Below, one piece after another: positions 1 to 64,000 of a DNA stretch of 64,000 nt. The stretch is taken from NCBI GenBank assembly GCA_965263035.1, contig OZ253580.1, positions 5,056,001-5,120,000 on the forward strand, read 5' to 3'. A program made the translations under genes and the position numbers. The notes under the pieces are model-generated. The model was not told where the DNA came from. It worked only from the letters and a program-made list of their open reading frames with translations, and did no database searches. The stretch is from Acidobacteriota bacterium (GTDB lineage: Bacteria; Acidobacteriota; UBA6911; RPQK01; JAJDTT01). Within the stretch, counting starts at the first letter, position 1. Every line of letters begins with the position of its first letter.

Positions 1-211
1 ACCGTACGGAGAGCACTTGCTTGCCTTCGGAAACCGGAACCGGCTGCGTCAGCCGCTGGGCTTCGCGCAGGTAGCGATAGGCTTGGCGGGAGGAGAGCCC
101 GAGCTGGGCGGAGAGCCGTTTGACGGCATGGGGCAGGTCGGGGGAGTCCTGCAGCAGAGAGCGGGCCAGATTGAGCCGCTCGGCCTTGCCGGCTTGGGTG
201 ACACGCCCCAT
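1..211 (-). CDS. Small HTH-type DNA-binding protein, runs off the window; similar ORFs are often found upstream of serine recombinase genes
   Basis: Manual translation from ATG 211: MGRVTQAGKAERLNLARSLL...LSAQLGLSSRQAYRYLREAQ, containing an HTH-like LGLSxRQAYRYL motif. Not in the ORF track because its stop lies outside the window. Confidence 0.6.
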   Translation of the reverse strand, partial: MGRVTQAGKAERLNLARSLLQDSPDLPHAVKRLSAQLGLSSRQAYRYLREAQRLTQPVPVSEGKQVLSVR

Positions 212-220
212 ATGACATAT

Positions 221-249
221 AATATATACAGTACATGACTAGTAGTCAA
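221..249 (-). promoter_or_regulatory. Sigma-70-type promoter for the HTH gene
   Basis: Minus strand TTGACT-17 nt-TATATT, about 10 nt upstream of ATG 211, in an AT-rich patch. Confidence 0.55.
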
Positions 250-302
250 CCCTTCCGACTGTACTTGCAGACGCGGTCAAACACGAAGTTACCTTTTGTG
301 TT

Positions 303-941
303 GGTGGAGTGCTCTCACCGCTGCTGAGCAACTTGTACATGCGACGCTTCATTCTGGGCTGGAAGGGACTGGGCTACGCTCGGCGCTTCAAGGCGGAAAT
401 CGTCAACTACGCAGACGACTTTGTGGTCCTGGGCCAAGCTCCGGCCGCGATCATGCGGACGGCGGTCGAGGATCTGGTGAAGCGTCTGAAGCTGGCGTTG
501 AACGCGGAGAAGACCCGAGAGGTGCGGGTGCCGGAGGAACCGCTGGAGTTCCTCGGCTACCGGATCGGGCGCAACTACCGCCGGGATACGGGGCGAGCCT
601 ACATTGGGACGCGCCCGAGCCCGGCGAGCGTTCAGAGCCTCTGCCGCAGGGTGAGCGCGTTGACCGAGAGACGCTATGGACTCCTGGAACCCGAGCGAGT
701 CGTGGGACGCCTCAACCGGCTTCTGAACGGTTGGGCGAACTACTTCTCGTTGGGTCAGGTGAGTCCCGCTTATGCGACGATCGATCGGCACGCGACCCGG
801 CGGCTGCGCCAGTGGCTGAGCCGCAAGCACAAGGTGAGGGCCGGGAAGACGGTGCGCTTCCCGGACGAGCGACTCTGGAAGGAGTGGGAGCTCACTCGTC
901 TTGGTCCGCGAACGGCCAGCTTTCCGTGGGCGCGCGTATGA
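303..941 (+). pseudogene. Group II intron reverse transcriptase/maturase, 5'-truncated within this window
   Basis: GGVLSPLLSNLY (RT4), YADD (RT5), EFLGY (RT7), LNGWANYF (domain X). Homology starts abruptly inside the PQGG motif. No endonuclease domain. Confidence 0.9.
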
Positions 942-1104
942 TCTCGTCCGAGAGCCGGATGCGTTAGTAGCGCACGTCCGGTTCGATGAGCGGGGAGAGG
1001 AAACGGGGTCACGGTGGAGATTGAGGCACCGGCATGAGGGCGAAAGCCGCCGGCAACAGCGACTCCCTTCGACCTACGGCCGTCGCGCCTCTCCTCGACT
1101 CTAC
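303..1104 (+). mobile_element. 3' half of a group II intron (ORF remnant plus domains V and VI)
   Basis: Domain V GAGCCGGATGCG...CGCACGTCCGGTTC at about 952-985; long domain VI ending in the typical ...CTCGACTCTAC at 1104. Confidence 0.85.
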
Positions 1105-2856
1105 TCAGTAGAACAATAAACGGAAGTTGAACCGTCGTCTGGGTGATTCTTTATCCATACGAGTTCAAGAGGCAGTTTTCGTGCTCGAACGTGCCGACCA
1201 ACGGCCAGATGCAGCGCTTCTCCAGAGCCTTTTGACGCCCATCCTGCGCTTCTGAGCGACGACTCTCGACCCGGTGCCCACTCCGGGGCGCAGTCCATCC
1301 TGGGGACTCCCAAGTCGCCATCGTCCAAAGAGTTCTTTCCATCCGTTGCTAACAGCGAAGCGGGAGGGCTTGCACTTGCGTCAGAGCCGTCCTCAACAGC
1401 GCCGCATACGGATAGCTCTCGGAAAAGGACAACCAGACCTTGCGGCTGGTGATTCGGACCTGTGCCCCGATCTTCAGCAATCTCACCCGCAGGGTCCAGC
1501 TCTGCGCCCGCGCCAGCTTCGTCCCCGCCAGTCCCACCCGTCGCAACGTCTCCATCATCACGTAGGCGAACGCCGAGAAATACAACCGCAGTTGATTCCC
1601 CGCCAGCTTCCGGGTCGACGTGCGGTCCGCAAACAGACCCAGCTGCTGTTCCTTTATCCGATTCTCCATGTCTCCCCGCGCGCAGTAGACCTCCTCGTAC
1701 AATCTGCGCCCATCGCATTCCTGGACCGGGACCGAAGTCACGATGAATCGCGGGTTCTTTCCCCGGGGCAGGTGCTCCACCTTCGCCACCACCCGACGCT
1801 CGCACGACCACGTGTCCCGCGTCTGGTAGCGTAGTTCCTGGAACTGCCTCACGGCCTTGCCCATCGCCTGCTGCAACTTCCGGACGGTCTCCATCCGGGT
1901 CGCGATCCTCCGCTTCAGCCGATCGTTCTGCGCCAACCCCAGGACGTAATCGATCCCTTCCTTCTCGCACCAGACCATCAACTCGTCGTTGGAGAAGGCA
2001 CTGTCCCCTCGAACCGTGATCCGGACCTGGGGCCACGCTTCACGCAGCCGCCTCACGATCGGTTCCAACTCCGCCACCACCCCGTGGGCCGCGCCTCGAT
2101 CCGCCGTGCGCAGCCGCGCACACAACAGATGTTCCCCACAGAAGACGTACAGCGGCAGGTAGCAGTAGCGTTTGTAATAGCCGTGGAAGAACCGTCCCTC
2201 CTGCTTCCCATGCAGCGGATCGTCCGTGGCGTCTACATCCAGGATCACCTCCTCCGGGGGCTCCGGATGCGCTTCCACAAACACCTCCAGCAGCAGCTCG
2301 TCCATCCCCGCCGGGTCGGCCACGATCTTCTTGTACGCGCCCTCCGGTCCCTCCAACGGAGTCCGCTCCAGTCGGTTCAGGGTGCTCTTGCCTGCCAGCG
2401 GCTTGCCTCGATCCGACTCCACGCGCCGGAACTCCCCCGTCAGATCATCTCGATCACACAACAGCGCCAAGAGCCGGTCCCGGCACAACTCGTCGTGGTC
2501 GTTGAGGTCCTCGTAGCCCAGGCACAGCCCCAGCACCCGCTGTTTGATCAACGCCTCCACCGGGTGTTCGACTCGATCCGAGTCTCGATAGTCGGTGAAG
2601 CATTCGCTCAGACGACCCAGAATCCGGGTCCGCTGCTCCACTTCGCGCAGGAGCACGCCACCGGCGTCGGAGGTGATCTCGCCGCCGTCGAACCGGCCCA
2701 CGACATCCCGTCCGTCCAGGCCCTGAAATCTGAGCTTTGTTCTGGTACACTCTGCGGTCATAAGGTCGCGTCCCTTCTGCTTTGTAAGTTATTGATTACA
2801 CAACACTTATAGCAGAATACGCGGCCTTTATCAATCTTTCTGTTGAGATATCCGGG
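1105..2856 (-). mobile_element. IS1380 element, one end visible
   Basis: Terminal CCCGGATATCTCA on the minus strand starting at 2856. No matching inverted repeat between 1105 and 1349; it is probably displaced by the intron. Confidence 0.7.
1349..2761 (-). CDS. IS1380 family DDE transposase
   Basis: FDGGEITSDAGG, GYEDLNDHD, LAGKSTLNRLE, LDVDATDDPLHGKQEG, RGDSAF, YCARGDMENRIKE motifs. Confidence 0.93.
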   Translation of the reverse strand: MTAECTRTKLRFQGLDGRDVVGRFDGGEITSDAGGVLLREVEQRTRILGRLSECFTDYRDSDRVEHPVEALIKQRVLGLCLGYEDLNDHDELCRDRLLALLCDRDDLTGEFRRVESDRGKPLAGKSTLNRLERTPLEGPEGAYKKIVADPAGMDELLLEVFVEAHPEPPEEVILDVDATDDPLHGKQEGRFFHGYYKRYCYLPLYVFCGEHLLCARLRTADRGAAHGVVAELEPIVRRLREAWPQVRITVRGDSAFSNDELMVWCEKEGIDYVLGLAQNDRLKRRIATRMETVRKLQQAMGKAVRQFQELRYQTRDTWSCERRVVAKVEHLPRGKNPRFIVTSVPVQECDGRRLYEEVYCARGDMENRIKEQQLGLFADRTSTRKLAGNQLRLYFSAFAYVMMETLRRVGLAGTKLARAQSWTLRVRLLKIGAQVRITSRKVWLSFSESYPYAALLRTALTQVQALPLRC

Positions 2857-5568
2857 CTAGCGCAGCTGGAAAGCGAAGGTCTTCTCACCGTCGAACCCTT
2901 GCGGCAGGATGACGGATCGCTTGCTGAAATGGTTCGCTTCACCTTCGAGCGTTTCAGCGATCATGCTATAGCCTCGCGTTTGCTCGATGACCACCTCAAT
3001 ACCAACGATGTGGCTAGTTCCTTTCGAGCCGGGCAGCCTCTCCATAATTGTGTTTTTGGGTCGAAAAATTATGAACGCGCCGGAATCATCGAAGCGGTGG
3101 CCATTCAACTCCCGGAACGGACCGGCGCTGAGATATTGGATGTTGGATCTGAGACTTCGTATACAGTGCAGGAAGCTTTTCTGGATAGCCTTCTCTGGCG
3201 TGAGCAGTCTCAATTCACAGATCGCACGTTCGAACTGGTTCGAGGCTTGATGCAGACGGACGAGTTGAACGACCTGCTAATCTCAATCACCACCGAGCCA
3301 TCCAACAAATTCAATGCGGTCTTCGTCCATGAGCGGCTCATGAAAATGACGATGCCGGAACGCGATGCACGTTGGTCGGTCTACTTGGCACTGCGTGGCT
3401 TCGACGGGCCTGTCGAGACATTGATTTCCTGGGCGCTTCACAATGATCTCAAGCACATGGACCAGGATCGTGCGTACCTGGCTGCGACAATGCTCACTTG
3501 GTTCCTCACCACGTCGCATCGAGAGGTCAGGGATAAGGGCACCAAGGCCCTTGCCAGCGTGTTGAGCCGGCGGCTTCCACTTGCGGCTCGTTTGCTGGGG
3601 GACTTCGTGAGTGTGAATGATCTCTACGTTCTTGAGCGTCTGTTGGCTGCTTGCTACGGTGCCGCTCTTCAAGGAAAGGGGGAAGCGGGGCTCGGAAAAC
3701 TCGCCCAAGTGGTTTTCGACACGATCTTTGCCAGCGGGAGACCACCGGCACACGCGCTTCTACGCGACCATGCCCAAGGCATTGTTGAGTACGCAGCGTG
3801 GTGCGGCGTACTGAATAACTCAATCGACCTTGCGCTTGCACGTCCGCCATTTCAAAGTCCCTGGCCTATCGAAACGGTACCGGACGAATTGATCGATAGT
3901 TATACCGAGGATCGTGGGCGCGGAGCCGTTGGTGACGCGATTGTCTTCTCCACCGTCCATGAGGGCGACTTTGCACGGTATGTAGTTGATCCGAAAGTAG
4001 GCAGGTGGAGCCCCGCAAAACTCGGGACAACGCCGGTTCCGACTTCGCTCGACATTTGCAGAATCTGGATGCAGGAATTTATTGCCAATGCAACTGAAGA
4101 CCAACGGGAGGCCTTTAACGCGTACGTTGTCGCTGCCGAGGGTGTCGAGGATTTACAGGGCCATCAGTCCAGTCCAGAGACGGAACGGTTGGCCTCCGCC
4201 GAGATTGCCCTTCAGCAAACGATGACGTCGGACCAATGGGAAGACTTTCGAGTTCGAGCAAAGGACTTCATCTGCCGGATATTCTCCACGGATCACTTCC
4301 AAAAACGGACCGCGCACTTCGACGTCCATTGGGGTCGTAGATGGATCTGCAAGCGAGCCCATGAACTCGGTTGGACATCGGAACGCTTTGGAGATTTCGA
4401 CAATCGTTCCCAAGGCTACGGCCGGAACGACCACAAGGTCGAACGCATCGGCAAGAAATACCAATGGCTCGCGCTCCACGAACTTATCGCCCGCATGGGA
4501 GACAATCTGGCTTCCTTAGGTAATCACTGGTCAGAAGAAAATGACGAATTGCCGCTATATCAAGGAGCCCGTGAGGTCGGATTACGCGATATCGATCCGT
4601 CCTTCTTGACCACTCAGACCCATTACGACGGCTGGGGCGAGTGGGGCAGAACGTGGTGGGTCCCTTTCAATCCTCAATTTCGCGCGATGGCTCCTCACGA
4701 GCGTTTTGCCTGGCTGCAAAGCGACCGCGATATCATCAACGACAGAGCTCTGATCGATTTACGTAATCCAAAGACAGGCCGCAGGTGGCTGGCCCTCTCT
4801 GGATCTTCGGGTTGGAAGGGTGGTGGCATACGGGATGGGAAGAAGGAGTTTCAGCGTGAGACGTGGTTTCGTCTCACCTGCATCGTTGTTCACCGCGAGG
4901 ATCAAACGAAGATGGTCGAGAGCCTCCGAGACAAGATTCTGACAAATCCTGGCTCATTTCCACAGATCGAACTTGATTCTCACCACTATTACCTTGGTGA
5001 ATATCATTGGCGCCCTGAGATTAGTGAGTTCGACCGCTGGAGTTCGCACGATGATTGGCAGGCTTTCGCCGTGCCAATACGCCCGACGGTCGCCTCCTAC
5101 GTGTGCGAGAGCGGGGGCTATGACCTCTCGATCGATCGGACGACTAGAGTAAAAATCCCTGTCCCCTGGCTGTCCAAGGAAATGGGGCTTCGGCTGTCGA
5201 GTGGGAGATCTTTGATTCTTGTCAACTCAGACGGGCGAGACACATTCTATGATCCGTCCGTTGTCGAATCTGGCCCCGCTGCGGCCCTTGTTGATTACGA
5301 CGACTTCCTTCAGGTTCTCAATCAGAAAGATCTTTCTGCAATCTGGGTGATCGCCGGTGAAAAGAGCGCCTACGGTGGGAGTACCGTAGGCTCAGGGTTT
5401 GGTGGCCGCTTGCATCACACTACGATCTATCGCCTTGACGGGGATGTCTTTACACCGTACCTCTACAAGGATCGGATACATCCGACCGAGCGTCAGCTTG
5501 AGATATTTTTCGGAGATGACCCCGTACCTCCTGGGATTGCTACTCGGACTGTGGTCTCGGAGACTTGA
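2857..5568 (+). pseudogene. avs2: C-terminal part of an Avs2-like (AVAST type 2) STAND NTPase, interrupted by IS1380
   Basis: Frame is open right up to the IS end (LAQLESEGLL...RFTFERFSDH, winged-helix-like). Contains RDKGTKAL, NDLYVLERL, ERIGKKYQWLALHE and RDIDPS. No Walker A motif in the remaining part. Lower GC than flanks. Confidence 0.65.
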
Positions 5569-5899
5569 CCCTCGGCGAAGCGGTCGTTGTTACAAAGAGA
5601 TCGTGAAGGTGCGGCATGCGAGTCTCATTCCGTCGGGTGAGGCGGTGAGCTTATCCCGCATTTTCCTCCACGCCGCTGAGCGTATGAGGACGAAGACCTT
5701 ATGGTCAGGCATTTACGCATTTTTTATCCAAGTCCCCCGGGACACAGACTGCGCTTGGGGCGCGCTCGCTGGTAACTCTCGACTCCAGCGCACGAATGAC
5801 CCCTTAAACGCAGTTCCCTGCTACGCTCTCGATTACGAGCAGGCGCTGATAGCGATAATCCCGCGCGATCATCGCGCCCCCCGGTGAGAAATACGGGCT

Positions 5900-6214
5900 C
5901 TAAGCGGCCACGCCAGGTTGGGGCGTCACTTCTTTGTCGAGTCGATCCTTGAGGACAGCTTTCGCTGTTTCAAGCTCGTAGCGAGACTGCAAATTCATCC
6001 AGAATCGAGCGGAGTTTCCAAAGTACCTGCTTAACCGGAGCGCCGTGTCTGCCGTGATGGCGCGCTTCTCGTGAAAGATCTCATTGATCCGGCGGGGTGG
6101 CACCGAGATGTCCTTGGCCAGCCGGTATTGGGTCAGGCCCATCGGCTTCATGAACTCCTCCCGCAGAATTTCTCCTGGATGGATGGGTTTAAGGGTCTGG
6201 TCTCTCTGATCCAT
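5900..6214 (-). CDS. higA: HigA family antitoxin
   Basis: PIHPGEILREEF...RINEI...RAITADTALRLSRYFG..FWMNLQ. Confidence 0.93.
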   Translation of the reverse strand: MDQRDQTLKPIHPGEILREEFMKPMGLTQYRLAKDISVPPRRINEIFHEKRAITADTALRLSRYFGNSARFWMNLQSRYELETAKAVLKDRLDKEVTPQPGVAA

Positions 6215-6239
6215 TGATCAGTCTCCTTCTACCCTCCTG

Positions 6240-6521
6240 CTAGTGGTAGTCCACCACCTCCACGTCAAACGCGTCGCCGGTCTCCCAGTGAAAGCAGATC
6301 CGCCATTGTCGATTGATCCGGACGCTATATTGGCCTTTGCGGTTGCCCGAGAGCGCCTCCAGCCGGCTGGAGGGTATCACCTTGAGGTCCCTGAGCGATT
6401 CGGCTGCGTCCAGCATTTCCAGCTTCCTGAGTGCAACTTTCTTCAAACCCGGCGGAAACTTCCGTTGAAGTCGCCTGTTGAAGAGCTTTTCGGTGTCCTT
6501 GCAGTGGAAGCTCTTGATCAG
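6240..6521 (-). CDS. higB: HigB (RelE/ParE superfamily) toxin; start extended to CTG 6521
   Basis: (L/M)IKSFHCKDTEKLF...ALRKLEMLDAA...RLEALSGNRKGQYSVRINRQWRICF...VDYH; lies upstream of higA. Confidence 0.88.
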   Translation of the reverse strand: MIKSFHCKDTEKLFNRRLQRKFPPGLKKVALRKLEMLDAAESLRDLKVIPSSRLEALSGNRKGQYSVRINRQWRICFHWETGDAFDVEVVDYH

Positions 6522-6527
6522 GGAAGG

Positions 6528-6556
6528 ATAATAACTTGGCGCGTTAAGGTTGTCAA
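6528..6556 (-). promoter_or_regulatory. higBA promoter with an operator-like spacer
   Basis: TTGACA-17 nt-TATTAT; the spacer contains the imperfect palindrome TAACGCGCCAAGTTA. Confidence 0.75.
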
Positions 6557-6630
6557 GCGTTATGGTCTGGAAGTTCCCGGAAAAATAAGGTGGAATCGCC
6601 TTAAGTCATTTGTCGCCGACCTTCGGGCCG

Positions 6631-8115
6631 TCAGCGGAACCGCAGCGAGTAGAGGTCCGCGTCCTTCATCACGAAACGCAACCGCACCGGCTGCCCCGAG
6701 ATACGCGCCAGAGGCTTGGACGTGTCGGCCTGGGTGTGACTTCGTTCCCACCGGACCGTGTGCTCGATCTCGTCGCCCCAGATCAACGGAGACTCCTCCA
6801 GAGCGAATCCGGCCAGGGGCCGTCCGCCGGCGTCCTGGATCTCCACCCGAATGCTTCCCGCCGCCGAGGTCGCGAAGTTCAACGCCAGGTTCTCTCCCCG
6901 AAAGGTCAGCGGCCGGGTGATCAGTTCACCTCCTGCCGGGCCCGCATGCACCGACATGAATCCGTCGGTCCGGACCACCATCCGTTCCAGATAGTTGGTG
7001 GGGAACGTGTAGTGGCGTTGGACGAACAGGGAGATTTCGTCCGGCGCCGTGGCCAGCAGGCCCCAGGCGGGGGTGTTGGAGCGATGGGACCAGTTGCGCA
7101 TTTCGCGCCCCGGTCGGATGAAGGCGTCCAGTTGGCGGTTCCAGTGGATCGCGTCGCGGCTGGACATGAAGATGGCGTCGGAGCAACCGCCGGCATGAGC
7201 CTGATTGAAGGGACCCCGCGTCTTCCAGGGGTGGAAACGCCGCGGGAAAGCAAAATAGATGTGGGGCGCTCTGAAATAAGGCCGGGTCGCGTTCGTGTAG
7301 AGGTGCTCGGCAGGCGCATCCCCGAACTCGCCCCATTGTCCCGGCGTCCAGTTCCTGAAGTCGGTGGAGGTGGCGATCTTGATGGTCCGTACTCCGAGCT
7401 TGAAATCGCGGTAGACGGAGACGTACCGCTCGCGGACCGTGTCCCAGAAGGCCAGATTGGGAGAGTCGAAGGCCCCGTCCGTGATGATGGGTTCCTCTCT
7501 CAACTCCTTCCAATGGATCCCGTCCGGAGAGGTGAAAGCGTACAGCGCCCCTCGATCCGGACCCACGGCTTTGTAGAGTTCGGAGGCGGGCGCCTGTGGG
7601 TTCGAGTCCTTGAAGGGGAGAAAGGCCCCTGTACCCCTTCCCATCCAGACGATGTTGTTGTCCCTGGATCCTTCGTACTCGTATAGCCCCAGCGAGGGCC
7701 GGGACCAGTGGATCCCGTCTCGACTCTCGGCGTAGCACGCGGTGTGGGGGTGCTCGGGGATCACCTCTTCGGAGGGCTCCAGCAGCGACTCCAGGGCGTA
7801 TCCGCGATGACTACTGCCCCGGTAGTACATTCGGTAGAGATCGCCGTCCTGGAAGACTACGGTAGTGCTGCCACTGGTCACTCCCTCCCAGGGACGGTCG
7901 AAGACCATCACCTTTCCGGCGGACCGAGGGGAGTGGAGCTTGAGTTCCAGATCGCTCATGGTGTCGATGAGGTAGTCGTCGACGAAGAGCTCCAGCCGGG
8001 AATCCAGTTCCCGGACCTCGCCGGTAGCCTTCAGTTTCTTGTGCTGCCCGCCTACGAGGGCTGGGGACGAGATCAGGATCAAGACGAGTAATGGGCAAGG
8101 GAATCGAAATCTCAA
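6631..8115 (-). CDS. Secreted beta-propeller glycoside hydrolase-like protein (GH32/43/130 clan-like)
   Basis: Signal peptide, LELFVDDYLI, repeated SxDGIHW blade motifs, C-terminal LRFVMKDADLYSLRF. Confidence 0.6.
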   Translation of the reverse strand: MRFRFPCPLLVLILISSPALVGGQHKKLKATGEVRELDSRLELFVDDYLIDTMSDLELKLHSPRSAGKVMVFDRPWEGVTSGSTTVVFQDGDLYRMYYRGSSHRGYALESLLEPSEEVIPEHPHTACYAESRDGIHWSRPSLGLYEYEGSRDNNIVWMGRGTGAFLPFKDSNPQAPASELYKAVGPDRGALYAFTSPDGIHWKELREEPIITDGAFDSPNLAFWDTVRERYVSVYRDFKLGVRTIKIATSTDFRNWTPGQWGEFGDAPAEHLYTNATRPYFRAPHIYFAFPRRFHPWKTRGPFNQAHAGGCSDAIFMSSRDAIHWNRQLDAFIRPGREMRNWSHRSNTPAWGLLATAPDEISLFVQRHYTFPTNYLERMVVRTDGFMSVHAGPAGGELITRPLTFRGENLALNFATSAAGSIRVEIQDAGGRPLAGFALEESPLIWGDEIEHTVRWERSHTQADTSKPLARISGQPVRLRFVMKDADLYSLRFR

Positions 8116-8669
8116 GGGTGCTTCTCCCCGTTGGTTTCTCCATTGACGGCGGCGCCGTACAGCTCGAAACGAGCCCGGACCGTGCCGCCGGGGTGGTTCT
8201 CGTGAAATAGGATGGAAACTATTCCTGTTGGGTCCTCGCTACGGTACAGCCGAAGCGTGGCGTTCCAGAATCGGCGTGTCTCCAGGTATTGGGGCATGCC
8301 GGTCTTGCTCTTGTGGCGCTCGGCGTCGGTTCCGATGGGGACGGCGGTGGGGTGCAGGTGCACCGTTCCCACAAGAGGCGACCCGGCCGGGGTGGCCCAA
8401 TCGTTCGCCTCCATGGGATCAGCTCGGAGGGCGACCGGCGCGCCCGACGGAGGGAGGAAACGCAGCCAGAAGGCTCCTGCTTCGGACCGGACCTCCAAAT
8501 CGAAGGGACCCTTCTCCAGAACGCTCCCGTCAGCCGTTCGAAGACTCGAAGGCAGTCGGACCTTCCCGACAAAAGGGGCGGCGCTCTGGGGCAGGGGACC
8601 CGCCGCCGCTGCGGAAATCAATCCCAGGAAGGCCAGGACCCGCCACGCCGTCTCACGCCGAATGGCCAA
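8112..8669 (-). CDS. Hypothetical secreted protein
   Basis: Signal peptide-like N-terminus; overlaps both neighbours in an operon. Confidence 0.6.
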   Translation of the reverse strand: MAIRRETAWRVLAFLGLISAAAAGPLPQSAAPFVGKVRLPSSLRTADGSVLEKGPFDLEVRSEAGAFWLRFLPPSGAPVALRADPMEANDWATPAGSPLVGTVHLHPTAVPIGTDAERHKSKTGMPQYLETRRFWNATLRLYRSEDPTGIVSILFHENHPGGTVRARFELYGAAVNGETNGEKHP

Positions 8670-10125
8670 ACGACCTCCCAGTCAGCTGCCGGTACAGATC
8701 CTCGCCCGCCTCTCCCGCTTCGCCGACACCGCTGAGGCGCCGGTCCAGGCCCTGGAAGAAGTAGGTCAACCTGCGGTGGTCCAGTCCCATCAGCCCCAGC
8801 ATGGCGGAGTGGAGGTCGTTGACGTGCATCTTGTCCTCCATGGCTACGAAACCCAGATCGTCGGTGGCGCCGATGGTCTGGCCTCCGCGAACACCGCCTC
8901 CTGCCATCCAGGCGCTGAAGCCGAATGGATTGTGATCGCGCCCCTCCTTGCCCTGCATGACCGGAGTCCGGCCGAACTCGCCCGTGGAAACGACCAGGGT
9001 GCTCTCCAGCAGACCCCGCTGTTTGAGATCTTCCAGCAGAGCGGCCATGGGCTGGTCCGTCTTCCACGAGTTCTTCATGTGGTTCTTGTCGCACTCGCCG
9101 TGAGCGTCCCAGCCGCCGCTGTAGAGATGGACGAAGCGGACTCCCCGCTCCACCATTCGCCGGGCCAGCAGACACATGCGGCCGAACTTATGGGTCTGAT
9201 CCTGATCCAGTCCGTACATTCGCTTCACGTGCTCCGGCTCTCCCGAGAGGTCGATGAGCTCGGGCGCCGCCATCTGCATGCGGAAAGCCAACTCGTAGTT
9301 CCGGATTCTCGCCTCCAGGCGGCTGTCCCCGGGCCGGGTCTGCAGATGCGTCCGGTTCCATCCCCCGATTCTCTCGAGCAGAGCCCGCTGCCGGTTCAGG
9401 TCCATCTGGGAAGGGGGCCGCAGGTTCTGGAAGGGCTGGCCCTCCGTATTGATGAGCGTCCCCTGGTAGATCGCCGGGAGGAAGCCGGTGCTGAAGTTGG
9501 AGGTGCTGGACCGAAAGATGCTGTCGGTCATCACGATGTAGGAGGGCAGGTTGTCCGTGTCGCTCCCCAAGCCGTACAGGACCCAGGAGCCCATGCTCGG
9601 ACTGCCCAACTGCAGGCTCCCCGTGTGCAGGTAGGTGAGAGCCGGACCGTGGACGAACGACTCGTGGTGACAGGACCGGATGACGGCCATGTCGTCCGCG
9701 TGTTTCGCGAGTCCTTCGAAGAGATCGGAAACCTCGATGCCGGATTGCCCCCGCTTCTTGAAGGTCCGGCGACTGGCCATGAGCTTGGACTCGTAGGGAT
9801 TGATCTGGGCCAGTTCCAGGTCCGTCCGGAAGCTGGAGGGAAGAGGTTGGCCGTCGTAGCGCTCCAAGACGGGCTTGGGGTCGAAGCTGTCCACCTGGCT
9901 CAAGCCGCCCTGCATGAAGAGGAAGATGACGCTCTTGGCCTGGGACGGAAAGTGGGGTTCTTTGGGAGCGAGAGGATAAACGGGCCGGTCGATGCCGGCG
10001 AGGAGTCGGCCCTCCTGTTCCAAAAGACCGCCCAGGGCCAGCGAGCCGAACCCGAAGGAGGAGGCCTTCAGAAAATCGCGCCGTGAACCGACCTGAACGG
10101 CGCCCTGGCAAGCGTTGGTAATCAA
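8653..10125 (-). CDS. DUF1501 domain protein (Tat-like signal)
   Basis: SRRDFLK, AKSVIFLFMQGGLSQVDSFDPKP, CLLARRMVERGVRFV, GEFGRTP, GRDH; RBS AAGGAGAGG. Confidence 0.9.
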   Translation of the reverse strand: MITNACQGAVQVGSRRDFLKASSFGFGSLALGGLLEQEGRLLAGIDRPVYPLAPKEPHFPSQAKSVIFLFMQGGLSQVDSFDPKPVLERYDGQPLPSSFRTDLELAQINPYESKLMASRRTFKKRGQSGIEVSDLFEGLAKHADDMAVIRSCHHESFVHGPALTYLHTGSLQLGSPSMGSWVLYGLGSDTDNLPSYIVMTDSIFRSSTSNFSTGFLPAIYQGTLINTEGQPFQNLRPPSQMDLNRQRALLERIGGWNRTHLQTRPGDSRLEARIRNYELAFRMQMAAPELIDLSGEPEHVKRMYGLDQDQTHKFGRMCLLARRMVERGVRFVHLYSGGWDAHGECDKNHMKNSWKTDQPMAALLEDLKQRGLLESTLVVSTGEFGRTPVMQGKEGRDHNPFGFSAWMAGGGVRGGQTIGATDDLGFVAMEDKMHVNDLHSAMLGLMGLDHRRLTYFFQGLDRRLSGVGEAGEAGEDLYRQLTGRSFGHSA

Positions 10126-10189
10126 GTTCCTCTCCTTGAATCGATGTTCCTATTGAAGCCCTGCGGACACGGCACCGTCAAGATAGGAG

Positions 10190-10269
10190 GGGGGACATCT
10201 TGTCCCCCACTGGGAAGGGGGACACCCCTGTCCCCCAAAACCCAAGATTCGCGGGTTGCAAAACCCGCG
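10190..10269. repeat. Cluster of three REP-like palindromes
   Basis: GGGGGACA-TCT-TGTCCCCC, GGGGGACA-CCCC-TGTCCCCC, CGCGGGTT-GCAA-AACCCGCG. Confidence 0.6.
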
Positions 10270-10352
10270 TTGCTATCCCAAACCAATCCACATCCTCCGA
10301 CGATTCTCCGGGTCCGGCGTTATCCAACACGGATTCTCCCATGTTTCGGCAA

Positions 10353-13010
10353 TCAGTCGACGAAGAGGAACTCATTGAGGTTGAAGACGGCCAGACAGAG
10401 TTCCGTCAGTCCCTGGGCCTGACTCCGCTCGATGGTCTTCAGCTCGGGGGGAGTGCCCTCCGGCAACTCCTCCCACTTCTCGCCCCCGGCGGACGCCAAG
10501 GTCTCGAGGGCGCCCCGGGTCTCCCCATCGGTGGGCGGCCGCCCCAGGGCGGTCCGCCAGGCCCGGTCCACCCATCGGCTCGGCTCGGAACCCCCCTCCC
10601 GGACAAGACGACCCGCGAAGGCCAGGGCCTGCCGGAATACGGCATCGTTGTTGAGGAGCCAAAGGGATTGGGGCGCCACCGTGGTCACGGAGCGCTCGGG
10701 ACAGCTGACCGCCGGATCGGGAGTATCGAACTTCTCGAACATGGGGAAGACGAAGTTCCGACGAGAGAGGATATAGATGCCTCTGCGGCTGTGCTCTGCA
10801 GGGTCCGCCGGCACGGTCCACGCCCACTTGAGCCGGAAGCCGGCCAGTTCATCCTCCGACAGCGGCGGAACGAAAGGCCGGCCGTACATCTTGGAGTTCA
10901 GGGTGCCGGCCACGGCATGGATGCTGTCCCACAAGACCTCGGCCTCGACCCGTCTCCGATTGGCCCGCCAGAGGTAGGCGTTGTCCGGGTCGACGGCGGC
11001 GTTGTGAGGATCGTCGAACCGGCTGGTGAGCCGGTAGGTCGAGGATTGGACAATCAGCCGGTGCATCGCCTTGAGGCTCCAGCCCTGGCGGACGAACTCG
11101 GTGGCCAGCCAGTCCAGCAGCTTCGGATGGGACGGGGGTTGGCCCTGGAGTCCGAAGTCGTTGGAGGTGGACACGATCCCCCGCCCGAAATGCCACTGCC
11201 AGAGGCGATTCGCCATGACCCGCGCGGTCAGCGGATGGTCGGGACGGGTCAGCCACAGGGCCAGTTGCTTCCGGTACCGGGGGCCATGGCCTTCGTTGGT
11301 GTCGAAGTCGACTCCGTCTTCCAGAATCCGGGGCAGTCCGGCCTCCACGAGCTTCCCGGGGCGGTCCAGATCGCCCCGCTCCAGGATCCGGGTCTCCGGG
11401 ATCAACTCCCCCTGAATGTGACCCAGGACGGTGGCCGAAGGCGGGTCGTAGAATCCGTCCCATCGGACGTTGTGGGAGGCGTCCTTGACGGGGATCTCCA
11501 GTACCTTCTCGGCAATGGCCAGCAGCAGGCGGGTGCTTGTTTCCTTCTCCTCTTCCGTCAGGTGCTCCTTGAGCTTGAAGGTCGTTGGGCTGAAGAAGTC
11601 CGCCAAGGCCTCCTGAAGGGGCGCCGCCAGCCTCTTCTCCTCCTCCGAGCGTTCCCCCTCCGGCTTCTCGTAGGCCCGGCGCACCTCTGCCGGGAAACGG
11701 GCTTTCCGTTCCTCGGTCAAACGCTGCCGGACCTTGGCCTCGAACATCCCGTGGGCCCGGCGCCGTTCGTCCAGGGCGATGGTCCGGGGGTAGTACTCGT
11801 TCCGGTGGAACATGCTCATGGCCGTGATCACCGGAAGCGTCACCGGATGGGAGGGAGCGAAGATGGCCTGCACCCGGAAATAGTCTTCCTGGCTGATGGG
11901 ATCGAACTTGTGGTCGTGGCAGCGGGCGCAGGCCAGGGTCAGACCCATGAAGGCCGCTCCCGTCATGTCGACCCAATCGGTCAGACGTTCGTAGCGGAGC
12001 TTGGGGGCGTCCAGGGTGGACTCGCCGATGGAGGGTCCAAACCCGTAGAGGCTGGTGCCGACGCGGGCTTCCAGGTGAGCCACCTTTGCGGGCCGAATGG
12101 CGTAGCTGGTGTCGTAGAGGTCCAGGTTGTCGGGCCACAGCTCGTCGGCCGCGACCTGTTCCTGGATGAAGCGGTCGTACGGTTTGTCTTCGTTGAACGA
12201 CTTGATCACGTAGTCCCGGTAGCGCCAGGCGTTGGGATAATACTCGTCCGTCTCGAACCCGCCGCTATCGGCGTAGCGCACCACGTCGAGCCAATGCCGG
12301 GCCCAGCGCTCGCCATAGGCGGGCGACTCCAGCAGCTGGTCCACGAGCTTCTCGAACGCCTTGGGGGACTCGTCCCGGAGGAAGGACTCCACTTGATCCG
12401 GCGAGGGCGGCAGTCCGATCAGGTCGATGTAGACTCTACGGACCAACTCCGGCCGGCTCGCTTCGGGAGCCGGTTTCAGGCCCTGGGCATGGAGCCGGGC
12501 CAGCACGAAGTTGTCGATGGGATTGCGAACCCGGCGGGTCGCTTCGAGGACTTGGGGAGACTCGGGACGAACCGGTGCGCGAAAGGACCACCAAGTGGGG
12601 CCGCCGGCTTCCGTAGCGGCAGAGTCGGGCCAGGACGCCCCGGCCTCGATCCAGGCCTTGAGGGTTTCCAGGTCCTGCTCGGGAAGCCGTTTCTCTCCGG
12701 GAGGCATCTCCAGATCGCCCATGTGGGCGACGGCCTGGTAGAGCAGGCTGGAGCCGGCCCGGCCCGGCTCCACTGCCGGACCGCGGTTGCCGCCACGCAG
12801 CATACCCTCCCGGGATCGGAGATCCAGGCCCGAGGCGCGGATGGAGCCGTGGCAGCTCAGGCACTCGTGCTTGAGGATCTCCGAGACGCGATCGGCGTGG
12901 CCGGACCCGGAAGGCGCCGGCCAGCCCGTCGCCCCGCTGAGGACGGCGACGGCGAGGACCACCCGAAGACAGCGTGCCTGCATGGCGGGGGTGGGCTGCG
13001 AAATGTTCAC
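10353..13010 (-). CDS. Planctomycete-type cytochrome c with DUF1549 and DUF1553 domains
   Basis: CLSCH and CARCHDHKFDP heme motifs, YGERWARHWLDVVRYADS, PSHPKLLDWLA, NLNEFLFVD. Confidence 0.9.
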   Translation of the reverse strand: MNISQPTPAMQARCLRVVLAVAVLSGATGWPAPSGSGHADRVSEILKHECLSCHGSIRASGLDLRSREGMLRGGNRGPAVEPGRAGSSLLYQAVAHMGDLEMPPGEKRLPEQDLETLKAWIEAGASWPDSAATEAGGPTWWSFRAPVRPESPQVLEATRRVRNPIDNFVLARLHAQGLKPAPEASRPELVRRVYIDLIGLPPSPDQVESFLRDESPKAFEKLVDQLLESPAYGERWARHWLDVVRYADSGGFETDEYYPNAWRYRDYVIKSFNEDKPYDRFIQEQVAADELWPDNLDLYDTSYAIRPAKVAHLEARVGTSLYGFGPSIGESTLDAPKLRYERLTDWVDMTGAAFMGLTLACARCHDHKFDPISQEDYFRVQAIFAPSHPVTLPVITAMSMFHRNEYYPRTIALDERRRAHGMFEAKVRQRLTEERKARFPAEVRRAYEKPEGERSEEEKRLAAPLQEALADFFSPTTFKLKEHLTEEEKETSTRLLLAIAEKVLEIPVKDASHNVRWDGFYDPPSATVLGHIQGELIPETRILERGDLDRPGKLVEAGLPRILEDGVDFDTNEGHGPRYRKQLALWLTRPDHPLTARVMANRLWQWHFGRGIVSTSNDFGLQGQPPSHPKLLDWLATEFVRQGWSLKAMHRLIVQSSTYRLTSRFDDPHNAAVDPDNAYLWRANRRRVEAEVLWDSIHAVAGTLNSKMYGRPFVPPLSEDELAGFRLKWAWTVPADPAEHSRRGIYILSRRNFVFPMFEKFDTPDPAVSCPERSVTTVAPQSLWLLNNDAVFRQALAFAGRLVREGGSEPSRWVDRAWRTALGRPPTDGETRGALETLASAGGEKWEELPEGTPPELKTIERSQAQGLTELCLAVFNLNEFLFVD

Positions 13011-13061
13011 GGCGCGATCCGATCGATTAGCTTCGATCTTAGCAGCCGTCGGCGACTCTTG

Positions 13062-15245
13062 TCATGGACGTGCGGCGTTGGAATCGCCACCCGCTTCGGC
13101 TGCGCCGCCGCGGCCCGGACCGGATTTCCGGGACCATTTGAGCCGCTCCCGATAGATTCTCTCCGCTTCGGCCAGTTGACCTAGAACCTCCCGTTGCTGG
13201 TGCAGGCTCTCGAAGGAGCCACCGGCGAGAGAGGTCTGGCGCATCTCGTCGAACCTCTCCAGGAAGAACTGCAGGGCTTCGGGGTCGGCGTAGGGCCGTC
13301 CGCCCACGGTGACGTAGACCGGAGTGGTGTGGGCAAAGAGATCGGGATTGTTGACCACCAATGGATGCTCTCCGCCGCGGACCCGAGCGGCCATCCAACC
13401 GCTGGACGGAACCCGGATGGTCCCCCGGTGAATCAAACTGGTCTCGTCCTTGAGCGGGATCTCCTGCAGGACCTCGCTGTTGAACAGAATCTCCACCCTC
13501 TCCATGGGAACCTGGGAATGCGCCTCCAACTCCAGCTCCACCGGTCCCGGCTCGTCCAGGGCGATCTCGCTTCCGGGAAGACGGCCCTGGACCCGGAAGT
13601 AGAGGAGAGGTCCGTTGCTGACGAAGGTCTTCCCCTGCTGCAGGGCCCGAACCCAGGACTCGTACGACAAACTGTCTCCGGTGTAGGCGTAGACTCGATC
13701 GCCGCCCAGGACCTTGTGGCGGCGGACGTTGTTGAAGGTGTCCGTTCCGGCCACTGCGCTCAGGCGCCATCCGCAATCCAGCAACAGGCGGTAGAGAGCG
13801 TTGGAACTCTCGGTGCTGGATAGGCCCAGGATCTCCATGCCGTCGACGGTTCCCAGGGCGGCGTCCACGGGGATCCAGCGTTGCCGGCCCAGAGAGGGGT
13901 GGACGTAGAAGACGGCGGCTCCTTCCTTGCGGACCTCCCGGACGGCGGTGGCGTTGGACGGGTAGTCAAAGGGGAAGAAACTGGCGGGGAACCCGTTGTA
14001 GGGGGGCTCCAGAAAACGCTTCAGGTTCAGGACGCCGATGTGTCCGTAGAGAGCGGGGCGGATCTCCTGGCTCCAGTAGAGGATATGCCGCGGCGTGCTC
14101 AGGGGATGGGGAGCCCCGGTGAAGTGCTGCCGGTCGTAGAGGACGGGTCCCTGCGAGTTGCAGACCAGGAGGTTGGCCACGTTCAAGTCCTCGGCCTCCA
14201 CCTGGAGGCGGACGTCGGTGGGGTTGACGATCTGGTCCATGGTCTTGTGGACCAGGTTGGGATGGATGTGGATGTCTCCCGAGTACCAGCCGCGGGAGGC
14301 CGCGTCGTGGAAGCGCTCCAATCGAAACTCCAGCGAGTTGGGGCCGGAAGGCTGCAGGTCGACGACCCGTTCCTGGTAGCGGTGCTCGAATCCCCGGACC
14401 ACGCGGATTCGGGTCTTGCCTGCCGGGAGGACCAAGCTGCTGGTTCCCCGCGTGTGAAAGTAGGCGCCCGCCCGGATCGGCGTATAGCGGAGATAAGTGC
14501 CCGAAGGGGCCCGCCCCAGGCCGTCGGAACCGACCACTTCTACCCGCGCGGGGACCATCCGGCCGTTTTCATCCAGAATCCGTATCTGGAGACGGCAGGA
14601 GGGGTTCCAAGCCAGGGGAAGACTCACACGGCGAATCCGGCCGTTGGTCCCAACCTGCAGGTCCAGATTCCTACTGCCCTCTCCCCAGACCCGGGCGATG
14701 ACGGCATGGACTTCCTGAGGGGCCAAGCGGACTTGTCGAGGCCGGAAATACAGCGGTCCCTCCGCCGGTTCCAGACTCACGCTCTGGGAACGGCGGGACA
14801 GGTTCCGAAGCAGGATCAATACCCGATTCTCCAATCCCCGAGTGAACTCCAGGCGGGATGGACGGGACTGGACCACCGGCGGGGCGACCTCGATCTTGAG
14901 CAGCTCAGGGGAGGAGAGGTTCCAGAGGGAGACGCTGATCTGGGACCTCACAACCGGAGCCGGTAGGACAGTGCGGTCACCGTAGACGTTTCTCTGGAGC
15001 ATGGTGAGAGGGCGGAACTGACCGTAAACGCTGAAGGCCGCCTCCCGATTCACCCGTTGGTTCAGGAGCAGTGCCGAGAAGAATTCGACGACGAGCCGGT
15101 GGCGGGGGTCCCGCATCTGAAGGCCGTCGAGGGTGTCTTCGGTCAGGCCGTAGGGATTGAAGAGCGGCTCCCCCGACTGACCGGGAAGGCTCGTCGACAG
15201 AAGTACCGCCAGAACGGGGACGAGCCACCATGATACTCGATTCAA
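13062..15245 (-). CDS. CehA/McbA-family PHP-like metallohydrolase, secreted
   Basis: GWYSGDIHIH, GHIGVL, YVHP, AVAGTD, GKTFVSNGPLL, AHTTPVYV; RBS AGGAGG before TTG. Confidence 0.75.
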   Translation of the reverse strand: MNRVSWWLVPVLAVLLSTSLPGQSGEPLFNPYGLTEDTLDGLQMRDPRHRLVVEFFSALLLNQRVNREAAFSVYGQFRPLTMLQRNVYGDRTVLPAPVVRSQISVSLWNLSSPELLKIEVAPPVVQSRPSRLEFTRGLENRVLILLRNLSRRSQSVSLEPAEGPLYFRPRQVRLAPQEVHAVIARVWGEGSRNLDLQVGTNGRIRRVSLPLAWNPSCRLQIRILDENGRMVPARVEVVGSDGLGRAPSGTYLRYTPIRAGAYFHTRGTSSLVLPAGKTRIRVVRGFEHRYQERVVDLQPSGPNSLEFRLERFHDAASRGWYSGDIHIHPNLVHKTMDQIVNPTDVRLQVEAEDLNVANLLVCNSQGPVLYDRQHFTGAPHPLSTPRHILYWSQEIRPALYGHIGVLNLKRFLEPPYNGFPASFFPFDYPSNATAVREVRKEGAAVFYVHPSLGRQRWIPVDAALGTVDGMEILGLSSTESSNALYRLLLDCGWRLSAVAGTDTFNNVRRHKVLGGDRVYAYTGDSLSYESWVRALQQGKTFVSNGPLLYFRVQGRLPGSEIALDEPGPVELELEAHSQVPMERVEILFNSEVLQEIPLKDETSLIHRGTIRVPSSGWMAARVRGGEHPLVVNNPDLFAHTTPVYVTVGGRPYADPEALQFFLERFDEMRQTSLAGGSFESLHQQREVLGQLAEAERIYRERLKWSRKSGPGRGGAAEAGGDSNAARP

Positions 15246-15261
15246 GGGTTTCTCCTCCTAA

Positions 15262-15423
15262 ACAGTCCGTGGTGAAAGTCGCGCGAGCACCGAGACCGGT
15301 CCTGCGCCCGCCGGACCAGGCACGATGCAGGGAGCATACCGGGAGTATGTGACCGAGTCGCAACGCAGTCCGCGCACGATGCAGGGACGGTCGAATGCCG
15401 TGACGACTTTTGCCACGGGCTGT
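15262..15423. mobile_element. MITE family A, copy 1 (162 bp)
   Basis: TIRs ACAGTCCGTGG / CCACGGGCTGT; near-identical inverted copy at 39057-39218. Confidence 0.8.
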
Positions 15424-15443
15424 CAACGTGAGCTGCGACGCCG

Positions 15444-17237
15444 TCATTCGGGGAAATAGCTCAGGTCCCACTCTCCCAGCTTCCACAATGGACTGGAAGT
15501 CGGTTCGGGTTCGGGCCGGCCGGCCATGATCCAGGCGGCAATCTCCTCATGGTGACCCAGACGGGCCAGCGTCTCGGAGGCCTGGCCGCCGGCGATGGCG
15601 GTGTCCCAGAAGGCCAGATGCTCGACTCCCATGGAGTAGAGCTGGCCGGCCTTGTTCCGGTATTGAGCGGCGTCCAGATTTCGGGGCATCACATTGAGCG
15701 CCAGACGGCAATCCCCCGCGCGGGCCAGGCGAACCCAATAGGTGACGTCGGCGGGGTCTTCCCAAGCGGTCTGAAAGCTGAACAGGCTCCGGGCCGAGGT
15801 GTAGGGGATCAGCGTGTCCACCAGACCCTCCTGAACCCACCGCTCGACGTCAATCCCGTAAAGCAGATTCTCCTCGCGGGAGCCGAACAGCCAGGCGGTG
15901 ACCGGGAGGGGCGCGGACGCGCCCTGTTCCTGGGCGGCCTCCGCCAGTTCGGCCTTGAGGTCCTCCATGAAACCGGTGAGGACCCGGCTCTTGTAGGCCA
16001 GCCAGCGGGGATCCGTTTCGGGCAGGCGCCGGGGGTCTACTCCGAACTCCTCCTGGAAGCCCTCCACCAGCGGCCTTTCGTACTCCAGGAAGGGGGGCTG
16101 CCGGTTGTAGAGAATGGCGATGCCGTCGATGGGATGCCCGGTCATCTCCCGGATCAACGAGAGGACGTAGCGGCGAGTTTCGGGAAAGGCATACGACAAC
16201 CCGAGCGAGGGCCGGCCGTCGCGGCCCACGCAACGGAGCTCGGGGCGCTGGTCGTAGAGTCCGCCGCGATTGAATTCGTCGAACGGCGGAGGCCAGTAGA
16301 AGGGTCGCCAGCCGATTCGGTAACAGGCGTGGAACTCCATCCCCAGTTCGTGAGCGAAGTCGGCGGCGACGCGAAAGGGATCGATTCCGCGTTCGACGTA
16401 GCCGTCCCAGGCTTCCCGGGCCAGACGGTCGTAGCGCCTGGGGGGATCCTGGGTCCGGATGCCCCGGTGGTCCCAGACCCGCCCGATGCGGGTCAGGTAG
16501 TTGCAGATGTCCCCGTGGGCGCCGTCCCAGTAGATGCGTCCGAAATCGGTGTGACGGTAGGGTTCCAGTTGGGCCTGAATGGCCGTCTCTTGGGACCGGC
16601 CTCCCGGCATTCGGTATCCCCGGTCGCCGTCGAACCAGGAGTCGTTGTAGGCGAACAGCCGGCGATGGGTCGGGTCGGACCGGTCATGTTCCAGGTTTCG
16701 GACCTCTTCGCCGGTGAGGGGGACCAGCTTGATGTAGGCGAGCCAGACCTTGCCGCTGATGTTGCCGAAGGCCTGTTCGTCGGGCACCGCCCGCTGGCAC
16801 GGTTGCCGGAACGCCAGGGTCTGGCCCGACAGGTCGGCGGTTTTCCAGAAGACGTCCTGGATTCTGGGGCCCTGTTTCTGATCATTTGCCGGGACGCCCC
16901 AGGGGCGTTCGCTGGGGACGGGAAGATAGATGAGCGAGAACGCCGGATCTCCGCTGAGCCGGGCGAAGACCCGTTGAGCCTCATAGGGCCGCCACGCATT
17001 GTTGAAGAGGCCGACATAGACGTCATGCCACCCCTGGACCTCGAGCGGGTAGGTGATCTCCGCCGCCTCGGTCTCTTCCCCGGCGAAGAGGAGCGTTCCC
17101 GCGGCAGTATCGGTCTCGAACTCCATCATTCGCCAGGCAAACCGGCGGGCCGTGCGACTGAGGGCGGTCGCCGGCTGGCAGCGGTCCAGATCGGCCCGGT
17201 AGACGGGATCGTTCTGCCTCCGGAATCGATCGAGCAT
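15444..17237 (-). CDS. Glycoside hydrolase-like TIM-barrel protein (GHL10/DUF187-like)
   Basis: DPFRVAADFAHELGMEFHACYR, LSYAFPETRRYVL..IRE, IDGI motifs. Start codon uncertain (ORF open to 17312). Confidence 0.55.
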   Translation of the reverse strand: MLDRFRRQNDPVYRADLDRCQPATALSRTARRFAWRMMEFETDTAAGTLLFAGEETEAAEITYPLEVQGWHDVYVGLFNNAWRPYEAQRVFARLSGDPAFSLIYLPVPSERPWGVPANDQKQGPRIQDVFWKTADLSGQTLAFRQPCQRAVPDEQAFGNISGKVWLAYIKLVPLTGEEVRNLEHDRSDPTHRRLFAYNDSWFDGDRGYRMPGGRSQETAIQAQLEPYRHTDFGRIYWDGAHGDICNYLTRIGRVWDHRGIRTQDPPRRYDRLAREAWDGYVERGIDPFRVAADFAHELGMEFHACYRIGWRPFYWPPPFDEFNRGGLYDQRPELRCVGRDGRPSLGLSYAFPETRRYVLSLIREMTGHPIDGIAILYNRQPPFLEYERPLVEGFQEEFGVDPRRLPETDPRWLAYKSRVLTGFMEDLKAELAEAAQEQGASAPLPVTAWLFGSREENLLYGIDVERWVQEGLVDTLIPYTSARSLFSFQTAWEDPADVTYWVRLARAGDCRLALNVMPRNLDAAQYRNKAGQLYSMGVEHLAFWDTAIAGGQASETLARLGHHEEIAAWIMAGRPEPEPTSSPLWKLGEWDLSYFPE

Positions 17238-17375
17238 AGCAGCGGCTCCAGGAGGCGCCTGCGCCGGTCTCGGGGGCTCCTCCTTGGGACACCGGATTGT
17301 ATCCAGCCGCAATCGGGGGGATCAAGCGGTCTCTTTGAACCGGACAACACGGCTTGTATAGTGGGCGGCGCCAAC

Positions 17376-20300
17376 ATGATCCCTCCCCTTGTACACACCT
17401 TCCATCTGGACGAAGGAGCCGCCTTTCGCTGGCGCTTCGCGGGGCTGGTCCTGGGGGGCCTGCTCCTGGTGGCCTACTGGCAGGAGTGGATCGTCTCCCC
17501 CTTTCCCTGGGACCTGGGCCTCATCCTGACCTTCCTCTACGGGTACAGCACCTTCCACCGAGCGTTCCAGGACGTGATCTCCCGGCGGATCAGCGCCGAG
17601 CAGGCGGTGACTCTGGCAGCCTTGGCCGCGCTCTACGTGGGCGAGTATCTGGCCGCCGCCGAGGTGGTTTACATCATGCTCGTGGGCGAGACCCTGGAGG
17701 CCTACGCCTCCAGGAGGTTCCACACCGATTTGACGCAGCTTCTCTCGATGCTGCCCCAGGAGGCCCACCGCTGGGGAGACGACGGCGAAGAACACGTGGC
17801 GCTGGGAGAACTCCGGCCGGAAGACCGGGTGGTGGTCTATCCGGGCGAGAGGGTCCCGGTGGACGGCGTGATCGTGGAAGGGGAATCGCTCCTGGACGAG
17901 AGTTCCATCACGGGAGAATCGGTGCCCCGGGAGCGGTCAATCCGCGACGAGGTCTACGCCGGGAGCGTGAACCAGACCGCCCGGCTCCTGATCCGGGCCC
18001 GCCATGTGGGCGAAACCACGGTGTTGAACCGGATCGTGGAACTGGTGCGCCAGGCCCGGGAGAGCAAGGCTCCCATTCAGCGGACTGCGGACCGCTACGC
18101 CCAATGGTTCCTGCCCCTGGTGCTGGGAATCGCGGTCCTCTGTTACGTGGTGACGGGTGACTGGATGCGCTCGGTGGCGATCCTGATCGTGGCCTGCCCC
18201 TGCGCCATGGTCCTGGCGACACCGGCGGCCGTGCTGGCCACCATCAGCGCCCTGGCCCGGAAGGGCATCGTCGTTAGGGGCGGGGTCCAGATCGAGGAGC
18301 TCTCCAAGATCGACTGCTTTGCCTTCGACAAGACTGGGACCCTCACCCGGGGCCGGCCCGAGCTGGTCCGGGTGATCCCCTTCGGAGAGTTTCGGCCCGA
18401 CGCGATCCTGGGTTGGGCGGCATCCCTTGAGTTCTTTTCCGAGCATCTCCTGGCCAAGGCCATCCGGGAAGCGGCGGAAACCCGGGGTCTCGACGTTTCT
18501 CCCGGGGAATCGGTCCAAAGGCACGCCGGTCTGGGTCTGGAGGGAACGCTGCCCTCCACCGGCGTTGAGGCGGGTCCGACCGTACTGGTGGGCAGCGCCC
18601 GGTTCCTAGAGCAGCGGGGAGTGACCCTCTCCAAGCCGGAGCAGGATGCCCTGGATCAGGCCGCGTCCGAGGGAGGCATCGCCGTCCTGGTGGGGTGGGA
18701 AGGGCAAGCCGCCGGAGTCCTCCTCCTGCGGGATCAACCCCGCGAGGAGGCGGGCCGGGCAGTGGCCGAGCTGCGTCAGCTGGGGATCCGGAAATCGCTG
18801 CTCTTGACGGGGGACAACGAGAAGGCGGCGCTGCGGGTGGCCCGGGAGGTGTCGATCGCCCAGGTCCACGCCGGCCTGCTCCCGGAGGAGAAGCTGGCCC
18901 ACCTGGAGGATCTCAAGCTCCAGGGCCTCCGCGTGGCGATGGTGGGAGACGGAGTCAACGACTCGCCGTCACTGGCCGCCGCCCATGTGGGCATCGCCAT
19001 GGGGGATACGGGGACCGACATCGCAGCCGAAGCGTCGGGCGTGGTGCTGGTCGGAGATGGCGGACTGGATCGCCTGAAGCCGTTGCTCCTAATGAGCCGC
19101 CGCGCCGTCAAGACCATCCACGACAACATCTTCTGGTTCGGTCTGGTCTTCAATCTGGCCGCGGTCATGGCCGCCTTCTGGGGGTACCTGAGCGCGGTGG
19201 GCGCCGCCGTGGTCCACCAGGGGTCCTCGTTCCTGGTCCTGATGAATTCCCTCAAGTTGCTGGACCGCCGGCCGTCGGAGTTTCTTCCCCACGGGCTTGG
19301 TCACCGGCTTCACCATCTCCAGCACCGGTTCCACCACCTTCAGCACGATCTTCAGCATCTTCAGCACGACTTCCTCCACTGGTTGGACCATCGGAATCCG
19401 GCCCATCTTTTCCATCATTTTCTCCACTGGGCGGGCCATCGCAAGATGTCCCTCCTGCGCTGGGCCGGGACCGCGGCCGCCTTGGCGTATCTGATCTCCG
19501 GAGTCCGGATGCTGGCCCCGGAGGAGGTGGGTGTGGTCCAGCGTCTGGGCCGGCTCCTCGAGGGGTCGTTGGACCCGGGCCTTCACTACGTGGCTCCTTG
19601 GCCCGTGGAGACCCTCCACCGGCTCCGGCCCGCGCAGGTCCGCACCGTGGAGCTGGGTTTCCGGATCTCCGACTCGGCGCCCGAGGCCGAAGTGGGGCCG
19701 GCCGCCTACGAGTGGAACATTCAACATCGCCAGGGGCGCTATCTGCGGAGGGAAGACGAGGCGCTCATGCTCACGGGAGATGAGTATCTGGTGGAGGTCA
19801 ATGCGGTAGTCCACTACTCCATCTCCGATTTCCACCAGTACCTCTTCGCCAGTTCGAACCTGGAGTCCACCTTGCAGTTCCTGTGCGAGAGCGCCTTGCG
19901 GCAGGTGGCTGCCACGATGGAGTTGGATCGGATTCTGGCCCTGGACCGGCGGACCATCGAGAGCGCGGCGATGGAGATGGTCCGAGCGGAGGCGGACCGC
20001 CTGGGCCTGGGGGTCCGAGTCCAGGCGTTCCACCTCCAGGACGTACATCCGGCGCTGGAGGTGGTGGGGGCGTTCCGGGACGTGGCCAGCGCCCTGGAGC
20101 AGAAGAGCCGTATGATCAACGAAGCGCATGCCTACGCCAACGAGCGGGTGCCCATTGCGGCGGGCGAAGCCCAGGGACGCCAGATCCAGGCCCGGTCCTA
20201 TGCGCTTTCCCGGGTCAGGCGCTCCGAGGGCGAGTCCCGCCGTTTCGATTTGCTCTACGGCGCCTACCGGCAGTCTCCGGAAACGACGCGCATCCGGATC

Positions 20301-20447
20301 TACCTGGAAGCCGTCGAAGCGGGCTTGGCGGGTAAGAAGAAATACATCCTGGACCAGAGTTCGGGACGACGGAAGATGCTCCTGTTTCGTAATTCGGTGT
20401 TCAATTTCGGAGACTTCGAGAAGGCGGTCGCCGGCCGCGGGCAATGA
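17376..20447 (+). CDS. P1B-type heavy-metal ATPase fused to a His-rich linker and a C-terminal HflK/SPFH domain (1023 aa)
   Basis: TGES, ACPC, FDKTGTLT, SEHLLA, TGDN, GDGVND, HQGSS; then 17 His in 50 aa, a TM helix, GVVQRLGR, PGLHYVAPWP, LMLTGDEYLVEV, QDVHP, AFRDV, TRIRIYLE. Single continuous frame. Confidence 0.9.
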   Translation: MIPPLVHTFHLDEGAAFRWRFAGLVLGGLLLVAYWQEWIVSPFPWDLGLILTFLYGYSTFHRAFQDVISRRISAEQAVTLAALAALYVGEYLAAAEVVYIMLVGETLEAYASRRFHTDLTQLLSMLPQEAHRWGDDGEEHVALGELRPEDRVVVYPGERVPVDGVIVEGESLLDESSITGESVPRERSIRDEVYAGSVNQTARLLIRARHVGETTVLNRIVELVRQARESKAPIQRTADRYAQWFLPLVLGIAVLCYVVTGDWMRSVAILIVACPCAMVLATPAAVLATISALARKGIVVRGGVQIEELSKIDCFAFDKTGTLTRGRPELVRVIPFGEFRPDAILGWAASLEFFSEHLLAKAIREAAETRGLDVSPGESVQRHAGLGLEGTLPSTGVEAGPTVLVGSARFLEQRGVTLSKPEQDALDQAASEGGIAVLVGWEGQAAGVLLLRDQPREEAGRAVAELRQLGIRKSLLLTGDNEKAALRVAREVSIAQVHAGLLPEEKLAHLEDLKLQGLRVAMVGDGVNDSPSLAAAHVGIAMGDTGTDIAAEASGVVLVGDGGLDRLKPLLLMSRRAVKTIHDNIFWFGLVFNLAAVMAAFWGYLSAVGAAVVHQGSSFLVLMNSLKLLDRRPSEFLPHGLGHRLHHLQHRFHHLQHDLQHLQHDFLHWLDHRNPAHLFHHFLHWAGHRKMSLLRWAGTAAALAYLISGVRMLAPEEVGVVQRLGRLLEGSLDPGLHYVAPWPVETLHRLRPAQVRTVELGFRISDSAPEAEVGPAAYEWNIQHRQGRYLRREDEALMLTGDEYLVEVNAVVHYSISDFHQYLFASSNLESTLQFLCESALRQVAATMELDRILALDRRTIESAAMEMVRAEADRLGLGVRVQAFHLQDVHPALEVVGAFRDVASALEQKSRMINEAHAYANERVPIAAGEAQGRQIQARSYALSRVRRSEGESRRFDLLYGAYRQSPETTRIRIYLEAVEAGLAGKKKYILDQSSGRRKMLLFRNSVFNFGDFEKAVAGRGQ

Positions 20448-20511
20448 TCCGGAGGCGCTGTCCGTGTTGGCGCCGCCCGGCGGCGGACGTCAATCGATGG
20501 AGAACAAGTAG

Positions 20512-21411
20512 ATGACCCGAACTCGGAAAATAATCCGGAACCGGTTCTTCTGGATCCTGATCATATTGATCCTGTCCTTTCGGAGCCTGTTCTTGGTGAA
20601 CGAACAGGAGATGGTCCTGGTCACCCAGTTCGGCCGGCCTGTCGCCCAATACAAGGATGCGGGGCCCCGCCTCAAATGGTTCTTCCAGGGGCTTACACGC
20701 ATCGACAAACGTCTCCACCTGTACAATCCGCGGCCCTCCGAATATCTGACCCGGGACAAGAAGAATCTCCTGGTGGAGACCTACGTGATCTGGCAGGTGG
20801 AGGATCCGCTCCAATATCTGCGGACCGTCGGAGATCGCTCCGGTGCCGAAATGCGCTTGCACGACATCGTGTGGTCGTCGGTCTCCGCCGATCTGGGCCG
20901 GACCGAGCTTTCCGAATTGGTGGCTACGGACCCGGACCAGGTTCGCCTGGAGCCCTTGATGGAGAAGCTCACACACGAGTGCGATGAGACCTCCCGCCAA
21001 CGTTATGGAATTCGGATCGCGTCCGTGGACGTGAAGCGGATCAATCTGCCCACCCAGAACCGAGAGAGCGTCTATGCCCGGATGCGGGCCGAGCGGGACC
21101 GCATCGCCAAGAAATATCGAGCCGAAGGGGAGGAGGAGGCCCGCAAGATCCGGGCCGAGGCGGACCGCCAAGCCGAGGAGCTGCTGTCGGCGGCCTACAA
21201 GCAGACGGAGATCATCCGGGGCGAGGCGGACGCCCAAGCCACCCGGATCTACGGAAGGGCCTATTCCCGGGACCCCGAGTTCTACCAGATGGTACGGACG
21301 CTGGAAGCATACCAACGAATCCTGGACGACAAGACCACCGCGGTCCTCTCAGCGGACTCCGAGTTGCTCAAGCTGCTGACCAAGGGGAGAAACGGAAAGT
21401 TTGCCCGGTGA
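20512..21411 (+). CDS. hflC: HflC-like SPFH protein
   Basis: VTQFGRP, YLTRDKKNLLV, DVKRINLP, VYARMRAERDRIAKKYRAEG, DPEFYQMVRTLEAY. Confidence 0.88.
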   Translation: MTRTRKIIRNRFFWILIILILSFRSLFLVNEQEMVLVTQFGRPVAQYKDAGPRLKWFFQGLTRIDKRLHLYNPRPSEYLTRDKKNLLVETYVIWQVEDPLQYLRTVGDRSGAEMRLHDIVWSSVSADLGRTELSELVATDPDQVRLEPLMEKLTHECDETSRQRYGIRIASVDVKRINLPTQNRESVYARMRAERDRIAKKYRAEGEEEARKIRAEADRQAEELLSAAYKQTEIIRGEADAQATRIYGRAYSRDPEFYQMVRTLEAYQRILDDKTTAVLSADSELLKLLTKGRNGKFAR

Positions 21412-22331
21412 ATAACTGGTTGCGAGAAAATGTCCTGCTGCTGCTGGCGGTGCTCATCGCCCTGTATCTGGCTTCCGGGATCTACTATGTCCCCGCAGAT
21501 CAGCAGGCGGTCACGGTGCGCCTGGGCCGGCTTATTCCGGAGCGGATCCAACCGGGTCTCCAGTATGCCTGGCCCTATCCGCTGGAGCAGGTGATCCTCT
21601 TGAAGACCAGCGAAGCCCAGCGACTCACCATCGGGGGCACCGATCTGGACCGGGCGTTGGGTGTACGGGCCCTGGTGGAGGACGACTCGCTTCTGAGCGG
21701 TGACCAGAACCTGGTCCACTTCCGCGCTTCCATTCAGTACTTCATCCAGGATGCGGGCCCCTATCTGTTCCGGTCTCGGAGTCTTTTCCGGGTTCTGGAA
21801 GCTCTTCTCTACCGGACCCTCTCCCGAGCCGTTTCCGTCCGGGGGGTCGACGACGTGCTCACCACAGGCCGGATCGAGATTCAGAATCGGGTCCGGGAAG
21901 ATCTGCAACGGGAGTCGGACCGGTTGGATTTAGGCGTGGCCGTGACTGGCGTGGCCCTGGAACAGGTCCTTCCACCCCAACAGGTTCGAGACGCGTTTCT
22001 GGAGGTGGCCAACGCCAGGGAGGACCGGAACCGGATCGTGCAGGAGGCGAGGGGCTACTCCAGCGAGCTGCTGCCCAGGACCCGGGGCCAGGCGCAGGAA
22101 AACCTCCAGCAGGCTCGCATCTATGGACGTGAAGTGGTGGACCGGGCCCAAGGCGAGTCCCAGCATTTCCTGAGCCTGTGGGGAGAGTACCGGCGCCATC
22201 CCACCGTCACCACGGTCCGGCTCTTTCTGGAGGCCATGGAGGAGATCCTCCCGCGCACCCGCAAGATCATTCTGGACGACGCGGGAAGCAAACAGGGTCT
22301 GGACCTGGATATCTTCGCCCTGGAGGAGTGA
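21408..22331 (+). CDS. hflK: HflK-like SPFH protein
   Basis: PGLQYAWPYP, LLSGDQNLV, VLPPQQVRDAFLEV, TRGQA, VTTVRLFLEAMEEIL; GTGA overlap with hflC. Confidence 0.85.
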   Translation: MNNWLRENVLLLLAVLIALYLASGIYYVPADQQAVTVRLGRLIPERIQPGLQYAWPYPLEQVILLKTSEAQRLTIGGTDLDRALGVRALVEDDSLLSGDQNLVHFRASIQYFIQDAGPYLFRSRSLFRVLEALLYRTLSRAVSVRGVDDVLTTGRIEIQNRVREDLQRESDRLDLGVAVTGVALEQVLPPQQVRDAFLEVANAREDRNRIVQEARGYSSELLPRTRGQAQENLQQARIYGREVVDRAQGESQHFLSLWGEYRRHPTVTTVRLFLEAMEEILPRTRKIILDDAGSKQGLDLDIFALEE

Positions 22332-22367
22332 CGGAAGCCGGCGAGGGGGAACTTCGGGTAAACGGAG

Positions 22368-22841
22368 ATGGAACCGAGAAAATGGGTCTCCCTGCTGGCG
22401 ATCCTGGGCTGCTTCCTCTATTTCGCCTCCCGCGATCCGCCCATCAGGGAAACAGGAAGGGAAGAGAGTCCCGACGACGTCCTGATCGCCATGGTCCAGG
22501 CCATGGAGCGCGGTGACGTGCAAGCGCTCCAGGAGTGCTTCGGGGGAGACTTGAGGCGGCGCCTCGAGAACCTGTTGGCGCGGGAATCAGGACCCCGGCT
22601 GGGCGAGTGGCTCCGGAGACGGGGAGCCGCAGTCAAGGGGCTCGCCATTCTGGACCAGGAGGAGCTGGGTCCGGATCAGGTCCGGGTCCTGACCGAGACG
22701 GTCTACAACGACCGCAACACCCGGCAGTCCTTCCGGTTGGAGCGGGAGAACGGATCCTGGAGGGTGACCCAGAGCGATTTCGAGATGGTCAGCGACTGGG
22801 AAAACGATTTTGGGAAGTCGATTCGCGATGTGGAGCGTTAG
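22368..22841 (+). CDS. Small membrane-anchored protein with a possible NTF2-like fold
   Basis: N-terminal hydrophobic helix, helical core, C-terminal FRLERENGSWRV strand motif; last gene of the operon. Confidence 0.6.
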   Translation: MEPRKWVSLLAILGCFLYFASRDPPIRETGREESPDDVLIAMVQAMERGDVQALQECFGGDLRRRLENLLARESGPRLGEWLRRRGAAVKGLAILDQEELGPDQVRVLTETVYNDRNTRQSFRLERENGSWRVTQSDFEMVSDWENDFGKSIRDVER

Positions 22842-23001
22842 TGACTCTGGAGAGTCAGCAGTGGGAGCATCTCGCGCCGCCGTCGGCTCAATAATGCGTG
22901 GTGTTGGAATCCATTCCGGATCGGCCACGATTGTCCTACCGTGGGGGACGCCTCGTGAGCCTTAGCGATGTGAACTCTTCGTACCTTGATTAGCGCTCGA
23001 C

Positions 23002-25455
23002 GTGCGAGATCTTCTCAAGAAACACTTCGGCTTTGACAATTTTCTGCCCCTCCAGGAGGAGATCGTCTCGAGTGTCCTGGATGGGCAGGACACGTTGGTG
23101 CTCATGCCGACGGGCGGGGGCAAGTCCCTCTGCTATCAGCTTCCCGCGTTGCGACTGGACGGGTTGACGTTGGTGATCTCGCCCTTGATCGCCCTCATGA
23201 AGGACCAGGTGGATGCCCTGAAGGCCAACGGCATCGCCGCGGGTTTCATCAACAGCGCCCTTACCCGGAGCGAGATCAGTCGGGTTGAGAAACAGGTCCG
23301 GCGAGGCTCCCTCAAGATCCTGTACGTCGCCCCCGAAAGATTGGCCCTACCTCAATTCAGGGACTTTTTGAAACCTCTGAGGATCGGCCTCGTAGCCGTG
23401 GACGAGGCCCACTGTATCTCCGAGTGGGGTCACGACTTCCGGCCGGATTACCGCCGCCTCGGCAACCTGCGTCGCGATCTGTCCGGAGTTCCCTTCATTG
23501 CCTTGACCGCCACTGCCACCAAACGGGTCCGCTGGGACATCGCGCAGCAGCTCGGACTGAAACAGCCTGCAAGATTCATTGCCAGCTTCAACCGCGCCAA
23601 CCTCAACTACGCGGTGCGGCCGAAACGAAATGCCTTCGACGGACTTGTGGAATTGCTGGAGAAATACGATGGGGAGTCCGCTATCGTGTACTGCTTCTCC
23701 CGCAAAGGGACTGAGGAAGTGGCGGCGAGTCTACGCGATGATGGTTTCAAGGCACAGCCCTACCATGCCGGGCTCGAGAGTCAAGTGCGGCGGGAGACGC
23801 AAGACAAGTTCATCAAGGATGAGGTGCCCATCATCGTGGCCACCATCGCCTTTGGCATGGGCATCGACAAGTCGAACATCCGTCTGGTGGTCCACTACGA
23901 CCTGCCCAAGTCCTTGGAGAGCTACTACCAGGAGACCGGCCGGGCTGGACGCGACGGTCTCTCCAGCGACTGCGTCCTCTTCTACACCTACGGCGACAAG
24001 GTGAAACAGGATTATTTCATCGACCAGATCGAAGACGAGATCGAACGGCGCCGATCGCGGGACAAGCTGGCAAAGGTAGTCGGGTTCTGCGAGTTGCAGA
24101 GTTGCCGCAGGAGCTACCTGCTGCGCTACTTCGGCGAAGCTTGGGAGCAGGAAGATTGCCAAGCCTGCGACGTCTGTCTCACGCCCCGGGAGGAGTTCGA
24201 TGCCACGGAGATCGCCCAGAAGATCCTGTCGGCGGTGGTGCGTACGGGCGAGCGGTTCGGTGCTGGCCACGTCATTCGGGTGCTACGGGGATCCGGAGCC
24301 AAACGGATCAAGGAACTGGGACACGACCGTCTCAGTGTCTACGGAATTGTTGACGATTTTCCCGAGGTCGAACTCATTGAGGTTTCCAGGCAGTTGGTGA
24401 CCAGGGGTCTTCTGTTCAACAACGGACGCGATTACCCGACGTTGGGGATCACGCCGGGCGGGTGGAAGTTCCTGAAAAAACGGGAAAAGCTGACCCTTTC
24501 CAGGCCCCAGAGCCAGGAGGACCGCACGGACTCCCCGGACCGGAGGACTCGGGAATACGACCGCACCCTCTTCGAGAAGCTACGCGGACTGCGCGGCCGG
24601 ATTGCCACCCGGCTGGGCGTGCCGCCCTATGTCGTATTCAGCGACGCGACGCTCCAGCAGATGGCGCAGTGGATTCCCCAGAGCCGCGAGACCCTGTCAC
24701 GCATTTCCGGCGTGGGCTCCGCGAAACTGGAACAGTTGGGCGGTGAGTTCCTCGAGGCCATTCGGTCTCACGCCCGTGAACACGGTCTGGAGGACCGCAC
24801 GCCTCCATCCCGAAATCGCGACGCGAGCGGCGGATCAAAGCGTGGAGACAAAAACGGAAAACCGGCCTACAGCGTCGATGAGATCCGTCAAGAACACGCC
24901 CGAGCCTATGAGAAGTGGTCTCCGGAAGAAGACGAGGAGCTGGTTCGGAAACATGGCACGGGAACGAATGTTTCGGATCTGGCCGAAGATTTCGGGAGAC
25001 GGCCCAGCGCGATCCGGTCCCGCTTGAAAAATCTCGGTCTCAGGAAGCCCGGCACCAAGGACCGAAGTCCCACCTACGATCAGACGGGGCGGCTGTTTCG
25101 CCAGGGACTGTCCATCGAGGAGGTGGCGCGGCGGCGCGGCCTGACGCAGGGCACGATCGTCAGCCACCTGGAGTTTCTGGCAACGGCCGGCGAGCAACTC
25201 GACCTGGACCGGCACCTGCCGCCGGCGGAGAGCACGGAGAAGATCGTTGCGGCCTTCCGGGAATTGAGCAACTTGTACACGGCCCTGAAACCGGTCAAGG
25301 AGATGGTTGGAGAGGATTGTTCCTACGAGGAAATAAGATTGGTGCGAATCTTCTTGCGGCAGCAAGGTTCATTGGCGGCCACTGACGAAGGGACGGGGCG
25401 CGAGGGGGCGGCGCTGGTTGATCCTGAATCGCGGGACGATCGCCCTGAACGGTGA
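23002..25455 (+). CDS. recQ: DNA helicase RecQ
   Basis: MPTGGGKSLCYQLP, DEAHCISEWGHDFRP, QETGRAGRDG, Zn-binding cysteines, RQC, HRDC, C-terminal HTH. Confidence 0.95.
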   Translation: MRDLLKKHFGFDNFLPLQEEIVSSVLDGQDTLVLMPTGGGKSLCYQLPALRLDGLTLVISPLIALMKDQVDALKANGIAAGFINSALTRSEISRVEKQVRRGSLKILYVAPERLALPQFRDFLKPLRIGLVAVDEAHCISEWGHDFRPDYRRLGNLRRDLSGVPFIALTATATKRVRWDIAQQLGLKQPARFIASFNRANLNYAVRPKRNAFDGLVELLEKYDGESAIVYCFSRKGTEEVAASLRDDGFKAQPYHAGLESQVRRETQDKFIKDEVPIIVATIAFGMGIDKSNIRLVVHYDLPKSLESYYQETGRAGRDGLSSDCVLFYTYGDKVKQDYFIDQIEDEIERRRSRDKLAKVVGFCELQSCRRSYLLRYFGEAWEQEDCQACDVCLTPREEFDATEIAQKILSAVVRTGERFGAGHVIRVLRGSGAKRIKELGHDRLSVYGIVDDFPEVELIEVSRQLVTRGLLFNNGRDYPTLGITPGGWKFLKKREKLTLSRPQSQEDRTDSPDRRTREYDRTLFEKLRGLRGRIATRLGVPPYVVFSDATLQQMAQWIPQSRETLSRISGVGSAKLEQLGGEFLEAIRSHAREHGLEDRTPPSRNRDASGGSKRGDKNGKPAYSVDEIRQEHARAYEKWSPEEDEELVRKHGTGTNVSDLAEDFGRRPSAIRSRLKNLGLRKPGTKDRSPTYDQTGRLFRQGLSIEEVARRRGLTQGTIVSHLEFLATAGEQLDLDRHLPPAESTEKIVAAFRELSNLYTALKPVKEMVGEDCSYEEIRLVRIFLRQQGSLAATDEGTGREGAALVDPESRDDRPER

Positions 25456-25465
25456 ACTGACACGG

Positions 25466-27979
25466 ATGTGGAAGTACTTCCTGCACCTGGCTGCGCTCGC
25501 CAGTCTGTCGCTGGCTCAACCGATCTTTGATCTCCTCTCTCAATTCCCCCAGTTTCTCGTCGCGCATCACGCCGGACTCTTGGAGGTGCTGCTGCTCGTC
25601 CTCCTCCTGACCCTCCTCGTGCCGGGATCGGTGGTGGCCTTGGAATCATTCCAGGACCGGATCATGGGCGCCCGTTACAGGCTTCCAGGCACGGGTATCG
25701 CTCTGTTTGTATTTCCTCTCGCCCTGCTCATCCTGAAACTCCTCGAAGGGATTCCGGGAACGCTGCTGGTCGGCGCTGCAGTGCTGCTGGCGTGGCTCAG
25801 TCGCCGCGCCTATCTTCGTATTCGGCCTGTTCGGGTGTACCTGACGATTCTGTCGCCGGCGATTCTCATCGTGCCGATCCTGTTCCTGACCGGACCCTCG
25901 GTTCAAAGAATCATCACTCCCGCCAAGCCGCAGGGCGTCGCGCTCGCGAATGGACAGACAGATACCCCGATCGTCATGGTTGTCTTCGACGAACTGCCCC
26001 TTCGATCTCTCCTTGATCGCCGGGGTGCCATCGATTCGGTACGTTTTCCCAATTTCGCCGATCTGGCCGGTCGAGCCAACTGGTACCGGCGCACGACCTC
26101 CGTTTCCTACTCTACCCAATACGCTTTACCGGCCATCCTGACCGGAAATCTCCCGCAGGCAGACCATTCGTTTCTCCCTACCCTGGCCCACTATCCGGAC
26201 AATCTCTTCACTTGGCTTCGAAACTCTCACCGGCTCAATATTTCCGAGTCGATCACTCACCTCTGCCCCGACTGTCCGGAGTCCAAACCCGATCACCTGC
26301 GAAGAGCGTTTCGGCTGCTGGTGGATCTCCCGGTGATTTATCTTCATCTCGTTCTGCCCGAGGATCTCACGACGGGGTTGCCCGACATCCGTTATGGCTG
26401 GACCGTGCCGAATCAGCAGAGATGGCGGTTGGGCCACCCCGTCCGACAGTTCGAAGCCTTTTTGGAGTCTCTTCCGGAAAAGGGCGAGCCCAGTCTGAAT
26501 TTCATCCATGTGCAGATTCCTCATCTGCCCTGGATCTACCTTCCTTCGGGTAAGCGCTATCTATCGGGAGGGGACATGAGCTTGTTCACGAAGAGGGATA
26601 TCTGGACCCGAGACGAAACGCTGGTGACGCTGGCGTTCCAGCGCCATCTGCTACAGGTAGGTTTGGCCGACCGGCTCCTGGGCCAGCTGCTCCGGAAGCT
26701 GAAAGTTGAACGTCTCTACGACCGGAGCCTTATTATCGTCGTATCGGACCATGGAGTCGATTTCCAGCCCGGTGGGAACCGGAGAAAAATAACCGAGGCC
26801 AACTTCAAGGACCTTCTGACGGTGCCGCTTCTGATCAAAACTCCTTATCAGAAACTGGGCCGGGTATCGGATCGGCCCACACGCACCACCGACATCTTCC
26901 CCAGCATTGCCGAGATCCTGCGAGTTCCGACGCCGTGGCCGACCGATGGAATCTCGGTCAACGAAACTGCGATGACCAAGGAAAGAGATCAGGCGCCGAC
27001 TTCCCTCATCACGGTTCCTCCGTCCAAGTTTCTACATTATCGAACGACCGTTTGTTTGGAAGGAATGACGTTCGAAGTAAGGCAGGACGGGGCTTGGGCC
27101 CATTTGGGGCAAGTGATAGAACGCGGAGACAAGATCATTTTTTGGGGCTGGGCGGCAGACATGGAGACCTTGGAACCGGCCGAATCCATCCTAGTGTTCG
27201 TCAATGATGAACTGATCTTCCAAGGGATGACCCGGCACCCACGGCCGGATGTGGCCAAGTCCTTCAAAGCAGCGGAGCTGGAGGATTCCGGATTCTATCT
27301 CGAGCTTGGCCGGGACCTCTTCCAGGGAAGCCCGACAGTGCGTTGCTTTGCCGTTCTTGGGGATCGAATCCGCGAGGTGCAATATCCGCTCAGTTTCCCA
27401 TGGCCTATAGAACCGAAGCCGAATCGGGAAGAAACTCACTCCTCCAATTTCGATGGGACCTGTTGCATCGATCAGAAGCCGGCGCATTCTTTTCTGATCA
27501 CTCGCTCGCTGAGCCCGGAGACCCTGCGGGAAAGCCCTGGTTCCAGTGAATTTGAGACGGGTCTTCGCGAACTGGCCTGGGATTCGGGTCCGGACGGCGT
27601 GTTTACAATGGGCCCTGCTGACTCACTGCTCGGGAAGCCGCTGGATCAGTTGCGTGTGACCGTACGGACGGGACTGAGAATCGAATTGGATCAGCCCTCA
27701 CTCTACGAGAGGGTTCGACTCGATGATGACTTCATTCCGGCGGCGATCGAAGGTTGGGTCTCGGCAACGGATGCCAAATATGTGGCTATTGGCTTAAACG
27801 GAACTCTCAGGGCCGTTGCCCCGACGTTCGAGGGTCCCGACGGCCGGCATCGTTTCCAGGCTATCGTGCCGGAATCCGCCTTTCTGAATGGCGCCAACCG
27901 GGTTCGGATGTACGTGGTGGTACAGAAGGAGGGGAAAGTGGTACTGCTTTCCCCTCCCGAGAGCCGCGAGGCACTTTAA
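25466..27979 (+). CDS. Membrane-anchored sulfatase/LTA-synthase-like (alkaline phosphatase superfamily) protein
   Basis: About five N-terminal TM helices, VVFDELP, STQYALPAILTG, PHLPW, VVSDHG. Confidence 0.7.
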   Translation: MWKYFLHLAALASLSLAQPIFDLLSQFPQFLVAHHAGLLEVLLLVLLLTLLVPGSVVALESFQDRIMGARYRLPGTGIALFVFPLALLILKLLEGIPGTLLVGAAVLLAWLSRRAYLRIRPVRVYLTILSPAILIVPILFLTGPSVQRIITPAKPQGVALANGQTDTPIVMVVFDELPLRSLLDRRGAIDSVRFPNFADLAGRANWYRRTTSVSYSTQYALPAILTGNLPQADHSFLPTLAHYPDNLFTWLRNSHRLNISESITHLCPDCPESKPDHLRRAFRLLVDLPVIYLHLVLPEDLTTGLPDIRYGWTVPNQQRWRLGHPVRQFEAFLESLPEKGEPSLNFIHVQIPHLPWIYLPSGKRYLSGGDMSLFTKRDIWTRDETLVTLAFQRHLLQVGLADRLLGQLLRKLKVERLYDRSLIIVVSDHGVDFQPGGNRRKITEANFKDLLTVPLLIKTPYQKLGRVSDRPTRTTDIFPSIAEILRVPTPWPTDGISVNETAMTKERDQAPTSLITVPPSKFLHYRTTVCLEGMTFEVRQDGAWAHLGQVIERGDKIIFWGWAADMETLEPAESILVFVNDELIFQGMTRHPRPDVAKSFKAAELEDSGFYLELGRDLFQGSPTVRCFAVLGDRIREVQYPLSFPWPIEPKPNREETHSSNFDGTCCIDQKPAHSFLITRSLSPETLRESPGSSEFETGLRELAWDSGPDGVFTMGPADSLLGKPLDQLRVTVRTGLRIELDQPSLYERVRLDDDFIPAAIEGWVSATDAKYVAIGLNGTLRAVAPTFEGPDGRHRFQAIVPESAFLNGANRVRMYVVVQKEGKVVLLSPPESREAL

Positions 27980-28024
27980 TCCGGTGTGGAAGTGGCGACC
28001 GGCGAGACAATCTGGGTGTCGAAC

Positions 28025-28519
28025 ATGAAATCCAAAAAGATTCTTTACCTGGCCAATCCGTACGGCTTTTCCCGGCAACTGCAAGAAGGCCCGCTGGCCG
28101 GTCTGGTGGCTGCGCTGGAAGGGATCGGCGCCGAGGTGTGGGAGCCGTTTGCCCGCAACAACCAGATTGACCAATCGAATTCGGGTTGGGCCTACCGGAT
28201 CGGTCAGGCCGATGTCCGAGACGTGAGGGAGGCCGATGGCATCTTCGCCGTGGTCAACGGCTGCCCCCCGGATGAGGGGGTGATGGTGGAACTGGGACTG
28301 GCCATCGCTTGGCAGAAGCCGGTGTTCCTGTTCCGGGACGACTTCCGCCGATGCACCGACAGCGAGACTTACCCTCTCAACCTGATGTTGTTCGCGGGCC
28401 TGCCGGAGACGGGCTGGGAGCACTACTGGTACGAGTCCATTGAAGAAATCGCCGATCCAGGCAAGGCGTTGGTCCAGTGGCTGGAGGGAGTAGAATTTCC
28501 TCCGCCAGCAGCGCGTTGA
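28025..28519 (+). CDS. Nucleoside 2-deoxyribosyltransferase family protein
   Basis: LYLANPYGF, DVRDVREAD, PDEGVMVELG, NLML. Confidence 0.85.
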   Translation: MKSKKILYLANPYGFSRQLQEGPLAGLVAALEGIGAEVWEPFARNNQIDQSNSGWAYRIGQADVRDVREADGIFAVVNGCPPDEGVMVELGLAIAWQKPVFLFRDDFRRCTDSETYPLNLMLFAGLPETGWEHYWYESIEEIADPGKALVQWLEGVEFPPPAAR

Positions 28520-28568
28520 GCCGCGATGGCGGTGGGGCGCCGGCTCCTGGCAAGTGGGGGACTCGGTG

Positions 28569-28628
28569 GGGGGACTTCCAGTCCCCCTTACCCCCCCCTT
28601 ATCGGCGACTGGAAAGTCGCCGCTCCCA
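28569..28628. repeat. REP-like palindrome pair between convergent genes
   Basis: GGGGGACT-TCC-AGTCCCCC and CGGCGACT-GGAA-AGTCGCCG-CTCC. Confidence 0.55.
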
Positions 28629-28679
28629 AGCAGAGAAAGAACCGCCGGACGCACTCGTATTCCATGAGAGGAGCTTGGA

Positions 28680-31532
28680 TTACCGGCGGGTGACCCAGAT
28701 CGCCGAGGACCAGGCCATCATCTCGTCTTCCTGGATCACTCTCACGTAGTAGTAGCTGGTTCCCGGTCTGGAGTCCTGGTCCAGGTAGGTCACCGCGGCC
28801 TCACGCTGGTGGGGCCGGGTCTGGTAGACGAATGTGTTGTCCTTGACCACGTCGATCTGGCGGATGGGTCCGGTCCCGATGGCCTTGATTTCCAGCTTCG
28901 GGGTGTCGGAGAGGGTCGTTTCGTCGCCCATGAAGGCGTCGCCGATACGGAAGTCGATGACGATGTTGTCGGTGGAGGCCAGGGTATGGCGCTGTTTCAG
29001 GCCCTGGAAGATCCCTTCCCGCGTGAACTCCGTGGCCCAGACTCCCGCGTAGGACATGTGGGTGGATTCATGGTCGGAACTGGCGATGACGCCGATGCGG
29101 TGTCCGCGGGCCAGGGCGTCCCACAACATGTGGGGTCCTTCGGGCCGGTTCCCCAGGGGACCCCGGCTCTCTTCGGGAAGTGCGTCCGAATGCTCGTAGG
29201 ATCGTCGAAAACCCTGGTACATTTCCAGCACCGGCTGGCTGACCGGATCATGCCATTTCCAGCTCACCCGGGGGCCCAGGGGAGAGTGGGGGATGGAGAT
29301 TCCGTCCGTCCCCTTGAGCCTTTCCCACAGGCCCAGGGGAATGTTGTCCGAAGGGATGCCGACATCGCCGGGGATCAGCTCGCCCCGCCGCTCGGGCCAG
29401 ATCAGGTTGCGGTGTCCCCCCGGATAATTCATGCTCCGCTCGTATCCGAACAGAGACACGAATCGCCCCGGAAACAGGTACATGTCCGCCACCTTCTGGG
29501 TTCGCCACCAGCCATACTCGCCCAGCGCGTCCTCCTTGCCGACGTTCATGGCTCCTTTGGCCACCATGTTGTAGGTCTGGTTGTGGTCCGTGGTGGCCAT
29601 GAAATCCAGTTCCGCCCCGTCCAGCGCGTAGCGGTACTGACCCGAGATGGAGAGGTCGGTCCAACCGTGGCCCACGATGTCGGTGTGGCGATGCAGGTCG
29701 CCGTAATAGAGGCGATAGGTCTTGCCTCCCACCGTGGTCTCGTAGAGCTTGTTGGGCGTGGGCGAGTAACTCGTCTCGGGCGCCGGAGCCGGTACCGGAC
29801 GCAGGTCGCCGGCCCCGCCGGCGGCCGGCGGCGAGGCCAGGCGCGAGGACCAGAGGTCCCACTGTCCCAGGCGCCGGTTTCCGCCCGCGCGGTAGTCGGT
29901 GGAATAGAGCACCCAGACGCTTCCGTCCGGGTGCGCCGCCGCGGGAAACTCCTGAGTCAAGCGCCCGCTGCTGAAGGCCAGTTCCTGCGGCCGGGACCAC
30001 TGCTCTCCGTTGAAATGGACGGCGTACAGGTTCCAAACCTCGTCCGGGTACATGCGGCTGGTCCACTGGCGAAAGATGAGCCAGAGGTTGCCATTCCGCC
30101 CCATCAGGAGCCGCGGCTGTTCCTGGAAGTTCAGAGGCAGATCCAGGAAGCGGCTTCCCGGATCCTGTCCCATCCGGTGCCAGCTCCCCTGACTGCGGCA
30201 ACGGATCCGAATCTTGCGGTCGGAGTGGAGCAGAGTTGCCGCGAAATTGCTCTCCTGAGCGTAGTCCTTGCCCCATTCGGGACCGGATTCTTCCCAGGCA
30301 ACCCAGAGCCGGTCCCGGGAATCGAAGGTAACCGAAGCATTGGCTTCGTAATAACGTGTGGCCGTGACCGGTTCGACGGTTCCTAGACGGCCCCGGGATC
30401 CGATGGTCCTCAGATAGATGTCGTAGTCGCCGTTCCGGTAGGTGTCCCAGACGACGGCGGCCCCCCCCGAGGAATCGACGGCCACGGCTGGGTGCCAGTC
30501 GGTGCCGGGATGCTCGGTGACGCGGATCTCATGCGGCAGCCGCCCGAAATCGGCGATGGAAAGAGCATAGATGTCGGAGTTTCCCTCCCTCAAGCCCTGC
30601 CAGACCAGCCAGTTCCTCCCCCGGCCGTCGGAAGCGGTCACCGGGTTGATGTCGTTGCCCGGGTGCCGGGTGAGCTGTACGGGATTTCCGAGCGACGGTC
30701 TTATCCGGCGGGCCCAGAGGTCGAACTGGTCCTCCGCGAGCTGGTTGTAGATAAGCCAGAGACTCTCGCCAGGCCCCTCGGTGATCAGGGCCGTCCCGTA
30801 GATGGGGTTCCCGCCTGCGTGTGGGATTCGGTGAGGTGGACCCCAGCCGTGCTGACCCAGGGTGGTGGTGTAGAGGTGATCCCCCCCGTCCTGGTATTGG
30901 ATCCAGGCCGCGTGAAGGTGACCGTCCGGACCGACGACGACGGAAGGATAGTCCTCTTCGCCGGATGAGCGAGAAACCGGGAGGGCCGCTGGGGATCTCT
31001 CCACCGAAGCCGCGCCGTCCAGGAACCATGCGGGATCCGTGTCCGGAAGCTGGTCCAGGTCGACCTGGAAATCTCCCTGCACCGTGTTCACGTCCATCCG
31101 AGCCCCAGGAAGCGAGTCCAGCTGCAGCCAGACGCCTACGGGGCGGGTGAGCTTGAAGCCATAGTGGGGCCGTGAGTTCCCGAGTCCCTTGACGGTCCAA
31201 CTCGTGTCCACGTCCGGGCGCTTGGTCCGGACCCTCCAGGCGATCTTCGGTTCCTGGACCACCTCGGAGCCCTCCTCGTTGAAGTTCCAACCCTGGATCC
31301 GGTGGAAATCGCCCCGGTTCAGGTGGGCGATTCCGTTCCAGTCCCGGAGCTCCGCGTCCTTCAGGCCAAGTGAGACCTTCACCGTGAGGGGCAACTGCGA
31401 CGGTTCGAAGGCGGGCGCTGGAGATGAGGCCTGTGCTTGCTTCCCCGCGAACGGAAGCCACTCGGATCCGAAACGGATAACTGCGGCCGCCGCCAGAGCC
31501 AGAATGAGCAGAGCCGAGAGGCGTCGAGTCAT
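28680..31532 (-). CDS. Secreted beta-propeller plus DUF3604/PHP-like metallohydrolase
   Basis: YYGDLHRHT, LDFMATTDH, GHRN, IPH, GVIASSDH, YYYVRVIQED..AWSSAIWV. Confidence 0.7.
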   Translation of the reverse strand: MTRRLSALLILALAAAAVIRFGSEWLPFAGKQAQASSPAPAFEPSQLPLTVKVSLGLKDAELRDWNGIAHLNRGDFHRIQGWNFNEEGSEVVQEPKIAWRVRTKRPDVDTSWTVKGLGNSRPHYGFKLTRPVGVWLQLDSLPGARMDVNTVQGDFQVDLDQLPDTDPAWFLDGAASVERSPAALPVSRSSGEEDYPSVVVGPDGHLHAAWIQYQDGGDHLYTTTLGQHGWGPPHRIPHAGGNPIYGTALITEGPGESLWLIYNQLAEDQFDLWARRIRPSLGNPVQLTRHPGNDINPVTASDGRGRNWLVWQGLREGNSDIYALSIADFGRLPHEIRVTEHPGTDWHPAVAVDSSGGAAVVWDTYRNGDYDIYLRTIGSRGRLGTVEPVTATRYYEANASVTFDSRDRLWVAWEESGPEWGKDYAQESNFAATLLHSDRKIRIRCRSQGSWHRMGQDPGSRFLDLPLNFQEQPRLLMGRNGNLWLIFRQWTSRMYPDEVWNLYAVHFNGEQWSRPQELAFSSGRLTQEFPAAAHPDGSVWVLYSTDYRAGGNRRLGQWDLWSSRLASPPAAGGAGDLRPVPAPAPETSYSPTPNKLYETTVGGKTYRLYYGDLHRHTDIVGHGWTDLSISGQYRYALDGAELDFMATTDHNQTYNMVAKGAMNVGKEDALGEYGWWRTQKVADMYLFPGRFVSLFGYERSMNYPGGHRNLIWPERRGELIPGDVGIPSDNIPLGLWERLKGTDGISIPHSPLGPRVSWKWHDPVSQPVLEMYQGFRRSYEHSDALPEESRGPLGNRPEGPHMLWDALARGHRIGVIASSDHESTHMSYAGVWATEFTREGIFQGLKQRHTLASTDNIVIDFRIGDAFMGDETTLSDTPKLEIKAIGTGPIRQIDVVKDNTFVYQTRPHQREAAVTYLDQDSRPGTSYYYVRVIQEDEMMAWSSAIWVTRR

Positions 31533-31688
31533 GGGAAGATCGCTTGAACGAGGCTATTCGGTCGCGGCAGGCAGTGTCAAGGAGGCGCCAAGCCCAACGT
31601 TGCCTGTTCGGGATGGTTCCGAGACCGCCTGTTTTTCTTTTGGATCTTCTCCTCAGAGTTCATGGCTGGCGGCAGGCAGTCGTTTAAT

Positions 31689-33685
31689 CCCAGATTATTC
31701 ACCACGCAAACATAAAATGAGCAAGCGTGCCCGTCATGTCGAGTCGGATCAGAGGGTTACCGGATACCCACAGAAAACGGCTGAGACCCGACCTGGGTGA
31801 AACGCTATCTTTGTTTTCAACGTCGGTTTAAACTCAGGATTCAAGGGGGGCCGAAAGCCAAGAAATTCCACGGTTTTCGTCCCCTCCAAGGGCGGCATAA
31901 AGAGGCGGCGTGCCCGTCATTTGTGGTATAGTTATGGTGTTACAAAAACAACCACAATAAACGGAGCACGCCATGCCTGAGACGATACCGCAGATCCGGC
32001 CCTCATTCAACCGATCCCTCCGCCTCGAGACCCGCCCCGAGTTGCTCAGTGCGGACACGGGAGCCCTGGTGCAACGGGAGATGATGGATCGTAGCGGCCT
32101 CATCGACTGGTTGACCGGGCGGTTGCACGATCCGCGACACCCGAGTTCGATCCGCTATCCGCTGTCGGATCTGCTGCGGACTCGACTCCTGCTGCTGGGT
32201 CAGGGCTGGCGCGACCAGTCCGACGCCGACCGCCTGCGTCAGGATCCGAGCTTGCGGGTGGCGAGCCGGACCCGTCGGGGCACGGCGGCCTTGGAGGAGG
32301 GCCAGGGGCTGGCGTCGCAGCCGACCTTGTCCCGACTGCTGGACACGCTCAGCCGGGAGGAGAACCTTCCGGTCCTGCACCAGGCGGTGACGGAGCTGGC
32401 GTGCCGTCGGATCGAGATGATCGAAGGCCGGCGGCGAAAACGGAGGGAAAAGACCCCACGGAAGAAGAGACGGAAAAAGACGATGGTCCTGGACGTGGAC
32501 GGTCTCCCGGTCGAAGTCCATGGGCATCCCCCGGGAAGCGAATGGAACGGATACTATCGCCAGCGGATGTACCACGGGTTGGTGGCGAGTTGTGCCGAGA
32601 CGGGGGACCTGATCGACGGGGAGATTTTTCCGGGAGCCAGCTACCTGGGGAAAAAGGCGCTGAAGTTGACGCTCCGGGTGGTGGACCACTGTCGCGGGCG
32701 TCTGTGCGGCTCGATGATCGTGCGGATGGATGCGGGGTTCCCGGAGCCGGGGCTGCTGAAGGGGCTGGAGTCGAGAAGCGTGCCCTATATCGCTCGAATC
32801 CGCAAGAATGAGGTCCTGAACCGGATGGCGAAGCCCTACTTGACCCAACCGGCGGGGCGATCCCCGGATGCACCACCGAGGCTCTGGTTCCATGAGCTGA
32901 CCTATCAGGCGGAGAGTTGGGATCGGGCGCGCCGGGTGGTGCTGGTGGTGCGGGAGCGACCGGAGGAGTTGTATCCGGATCATTTCTGGTTGCTGACGAG
33001 CCTGAGCCGGAAACGATACCAGGCTCAGGAGTTGCTGGCACAGTATCGAAAGCGGGGGAAGGCGGAAGGGCACATGGGGGAGTTGATGGACGTGCTCGAT
33101 CCGGCCTTGTCCTCCGCGAGCCGGCCCAAGACGCACTATCGGGGCCAACCGCTGAAGTCGGAAGCCAAGCCGGAAGCGAGGACGGAGGCCGGGGTTCGAC
33201 CCCACAACGAAGTCTTGTTCCTGCTGAATCTTCTGGGGTACGAGATCCTGCACCTGGGTCGGGTGCTGATGGAGCAGGCGACGCGTCGGGGCTGGAGTCT
33301 GCGTCGTTTTCGCGAGCGGGTGTTGCGAGTGGCGAGTCGGGCGCTACGTCAGGGGAGGCGATTGATTTTCGTCATCAGTCAAGGGGCGACGGACTGGAAG
33401 GAGTTGTGGCAGAGACTGGCGCGGGTGTCCTGGGCGCCGGGATAGTGGACGGAGGAGGCATCGGGCCCGTGGAAGGGACCGAAACGGTGGGGATTTCTCA
33501 CCGGAAAGTCAACCTGTTGGCGGGTGACGGTCCCCCTGGCCGGAAAACGGTTAATGACTGGTTCAATCGTCCTGTTTTCGAGCCGATTCAGTCGAATCGA
33601 CAGAGGTTCAAGAGAAACCGGGCTCCGACCGCACGAAAACGCCGGGTTGGAAGCCCTTATCAACATGTCCCATGAATAATCTGGG
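31689..33685 (+). mobile_element. Complete IS1380-family element (1997 bp)
   Basis: Perfect 13-bp TIR CCCAGATTATTCA / TGAATAATCTGGG; 5-bp target duplication TTAAT at 31684-31688 and 33686-33690. Confidence 0.92.
31973..33445 (+). CDS. IS1380 family transposase
   Basis: LSADTGAL, LASQPTLSRL, LDVDG, VRMDAGFP, YRKRGKAEGHMGEL. Confidence 0.9.
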   Translation: MPETIPQIRPSFNRSLRLETRPELLSADTGALVQREMMDRSGLIDWLTGRLHDPRHPSSIRYPLSDLLRTRLLLLGQGWRDQSDADRLRQDPSLRVASRTRRGTAALEEGQGLASQPTLSRLLDTLSREENLPVLHQAVTELACRRIEMIEGRRRKRREKTPRKKRRKKTMVLDVDGLPVEVHGHPPGSEWNGYYRQRMYHGLVASCAETGDLIDGEIFPGASYLGKKALKLTLRVVDHCRGRLCGSMIVRMDAGFPEPGLLKGLESRSVPYIARIRKNEVLNRMAKPYLTQPAGRSPDAPPRLWFHELTYQAESWDRARRVVLVVRERPEELYPDHFWLLTSLSRKRYQAQELLAQYRKRGKAEGHMGELMDVLDPALSSASRPKTHYRGQPLKSEAKPEARTEAGVRPHNEVLFLLNLLGYEILHLGRVLMEQATRRGWSLRRFRERVLRVASRALRQGRRLIFVISQGATDWKELWQRLARVSWAPG

Positions 33686-33732
33686 TTAATTGACAGCACC
33701 TGACCGAGTCAGTAGGTTCCACTTGAGGAAAC

Positions 33733-34029
33733 ATGAGCGTCGATTTGATCAGCGTCCTCGTTGCGATGGCGGCGATTGGCGTCGCTTTGGCGGGGTTGAT
33801 CCTGACCACCAGCCGGGGTCTGCGTCAGGACATGGCCCGAATGGAGAAGCGGCTGGATGGCAGGATCGATGCCTTGGATGGGAGAATCGACGCTCTGGAA
33901 TCTCGAATCGATGAGTTTCAGTTCCGGATGGACCGTCAGATTGCTGCGCTCCGCGAGCGCATGGCGCATTTGGAAGGGATTCTGAAAGGACTTCAAGAAG
34001 CCATCGTCCTACGGTCAGTCGCGGACTAA
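33733..34029 (+). CDS. Small membrane-anchored coiled-coil protein
   Basis: N-terminal TM helix, LDGRIDA heptad repeats; RBS GAGG; upstream TTGACA-17-TAGGTT. Confidence 0.7.
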   Translation: MSVDLISVLVAMAAIGVALAGLILTTSRGLRQDMARMEKRLDGRIDALDGRIDALESRIDEFQFRMDRQIAALRERMAHLEGILKGLQEAIVLRSVAD

Positions 34030-34185
34030 CGAGGAAGAGAGGAACTACCCAACCGGGCGGTGTCCGGGGCAATCATGGGAGAAATAGAGCATCGGGTTAT
34101 TCTGGCGCAGTTGTCCGCTATACGATCATTTCCTTCTCTCTTTCCTCTTTCCTCAGGACTCGTGCCGGGAAAAGAGACGAAATAG

Positions 34186-35478
34186 ATGTGGGTTCGGATC
34201 TGTTTCCCGGTTCTCCTTTTGTTGTTGCTGGCTTCCACCCTTGGGGCGGTGCAGTCGCCGCCCGACCCTGACTTCAATCGAGATATCCTGCCCATCTTCC
34301 AGCGCGAGTGTGTGGGTTGCCACAGCTCGGCCCTCAAGCTGGGCGGATTGGTCCTGGAGAACTATCAGGACCTGATGAAGGGGGGAGAGCAGGGAACCCC
34401 TCTGGTGCCGGGTCACGCCGATCAGAGCCTGCTGGTGAGGATGCTGGAGGGAACGGCTGAGCCCAGAATGCCCCTCAACGGCCAGCTTCCGGCCGAACAG
34501 ATCCAACTGGTAAGAGCCTGGATCGACGCCAGCGCCCGGCCTCCGGTCACCCTGGCGACCGCCGACCATGAGGTTCCCATCCCGGATATCCGTCCCCGAG
34601 TCCACGTGGAGCCCCCGCTGGCGGCCCTGGCTTTCCATCCCCGGGAGAAGTGGCTGGCACGGGGAGGTTTCCGGCGGGTCGAGCTTCTGGACTTGACGGA
34701 GAATCGGACGATTCACAGCCTCGAAGGCCCTCCGGACCTGGTGCGGAGCCTCAGCTTCAGCCCCGACGGAAAGCTGCTGGCGGCAGGAGGTGGGGCTCCC
34801 GCCCGGCAAGGGGAAATTCGGGTCTGGAGTCTGAGCGAGGCTGTGCTCCAGATCGAGCTGAAGGGCCATTCCGACTGTGTCTATGCGTTGGATTTCAGTC
34901 CCGACAATCGGCTTCTGGCCAGCTCCAGTTATGATCGGCTGATCCAGTTGTGGGACGTCGAAACCGGGACCAGTCTCGGCACCCTGGAGGAACACAACGG
35001 CCCCGTCTATTCCATCGCTTTCCTGCCTTCGGGAAACGAACTCGTATCCGCTTCGGCGGATGGCACGGTGAAGGTCTGGGATGTCGTCTCGCGCCGGCGC
35101 CTCGTCACCCTGACCGGAGGCGAGGGTCCCCTCTACGGCGTGGCCGTCCATCCGGAAGGCGGCCAGTTTGCCACCGCGGGTGGCGACGGGACCATCCGGG
35201 TCTGGAACCGGGAAGGGGACGAGTGGCAGGTGAAACGCTCCGTCGTGGCGCATCGGAGCGGGACGGAGCACATCGTCTACTCCAGGGACGGCCGGAGGAT
35301 CGTGACCGGCGGAACCGATCGGGTGGTCAAGATCTGGGATTCGACCCCTCTGTCGCGCGTCGGGGCTTGGGATCCTGAGCCCGACTCCATCCTGGCTCTG
35401 GCCCTGTCCGCCGACGGAAGCCTCGCCCTGGGACGTTATGATGGAGCCCTGAAACTCGTGGCCAACGCTGTGGAATAG
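34186..35478 (+). CDS. Planctomycete cytochrome c domain plus WD40 repeat protein
   Basis: FNRDILPIF, CVGCH, RMP; several GH...D..I.LWD repeats. Confidence 0.88.
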   Translation: MWVRICFPVLLLLLLASTLGAVQSPPDPDFNRDILPIFQRECVGCHSSALKLGGLVLENYQDLMKGGEQGTPLVPGHADQSLLVRMLEGTAEPRMPLNGQLPAEQIQLVRAWIDASARPPVTLATADHEVPIPDIRPRVHVEPPLAALAFHPREKWLARGGFRRVELLDLTENRTIHSLEGPPDLVRSLSFSPDGKLLAAGGGAPARQGEIRVWSLSEAVLQIELKGHSDCVYALDFSPDNRLLASSSYDRLIQLWDVETGTSLGTLEEHNGPVYSIAFLPSGNELVSASADGTVKVWDVVSRRRLVTLTGGEGPLYGVAVHPEGGQFATAGGDGTIRVWNREGDEWQVKRSVVAHRSGTEHIVYSRDGRRIVTGGTDRVVKIWDSTPLSRVGAWDPEPDSILALALSADGSLALGRYDGALKLVANAVE

Positions 35479-35504
35479 CGGGACATCCTGGCAGCCGCCA
35501 CCTC

Positions 35505-35665
35505 GGAGCCTGCGCGGCAGAAATTGATCTACTGCGAAAGCGGTAGAATCGGTCCATATTTCCTCGATTTCTCGGCGAATAGAACGACTATGCACCTCCA
35601 AATCGAGAAAATCTGGCCTCGATTTCCCACTTTCTCGCTACGATCATTTCTACCGCGCAGACTCC
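35505..35665. mobile_element. MITE family B, copy 1 (161 bp)
   Basis: TIRs GGAGCCTGCGCGG / CCGCGCAGACTCC; inverted near-identical copy at 41928-42088. Confidence 0.8.
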
Positions 35666-35725
35666 TAGCGACGCATGAACCGGCAGCCGGACGCGGGCGC
35701 CGGAGGGAGTGACCTGACCGTGGGC

Positions 35726-37003
35726 ATGGATTTGTCGGCGTTCGGACGGCGGCTGTTGGGCGACTCGGGGACCTGGTCGCTGATGGACGACCTCGGCGGA
35801 ATTGCTGCGTCCGGCGGCTCGATCATGAATCTTGGAGGAGGCAATCCCAGCCTCGTCCCAGCCGCCGTAGCCCGGTTTCGCCGCCGCATGCAGGCACTGC
35901 TGGAGCGCGAAGGGGCGTTCGAGCAGGCGATCGGCTTCTACGGCGGGCCGGAGGGAGACCGGGATTTCGCCCGCGCGCTGGCCCGATTCCTGCGGAGAGA
36001 GGTCGGCTGGGAGATCAGTGAGCGCAACATCGCCCTGACCAACGGGAGCCAATCCGCCTTCCTGCCCCTGTTCAATCTCCTGGCCGGCCCGATGGAGGCC
36101 GGCCGGCCGATGCGCAGGATCCTGCTGCCGTTGGCGCCGGAGTACATCGGATACGCGGACCTGGGCCTCACGCCCGGTCTCTTGACCGCACGCCGTTCGA
36201 CCATCCATGAGCTGGACGACAAGCTCTTCAAATACGGGGTGGACTTCGAAGGACTGGACGGTGTCGAGGACATCGGAGCGATCTGCGTGTCCCGTCCGTC
36301 CAACCCGACCGGGAACGTGGTCACCGACATGGAGGTCGACCGGCTCCGCGCCGCCGCCCGTTCCCGCGGTGTGCCCCTCATCCTGGACACCGCCTACGGA
36401 TCGCCGTTCCCGGGCATCGTCTTCGGTCAGGAGACCCCCGTGTGGGACGAGCAGATGGTCGTCTGCATGAGTCTGTCGAAACTCGGACTTCCCGGATTGC
36501 GCACAGGCATCGTGATTGCGAGCGAGGAGATCGTCGCGGCGCTGGCCGCCGCCACGGCCATCTTCTGCCTGTCTCCGGGGCGGCTCGGACCCGCCCTCGC
36601 CACCGATCTCATCGAGAGCGGCGAGGTGCTGGCGCTCGTCCGGGAGATCATCCGGCCCCACTATGCGGTGCGCGCGGAGCGCGCCGTGGACCGGCTCCGC
36701 ACCGGGCTGGAGGACTACCCCATCCGGATCCACAAACCGGAGGGCGCATTCTTCCTCTGGCTCTGGATGCCGGGTCTCCCGATGGCCAACGCCGCGCTCT
36801 ACAAACAGCTCAAAGCGCGCGGCGTCATCGTCGTGTCGGGCCACTACTTCTTTCCGGGGCTCGAGGACGACGACTGGCCGCACAAACGGGAATGTATCCG
36901 CATCAGTTATGCCGACGACTGGGACCGAATCGAACGCGGGCTCGACATCATTGTGGAGGAAGTGCGCCGGGCATACGACGGATCGCCGCCGGCCTCCCCA
37001 TGA
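35726..37003 (+). CDS. avtA: Valine--pyruvate aminotransferase
   Basis: MNLGGGNP, NIALTNGSQSAF, PLAPEYIGYAD, SRPSNPTGNV, SLSKLGLPGLRTG, HKPEGAFFLWLW. Confidence 0.9.
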   Translation: MDLSAFGRRLLGDSGTWSLMDDLGGIAASGGSIMNLGGGNPSLVPAAVARFRRRMQALLEREGAFEQAIGFYGGPEGDRDFARALARFLRREVGWEISERNIALTNGSQSAFLPLFNLLAGPMEAGRPMRRILLPLAPEYIGYADLGLTPGLLTARRSTIHELDDKLFKYGVDFEGLDGVEDIGAICVSRPSNPTGNVVTDMEVDRLRAAARSRGVPLILDTAYGSPFPGIVFGQETPVWDEQMVVCMSLSKLGLPGLRTGIVIASEEIVAALAAATAIFCLSPGRLGPALATDLIESGEVLALVREIIRPHYAVRAERAVDRLRTGLEDYPIRIHKPEGAFFLWLWMPGLPMANAALYKQLKARGVIVVSGHYFFPGLEDDDWPHKRECIRISYADDWDRIERGLDIIVEEVRRAYDGSPPASP

Positions 37004-37098
37004 AGCTCATCGGCCTCATAGTCCACCCGCTTTGAAAATCATTCTGACGGCGGGGACCATCTCTGTTATCCTTCTGTCGAGCCGATAGAGCTTTAATC

Positions 37099-38109
37099 AT
37101 GGCTGATCAAATTTTCGAAATGCCCGAGTTTCGTCCTCCGCGGATCTCGTGGAGGCACGTCCGACTGGCCCTTCTGGTCATTTCGGTGGTGGTTCTGGCC
37201 TTTGGGACCGTCTATCAGGTGCAGCCGGAAGAAGTCGGAGTGGTCCTGTTTTTCGGGAAGCACGTTCGGACCACCCAGCCGGGACTTCGCTTCAAGCTCC
37301 CCTTTGTGGAAGACGTTCTGAAGGTCCCGGTGCAGCGCCAGCTCAAGCAGGAATTCGGGTTTCGGACCACCCAGCCGGAGATCCGGACCCGCTATGCATC
37401 CAAGCGTTTCCTTGATGAGTCGTTGATGCTCACCGGGGATCTGAACGTGGCGGTGGTGGAGTGGATCGTCCAGTACCGGATCACCGATCCATTCCTTTTT
37501 CTCTTCAGGGTCCGGAACGTTCAGGAGACGTTTCGTGACATGAACGAAGCGGTGATGCGCGAGGTGGTCGGGGATCGGACCGTCACCGAGGTCTTGACCG
37601 TTGGCCGCCAGGAAATCGAGGACATCGCGGAACAAAAGCTGCAGGAACTCTGCAGGCAGTATGAGACCGGCATCACGGTGGACCAGGTCGTGTTGCAGAA
37701 CGTGAACCCGCCCGATCCCGTCAAGCCGTCGTGGGACGAAGTGAACCAGGCTCAGCAACAGATGGACCGCCTCATCAACGAGGCTCGCGCCGAGTACAAC
37801 AAGGTGATCCCTCGGGCCAAGGGTGAAGCGGAACAGGCTGTCCTGCAGTCTCAGGGTTACGCACTCGAGCGCGTCAACGAGGCCAAGGGGGATGCCTCCC
37901 GCTTCAAGTCTTTGCACGATGCCTACCGCCGGGCGCCTGAGGTCACCAGGCGACGGATGTACCTGGAAACCATGCAGAAGATCCTGCCTCGTTCGGGCCG
38001 CAAACTATTTCTGGACGAGGATGCCGACGGCGTCATTCCGCTGCTGCCCATGGATTCTCTGGAGAAGATGATTTCGGGTCGTTCACAAGCGGAGGGATCG
38101 GGCCAATGA
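37099..38109 (+). CDS. hflK: HflK
   Basis: PGLRFKLPF, MLTGDLNVAVVEWIVQY, NVNPPDPV, YNKVIPRAKGEA, PEVTRRRMYLETM. Confidence 0.92.
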   Translation: MADQIFEMPEFRPPRISWRHVRLALLVISVVVLAFGTVYQVQPEEVGVVLFFGKHVRTTQPGLRFKLPFVEDVLKVPVQRQLKQEFGFRTTQPEIRTRYASKRFLDESLMLTGDLNVAVVEWIVQYRITDPFLFLFRVRNVQETFRDMNEAVMREVVGDRTVTEVLTVGRQEIEDIAEQKLQELCRQYETGITVDQVVLQNVNPPDPVKPSWDEVNQAQQQMDRLINEARAEYNKVIPRAKGEAEQAVLQSQGYALERVNEAKGDASRFKSLHDAYRRAPEVTRRRMYLETMQKILPRSGRKLFLDEDADGVIPLLPMDSLEKMISGRSQAEGSGQ

Positions 38110-39035
38110 AGCGCCGACATCTGTATCTACTCCTGGGTGCGGCCATCCTGGCCCTGGTGGTGGACGGCACCTACGTCACGAACGAAGCTGAGCAGGTCAT
38201 CATCACCCAGTTGGGTAGACCGGTCGGAGAGCCGGTCACCGATCCGGGTCTTCACCTGAAACTTCCCTTCATCCAGAAGGCCAACTATTTCGACAAGCGA
38301 TTCCTGGAGTGGGACGGCGACGCGGACCAGATGCCGACCAAGGACAAGCGATTCATCTGGGTGGACACCTACGCCAGGTGGCGCATCAGCGATCCTCTCC
38401 GGTTCCTGGAGAGGATGCGGGACGAACCCAGGGCCCAGTCCCGGCTGGACGATATTCTGGACGGCGAGACACGCAATGCCATCGCTCGCCACGAATTGGT
38501 GGAGGTGGTCCGAACCAGCAACCGGCAGCCCCAGGAACCCCAGGAGTCAGCCGAGGAGGAGACCTCGGTGCTCGCGAACATCGAGACCGGGCGCCAAGCA
38601 ATTACCCGGGCAATCCTGGAGACGGCCACTCCCAAGGTAGCCGACTTCGGGATCGAGCTCATCGATCTTCAGCTCAAGCGGATCAACTATGTGGAAGAGG
38701 TTCGGAAGGACGTCTTCGCCCGCATGATCGCCGAGCGCAACCGAATCGCGGAGCGCTACCGCTCGGAGGGTCAGGGCCAAGCCGCCCGGATCCGGGGCGA
38801 GCGGGAGAGGGAACTGCAGCGGATTCAGTCGGAAGCGTACAAGACCGCTCAGGAGACCCGAGGCAGGGCGGACGGAGAGGCCACTCAGATCTACGCCGAA
38901 GCGTACAACCGGGATGCCTCCTTTTACGCCTTCATGAAGAGCATGGAGACGTACGAGCGGGGCGTCGACTCCAAGACGATCTTGATCCTCACCACCAAGG
39001 GCGAGTTGCTCAGGCACATGCAACGTGCCCAATAG
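38106..39035 (+). CDS. hflC: HflC
   Basis: PGLHLKLPFIQ, PTKDKRFIWVD, KRINY, RMIAERNRIAERYRSEG. Confidence 0.92.
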   Translation: MKRRHLYLLLGAAILALVVDGTYVTNEAEQVIITQLGRPVGEPVTDPGLHLKLPFIQKANYFDKRFLEWDGDADQMPTKDKRFIWVDTYARWRISDPLRFLERMRDEPRAQSRLDDILDGETRNAIARHELVEVVRTSNRQPQEPQESAEEETSVLANIETGRQAITRAILETATPKVADFGIELIDLQLKRINYVEEVRKDVFARMIAERNRIAERYRSEGQGQAARIRGERERELQRIQSEAYKTAQETRGRADGEATQIYAEAYNRDASFYAFMKSMETYERGVDSKTILILTTKGELLRHMQRAQ

Positions 39036-39056
39036 GCGGAACCCCAACCCACATTA

Positions 39057-39218
39057 ACAGCCCGTGGCAAAAGTCGTCACGGCATTCGACCGTCCCTGCA
39101 TCGTGCGCGGACTGCGTTGCTATCGGCTCACATACTCCCGGTATGCTCCCTCCGTTGCGCCTGGTCCGGCGGGCGCAGGAACGGTTTCGGTGCTCGCGGG
39201 ACTTTCTCCACGGACTGT
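39057..39218. mobile_element. MITE family A, copy 2
   Basis: Reverse complement of 15262-15423; sits in a TTAA context and overlaps the TAA stop of the adjacent gene. Confidence 0.8.
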
Positions 39219-40675
39219 TAATCATCGAATCGCCAGGCCGGAACCGGTTTTCCCGAGGAGTGGACCTCCTCGAGATAGGCCCCGGATTGGGGAGCCGGTC
39301 CCAACTGACGCACGATCTCTCCGTACTCCAGAATCCGGGTCACCATGACGTTGTGCCAGCGCCCGTCCCGCAGTCTCAGATTCAATGCCATGGGATGATC
39401 CACGTTCCAATTGGAGCCTCCGGGAGGAGTACCGAATTCGCTCCGGCAGTCGCGGGCGATGATGGGCGTCTCCAGGCCCGTTCGGTCCGCGCGCAGAGGC
39501 CACAGTGCCAGAGCTTCGCGCGACCAACCGCCGCCTCGTGGATTCCCCCGGCGGTCCCGGGGGAGGCGGTAGGTGTGGGGCCAGGGATGCATCTGAACCT
39601 GGTAGATGTTGGACGCCACGTAGAGACTGCCGTCGGTGGCCCGGTTCAGGCAGATGGGTGTGCTGCCCACGATCCCACGGACGTGGATGATCTTGTTCCA
39701 ACGCTGGCCCTGATCTCGGGAACGCCAGATGCGCACGTCGTTGTAATCCGGCTCCTTGCCGCCGCGCACGCAGAAGAGAAGGGAACCGTCCAGGTCGCGC
39801 GCCACGCTGGGTTCGAAGGAGTTGTCCCCTCCGGTCACGGGAATGATGTCCGCCGCTTCCCATCGTCCGTTCCGATGCTTCCAGCGCACCAGCACCGCTC
39901 CGGTGGGTTCTGACGGTACGGTACCGGAGGGAGGCAGAGGCGCCGCCACCATTCCCAGGATCAGGTCGTCTCCGTCTGGGATGGCCGGGCTCAGGCCGCG
40001 GTTCGTGACCCGCCAGCCGGAAATGAGTTCGGTTTGCCCCACTTTGCGGGTCTCCGCCACCCGGAACGCCTCGCCGTCGAACGCGTATTGTTGAACCTCG
40101 AAATAACTGTATTTCTCATCTCCCTCGAAGGGTTCGACCCCCCGAGGATTGTCGAAGCGCCAGACCTCGCCCCCGGACGGATCAGACTCGGCGGCCGGCC
40201 AGCCGATGGCGCTGGCCACGCCGAACCCGGTCCCGCCCTGTTCGTATTCGGACCCGTCCACCCGCCTTGCCCCCAGGGGAAAGAACCCGCCCTGGACCGG
40301 ATACTTGACCATGACGGCCGGTTTTCCGGGGGGGTGGGAGTTGGGATTGGGTTCGAGGTGATTTCGAGAGAGGACGACGGCCCGGGAGGCTCGGACGTCA
40401 GAGAGGTCGTCGAACAGGACCCCGTCGGTGCCGATCTCGAAATCGACTCCGGGACCATATTCTCGGCGGATGCCACAAAAAAGAATCGCTTGGCGAGGGC
40501 CGATTTGGTAGGTGGCGCCCAATCCGTATCGCCAAGTGGCATCGACAGGCTGGCTCGGCGGCACCTGAATGTCGGGGCCGCCCCGAGTGATGCTGATGAT
40601 GCCGGCCGCAGAAACCGGGACGGCCGCCATCATTCCGGAACAAAGACACAGTAGAACCGCAGTCTTTCTGCTCAT
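39218..40675 (-). CDS. Secreted protein with a BNR/Asp-box motif (sialidase-like)
   Basis: Signal peptide, EPSVAR, WRSRDQGQRW. Confidence 0.55.
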   Translation of the reverse strand: MSRKTAVLLCLCSGMMAAVPVSAAGIISITRGGPDIQVPPSQPVDATWRYGLGATYQIGPRQAILFCGIRREYGPGVDFEIGTDGVLFDDLSDVRASRAVVLSRNHLEPNPNSHPPGKPAVMVKYPVQGGFFPLGARRVDGSEYEQGGTGFGVASAIGWPAAESDPSGGEVWRFDNPRGVEPFEGDEKYSYFEVQQYAFDGEAFRVAETRKVGQTELISGWRVTNRGLSPAIPDGDDLILGMVAAPLPPSGTVPSEPTGAVLVRWKHRNGRWEAADIIPVTGGDNSFEPSVARDLDGSLLFCVRGGKEPDYNDVRIWRSRDQGQRWNKIIHVRGIVGSTPICLNRATDGSLYVASNIYQVQMHPWPHTYRLPRDRRGNPRGGGWSREALALWPLRADRTGLETPIIARDCRSEFGTPPGGSNWNVDHPMALNLRLRDGRWHNVMVTRILEYGEIVRQLGPAPQSGAYLEEVHSSGKPVPAWRFDD

Positions 40676-40694
40676 TGCCGTCCTTCCTCTCCGT

Positions 40695-41870
40695 TCAGAA
40701 ATTTCGCTGCCTTTGCGGGGTTTCACTCCGGCCAAGGCCCGCCCAGTGGATGCGCGCGCTCCCGTGGTCGTACCTCCGGTAGTGATCCGCCAGGACGTCG
40801 AAGCCGAAGTCGTTCTCGTAGTCCCGCCAGACCGAATGACTGTGGTTGCTCAGGTTCTGGGTGTTGTCGTATTCGATGAGGAAGGTGGGCGCCTGGACGC
40901 GGTAGTAATTGCCCCTGGCCTCCCGGTTCCCGGTGGTCCTGCCGCCGATGGGAACGGCCTTGGGTTGGGGCCGGTCGATTTGCCCCGCCCAGGCGAAGTA
41001 GAGCTGATCCCGGGGCGTCTCCCGAGCGGTTTTCAGGCGGCGGGCCGCCACTTCCTGGGGCATGTTGCCGGCGTATTCACCGATGAGCTCCAGCAGGCTC
41101 TCATATTGAGACGGAGTCATCTTCGACGCCGGCAGCCCCTGGGGAGGGCCCTCCAGTTTGGCCCGGCGGTCCGCCATGGTCAGGATGTCCTCGGGCGCCG
41201 CTTCCTGGTAGATGGCCTGCCCCTGCCGCTCCGGATCCAGGCTCTTGAGCAAGGCGACCGCCAGATCCTCCTCCCTTTCCAGGACTCTCATCCCCTTGTG
41301 GGCTCCCTGGGCCACTTCATGGGGATTGGCTCCGAAGAAGGTGGGACTGGATGAGATGAGCTTGCCGTCCTGGAGGGTGTAGTGCACCGAGAGGTGGTGG
41401 CCCTCCACCCGCCAGCCCCAATTGCCCTTGTCCCCAGGGGTTCCGAAGATTGAGAAATGAAACCTCTCGGCGTCCCGGTGGCCCGTGTGATCGTCCTCGA
41501 TGGCTCGGATGATCTCTTCCATGCTCATGACCCGAGTCGCCTTGGCGAAACCGCTGCGGCTCAATCCCGAAGCCAGCAGGGCGCTGGCCAAGTGTTTCTG
41601 CATGGGGTTCATCTGTTTGAAGGTGATGCCGTTGCGGACATAGCCGTATATCCCAGTGAATCCCCCTTCGGGAAAGTAGTGCCAGTCGGCCCGGTGATCG
41701 GAATCGAACGGGAAGAGGGTGTAGGACCTCTGGACCCGATCCAGGGACTGGGACAGGACCTGGGCGGCGTCACGCATGAGCGCTTCGGTCGTCGGCGTTC
41801 CGTGGTTGGCCACCAGGGCGGCGCCGGAGAACAACAGAGCCGCCAACCAGATTCGCAAGTGATTTCTCAT
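40695..41870 (-). CDS. DUF3500 domain protein
   Basis: WHYFP, FSIFGTP, WGWRVEGHHLS, PTFFGANP, FAWAG, YYRVQAPTFLIEYDN, HSHSVWRD. Confidence 0.88.
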   Translation of the reverse strand: MRNHLRIWLAALLFSGAALVANHGTPTTEALMRDAAQVLSQSLDRVQRSYTLFPFDSDHRADWHYFPEGGFTGIYGYVRNGITFKQMNPMQKHLASALLASGLSRSGFAKATRVMSMEEIIRAIEDDHTGHRDAERFHFSIFGTPGDKGNWGWRVEGHHLSVHYTLQDGKLISSSPTFFGANPHEVAQGAHKGMRVLEREEDLAVALLKSLDPERQGQAIYQEAAPEDILTMADRRAKLEGPPQGLPASKMTPSQYESLLELIGEYAGNMPQEVAARRLKTARETPRDQLYFAWAGQIDRPQPKAVPIGGRTTGNREARGNYYRVQAPTFLIEYDNTQNLSNHSHSVWRDYENDFGFDVLADHYRRYDHGSARIHWAGLGRSETPQRQRNF

Positions 41871-41927
41871 GGTATTCCTCTCTCTGGGATCAGGTCCGGA
41901 TGTCGACGAATTGGACCCGGATAGTTA

Positions 41928-42088
41928 GGAGTCTGCGCGGTAGAAATGATCGTAGCGAGAAAGCGGGGAATCGAGGCCAGATTTTCTCGATTTGGAGGTG
42001 CATAGTTGTTCTATTCGCCGACAAATCGGGGAAATATGGACCGATTCTACCGCTTTCGCAGTAGATCAATTTCTGCCGCGCAGGCTCC
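41928..42088. mobile_element. MITE family B, copy 2
   Basis: Reverse complement of 35505-35665; flanked by TA on both sides. Confidence 0.8.
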
Positions 42089-42126
42089 TAGCTCAGTCTA
42101 CCAGAGTCCCGCCCCTCCGACCCGCG

Positions 42127-42873
42127 TCAACCCTTCCGAAACCGGCGGAGCCATTGGTGAACGTAGCTCGCCAGACTTCCGACCAGAAGATTCGCCGCCA
42201 AGGCAAAAGGTCCGATCCAGATGAAGCTCACCGGGTCGTAGCCGGTCTCCGGATCGAATCCGAAGATGGGTCCGGAGTAGGCCACCAGGACGGCCGTCGT
42301 GATGCCGGCCACGGTGCCGCAGACGACTCCCAGGGGGGTGGCGAAGGGGACGAAGAAAGCGAAGAAGAAGAGAGCGAACAGTGGAGTCGAGAGCAGCCCC
42401 GACGTCTTCTGGCCGACCGCCCAGATGTTTCCTGGCACGTCGTCTATAAGGGAGCCGCCCACCACCACGATCGTACCGATGGAGAACGCCATGATCTTGG
42501 CCAAGCGGGTCCGGGCGCGCCGGCTGTCCGGCAATCTCCCGAAACGGTGCAGAAAATCGCGGCTGACCACGGCAGTAATGGAGTTGACGCCCGAGTCGAC
42601 GCTGGACATGGCGGCGGCGAAAATCGCCGACACCACGAGCCCCGAGACGCCGGGAGGCAGCACGTAGGCAATGAAATAGGGAAAGACATCGTCGGCCCCC
42701 TGGCCGACGTTGATGCTGGAGGGAAGTGTCTGAGCCGCCTGCTGCACGTACCCCAGGAGGGCGAGCCCGGTGGTCCAGAGAGTGAGCACGACAGCGAGAC
42801 CTGCAATGATATTGGCGATAAAGGAGCGCCGAGCGGCCTTCAGGCTCCCCGTGGCCATATATCTTTGGCCATG
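42127..42873 (-). pseudogene. Sodium:solute symporter, 3' half
   Basis: QRYMATGSLKAARRS, DDVFPYFI, LPPGVSGLVVSAIFAAAMSSVDSGVNS; joins the 5' half at 52062-52852. Confidence 0.88.
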
Positions 42874-43032
42874 CGGTCCAGGTGAGACCATTTATCCCCA
42901 CGCCGAAGTACTATTTATTGAGGGGATGTTATGAGGGGTCAGCTTGGATATACGGTCCAGGTGAGACCATTTATCCCCACGCCGAAGTACTATTTATTGA
43001 GGGGGATGCAATGAGGGGTCAGTTTGGACAGA
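42874..43032 (+). repeat. Tandem duplication of 79-80 bp at the left end of the element
   Basis: CGGTCCAGGTGAGACCATTTATCCCCACGCCGAAGTACTATTTATTGAGGGG...ATGAGGGGTCAG starting at 42874 and 42953. Confidence 0.92.
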
Positions 43033-44012
43033 CCAACTGGGCGGTGGCCGTCAGTGAGGATGTTCAGAAAAGAAGGCGTCAGGCCATCTACGAGTCGGAA
43101 GAGGCGGAATGGGGAATCCATTTTGCCGAAATGAGCCTCAGTCGCAACACGCGGTCCTGCTACTGATCGGCGTTGAGGCGTTTCGATGCTTGGAGGAACA
43201 CAAAAGAGGTCTGTGACGCGCTGCTGGGACGGTACATCCTCGTCCTCCTGGATAAGGGGAAGAGCGCCAGCACGATCAAGAACAGTGTCAACGCCGTCAA
43301 GTTTCGGGAGGTGGAAGGCCTGGACCGGCCAAGTCCAAAAGGCCGCATTGTGAAACAGGCCATGAAGCGTGCCATGCGTGAAGCCACGGCCAGAAGGGGA
43401 CAAGCTCAGGGACTTGAAGAGGAACAGGTCAGGAGCATCATGGTTGCCGCCGGCGGCACGGCATGGGGTGTCCGCAATCGTGCTCTGATAGCACTGGCCT
43501 ATTATCGAGGTTTGCGGATCAGTGAGGTCGTGGCCGTCAACATTGAGGATCTGACGTTCTTCCCGTCCGGGTTTGGCAAGCTGAAAATCACACGCTCGAA
43601 AACAGATCAACAAGGCCGCGGCGTTGTCATGGATCTCTGCGACCTGTCCGTCGATCCTCTTCGGGAATGGATTGCAATCTCAGGTATTAGTAAGGGTCCA
43701 CTGTTCCGTATCGTCGAGTACGGTCTAGACCATGAGCCGGTCATCGGAGAGAAGAGGTTAAGCCGATGTCAGGCAGCCAAGACCATAAAGCGGTTGGGTC
43801 GCAAGGCGGGGTTCTCGATTTCCAGTCATAGTCTGAGAAGGTCTTTCGCGATGAGGTTGACTCGGCTGGGTTTCCCCATCCAGGTTGTTGCAATCGAGGG
43901 TCGATGGAGCACAACCGATCAGGTGCTCACCTATATACAGGGGATGGAATGCACGGACTCGGCTGTCTTGAAGGTCAGGAAACGTCAACAGTCAATCCGT
44001 TTGGTCAGTTGA
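43011..44012 (+). pseudogene. Cre-like tyrosine recombinase with an in-frame TGA at 43164-43166
   Basis: SRNTRSCY*SALRRFDAW, then RNRALI, GLRISEV, SKTDQQGRG, SHSLRRSF, GRW, terminal catalytic Tyr; RBS GAGGGGG before ATG 43011. Confidence 0.82.
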
Positions 44013-44872
44013 ACTGTCCCTTTGTTGTTTGAAATCCATTCCAAGGTGTGCATATACTTGAAACTGTGGTAGAGGTAAGGTTTCAGAATCTCACCGATTT
44101 CTCACAAACAGTTGGGCACGGAGACTCAGTTGGAAGAGTGGCGTGTCCTTGGTGGATTGCTTCAATAGATTTTAAATCTAACGGGTTCTACTGCAAATCT
44201 CTTGCCCGTCTGAGTGCTGCGCACCGCTGTTCATCCCAACACCTAAGAACTGTCCGTAGGAATGTAGATACAGTTCAGCGGGAAGAATCCCCCGTGCAAG
44301 TCTACCGGGTTACGTGGAGACGTGACTCGATGCAAACCCTCCAAAGAGTATGTAGTGAGGTAGGGTTGGGTTCCAAGGTTCCGTTCTCTCCAGGGTTGCA
44401 TAGTCGCCAACTTCATTGAACCTTTCAGTGAAGAGCACCTAGCAAACTGCGGAATCTGGCCGTCGCACGCTCTACAAGTTCATTGTTAGGTCGTCTTCGG
44501 GCAGTATCTCCTCATTGATTTGGGGGAATAAAGCCCGAAGACTGACCAAATTAGATACAATTCATTATATGTTTTCTAAATTCCCAATAGGGAAAAAAGA
44601 AAGAAAGAGGGAAAGGGAGAAAAGACAGGGGGGTCTAAGGGGGGAATAGAAAATGAAAAATGAAAATTTACAAAATGCCGAAAATATCAGTTTGGAAAAA
44701 TGGGCAAATCCTACTTTTTACAAACTTCGACCCTATGAGAACTGATAAATGGAAAGTTGTCACTTAGTAAAAATACCGGTGGTGGTACTTTTACTAACTG
44801 CCTGCTTCAGGAAATGAAAAGTGGTAGAAAGTGGTACCTCAGCGAATTTCAGCGTTTTGGGCTGATTCTTCC

Positions 44873-46360
44873 CTACATTACCAAGACTTCCTCCGATCCA
44901 TCACCACTTGCGAATGCATAGAATGAGGGAGCAGCATCTAGCTTCAACCTTCGTTTCCACTCGCCCACGGCTAGGATGAGGCTTTGGACAACATCATCCC
45001 TGGATGCGTTGGCGGTTGATTTTCGTAGTCTACAATTTCCACCATCGTCGGTTGCCACTTGTGCTACTGACAGGGACGCTTGAAGTAGACTTCTGCTTCC
45101 CACAGTGATGCTCAAGGGACCATCCGCGGCAGCCCGTCTCAATGATGTTATGTCCTCCGTTGCGGAGGACCATCTTTGTATTCTTGGAGTGACGTGGCAA
45201 GGGGGGTCAGTGTCGAACAATTCTGCCAGTCGGAAACGGTCGCACACAATGATCCGTGGATCCCATCCCCTCACGTAGTCCACCAAGGTCTCCAAAGAGG
45301 GAATCCGTTGTCCCTGAGCAACGATCAACGATCCCTGGTCCACAAGCCGGGCATAGGAACCAGGCTGCGCCATATCCCTTTTCTCCTGATCCCGGACACT
45401 GGGTATACCTGGGCATAGGGCGACAGCCTCACAACGTCCTGACGGCCATACAGCGGTCGCCGCAGACCATGCCCTGCTCCCTCCTGCATCAATCCCAACA
45501 ACCGGTTGTCCTGCCCTTGCAGGAACATCCCGGGCAAGCGTCCGTTTCCAATCCTCCACAGTGATGACCACACCGGTCTCATCCTTCGTGGCGACGTTCA
45601 GACGGTAGGACATGAACCGGGAGCGGAGACGTGGATCCAGTCGGGCCTTGTCCCGTTCCTCAAGTAGAACAGACCTAGACTCGGGGAAGTGAATCATCAA
45701 TGGATTGCATCGTTTGATGTTCGGCCACTTGTGCCATTCGTCAGGGTCGCTCGAACCTTGGAACAATGTCACGTGGACTGATCGACTACTCCCTGCCGAA
45801 AGCAAGTCTGTCCACCAATGCCCTTCACCTGCCGGCGCTTGTGTTCCTACAAAGAGCAATCTAAGACCACTTTGAGGCTTCCCCAATGCAGTAGTCAGGG
45901 CATCAAACATCAATTTCCCATCACCAACCTTCCAGGATGCCGGTTCATCACAGAAAATCCATTTGGAATTGACAATTCCCATGGCACTTTTCCCGCTGGC
46001 GGGCAAAACTGATAATTCTGTGCGTGTTTTGGGGTGCCTAATCCTTGCGGTCAAACTATTGTCAGCTATCAGATATTCTCCAGCGTTTGGTAGGGATTCA
46101 ACCATCCGACGAAGCACTCCGAAGGTGGTCCGGCGACATTGACCTAAACTAGCGGCAACAAGGTGATTTTCTGCCTTTGCCTGGAATAGAGGACTGCCCG
46201 GAACGAGGGTTTGCAGGGCCATCCATGCCATGAGGGTCGATTTACCCTGTCCTCTTGGCGTGCTTAGACACGACGTTAAAATCCCAGGTTTTAACATCCC
46301 TTTAAGGAATTTATGCTGGAATGGTCGAAGGTTGATTAAATCCGAGTGTTTCCAGTTCAT
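44873..46360 (-). CDS. terL: Phage terminase large subunit
   Basis: LRPFQ (Q motif), PRGQGKST (Walker A), VAASLGQ, IFCDE (Walker B), VGT (motif III), nuclease VGID...CDRF...DDVVQS. Confidence 0.85.
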   Translation of the reverse strand: MNWKHSDLINLRPFQHKFLKGMLKPGILTSCLSTPRGQGKSTLMAWMALQTLVPGSPLFQAKAENHLVAASLGQCRRTTFGVLRRMVESLPNAGEYLIADNSLTARIRHPKTRTELSVLPASGKSAMGIVNSKWIFCDEPASWKVGDGKLMFDALTTALGKPQSGLRLLFVGTQAPAGEGHWWTDLLSAGSSRSVHVTLFQGSSDPDEWHKWPNIKRCNPLMIHFPESRSVLLEERDKARLDPRLRSRFMSYRLNVATKDETGVVITVEDWKRTLARDVPARAGQPVVGIDAGGSRAWSAATAVWPSGRCEAVALCPGIPSVRDQEKRDMAQPGSYARLVDQGSLIVAQGQRIPSLETLVDYVRGWDPRIIVCDRFRLAELFDTDPPCHVTPRIQRWSSATEDITSLRRAAADGPLSITVGSRSLLQASLSVAQVATDDGGNCRLRKSTANASRDDVVQSLILAVGEWKRRLKLDAAPSFYAFASGDGSEEVLVM

Positions 46361-46547
46361 ACTAAGCAACTTTGGCTTTAAATATTGGAGACACACGGTA
46401 TGGGGCTATCCACCTATCGCCTCCAGGGGAGCCCCTATGCACCTATTCCATGCCATACGTCACTAAAATCACTCAGTTTTAATGATGTGTTGCTAACTAA
46501 GCCATCTAATGAGCATGGGTTCTATCACCTTATGGTCGAGCTCCTGG

Positions 46548-46934
46548 TCAATTTCGAGTCCAATACCGAATTCTGTGACCCATGCCCGCCGAATTGTCAG
46601 CCTTGCTCCGGTGCAACTCTGCCATGACCGATTCCTTTACTGCGTCGGATGACAACCCCAATATCCCACACACCCATTTGAAGCTGGCGGGGCCATTCTC
46701 GTCGGACTGAACCCACAACAACGCATCGTCCCTCAGGTGTTCCATTTTGTCCCTGGGAATCACGGGCGCGCATCCCAGAGAATCCTGGATGGCAAGGCGC
46801 AACATACGGGACCAAAGCGCTATCTCCTCAGCATGCTTTCCGGTACGTTGCCTCGGCATGGTCGAGGTCGAGGTCAGATCCCGCACGTATCGCTGTACAG
46901 ACTTACCTAAGTGCTCAACTGATCCCGAGAGCAT
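46548..46934 (-). CDS. Hypothetical phage-type helical protein upstream of terL
   Basis: LWSRMLRLAIQD...ALLWV...SFKWVCGILGL pattern; start uncertain. Confidence 0.55.
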   Translation of the reverse strand: MLSGSVEHLGKSVQRYVRDLTSTSTMPRQRTGKHAEEIALWSRMLRLAIQDSLGCAPVIPRDKMEHLRDDALLWVQSDENGPASFKWVCGILGLSSDAVKESVMAELHRSKADNSAGMGHRIRYWTRN

Positions 46935-47083
46935 CCGTAAACTCCAAAGTTAAGTAGCATAGTGATATAAGGTGTGTCAACACTAATACAAAAGTCTGGA
47001 TAATGGACCGTCCATGACTCAATCGTAGAGATTTTGTCGTGCGGTTGTCAACCTGTCATTGTCTCATGTACTATAGTCGTCGA

Positions 47084-47389
47084 ATGTCGAGACACCATCG
47101 TTCTCTGGGGCGCGATCAGCACCGTTTGAAGCAATGGGTATTGCGCCATCGTGCTCGATATCATTGTGAGAAGTGCGGGACCAGAATTGGTATGTCGAGG
47201 CTCCCACGTGCAGGTGTCAGTGTCAGTGAGCTGCACCACACAATCCCGCTCGCATGTGGTGGTTTTCACGTCAAGTCTAATGTGGAGCTTCTATGTCGTG
47301 AATGCCACGTAAACCACCACAAACAAAAGAGATTTCAAGAACTGTCGCCCGAACGCCGGGCATGGTCCGAATACCTATCATCATACTGA
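47084..47389 (+). CDS. HNH endonuclease (terminase-associated type)
   Basis: CEKCG, ELHHTIPL..GG, NVELLCRECH. Confidence 0.88.
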   Translation: MSRHHRSLGRDQHRLKQWVLRHRARYHCEKCGTRIGMSRLPRAGVSVSELHHTIPLACGGFHVKSNVELLCRECHVNHHKQKRFQELSPERRAWSEYLSSY

Positions 47390-47398
47390 GGAAACAAC

Positions 47399-48592
47399 AT
47401 GAATTCCCTCCAACGTGTCCAGAAGAATTTGAGTGAGTCTAGAGAAAAGCTAAATCAGCTTTCCATGAAATCGGATCGTACTAAGGAAGAGGAAGCCCAG
47501 TTGCTAGAGCTTCGGGCCGCTCATTCCAAGTTGGAAACGGAGTACAGAACCGCCTTGGAAGCCTCCACCGAGCCGAAGGTGATCGTGAAGGATGCCGAGA
47601 CACGCGAACTTGATGGCTTGATCTTGAAGGCCAGCGTAGGCGACGTGCTCCATGCTGCCTTGGATCAGCGGAGCACGACTGGGGCAACTCACGAGCTACA
47701 GACTCATTATGGTCTGTCTCCGCATCAAGTCGCCCTGGAGCAACTGGAAACACGTGCTGTCACTCCGGCACCTACTGACGTGGGATCGAGCCAACAGCCG
47801 ATTATTGGGCAGATTTTCCCGGATTCAATCGCCAGCTTCTTGGGTGTGGGGATGCCGGTTGTTGGAACCGGGGAAGCAACATTCACGGTCCTGACCACGG
47901 GTGCTGACGTAGGTACTCCGGCCAATAATGCAATTCAAGTGGAAACTACAGGTGCTTTCACGGCTTCCGTATTGTCTCCCAAGAGGGCGCAGAGTTCATT
48001 TTTCTGGAGCATCGAGGACGAGGCTAGATTGAGCGGCATGGAAGATGCATTACGCTCGAATCTCGGAGCGGCGTTGTCCTCCAAGTTTGACAACCTGCTC
48101 TTGAACGATACCGACGAGGGCTTGCTTTCGGGCGGCCTGACGGAACCAAGCGGCACCCCGGAACTTGCTACCTGGGTGCTTTACAAAACTGCTCTAACCT
48201 CTCAGGTGGATGGCCATTTTGCGTCCACTCCCGATCAAATTCGCCTGGTTATAGGTGGCAAAACCTACGAACAAATGGAGACGGTTTATCGAGTTGAGCC
48301 GGCGAATGGCGGAACCAACGAAAGCGCTTTTGAGCTTCTGGTTCGGAAGTCCGGCGGCGTCAGGGTCAGCAGCCACGTAGCGGCACCGAGCTCTACCATT
48401 CAGGGTGCCATTGCAGTCCGGCGGCCCAGTGCGATCCATGCCGTGATGCCGGTTTGGCGGGGCGTGACTTTGATTCCGGATCGTATTACGAAGGCCGCAA
48501 GCGGTCAAGTGATTTTAACTGCCGTTGCCTTGTGGAGCTTGAAGGTTCTTCGGGCGGATGGCTTCGGACGATTGAAGATCAAAGTAGCTTGA
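47399..48592 (+). CDS. Major capsid protein, probably HK97 fold with an N-terminal coiled-coil scaffold (delta) domain
   Basis: 397 aa; coiled-coil N-terminus, LSPKR, ALRSNLGAALSSKFDNLLLN backbone helix, DRITKAASGQVILTA C-terminus; strong RBS; context. Confidence 0.75.
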   Translation: MNSLQRVQKNLSESREKLNQLSMKSDRTKEEEAQLLELRAAHSKLETEYRTALEASTEPKVIVKDAETRELDGLILKASVGDVLHAALDQRSTTGATHELQTHYGLSPHQVALEQLETRAVTPAPTDVGSSQQPIIGQIFPDSIASFLGVGMPVVGTGEATFTVLTTGADVGTPANNAIQVETTGAFTASVLSPKRAQSSFFWSIEDEARLSGMEDALRSNLGAALSSKFDNLLLNDTDEGLLSGGLTEPSGTPELATWVLYKTALTSQVDGHFASTPDQIRLVIGGKTYEQMETVYRVEPANGGTNESAFELLVRKSGGVRVSSHVAAPSSTIQGAIAVRRPSAIHAVMPVWRGVTLIPDRITKAASGQVILTAVALWSLKVLRADGFGRLKIKVA

Positions 48593-48594
48593 CC

Positions 48595-49050
48595 ATGAAA
48601 GCTGAGACTCTGGTATCCCTCCCGGTTGAAATCCGGGAGGGCCAAGACAAGCAACCTCAGATTGTTGGGACGATCATCCAGGAAGGGCGGGCGGGATCTA
48701 TCCGCCGTGAACTGTTCACCCCTGGGAGCGTCCTATGGCCTTTTGAGGGCGTCGGCATCCTGGTAGGGCATGGCGGCCCACTCGCCGGGACCGTGCAGCC
48801 TACAAGGGAGAAAAACGGAGAGATCCGCTTCTCTGCCCCGGCTTCCCCTCAGATGGTCAAGGCGGTCGAGGGCGGGCGTAAGGGCCTGTCGGTGGAGTTT
48901 GTCGCCCTGGCAGAGTCCCGAACGGCTGGCGGTATTCGTGAGGTCCGGCGGGCATTCGTCGGGGCAGCGGCTTTGGTCACATCTGCCGAGTACACACAAG
49001 CCAAGGCGGAAATCAGGGACCAAAAGCCGGTCCAAGTGTTCTTGTTATGA
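48595..49050 (+). CDS. HK97-family prohead maturation protease
   Basis: RELFTPGS, LVGH, GLSVEF (catalytic His/Ser pattern), AALVTSAEY. Confidence 0.72.
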   Translation: MKAETLVSLPVEIREGQDKQPQIVGTIIQEGRAGSIRRELFTPGSVLWPFEGVGILVGHGGPLAGTVQPTREKNGEIRFSAPASPQMVKAVEGGRKGLSVEFVALAESRTAGGIREVRRAFVGAAALVTSAEYTQAKAEIRDQKPVQVFLL

Positions 49051-50048
49051 TTTCCTTGAACCTGTCCACCCCACATCGTGAGGTTCGGTCAGCTTCCCCT
49101 GGTGATGCCGTCATTGAGGCTGTACTAGGTGGGGGTGGGTACTCCGGTACTTCTGTCCCCGGTGTCTTGGGAGCCTGTACCAGCCGATTGAGCGGCGTCC
49201 TGGCCTCCGCTGATATCGACGTTGCCCTAGTCGGAATTCTCCCGTCAATTGCTCGGCAAATTGTTTGGACCGGCGAGGTCGTCCTCTTCCTCAATCCCGA
49301 TCTTAAGCTGGAAATTGTCACGTCCTACGACATGGCCGGGAGTGCTGAGAATCGCGTCTACACCATCGACATTAACGGACCTTCCCGGAGCTTGACCTAC
49401 AAGAACATCGGGCAGGATCAAATCTGTCATGCGATTGTCCGGCCTTCCTCTATGGCACCGTGGCGGGGTGAAGGCTGGCGACAAACAGCGGGCATTGTGG
49501 CGTCCCAACTGGCTGCCGTGGACGCCGCAATCGAGCAAGAGGGTAAACAACCTCGTGGATCTTTGTTGCCGGTTGTCGCCGCAGAGAGTCCCGAAAGATT
49601 GACAAAGTTGATGGGCGCATTGATGCGCTTGAAAGGTGGATTGAGTTCGCATCCGCTGCTAGGGAGGCAAGGCGAGAATCCCGGACCCAGCCCAACGCCG
49701 GTACGCTTGCAAACAAACAGCCTGGGAGAATTGTTAAAAGCACGTGAGGAGTTGAGCTCGGCCTTGTGCGAAGCCCTGGGCGTCCCGCGTGTTTTGGTAG
49801 GATTCGGGGCCGGCGGTCAAGTCTCCAGGCCGGACGCCTTGAGGAGCTGGATTGCAACCACTGTGGGAGCATGGGCGAATACCATCAAGAGCGAGCTAGC
49901 ACGGGTGCTGGAGCGACCGGTTGTCCTGGACTTGGAACCGATCCTGGCTGGCCTGGTTCCAGTTGGACTCCGAGTTGGTGCCGCTGCGCGACTGGTCAAG
50001 GCGGGCTGGAGCATAGCGGATGCAGAACGCATCGTGAGGTTGTCATGA
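49047..50048 (+). CDS. Phage portal protein (divergent)
   Basis: 333 aa; IARQIVWTGEVVL, ICHA...PWRGEG, LCEALGVPRVLVG; ATGA coupling to the protease gene. Confidence 0.65.
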   Translation: MISLNLSTPHREVRSASPGDAVIEAVLGGGGYSGTSVPGVLGACTSRLSGVLASADIDVALVGILPSIARQIVWTGEVVLFLNPDLKLEIVTSYDMAGSAENRVYTIDINGPSRSLTYKNIGQDQICHAIVRPSSMAPWRGEGWRQTAGIVASQLAAVDAAIEQEGKQPRGSLLPVVAAESPERLTKLMGALMRLKGGLSSHPLLGRQGENPGPSPTPVRLQTNSLGELLKAREELSSALCEALGVPRVLVGFGAGGQVSRPDALRSWIATTVGAWANTIKSELARVLERPVVLDLEPILAGLVPVGLRVGAAARLVKAGWSIADAERIVRLS

Positions 50049-50596
50049 TTTCCACCGTCGAGACTCCGGCAAACTACGGCGGCCTTGTGGACGCGCAATT
50101 GGTCCGGGAGGCGTTGAACTTGGAAGCCTCCGCACCCTCCAACGCCGCTCTGATCTTCCGCATTGAGGAATCGGCCAAACGTATTGAGGGCCTGACCAGA
50201 TTGGTATTGGCTGAATCTGTTTGGTTGTATGAGATTTTCTACGAAGATTTTTTGGAGCATGGAACGCAACCCTCAGCGTTCCGCTTGCCGGGACTGTACG
50301 CGCCCACGGTAGACCCCACTGTCACGGTCACGGATGAGGACGGGTATGTCGTGGTGGTCACTTCCACGGTGGAAGGTATGGGGGATTCGATCCTCTTACG
50401 AACGACCACCGGCACGTTTCTGGACTACGAACTGCCGCTGACAATTGAGATCACACGTGGTGTCTCCGCTTCCCAGCTTCCAGGTGACTTGAGGGCGGCC
50501 GTCATAACTATGGTCGAGCAATTGAACGACGGTTTCAGCCCACTGGCCGAAGCCAGCATCGTCCGAATTTGCTCGCGGTATGGCTGGGTCGGCTGA
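50045..50596 (+). CDS. Head-tail connector-like protein (HK97 gp6/SPP1 gp15 type)
   Basis: VREALNL...IEESAKRIEGLTRLVL, LPGDLRAAVITMV; position after the portal. Confidence 0.62.
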   Translation: MISTVETPANYGGLVDAQLVREALNLEASAPSNAALIFRIEESAKRIEGLTRLVLAESVWLYEIFYEDFLEHGTQPSAFRLPGLYAPTVDPTVTVTDEDGYVVVVTSTVEGMGDSILLRTTTGTFLDYELPLTIEITRGVSASQLPGDLRAAVITMVEQLNDGFSPLAEASIVRICSRYGWVG

Positions 50597-50943
50597 TGCG
50601 CGGGCATCTAGCATCCCCCCAGAGACGACGAATCCCGCGAGCCCGAGACCTGACCGAACGAATCACCATTCTTCGTATTGGGTATGACTCGAACGGCACT
50701 CCAACTGGTTCCTATTCAACACGGAAGAGCAATGTTCCTGCTCGTCTATTCCGTGCTACCGGAGACCAGATTTTTACTGAGGATACTCTCCGTTTGGAGA
50801 ATACCCTGAGCTTCCAGATTCGGTACATGAGCATGAACACCACGGATCGTGTCTTGTGGGCCGGGAAGGATCTGGAGATCCAGGCCATCATTGATGTTGT
50901 GCCGAGACGATGGCTGCAACTCGATTGCAGGGAATCGGAGTGA
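50596..50943 (+). CDS. Head closure/head-tail adaptor (SPP1 gp16 type)
   Basis: DLTERITI, FQIRY, TDRVLWAGKDLEIQAI, WLQLDCRE; TGATG coupling. Confidence 0.72.
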   Translation: MRGHLASPQRRRIPRARDLTERITILRIGYDSNGTPTGSYSTRKSNVPARLFRATGDQIFTEDTLRLENTLSFQIRYMSMNTTDRVLWAGKDLEIQAIIDVVPRRWLQLDCRESE

Positions 50944-51120
50944 GCTAAGGGACCGGAACGCACCCGCCGCCGACGGAAGGGGTCTTGATTCTTAATACCC
51001 TCCTGTAAGGGTTCGCGCATATCGCCGCCGTCGCCACGAACCGGGGCCGGAGGGTGAAGAAGAACGTCCGGCCTTTCTGACAAGAGAGGAATACGGGCAC
51101 GAACGAGCCCGGTAAGCGGG

Positions 51121-51576
51121 TCAATCGTCAACGAAGTTTTTCAGCTTCGAATACAGGTCTGTCAGCCTATCCACATGAAGCCATACGCCCGGGTTTTTCA
51201 CGAGCTGGAACAATTGAGCGTATTTTTTCTCCCCGGTGCTGCCTTGGGCGAATTCCGCGTATACCTCGGGTGTTTCCTTTATTGCGTTCGTCAACAGCTG
51301 CCGAAACTGGTCCAGCTCGTAGTCAACCCCCTTTTGGAAGTTTGGATATTCGCCACACGCATCCAACAGAGGCTGGACGTGCGTTTTGAACTTCTCCATA
51401 TCCTTCAGTTCTTCTTCCTGGTTGGGAACCCCGCCCGTATTCTTTTCCCAAAGTAGCGTCATAATATGGAAGTTAATCGCCAAAAGGAGATTGATCACAA
51501 GAACCTGGCCTTGGACTATTTGATTCGCTTCGTTAACTTCTTCAGCGAGTTCCGCCAAGGGACTCTTGTATGCCAT
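51121..51576 (-). CDS. Hypothetical accessory protein of the element
   Basis: 151-aa helical ORF with RBS GGAG; no recognisable family. Confidence 0.6.
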   Translation of the reverse strand: MAYKSPLAELAEEVNEANQIVQGQVLVINLLLAINFHIMTLLWEKNTGGVPNQEEELKDMEKFKTHVQPLLDACGEYPNFQKGVDYELDQFRQLLTNAIKETPEVYAEFAQGSTGEKKYAQLFQLVKNPGVWLHVDRLTDLYSKLKNFVDD

Positions 51577-51785
51577 CTCTACTCCTGTTCTGGTAAGCGG
51601 GGATGGGTGCCGGCGACACTACTCCCCCCAACCTGACCGGACTGTACTTTGGCCCCCTGACACTATGCTTGGCGCGTCCGCCGCAAGAGGCGGTGCCCAG
51701 CCTTTTAGATGCGTCACACGCCGTCTTTATACCCATCGGCAAACCCTTCCCGGTACTTCAGCAGTCCAACTCCTGACGCCTTCGT

Positions 51786-51814
51786 TTGATAATTGCCTTT
51801 CAGGGGAATATACT
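51786..51814 (+). promoter_or_regulatory. Sigma-70-type promoter facing the right att site
   Basis: TTGATA-17 nt-TATACT. Confidence 0.6.
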
Positions 51815-52061
51815 TACAGTCCTTTCGCTACCGTCAGGCCGGGACACGACGCCGGTAGGCGGGCCGAGGTTTTCTAACGTGGCCTCGGTGGTTGAGCCGC
51901 CCCTTCCTCGGTCGTAATCAGAGAATTTCACAATCTACGGTTTCGCACCCTGGGAGGGGTGAATCTCCCTCCCTTCCTTTCCCCTTGCGCCTTGTCATCC
52001 TGGCCTGTTACCCTCCCACGCAGTGTTAAAAGGGTAAACGGTCCCACCCCCAGCCAAATGG

Positions 52062-52852
52062 CTTTGGACATGGCTCTGGTCGGAGGCGGCTCCACAGATG
52101 CTCCCGAGGGTGACGTAGATCACCGAACCGAATACGGTGACCCGAACCGCCGGGTCGAAGCTGAACCAAGGCTGGTGGTCCCAATGAGGCTGCCAGGAGG
52201 TTGGGATCCAGGTGACGGCGCCCAGTTGGTAGGTCACGATCCCGATCACCAGCCAAGCTCCTCCCAGCATGAGGGTCAGTTGGAGGGTGTCCGTGATGAC
52301 GACGGTTCGCAGACCCCCGACCGACGTGTAGATCACGGCGACGAAACCCGTGACCAGGATGACGACTGGAATCCACGATTCGTCCACGCCCAACATGACG
52401 GTCATGGCCCGGGCCGACAGGTAGACGAGAAGCGACATCCAGATCAGGCGCGAAAAGAGAAATATGGCGGCGCCCAGGAGCCGGATCCGCAGACCCAGTC
52501 TCTCTTCCAGGTACTCGTAGGCACTGATGACGCGCCGGCGCATGTAGAGCGGAAGGAAGACGTATCCCATGACCAGGTAGAGGATGGGATAGACCATGAA
52601 GTTGTTGAACATGGCGCCCGGGCCCTTGCCGATGGCCTCGCCGGGGACCGACAGGTAGGAGATGGTGCTCAGACCGGTCGCGAAGATGGAGAACCCCACC
52701 AGGGTGGAATTCATGCGCCCGCTGCCGGTGAAGTATTCGTTGAGGCTGGTCTGACGGCGGCCGTAGAAATATCCCAAGGCGAGCGTGCCCAGCGCGTAGA
52801 GAGCGATGATCGCCCAGTCGATGACTGCGAGTCCCGCGCTCGGGCTATTCAC
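52062..52852 (-). pseudogene. Sodium:solute symporter, 5' half
   Basis: IDWAII, EYFTGSG, GFSIFATGLSTISYL, SAYEYLEER, YTSVGGLRTVVITDTLQ; ends at DQSHVQ. Confidence 0.9.
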
Positions 52853-53270
52853 GGAGGCCCTCCTGGCCTCCGGTGAGGACTTCGGCGTCGGTTGCGGCTT
52901 TCCGGGAGCGATCCCGCAAGGTGAGCCCGACGCCGCCGGCAACGGAGGTCAGGAAGGCGCCGGCGATGACAGGTTCCAACACCGGATCCGGTATCTCGAG
53001 ACCGGTTCCTTCCCGGATCAGAAAGCCGATGTAGTTGTGGGGCAGGTTGAGCTCACCCAGCGATCGCCGGACCTGCCAGTGCCAGTCGGTGCAGATGCAG
53101 TATCCCCACCCCCGCCAGTAGCCGAATCCGAACCAGGAAATAGCGGTCAGGGCCAGTGCCGCCAGGGTCAGCCGCCGGGTTCGGGGCCAGATCCAACCCA
53201 GAACCACCAGGAGGATCCAGAGGGAATGGAAAAGGAGAAAACAGACGTCCAGCAGTTGGAGAAAGCTCAT
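52845..53270 (-). CDS. DUF2784-like membrane protein
   Basis: FLLFH, GWGYCICTDWHW, NYIGFL. Confidence 0.7.
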   Translation of the reverse strand: MSFLQLLDVCFLLFHSLWILLVVLGWIWPRTRRLTLAALALTAISWFGFGYWRGWGYCICTDWHWQVRRSLGELNLPHNYIGFLIREGTGLEIPDPVLEPVIAGAFLTSVAGGVGLTLRDRSRKAATDAEVLTGGQEGLRE

Positions 53271-53488
53271 CGTTCCCTTCCATCTGCGACGCCTCCTTGT
53301 CTTTCCACCCAATCCAACCAATCGTAGTCGAACGATACTGTCCGGCGTGTCCGTCCGCAAATCCGGCGCCGAGCCACCGGCAGAATCCGCACTTCTCCCA
53401 GCCGCCCGGAAGCCTTCTCTCTTCCCTCATTATCCGCATCGCCGCCTTGATTCCGCTTCGGGAAATATGACAAGATGCGCGCCCAAAT

Positions 53489-55198
53489 ATGGACGCATTG
53501 AAGTGTGATCTTCTGATCGTGGGCGGCGGGGCAGCCGGCCTGCGAGCCGCAGTGGCGGCGGTCGAGGTTCAGCCGGACCTGGACATCGTCGTCGTCTCCA
53601 AGGTCTATCCCATGCGTAGCCACACGGTGTCGGCCGAGGGCGGCACGGCGGCAGTGCTGCGGGAATACGACAGCCTGGAACTGCACTGCTTCGATACCAT
53701 CCGCGGAAGTGACTACTTGGCGGACCAGGACGCCGTCGAGCTGTTCGTCGACACGGCTCCCGACGAAGTTCTGCAGTTGGAGCACTGGGGATGTCCGTGG
53801 AGCCGGGACCGGGACGGGCGTATCAGCGTTCGGGCCTTCGGCGGCATGAGCGTCAAGCGCACCGTCTTCGCTTCGGACAAGACCGGCTTCCACATGCTCC
53901 ACAGCCTCTTCCAGCACTCGCTGCGGTATGCCAGGATCCGTCGCTATGACGAGTGGTTCGTCACCTCTCTCCTGGTGGACGACGGTAAATGCGTGGGTGT
54001 GACCGGCCTGGATCTGGCCACCGGACGGATTCAACCGATCCTGGCCAAGTCCGTGATGCTCTGCACGGGCGGAGGCGGCCGGATCTTCCCCTTCACCACC
54101 AACGGCAACATCAAGACCGGAGACGGGATGGCCATGGCCTACCGGGCCGGGGCGCCGCTGAAGGACATGGAGTTCGTCCAGTACCATCCCACGGGCCTGC
54201 CCGGGACCGGAATCCTGATTACGGAGGCCTCCCGGGGCGAAGGCGGGTATCTCTTCAACCGCGAGGGCGAGAGGTTCCTGGAGCGCTATATCCCCGGCAA
54301 GATGGAGCTGGGACCCAGGGACATCCTCTCCAGGGCCATCATTACCGAACGTCAGGCGGGCCGGACCTTCGAGGGCCGTCATGGAGAATATGTCCATCTC
54401 GACCTCACCCATCTGGGTGAGAAGGTCATCAACGAGAAGCTTCCCTTCGTTCGGGAGTTGGCGTCCAAGTACGTCGGGATCGACCCGGTGCATCAACCGA
54501 TTCCGGTCCGCCCCGTGGTGCACTACATGATGGGAGGCGTGAGTACCGCAAACGACGGGAGCACTCCCTTGGAGGGTCTCTACGCGGCCGGAGAAGTCGC
54601 CTGCGTGACCATCAACGGCGCCAATCGCCTGGGCTCCAATTCCCTGACCGAGTGCCTGGTCTTCGGCGGATTCGCCGGCGAGGCGGCCGCCCGCCACGCC
54701 GTCTCCAACGAGCTGGTCGATCCGGGCCGGGTCCAGGCGGCGGCCCGCAGGGAGGAGCAGCGGATCGAGCAGGGATTCCTCCGTCGGGAAGACGGGACCC
54801 AGCGCATCAGCGGTCTGCGGGGCGAGATGCAGTCCGCCATGGAGAAGGGGTGCGGAGTCTATCGGACCCGGGACAGTCTGCTGGAGACCACTATGGAACT
54901 GGCGGAGTTGAGAGAACGATTCGCCAACTTGCGCATCGACGACCGGGGCAAGGTCTTCAACACCGATCTGGTGGCGGCACTGGAACTGGATTTCATGCTG
55001 GACGTGGCCCGCTGCATCGCCGGCGCCGCGTTGACCCGCGAGGAGTCGCGCGGGGCTCAGGCCCGGGTCGACTTTCCCGAGCGCGACGACGAACGGTTCC
55101 TGCATCACCAGCTGTCTCTCTTCTCCGAGGAGGGTCCACGGTTGGAGACCCAGCCGGTGACCATCACCCGCTGGGCTCCCGAGGAGCGGAAATATTGA
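53489..55198 (+). CDS. frdA: Fumarate reductase/succinate dehydrogenase flavoprotein
   Basis: [20 protein letters not shown] (covalent FAD His), [23 protein letters not shown]. Confidence 0.92.
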
Positions 55199-55218
55199 GC
55201 CAGGAGCGAGATTCCGCG

Positions 55219-55956
55219 ATGAAGACCATCGACATCACCGTCACCCGGTTCGATCCGGAGAACAGTTCCGCCCCGTACGATCAGACGTACACCATCCCCT
55301 ACGACGACGAGATGGTGGTTCTGGACGGCCTCAACTACATCAAGGACCATGTGGACGGCAGCCTGACCTATCGCTGGTCCTGCCGAATGGGGGTCTGCGG
55401 GAGCTGCGGCATGATGGTCAACGGAGTGCCCGTACTGACCTGTGCCGTCTTCCTGAAGGACTATCCGCAGGGCGTGCGCGTGGGTCCGCTGGACCATTTC
55501 CCGGTAGTCCGGGATCTGGTCATCGAGATGGATGACTTCATGGACAAGCTCCGGGCGGTGAAGCCCTGGATGATTCGCGAGCAGGAGAAGCCGGTTCAGG
55601 AGGGCGAATATCTGCAATCCCCCGAGGAGCTGGAGCTCTTTCGACAGTTCAGCATGTGCATCAACTGCGCCCTCTGCTATGCGGCCTGTCCTGTCTACGC
55701 CGCGGACAAGACCTTCATCGGACCTGCCGCCATCGCCTTGGCGCACCGGTATGACATGGACTCCAGGGAAGAGGGCCAGGACCAGCGGGCCGAGGTCATC
55801 GGAAGCCACGAGGGGATCTGGGAATGCTCCTTCGTCGGCGAGTGCTCGGTGGTGTGTCCCAAGCACGTGGACCCGGCGGCGGCGATCCAGCGTTCCAAGG
55901 TGCGGCTGACGAAGGACCATATCCTTTCGTTGCTCTGGCCCTGGGGGAAATCGTGA
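55219..55956 (+). CDS. frdB: Fumarate reductase iron-sulfur subunit
   Basis: RWSCRMGVCGSCG, CINCALCYAACP, CSFVGECSVVCPK. Confidence 0.92.
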   Translation: MKTIDITVTRFDPENSSAPYDQTYTIPYDDEMVVLDGLNYIKDHVDGSLTYRWSCRMGVCGSCGMMVNGVPVLTCAVFLKDYPQGVRVGPLDHFPVVRDLVIEMDDFMDKLRAVKPWMIREQEKPVQEGEYLQSPEELELFRQFSMCINCALCYAACPVYAADKTFIGPAAIALAHRYDMDSREEGQDQRAEVIGSHEGIWECSFVGECSVVCPKHVDPAAAIQRSKVRLTKDHILSLLWPWGKS

Positions 55957-56357
55957 GCCTCCCTTCGTCGCAGCGTCCGCCTCGGTATCGGCCCCAGCGG
56001 TCGTCCCTCTGGTGGCTGAGCCAGGGACGGTATTTTCTGTTTATGCTCCGGGAGCTGTCGGCGGTGTTCGTCGCGCTCTATGTGCTCAGTTATCTGGTGG
56101 GCCTGTATCGGCTGTCTCAAGGGAAGGACAGCTATGAGGCCTACCTTTCCATGCTCCAGCACCCGGCCGTCCTCGTCTTCCTGGGAGTGGCCCTGGTCTT
56201 CTGCCTGTTGCACACGGTGACCTGGATCCACCTGACCCCCATCGTGATGGTGGTTCGGATGGGGCGGAAGGTGGTCCCGGCCAAGTTGGTGCTGGCGGCA
56301 AACTATCTGGCCTGGATCCTGGTTTCCGGGGTCCTCTGGTACTTGGTGGTGAACTGA
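55953..56357 (+). CDS. frdC: Fumarate reductase membrane anchor C
   Basis: WW...YFLFMLRELSAVF, LLHTVTW; three TM helices. Confidence 0.85.
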   Translation: MSLPSSQRPPRYRPQRSSLWWLSQGRYFLFMLRELSAVFVALYVLSYLVGLYRLSQGKDSYEAYLSMLQHPAVLVFLGVALVFCLLHTVTWIHLTPIVMVVRMGRKVVPAKLVLAANYLAWILVSGVLWYLVVN

Positions 56358-56358
56358 G

Positions 56359-56712
56359 ATGGGTGTCCGGCTCAAGACGGCTGACCCCATCTGGTGGGGA
56401 CTCTTTTCGGCGGGCGGCACGGTGGCGGCCTTCCTGGTCCCGGTCCACATCCTGGTTACCGGCTTGGGCATCGGCTTGGGCTGGATTCCTCTCGAGACGC
56501 TCTCCTACGAGCGGGTTCGGGAACTCCTGGAGAACCCGCTGGTTCGGCTCTACCTTCTGGTTCTCATTTCCTTGCCTCTCTTCCACTCTGCTCACCGTCT
56601 CCGGCACATCCTGATCGACCTGGGACGCGGAGCCCTCAGGACGCCCATCTCGTTCCTCTGCTACGGTTGCGCCATTGCGGGAACGGCGGCCGCCGTCTGG
56701 CTACTGGTGTAG
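56359..56712 (+). CDS. frdD: Fumarate reductase membrane anchor D
   Basis: DPIWWGLFSAGG, SYERV, LPLFHSAHRLRH. Confidence 0.88.
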   Translation: MGVRLKTADPIWWGLFSAGGTVAAFLVPVHILVTGLGIGLGWIPLETLSYERVRELLENPLVRLYLLVLISLPLFHSAHRLRHILIDLGRGALRTPISFLCYGCAIAGTAAAVWLLV

Positions 56713-56716
56713 GGAG

Positions 56717-56806
56717 GGGCGATTTCCAATCGCCCATTCTGGACTGCAGAGGGGAGACTCCGTCCGCCCTGCTTCCCCCTGTCGGCGGCAAGGATGCCGC
56801 CGCTCC
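56717..56806. repeat. REP-like palindrome pair after frdD
   Basis: GGGCGATT-TCC-AATCGCCC and CGGCGGCA-AGGA-TGCCGCCG-CTCC. Confidence 0.55.
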
Positions 56807-56891
56807 ACCCCGCCGATCCTTTCGAAACGAAACCTTATTCCAGAAAAATCCGTCTACTAATCAGGACAGGTTCCAAGAACAGGAGACGGAA

Positions 56892-58412
56892 ATGAGAAAA
56901 TCCAGATTCGCAATGGCTGATGGAATGAACGGAACTGTTTTCGCGGGAACGGATCCCACGTGGCGCCGGAAGACGAATCCGAACCGGTGGGACCGGGATG
57001 AGATTCTGGAGCCGGAGCCGGCTGCGGCCCGGGGAGAGCACGGGGACGACACGATCTACGCCTACCTTAAGGAAATGGGTTCCATACCCTTGCTCACAGC
57101 CCGCCAGGAGGTCGAAGTCGCGCGCCGGTTGGCTAAGGGCCGGGAGCGGATCGCCGATTCTCTGTACCGTTGCCCCATCGCCGTCGGAGAGCTTCTGGTC
57201 TGGGGACAAAGGCTACAGGTCGGTGAGATGCGGATTCGCGAGATTGCCCGCCTGGATTCCGATGCCACCGCGGGAGTCGAACCGCTGGACTGGTTCCGGG
57301 CTCAACTGAGGGCCATTGCCCGCTTGGACCGCCACGCCCGACAGCTCTGGCGTCGTTGGCGGGAGGTGGTTCAACGAGGAGAGCCCGGCTTCCGGGAACT
57401 CCTGGGATTGGCTCGGGCACGCGGCGCGACCGCCGCACGGATTCGGAAGCTCGGTCTGAAGGAGGAAGCGCGAGCCCGGTTGCTCAAGTCGCTCAAGACC
57501 TCACTGGAACCGTTTCTGGACCTTATGAAGAAGAGCGAGAGTCTCCGGGAGGGCCAAACGGAACTGGACCGGGACCGGTATCGGCAGGTTTGCAGCGAAC
57601 TGGAGCAGTGGGAGCAGTCCCGGTACGTGACCCGGGAGCAGGTGCGCCGAACCTTCGGACGCATCTGCGACGCGGAGCGCCGGGCCGACGACGCCAAGCA
57701 GGAGCTGGTGCAGTCGAACCTGCGGTTGGTCGTGTCCGTGGCCAAGAAATACCGGGGCCGCGGGCTGGCCTTCCTGGATTTGATCCAGGAGGGGAACATC
57801 GGCCTGATGAAGGCGGTCGACCGCTTCAATCACCGTCTGGGATTCAAGTTCTCCACTTACGCCCACTGGTGGATCCGGCAGGCGATCCAGCGATCCATCT
57901 CCGAGAAGGGGAGAACGATTCGACTTCCTGTCCACATCTCCGAGGTCGTCTACAAATCCGTCCGGACGGCTCGCGAGTGGACCCGGGTCCATGGCCGCAA
58001 ACCCAGTACGGAAGAGATCGCCGGAGTCGTGGGACTGCCGGCGGAGCGGGTCCAGCGCATCCTGGATATCGCACGAAATCCGGTTTCCCTGGAAGTCCCG
58101 ATCGGCCGGGACGAGGAGGGTAAGCTGCAGGATGTCCTCGAGGACTGCACCAGCGAGTCTCCTTCCGAAGAACTGCTGCGTCAGAGCGTGGCGGACGAGA
58201 CCTCAGGCATCCTCATGAATCTGGACTCCCGGGAAGAGCGGGTGCTGCGCCTGAGGTTCGGCGTTGGGGAAGATAGCGGGCATACTCTGGAGCAGATCGG
58301 CCGCGTATTCTCCCTGACCCGGGAGCGGATCCGGCAGATCGAGGCCATGGCACTCCGCAGGTTGCGGCGGGCCTATGCCGGCCGGCACCCAGTCCAGGCT
58401 GCCCCAAGGTAA
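56892..58412 (+). CDS. RpoD/SigA-family sigma-70 factor lacking region 1.1 (group 2-like)
   Basis: YLKEMGSIPLL, NLRLVVSVAKKY, DLIQEGNIGLMKAV, KFSTYAHWWIRQAI, TRERIRQIE. Confidence 0.88.
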   Translation: MRKSRFAMADGMNGTVFAGTDPTWRRKTNPNRWDRDEILEPEPAAARGEHGDDTIYAYLKEMGSIPLLTARQEVEVARRLAKGRERIADSLYRCPIAVGELLVWGQRLQVGEMRIREIARLDSDATAGVEPLDWFRAQLRAIARLDRHARQLWRRWREVVQRGEPGFRELLGLARARGATAARIRKLGLKEEARARLLKSLKTSLEPFLDLMKKSESLREGQTELDRDRYRQVCSELEQWEQSRYVTREQVRRTFGRICDAERRADDAKQELVQSNLRLVVSVAKKYRGRGLAFLDLIQEGNIGLMKAVDRFNHRLGFKFSTYAHWWIRQAIQRSISEKGRTIRLPVHISEVVYKSVRTAREWTRVHGRKPSTEEIAGVVGLPAERVQRILDIARNPVSLEVPIGRDEEGKLQDVLEDCTSESPSEELLRQSVADETSGILMNLDSREERVLRLRFGVGEDSGHTLEQIGRVFSLTRERIRQIEAMALRRLRRAYAGRHPVQAAPR

Positions 58413-58438
58413 GTCCCCGCCGGGGCCATCCGGCAAGG

Positions 58439-60829
58439 CTACTCGATGGTCACCAGGATGGGCCGGGAGGCGTAGTCGACCGACTCTTCCAGGATTCCCA
58501 AACCCCTCATCTTTTCGGTTCGCTCGCTACGGTGCCGGGTGACGACGTAGATGGGAACGGTCATGGGCTCCAGCGATTTCTCCGCCAGAATATTCAAGGT
58601 GCGGGAGTGTTCCCCCTTGCTGATGACCAGACCGGCATTGGTGGACCGTCCGTCAACGAAAAGGCCGGGGGGACGATTCTTAACTTCGATGCCCACCTCA
58701 TGGGCGAAGTCATCCGGACAGTCGATCCGCACATGGAGGCGGCCTTGGGTTCCACGCCGCAGGACCAGATGCTCCGGTTCCACCAGAGGCCGGATAGTGG
58801 GGGGAGGGACCAGGGAGACCAGGTTCAGCCCGCTGTCCGGGTCCACCGCGGGATGGATTCTTTCCGCACCGCCGATGCTGGCGCGCCCTTGGATCTTGAG
58901 CCTGTGATCAGGTCGTACCGGAGGTGCGGAGGAGTCCGCCGTTAAGATCAGGGTCGTCTGGAACTCGTCCCGGCGGATGGTCCCCGGCTCGGCCCGGATG
59001 CCGGGCGGAAGATCCAGGGCCTCGATTCGAATCTCGTCCCGAAACCCGTCGATCCGCAGGGCCGACACCACCAGAGGAACGCTCCCACCCAGGGGGACGT
59101 TGGGGCTCCTGGCTCCGGCTCCCCTCAGGTCCCGCTGTTGCATGAAACCGTCGTCAAGATAGAGCCGGAAATCGGGTCGCGCCGGACGGACCGTGAGACG
59201 GTACGCATGGTGGGGTCCTCCCGAGCCGTGCAGGTCCCGCAGCCGAACCAGGTATTCTCCGTCCGCCGGGGGGTCGAACAGGAGATACGAGTCCTTGCCG
59301 TAGACGGGACCGCCGTCGTCGTTCCGGTAGAAGAGGGTCAGGGTGGACGACCCTCCCGGGGCCGGAGCCTCGGGGGGGAGGATTTCCACCTTTCGGGCGT
59401 TGTAGTTCTTGGGGTGGTTCTGGGGACTGGTGCCCAACCAGGCCAGGCGCTGCCCCAAGAGGCCCTGGGCCAGGGAGAAGTCGTCCGAGTGGCGGAGTCC
59501 CTCTTCCAGGCGGACCAGCTCCCGCTCGCTCAGGAGGACGAAGTCTCGCCCCCGAAACGCCATTCCGCTGGCCAGGTCGAACCGCTGCAATTGCAGGGAA
59601 CGGGAGGCCAGGGGTTCCAGGTGGCTTCCTTCGAAGACGGTCCTGAGTCGGGCCCGGGGCAGGGAACGCCCTTGGAGGTCCAGGATTTCGATATGCGAAT
59701 CCAGGGGTGAATCGAGCCGTTGTGACACGACCTCCAAGGCCAGAGGTTGACCGTGGCGAGCCGGAAAGCGGAACACGTCGGCGTCCCGGGTCGAATCGAT
59801 CCGGCCGTTGACGGTGATCGGCACGGAGATCGGCTGAGCCGTCTCCGGGGCGTCGTTCTCCTCCAGTTCCAAAGTCTCACCGTGGCGTCCCACGGCGATC
59901 CTGACCGGGTTGAGGGCCGGACCCCGGGGCGTCCGGATCGTCAGGTCCCGAAAGCCGTCTTCTCGGGGTGGCCGATCCCCGCGGAGCCGAATCCTGGTTT
60001 GATCTCCCAGATTGAAGCCTTCCAACCGCGCTTCCACCTCTTCGCCCCGACGCCCGCCCGCGGGGAACAGTTGGGTCACATAGGGAATGGGCCCCATGGT
60101 GAGGCGGTAGAAACTCCGGGCGCCGCCTCCGCCTGCGAAATCGGTGACCCGGACCGTGTAGCGGCCCGATCGGGGCAGCCGCAATCCCAGCATGGCGTCG
60201 AGGTTTCGCGGAGAGGCGTTGTTGCTGCTGGCCAGGACGCGTCCCTCCGGTCCCGTGAGGGTAAGGGCGCCATCCAGCCGGGAACCCAGGGGGTGGGCCT
60301 GGAGTTGAAGCACCAACTCCTCGCCCCGGCGCCCTTCCAACTGGAAATAGTCCTCCTCTCCCCCTTTGGCGATGACGCCGTTCACCGTCACGGGCAGAGT
60401 CACCGGTTGGGCTCCGGCGAGGGTGCCGTTTCCGGCGGATTCGCGGACTTCGGGGAATCGCCCGACGGCGAAGGGAATCCAGTTGCTGGCACCGTGCCGG
60501 GTCTTGACTCGGAATCCGTAGATTGCGGGAGGCGTTGCCTCGTGAACGTCGACTTCCAGACGCAACCGCGCCAGCGGGGTCTGGAACCGGCCGTTGGGAC
60601 CGTCCCATTTCTCGCGGATGGTCGCCGTTATCTCCGACGTATTGAAAATTAGATTTTCAGCCTCTTTGAGGTGTAATCCCTCCAAAATGACTTGAACTCT
60701 GGATCCGGCCTGAGCCCCGGTAGGGTTGGCCACGTTGACCACCGGCGCGGAAGGGTAGTAGGTCGTAGCCAATCCCCAGGAAATGGCGGCGAAAAAGGTC
60801 AGGATCTGAGTTCCGGATTCCAGGCGCAT
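58439..60829 (-). CDS. Secreted multi-PPC/Ig-like domain protein of DUF1501/DUF1553 clusters
   Basis: PTGAQAG, LPVTVNGVI, EDYF, SRLDG, ELEEND, NDD, GEYLVRLRD. Confidence 0.75.
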   Translation of the reverse strand: MRLESGTQILTFFAAISWGLATTYYPSAPVVNVANPTGAQAGSRVQVILEGLHLKEAENLIFNTSEITATIREKWDGPNGRFQTPLARLRLEVDVHEATPPAIYGFRVKTRHGASNWIPFAVGRFPEVRESAGNGTLAGAQPVTLPVTVNGVIAKGGEEDYFQLEGRRGEELVLQLQAHPLGSRLDGALTLTGPEGRVLASSNNASPRNLDAMLGLRLPRSGRYTVRVTDFAGGGGARSFYRLTMGPIPYVTQLFPAGGRRGEEVEARLEGFNLGDQTRIRLRGDRPPREDGFRDLTIRTPRGPALNPVRIAVGRHGETLELEENDAPETAQPISVPITVNGRIDSTRDADVFRFPARHGQPLALEVVSQRLDSPLDSHIEILDLQGRSLPRARLRTVFEGSHLEPLASRSLQLQRFDLASGMAFRGRDFVLLSERELVRLEEGLRHSDDFSLAQGLLGQRLAWLGTSPQNHPKNYNARKVEILPPEAPAPGGSSTLTLFYRNDDGGPVYGKDSYLLFDPPADGEYLVRLRDLHGSGGPHHAYRLTVRPARPDFRLYLDDGFMQQRDLRGAGARSPNVPLGGSVPLVVSALRIDGFRDEIRIEALDLPPGIRAEPGTIRRDEFQTTLILTADSSAPPVRPDHRLKIQGRASIGGAERIHPAVDPDSGLNLVSLVPPPTIRPLVEPEHLVLRRGTQGRLHVRIDCPDDFAHEVGIEVKNRPPGLFVDGRSTNAGLVISKGEHSRTLNILAEKSLEPMTVPIYVVTRHRSERTEKMRGLGILEESVDYASRPILVTIE

Positions 60830-63291
60830 CAGTGGTTGAAGAGGAATTCCTTGCTCATCATCAAGCCCGCCCAGAAATCTTCCAGGAGTTCCCGGCGCCC
60901 GGGTTGCCGGCCGGCGGTCGAGCCTCCATCCGGGCGGAGGTGCTCCAGGATTTCCGCCTCCTCCCCTGGGGAAGGCGGCCGGGAAAGCGAGCTCCAGAAG
61001 ATCCGGCGGACGATCTCCCGATCCGCGAGCCCCTCGTCGAGCATCCGCTGGAGGTTCCCTTGGGTGGAGCGGAGCTTGTCGCTCAGGAACTCCCCGTTGA
61101 GCAGGTGCAGGATCTGGGGAACCGTGGAGCTCCGGACCCGCTCCGAGTAGGCGTTGATTTCTCTGGCGGGGCGTCCAAACAGGGTCAGGGCGTAGGAGCT
61201 CACCCGGGAGTCGGGCAGTTGAAGGGCCCGCACGCCCTCAGGGTGTCCGGCGAAGCTCTCGGGCACTCCGAGAACCTGGGACACCACGTCCAGCAGGACC
61301 TCGGCGGGGAGCCTCCGGATCAGATAGTGGGAGTGATACTTCCGGTCGTGGCTGTTGCCTTGCGGCCGGGAGCTCCTCTGGTAGGTGGCCGAGTTCATTA
61401 CGGATCGGATCAGAGACTTGAGGTCGAATCCGCTCCGCACCAGTTCGCGCCCCAGCGCCTCCAGGAGGCGGGGGTTGGAAGCCGCGTTGGTTTCCCTCAT
61501 GTCGTCGGCGGGATGGACCAGGCCTCGGCCCATGAAGTGATGCCAGACGCGGTTCACCACGGCGCGGACGAAGTAACGATTTTCGCCCGACGTGAGCCAC
61601 TCGGCGAGAGGCAGCCGCCGGTCTCTCGCCGGACGGTCGCTGATCGTCTCCACCGACTCCAGAGGACGGGGAGGCAGGGGCCGGCCCAGGCGCGGATGGA
61701 TCACCTCGCCGCGGCTGGCAGTGAATATGGTGGTCTCTTTCAATGAGTTGGGATTGTCGGCAAAGCCGTAGCCCACGTCGTTCTTGCGGCCCACTCGGGA
61801 GAAGAAGCTGGAGAGGTGGTAGTAGTCGTCCTGGGTCCATTTGTCCAGGGGGTGGTTGTGGCAACGAGCGCAATTGATGGAGATCCCCATGAAGGTGAGG
61901 GTCATGTTCTCCGCCAGCACGGTGGGCTCGTCGTGCAGCAGATAGTAATTGGCGGCGCCGTTGCTCAGATTGCTTCCGGAAGCGGTGATGATCTCTTGGA
62001 CGAAGCGGTCCCAGGGTTTGTTCTCGGCCACGCTCCGCCGGATCCAGTCGTGGAAGGTCCGAGTGGCCGCAGGCGTGAGCTTGGAGCTGGAAACCAGGAG
62101 GAGGTCGGACCATTTGTAGGCCCAGAGATCCGCGAACTCGGACCGCTCCAGCAGCGAATCGACCAGCCGGCTTCGTTTTCGGGGATCCGGATCGGCCGCA
62201 AACCGTTCGGCTTCCTCGACGCTGGGCAGGATTCCCGCGGCGTCCAGGTGAGCCCGCCGGAGAAACTCCGAATCGGTACAGAGTTCCGACGGGGGGATCC
62301 GCATCCGCTTCAGCTTTTCCAGGACCGGATCGTCGACGAAATTCTGGCGGGTCGCGTTGCGAAAGACCTCTTCGGGGATCTCTCCCGGAAAGGGAACGGC
62401 GATTCTCGCCGAGGCGATCCGGTCCAGGTACCAGACCGACAGGATCGCCTCGCCGTGACCCGAAATCTCCACCCGTCCATCCTCTCCGACCTTGGCCACG
62501 GAGGCGTCGCTGCTCGCATATTTTCCCCAGCGACTGACGTCCTCGGTCCGCCCGTCGGAGAAGAAAGCCCGGACGACGAGCCGGTGCTGGTCTCCGGGGC
62601 GCAGTGTCGCCTGCGAGGGGAAGACCTCCAGACGCTCGATCCTGGGATCTTCGGGGGAGGGGCCTCGGGCTCCACCCGCGATCCAGTCGGCCAGGATCCG
62701 GTAGTCGAGGGAGTCGGTTTCCAGCAGCCTTCCGCCGCCATGGGAGACGGCCAGGGTGGGTTTGAGCAGAAGCAAACTCCGAGACGGTTCCTGGCGGGAG
62801 ATCCTGCGGCCCCCGGCCTCCCGCGTCAGAGCCCGATAATCCGCCTCCGGCGAATAACCTCGCAACGAGAGCTTGAAGAAGTTCTGTCCCGCACCGGCTC
62901 CGTGGCAGGCCCCCGAATTGCACCCCGTCTTGGTCATGACCGAGCGGACCTGGTTGCGAAAGTCCCGAGTCGGCGGTTGGCCGGCCGATTCCACCCGGAT
63001 TCGGGTCGTGGCCTGCCGGCCGTCGGGAAGCTGGGCGGTGATTCGGGTCTCTCCGTCTGCCACCGCGCGCACCACACCCTGAGCGTCCACTCGGGCCACC
63101 CCGGGAGACGACGAGGTGAAGGCGGCTTCCGGGGTCAGATCCCCCTTGGAACCGAGCTGAGGTGTCCGCCGGGTCAGGATCAGTTGCTGCGTTGCGTTCT
63201 GGCCCTGAAGCGTGGTCTCGGAAGGCAACAAAGCCAGTGAATCGGCGCTGGAAACCGAGATCGTCGAGGCCAGCAGGAGAGTAGCGATCAT
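60829..63291 (-). CDS. Ig-like plus DUF1549/DUF1553 protein
   Basis: GCNSGACHG, FKLSLRGY, EFLRRAHLD, CARCHNHPLDKWTQDDYY, EFLFNH. Confidence 0.9.
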   Translation of the reverse strand: MIATLLLASTISVSSADSLALLPSETTLQGQNATQQLILTRRTPQLGSKGDLTPEAAFTSSSPGVARVDAQGVVRAVADGETRITAQLPDGRQATTRIRVESAGQPPTRDFRNQVRSVMTKTGCNSGACHGAGAGQNFFKLSLRGYSPEADYRALTREAGGRRISRQEPSRSLLLLKPTLAVSHGGGRLLETDSLDYRILADWIAGGARGPSPEDPRIERLEVFPSQATLRPGDQHRLVVRAFFSDGRTEDVSRWGKYASSDASVAKVGEDGRVEISGHGEAILSVWYLDRIASARIAVPFPGEIPEEVFRNATRQNFVDDPVLEKLKRMRIPPSELCTDSEFLRRAHLDAAGILPSVEEAERFAADPDPRKRSRLVDSLLERSEFADLWAYKWSDLLLVSSSKLTPAATRTFHDWIRRSVAENKPWDRFVQEIITASGSNLSNGAANYYLLHDEPTVLAENMTLTFMGISINCARCHNHPLDKWTQDDYYHLSSFFSRVGRKNDVGYGFADNPNSLKETTIFTASRGEVIHPRLGRPLPPRPLESVETISDRPARDRRLPLAEWLTSGENRYFVRAVVNRVWHHFMGRGLVHPADDMRETNAASNPRLLEALGRELVRSGFDLKSLIRSVMNSATYQRSSRPQGNSHDRKYHSHYLIRRLPAEVLLDVVSQVLGVPESFAGHPEGVRALQLPDSRVSSYALTLFGRPAREINAYSERVRSSTVPQILHLLNGEFLSDKLRSTQGNLQRMLDEGLADREIVRRIFWSSLSRPPSPGEEAEILEHLRPDGGSTAGRQPGRRELLEDFWAGLMMSKEFLFNH

Positions 63292-64000
63292 GCGGCGCCA
63301 AAGAGCTCCCGGATCGGCTCCACCCCGATATCCACCACGGGAACGGGCCGGTTCCCCGGTCCGTCCAGCTCGGTGTGCATGCTGACGCCGAGGGCCTGAT
63401 AGAGGGTAGCCAGAATCTCCATGGGGCGGACGGGCCGATCCCTGGGTTCGCTGGCCGTGCCATTGGAGGAACCGATGACCTGGCCCCCCACGATTCCTCC
63501 GCCGGCGAGGATGAGTGTGCCGCAGGCCGGCCAGTGATCTCGTCCGCCCGCCGGATTGATCTTGGGGGACCGGCCGAACTCTCCCATGGCCACCACCAGG
63601 GTCTGTTCCAGGAGGCCCCGCTGGTGGAGGTCCTCCAGCAGGGAAGAGAAGGCATGGTCAAACATGGGTCCAAGGGTGTCGAGTGCGCTCAGAGAGGTGA
63701 AGGGCGCTTGTCCATGAATGTCCCAGGACCCGGCCAGATCGTCGAACATGTTGACGGTCACGAAGCGGACACCCCGTTCCACGAGCCTGCGGGCCAGGAG
63801 GCAGCTCTGGCCGAAACGGTTCATGCCGTAGCTCTGGCGGAGCTTGTCCGGCTCGCCGGTCAGGTCGAAGGACTGACGAGCCTGGCGGGAGGAGACGATC
63901 CGATAGGCCTGGGAGAAGTTGGCGTCCAGGAGCCGGCTCTCGGCGCAGTTCTTTTCGAAATCAAGAAAGCTCCGGTCGATGAGCCGGCGGAAGGAGACCC
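63288..64000 (-). CDS. DUF1501 domain protein, 5' end outside the window
   Basis: FGQSCLLARRLVERGVRFVTV, WDIH, GEFGRSPKIN..GGRDHWP. Confidence 0.9.
   Translation of the reverse strand, partial: VSFRRLIDRSFLDFEKNCAESRLLDANFSQAYRIVSSRQARQSFDLTGEPDKLRQSYGMNRFGQSCLLARRLVERGVRFVTVNMFDDLAGSWDIHGQAPFTSLSALDTLGPMFDHAFSSLLEDLHQRGLLEQTLVVAMGEFGRSPKINPAGGRDHWPACGTLILAGGGIVGGQVIGSSNGTASEPRDRPVRPMEILATLYQALGVSMHTELDGPGNRPVPVVDIGVEPIRELFGAA

Follow-up and report, generated by a model that had tools for sequence, protein, structure and literature searches.

Rings and cages built from SPFH proteins, among them HflK/C, stomatin, prohibitin and flotillin, occur in every domain of life. In Escherichia coli, HflK and HflC assemble into a 12+12 cage around FtsH, and the role of such a cage for the membrane proteins it encloses is still disputed, partly because its clients are hard to define.

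In two described systems, membrane proteins are encoded next to P1B-type metal ATPases. In Pseudomonas aeruginosa, the P1B ATPase gene PA2435 (hmtA) adjoins three SPFH genes, PA2437-PA2439 (PaFlo5/6/7), which published reports assign to the HflC family, HflC and the HflK family. These genes and hmtA all respond to zinc, with expression rising upon zinc depletion. According to the same reports, HmtA overexpression increases cellular zinc and copper and HmtA is reported as an importer, a claim that a review considers in need of confirmation. A reported importer induced by zinc starvation fits poorly with simple detoxifying efflux. In the available passages of a 2026 paper on the nine SPFH proteins of this species, the triple SPFH mutant shows only mild phenotypes, and no ATPase or transporter is mentioned. 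In mycobacteria, the PacL-Ctp effluxosomes are described as small membrane scaffold proteins, encoded beside P1B ATPases, that cluster and stabilise the pumps and so form membrane platforms for Zn/Cd resistance. Our literature search found no description of a metal pump-HflK fusion, in agreement with an earlier note on this DNA that knew of no characterised system of this kind, with the caveat that P. aeruginosa zinc studies note the unfused hmtA and PA2437-PA2439 neighbourhood in passing.

A P1B-type ATPase fused to an HflK-type subunit

The window analysed here, that is, the whole stretch of 64,000 nt, contains a four-gene operon headed by such a fusion. Table 1 collects its features.

Table 1. 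Coordinates of the fusion gene, its parts, the operon and related genes in the window
Feature	Position	Strand	Basis
Fusion gene (P1B ATPase, linker, membrane anchor, HflK-type SPFH domain)	17376..20447	+	stop-free 1023-aa ORF, family matches
P1B-type ATPase part, residues 1-629, without N-terminal HMA domain	17376..19262	+	Pfam, NCBIfam, motifs
TGE (residues 179-181)	17910-17918	+	motif checked at coordinates
CPC (C274-P275-C276)	18195-18203	+	motif checked at coordinates
DKTGT (residues 318-322)	18327-18341	+	motif checked at coordinates
GDGVND (residues 524-529)	18945-18962	+	motif, coordinates
TM5 FN (F592-N593)	19149-19154	+	motif
TM6 HQ of HQGSS (H614-Q615)	19215-19220	+	motif checked at coordinates
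Linker, residues 630-690, putatively cytoplasmic, 17 His in 61 residues	19263..19445	+	sequence checked
Single hydrophobic anchor helix, residues 693-713, predicted cytoplasm to periplasm	19452..19514	+	hydropathy, alignment
Complete HflK-type SPFH domain and C-terminal helical region, residues 711-1001	19506..20378	+	TIGR01933
AAYEWNIQHR within the ~30-aa insertion of the fused SPFH domain	19701-19730	+	alignment
hflC paralogue, 299 aa, one N-terminal TM helix (12-30)	20512..21411	+	TIGR01932, 193.7 bits (cut-off 134.4)
Second, unfused hflK paralogue, 307 aa	21408..22331	+	TIGR01933, 190.4 bits (cut-off 159.4)
Small membrane-anchored protein, predicted NTF2-like fold, 157 aa	22368..22841	+	AF2 model, Foldseek
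Promoter-like site (TTGAAC, 16 nt, TATAGT)	17335..17362	+	consensus scan, pattern match only
Separate hflK, context outside the operon	37099..38109	+	TIGR01933, 280.7 bits, genome's best; Band_7
Separate hflC-like gene, context outside the operon	38106..39035	+	Band_7

The earlier note had described one continuous 1023-aa frame made up of a P1B ATPase, a His-rich linker, a TM helix and a full HflK-like domain, and the translation and family searches bear this out. Pfam identified E1-E2_ATPase (residues 124-296, 173 bits), Hydrolase (312-537, 110 bits) and Band_7 (715-920, 59 bits), and NCBIfam matched both the heavy-metal P-type ATPase model TIGR01525 (540 bits, cut-off 346) and the HflK model TIGR01933 (183.5 bits, cut-off 159.4), the latter over model positions 2-256 of 261. 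The CPC, DKTGT, GDGVND and HQGSS motifs that the note had listed were verified at their coordinates, and the N-terminal HMA domain that it had found lacking returned no Pfam match at E<=0.01. Hydropathy is consistent with eight TM helices plus one anchor, whose peak lies at 697-713 and which lines up with the anchor at the N-terminus of HflK-type proteins. These comparisons establish the gene fusion and, by homology, its predicted topology.

Relative to E. coli HflK, the fused HflK contains an insertion of about 30 aa that the unfused HflK of the operon lacks, with Tyr, Glu, Trp and His invariant in 30/30 close relatives. In the wider set described below, a periplasmic Y-x-W-[NE]-x-x-H motif is present in 27/58 ATPase-type and 14/42 CDF-type representatives. 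The number of His residues in the linker segment ranges from 0 to 19 across 30 family members, indicating that its His-richness is lineage-specific. Since this richness is confined to certain lineages and the insertion motif to part of the wider set, neither feature can define the mechanism.

A lost stop codon or a misassembly could in principle have joined two genes in this assembly only, and one relative (L096/L124) does have the gene divided into overlapping 749-aa and 373-aa frames. Against this, 68 of the 80 related loci carry the ATPase fusion as an unbroken frame, and these represent at least five phyla, with Acidobacteriota, Planctomycetota, Verrucomicrobiota, Armatimonadota, Lentisphaerota and Abditibacteriota assigned by record title. 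The E1-E2 ATPase plus Band_7 architecture, for which the earlier note had proposed a search, recurs elsewhere: at least 120 matches, all of those listed, combine Hydrolase with Band_7, 110 of the listed ones also carry E1-E2_ATPase, and a phylum sample of 401 genomes yielded 20 intact fusions and one frameshifted copy. The note had also called for read support across the junction (19250-19500), which is spanned by independent DNA and RNA-library contigs in 4/4 runs from three studies, with no indel in these contigs within 17376-20447. An assembly artefact is refuted by these results, and its probability is practically nil.

The operon, its RNA-library coverage and the separate hflKC pair

The genes that the earlier note had placed after the fusion, hflC, a second hflK and a small anchored protein, are confirmed by matches above the TIGR01932 and TIGR01933 cut-offs and by the 157-aa ORF. 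There is a 4-nt overlap between the hflC stop and the second hflK, which falls into a separate starred cluster on the tree. Beyond the P1B ATPase and HflK/HflC (SPFH) families, no Pfam or NCBIfam family was detected in the four operon proteins, the small protein matching none above cut-off. Its AF2 model (mean pLDDT 73, with blocks over residues 31-140 at 77-92) retrieved NTF2/SnoaL-like proteins with Foldseek (SgcJ 4ovm, E 2e-5), and the protein is predicted from this model to have an NTF2-like fold; it shows no conserved His or Cys.

Conservation of this neighbourhood, another check suggested by the note, is evident across genomes. Among the 61 ATPase-type loci whose downstream sequence extends for 2.2 kb or more, 58 have both hflC and hflK there, and fusion, hflC, hflK and small gene occur together in 12/12 Acidobacteriota loci, the small gene being displaced in one. 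An ORF resembling the small protein is present in 52/61 ATPase-type loci versus 0/8 CDF-type loci. As judged from sequence, the operon order is conserved.

A consensus scan identified two promoter-like sites where 0.6 would be expected. Both fall within the 63-bp intergenic region that separates divergent genes; the tabulated one ends 13 nt before the ATG, so that the leader would be very short. The operon is present in RNA libraries, where one contig of 5715 nt matches 17383-23096 exactly and another of 5665 nt matches 17386-23048, at depths of 29 and 27, versus 6.6 and 10.7 for the upstream contig. RNA-library contigs can include DNA, and the upstream contig, rather than a silent control stretch, served for the comparison of depth.

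As the earlier note had stated, the 64,000-nt window contains no ftsH; the sole FtsH-family match above cut-off in the genome (C1:3552898-3554649) lies about 1.5 Mb away. The note had overlooked, however, a separate hflK-hflC pair 15 kb downstream and still within the window, which presumably represents the housekeeping hflKC, and an extra high-scoring hflK is also carried by 4/5 other fusion-bearing genomes tested. The presence of a separate, better-scoring hflKC pair and of a single distant ftsH indicates that the SPFH trio is a dedicated paralogous set.

Predicted metal specificity and a second exporter class

The catalytic core (TGE, DKTGT and GDGxND) is invariant in 30/30 aligned fusion proteins, and CPC, N593 and H614-Q615 are likewise kept in all 30. 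In P1B-1 (Cu+/Ag+) pumps the metal ligands are Tyr-Asn in TM5 and Met-x-x-Ser-Ser in TM6. A phmmer alignment with LpCopA (3rfu), extending over residues 91 to 628, pairs YN with F592-N593 and MALSS with H614-Q615-G-S-S, so that His replaces the TM6 Met of CopA and the ATPase, with FN for YN and HQ.SS for M..SS, departs from the P1B-1 ligand pattern. The TM5/TM6 ligands of P1B-2 (Zn/Cd/Pb) and P1B-4 (Co/Fe) pumps are Lys and Asp, or SPC with HEGxT; the TM6 HQxSS of the fusion may resemble HEGxT. Used as a short query, the TM5-6 segment matched nothing in the PDB, and full comparison with solved pumps gave approximately equal scores for Cu (320 bits), Co (sCoaT 7qbz, 297) and Zn (ZntA 4umv, 280). 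Among NCBIfam models, TIGR01512 scored 454.7 (cut-off 313.5), and the Cd-type and, narrowly, the Cu-type subfamily cut-offs were exceeded. We predict that the pump moves its substrate out of the cytoplasm and that this substrate is most likely a divalent cation of borderline or hard character, of the Zn2+/Co2+ type.

The fused SPFH domain has relatives tethered to another kind of transporter. Its 150 nearest representatives, clustered at 50% identity, comprise 58 with P1B ATPase sequence upstream, 42 with a CDF domain, 49 with N-termini of 110 aa or less, and one other. Cation_efflux was confirmed by Pfam in 8/8 CDF-type representatives tested, and all eight CDF-type loci with room downstream have a CDF::HflK-hflC-hflK operon, as does one further locus (L192), from a genome in the order sampled around G401. 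CDF transporters are exporters. These partners carry H-x3-D in both TM2 and TM5, a zinc-type HD-HD site that, like the TM6 His of the ATPase, is a hint at the metal; they share the in-to-out geometry of the ATPase fusion. Homology therefore places one SPFH module on two unrelated classes of predicted metal exporter.

We take the conserved fusion and operon order, the paralogous trio and this second exporter class together as arguments for an SPFH set devoted to metal export. The earlier note had proposed an SPFH cage dedicated to a metal pump; conservation, paralogy and CDF tethering support the dedication, and the cage itself, like the idea that only some HflK positions carry the pump, is a prediction.

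Proposed function and comparison with known systems

Our proposal, to which we give about even chances, is that the operon encodes a dedicated SPFH assembly scaffolding a divalent-metal, probably zinc-type, exporter. In this model, a cytoplasmic linker followed by one anchor helix would tether a CPC-type P1B exporter covalently to an HflK-type subunit. This subunit may co-assemble in the periplasm with the other two SPFH proteins of the operon, HflC and a second, 'blank' HflK. The unfused HflK could dilute the bulky pump-bearing subunits, and the assembly would confine a limited number of pumps to one ring-bounded membrane patch. Pumps in this patch could be stabilised, clustered or insulated, independently of the housekeeping HflKC-FtsH. 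Co-assembly, stoichiometry and purpose are here the predicted elements.

The same architecture might instead form a closed SPFH cage over the pumps that receives the metal and buffers it, sequesters it or hands it to exported apo-proteins, an alternative we regard as possible though unlikely. It would account for two unrelated exporters, both releasing metal into the periplasm, bearing the same module, for the periplasmic insertion invariant in 30/30 relatives and restricted, within the operon, to the pump-bearing HflK, and for an anchored periplasmic NTF2-like protein conserved in most ATPase-type loci; delivery would also explain the zinc-starvation induction of the P. aeruginosa hmtA/SPFH genes more easily than detoxification. 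However, the insertion motif is absent from about half of the wider set, the small protein lacks both conserved His/Cys and any counterpart in the eight CDF-type loci, and the operon holds no candidate client. That such a cage would be an extracytoplasmic compartment fed by its own pumps, holding metal (probably zinc) at high local activity, is decidedly unlikely; if true, its metal could be stored or passed on to exported proteins with competing metals and chelators kept away, and the compartment would be how these bacteria solve the metallation of extracytoplasmic proteins.

Quite unlikely, too, is a role in proteolytic control, in which the HflK tether would bring the pump into the FtsH cage or exclude it, FtsH removing or sparing the exporter according to metal supply. 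In Salmonella, the P-type ATPase MgtA is degraded by FtsH. The genome analysed here encodes an FtsH, both operon HflK copies and HflC exceed the curated HflK/HflC equivalog cut-offs, and among solved structures E. coli HflK from FtsH complexes is the nearest relative. Yet the single ftsH is remote, the better-scoring hflKC pair is available to serve it, permanently tethering a substrate would be wasteful, and CDF exporters with the same module point to something common to metal export rather than to the turnover of one substrate. We consider it very unlikely that the ATPase is an hmtA-like importer that acts when zinc or copper is scarce and has the SPFH set as its accessory. The HmtA overexpression and zinc-depletion results agree with this idea, as does an unfused locus (L191) found in the order sampled around G401, in one genome of it, where long-SPFH, HflC-like, HflK-like and P1B ATPase genes follow the hmtA gene order and the ATPase has CPC and a TM6 His. 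The L191 proteins, however, are only 37% (ATPase) and 24-30% (SPFH) identical to those of the fusion operon, the closer SPFH relatives carry CDF exporters, and the import claim for HmtA awaits the confirmation asked for in the review.

Under the preferred scaffold reading, the operon seems to provide an undescribed natural scaffold cage with its client attached, fixed by evolution for two unrelated metal exporters in several phyla. For structural and functional work, this offers a client-plus-cage particle that is defined and can be purified. The operon also points to organised efflux platforms or chambers as a layer of metal homeostasis in bacteria that has gone unrecognised, and may account for the three SPFH genes beside hmtA in the P. 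aeruginosa zinc-starvation response.

Compared with known pumps, the fusion ATPase shares the full catalytic core (TGE, CPC, DKTGT, GDGxND) with Cu-type CopA, Zn-type ZntA and Co-type sCoaT, is equidistant from all three subgroups and lacks an HMA domain; none of the solved chains listed has a counterpart of its C-terminal SPFH part. The hmtA locus, whose likeness to the operon was judged from gene descriptions and L191 rather than from Pseudomonas sequences, is unfused and has the ATPase gene last, whereas here the fusion comes first. PacL-Ctp effluxosomes embody the same idea of a scaffold dedicated to metal pumps, but PacL is a non-SPFH protein, is unfused to its pump and acts on the cytoplasmic side. 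The accessory proteins of the operon are SPFH and NTF2-like, and a PacL-type scaffold was accordingly set aside. The best solved match to the fused SPFH part is E. coli HflK (7vhp and related, 104.7 bits). As in the E. coli HflK/HflC-FtsH structures (7vhp, 7wi3, 9cz1, 9cz2), one N-terminal anchor precedes a periplasmic SPFH body; unlike that two-gene system, the locus has three SPFH genes, an unlinked ftsH and a separate hflKC pair in the same genome, and its fused HflK bears a predicted eight-helix metal pump on the cytoplasmic N-terminus.

The fusion gene, its operon and its expression

The fusion gene encodes a heavy-metal P-type ATPase and an HflK-type SPFH domain in a single frame. Pfam searches matched E1-E2_ATPase at residues 124-296, the HAD hydrolase domain at 312-537 and Band_7/SPFH at 715-920, and identified no HMA domain in the protein. 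Both parts were recovered above the NCBIfam cut-offs, with 540 bits for the heavy-metal P-type ATPase subfamily TIGR01525 (cut-off 346) and 183.5 bits for the HflK equivalog TIGR01933 on residues 711-1001 (cut-off 159.4). The latter match covers model positions 2-256 of 261, and the HflK part is hence complete. The ATPase motifs named in the earlier note were all located at their expected places when the coordinates were checked.

The P1B core comprises eight helices and has a cytoplasmic C-terminus, as established by structure. An alignment with Legionella CopA spans residues 91 to 628 of the fusion ATPase, and hydropathy outlined two further hydrophobic segments ahead of this region, a pattern that fits the eight-helix core. 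Given the cytoplasmic C-terminus of the core, the 61-residue linker, containing 17 His, would also be cytoplasmic, and a single anchor at residues 693-713 is predicted to carry the chain outward, placing the HflK body in the periplasm, as in HflK itself. This topology is based on homology and hydropathy.

The linker is made up of near-periodic His-containing repeats (HRLHHLQHRFHHLQHDLQHLQHDFLH...). A similar expansion is present in the closest aligned relative (protein P0002, 19 His), and the next nearest aligned relatives contain 8-9 His in a linker segment 17 residues shorter. With 0-19 His across 30 members, a His-rich linker acting as a family-defining metal-binding domain was ruled out, and its His-richness is particular to the lineage of the window. 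Another fusion protein, P0021, presents a run of DTNSG pentapeptide repeats just past the DKTGT region (residues ~330-375), and its precomputed Pfam annotation includes PF01469.

Coordinates of the features discussed, in window positions
Feature	Coordinates	Strand	Remarks
Gap ahead of the fusion gene	17313-17375		63 bp, to the divergent upstream gene
Fusion gene	17376-20447	+	one open frame, 1023 aa
Repeats of the fusion linker	19263-19445		
hflC	20512-21411		
Second (unfused, blank) hflK	21408-22331		start overlaps the hflC stop
Small gene	22368-22841		157 aa
RecQ helicase gene	23002-25455		downstream of the operon; extra C-terminal HTH_40 domain past HRDC
hflK of the separate pair	37099-38109		15 kb downstream of the operon; best HflK match of the genome, 280.7 bits
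hflC-like gene of the separate pair	38106-39035		

The genes following the fusion encode HflC (193.7 bits, cut-off 134.4), a second HflK (190.4 bits) and a small protein matching no family above cut-off. Flanking genes encode a GHL10-like protein, a protein without family match, RecQ and a sulfatase-like protein, and no metal regulator was found among them.

The pump-bearing HflK carries, past the conserved GFR, an insertion that makes it ~30 residues longer than E. coli HflK at this point and that is missing from the unfused HflK of the operon. In the window protein this periplasmic insertion contains AAYEWNIQHR, of which Y, E, W, Q, H and R are invariant in 30 close relatives. The derived motif Y-x-W-[NE]-x-x-H is not universal, since it was detected in 27/58 ATPase-type and 14/42 CDF-type representatives.

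The small protein has a hydrophobic anchor at its N-terminus. Its structural model (mean pLDDT 73) presents an NTF2-like core, with ten-residue blocks covering residues 31-140 at 77-92, and the closest folds are those of NTF2/SnoaL-like proteins, whose functions vary or are unknown. A lipoprotein was ruled out, with a Cys past the hydrophobic stretch in only two of 11 aligned orthologues (the window protein and that of L092, an 87%-identical relative), and a metal binder was likewise discarded, as no His or Cys is conserved among the aligned orthologues. Complex prediction for the fused SPFH part and HflC, with the small protein as partner, returned a score of 0.00 against a mark of 0.32, which favours neither outcome.

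The stretch was found in 20 sequencing runs of 10 studies, and four of the runs are recorded as RNA. Within one study, two metatranscriptome libraries each yielded a single contig encompassing the operon (5715 nt, 17383-23096, and 5665 nt, 17386-23048), extending from 7-10 nt past the ATG to ~200-250 nt beyond the last stop. These contigs have depths of 29 and 27, and the upstream region forms a separate contig at depths of 6.6 and 10.7; another study provided a third RNA library, with a contig over 18842-20189. A promoter-like site ends 13 nt ahead of the fusion ATG, and no terminator-like site was detected in the intergenic gaps; the sole plus-strand match to such a site lies within the second hflK, with 3.9 expected by chance. 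These contigs, the promoter-like site and the terminator-free gaps fit a single operon transcript with a short leader, and the fusion mRNA may have no leader or almost none. They do not constitute proof, because the ends of a transcript cannot be read from contigs and DNA may be present in RNA libraries. Among the RNA runs containing the stretch, two (X18 and X20, 17000-23100) are labelled sponge metagenome; of these, X18 spans the larger part of the operon at 95-99% likeness, and sponges may therefore host close relatives of the organism.

Distribution of the fusion and exchange of exporter partners

The possibility that the fusion stemmed from a lost stop codon or a misassembly, contemplated in the earlier note, is refuted by the data. 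Contigs from all four public runs compared (three studies) span the junction at 19250-19500, with no insertion or deletion reported across 17376-20447. The fusion is also not confined to this assembly. A protein search with the fused SPFH part, limited to proteins of 562-1791 aa, returned 146 matches; among those listed, Hydrolase and Band_7 co-occur in 120/120 and E1-E2_ATPase is also present in 110/120, the other 10 being shorter pieces. Long fused frames were identified in 20 of the 401 sampled genomes of the window's phylum, counting that of the window itself, and in one more genome the frame is split in two; these counts do not rest on the unpublished genome G152.

A first locus scan, run with a whole-protein alignment, relied on motifs generic to P-type ATPases, and the loci that it returned were mostly those of unfused ATPases. 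The second scan used a six-sequence alignment from TM5 to the C-terminus against species-representative genomes (a nine-sequence C-terminal version proved too diverse), and yielded 80 loci: 68 ATPase fusions, nine CDF fusions and three cut or frameshifted copies. Together with L013 and L051 from the first scan, this amounts to 70 ATPase-fused loci, assigned by record title to Acidobacteriota (49), Planctomycetota (5), Verrucomicrobiota (5), Armatimonadota (5), Lentisphaerota (1), Abditibacteriota (1) and 'Clostridia' (1), with no phylum in the title for three. The locus titled 'uncultured Clostridia' (L123) presents a typical fusion operon at 40% identity, and its label looks doubtful because its nearest relatives are all Acidobacteriota. 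In one relative (L096, 6323-9449; also listed as L124), the fusion is split into overlapping 749-aa and 373-aa frames in an otherwise intact operon, reflecting either a frameshift or a sequencing error.

Operon order, on whose conservation the earlier note had made its reading depend, is maintained: fusion, hflC, hflK and small gene follow each other in 12/12 Acidobacteriota loci inspected, with the small gene displaced in one locus and the fusion frameshifted in one. Of the ATPase-type loci, 61 have 2.2 kb or more of downstream sequence; 58 of these contain both hflC and hflK, and 52 a relative of the small gene. Fusion, hflC and hflK are also found in a verrucomicrobial (L012) and a planctomycete (L051) locus.

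Among relatives of the fused SPFH part that at first looked unfused, the nearest (37-42% identity) are in fact proteins of 573-682 aa in which a Cation_efflux (CDF) membrane domain replaces the ATPase. They are followed by hflC-like and hflK-like genes, found in 8/8 CDF-type loci with downstream room. An exhaustive HMMER search of 1.84 billion cluster representatives, with residues 701-1023 as query, returned 7137 matches at E<=1e-3, 592 of them at E<=1e-30. Among the best 150 of the 7137, the region ahead of the SPFH part contains P1B ATPase sequence in 58 and a CDF domain in 42, is no longer than 110 residues in 49 (free HflK-like proteins or cut pieces) and includes an HflK_N domain in one; Pfam confirmed Cation_efflux in 8/8 CDF-labelled proteins tested. 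CDF domains, too, have their C-terminal end in the cytoplasm, and one further helix precedes the SPFH part in the CDF fusions, resulting in the same geometry as in the ATPase fusion. In these proteins ~55 residues separate the Pfam domain from the anchor, and we infer that they lack the usual cytoplasmic C-terminal domain. A rough parse of their linkers gave a median of 0 His (17 of 38 parsed).

A FastTree phylogeny was obtained for 143 SPFH parts, dropping seven of the 150 representatives with SPFH matches below 250 residues. The tree is weakly resolved (61/140 forks open), requires at least four changes of the ATPase/CDF label and places the unfused operon-type HflK in a starred cluster of its own. 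It shows two points only: exporter partners have been exchanged more than once, and the pump-bearing HflK and the operon-partner HflK belong to separate lineages.

Metal preference and unfused relatives

The fusion ATPase scored 320 bits with Cu-CopA, 297 with the Co pump sCoaT and 280 with ZntA. In the CopA alignment, the 'YN' of TM5 is replaced by 'FN' and the 'M..SS' of TM6 by 'HQ.SS', with CPC, N593 and H614-Q615 present in 30/30 relatives. A PDB search with a short TM5-TM6 query returned no match. The CDF partners carry H-x3-D in TM2 and again in TM5, the pair that makes up the zinc-type HD-HD site. Taken together, the ATPase transmembrane residues and the CDF site favour Zn2+/Co2+-type cations without settling the metal; we infer both the transported metal and the direction of transport.

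Three loci, two from the PVC group (L021 and L023) and one from the order sampled around genome G401 (L191), encode in this order a long SPFH protein (630-697 aa, N-terminal part unassigned), an HflC-like and an HflK-like protein and a separate P1B ATPase of 628-688 aa. The ~300 N-terminal residues of the long SPFH proteins in L021 (3935-5827) and L023 (3798-5852) returned no Pfam match. L191 (6907-12910) combines a 697-aa SPFH protein, with ~370 N-terminal residues unassigned, and a 628-aa CPC-type ATPase with 'LHNLST' in TM6. The TM4 of these ATPases presents CPC in L021 and L191 and SCPC in L023, and all three have a His in TM6. A Band_7 scan of the order sampled around G401 detected L191 as its one hmtA-like locus, along with one further CDF fusion operon (L192). 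In eight genomes of this order, the second HflK matches belonged to ordinary hflKC pairs without a neighbouring ATPase, an ATPase search in five large genomes revealed nothing distinctive, and an unfused verrucomicrobial ATPase used as protein query returned no Pseudomonas among the source-named matches of the 120 listed.

The gene order of these three loci is that reported for the hmtA locus of P. aeruginosa, where, according to the available text of two zinc studies, zinc depletion raises PA2435 (hmtA), PA2437 (HflC family), PA2438 (HflC) and PA2439 (HflK family). A 2026 survey of the nine P. aeruginosa SPFH proteins, in the part available, assigns PaFlo5/6/7 to a single operon and describes their mutant phenotypes as mild; 'ATPase', 'transporter', 'fusion' and 'fused' do not occur in its main text as available. 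Identity between the proteins of L191 and those of the window is only 24-37%, and the hmtA locus, linked to the window operon through gene order and literature, is a distant analogue rather than a demonstrated orthologue.

A dedicated SPFH set and its proposed role

The operon does not contain the only hflKC genes in the window. A separate hflK-hflC pair, absent from the earlier note, includes the best HflK match of the genome, and 4/5 other fusion-bearing genomes also have an extra hflK outside the operon (265-281 bits). The SPFH genes of the operon are hence a dedicated paralogous set. In genomes sampled around G401, the closest relatives of the separate pair (46-54% identity) are a second hflKC pair, held besides an E. 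coli-type HflK.

We propose a dedicated SPFH assembly to which the exporter is tethered, with the pump-bearing HflK, the operon HflC and the blank HflK as the subunits of an HflK/C-like ring or cage. Such an assembly would confine a limited set of exporters to a single delimited area of the membrane, set apart from the housekeeping HflKC-FtsH system; within this patch the pumps may be stabilised, clustered or insulated. The blank HflK would space the bulky pump-bearing subunits, a need that most simply explains its retention in 60/61 ATPase-type and 8/8 CDF-type loci.

Other roles can be envisaged for this assembly. A periplasmic chamber receiving the metal or serving metallation is, in our view, distinctly less likely than a patch that holds exporters. 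Turnover coupled to FtsH, the partner of housekeeping HflKC, has a slimmer chance still: the genome has a single FtsH match above cut-off, ~1.5 Mb away, and the operon SPFH genes are paralogous to the separate pair. Uptake in the manner of hmtA would follow from the analogy with that locus and its response to zinc depletion; with the same SPFH module also borne by CDF exporters, we regard it as highly improbable.

The tethered-exporter assembly remains our preferred reading. As anticipated in the earlier note, no characterised system of this kind was found in full-text literature searches on P-type ATPases or CDF proteins with SPFH, Band 7 or HflK. The nearest concept in print, judging from the available text, comes from mycobacteria: in the PacL 'effluxosome', P1B pumps are clustered and stabilised by small scaffold proteins, which, unlike those of the operon, are not SPFH proteins.
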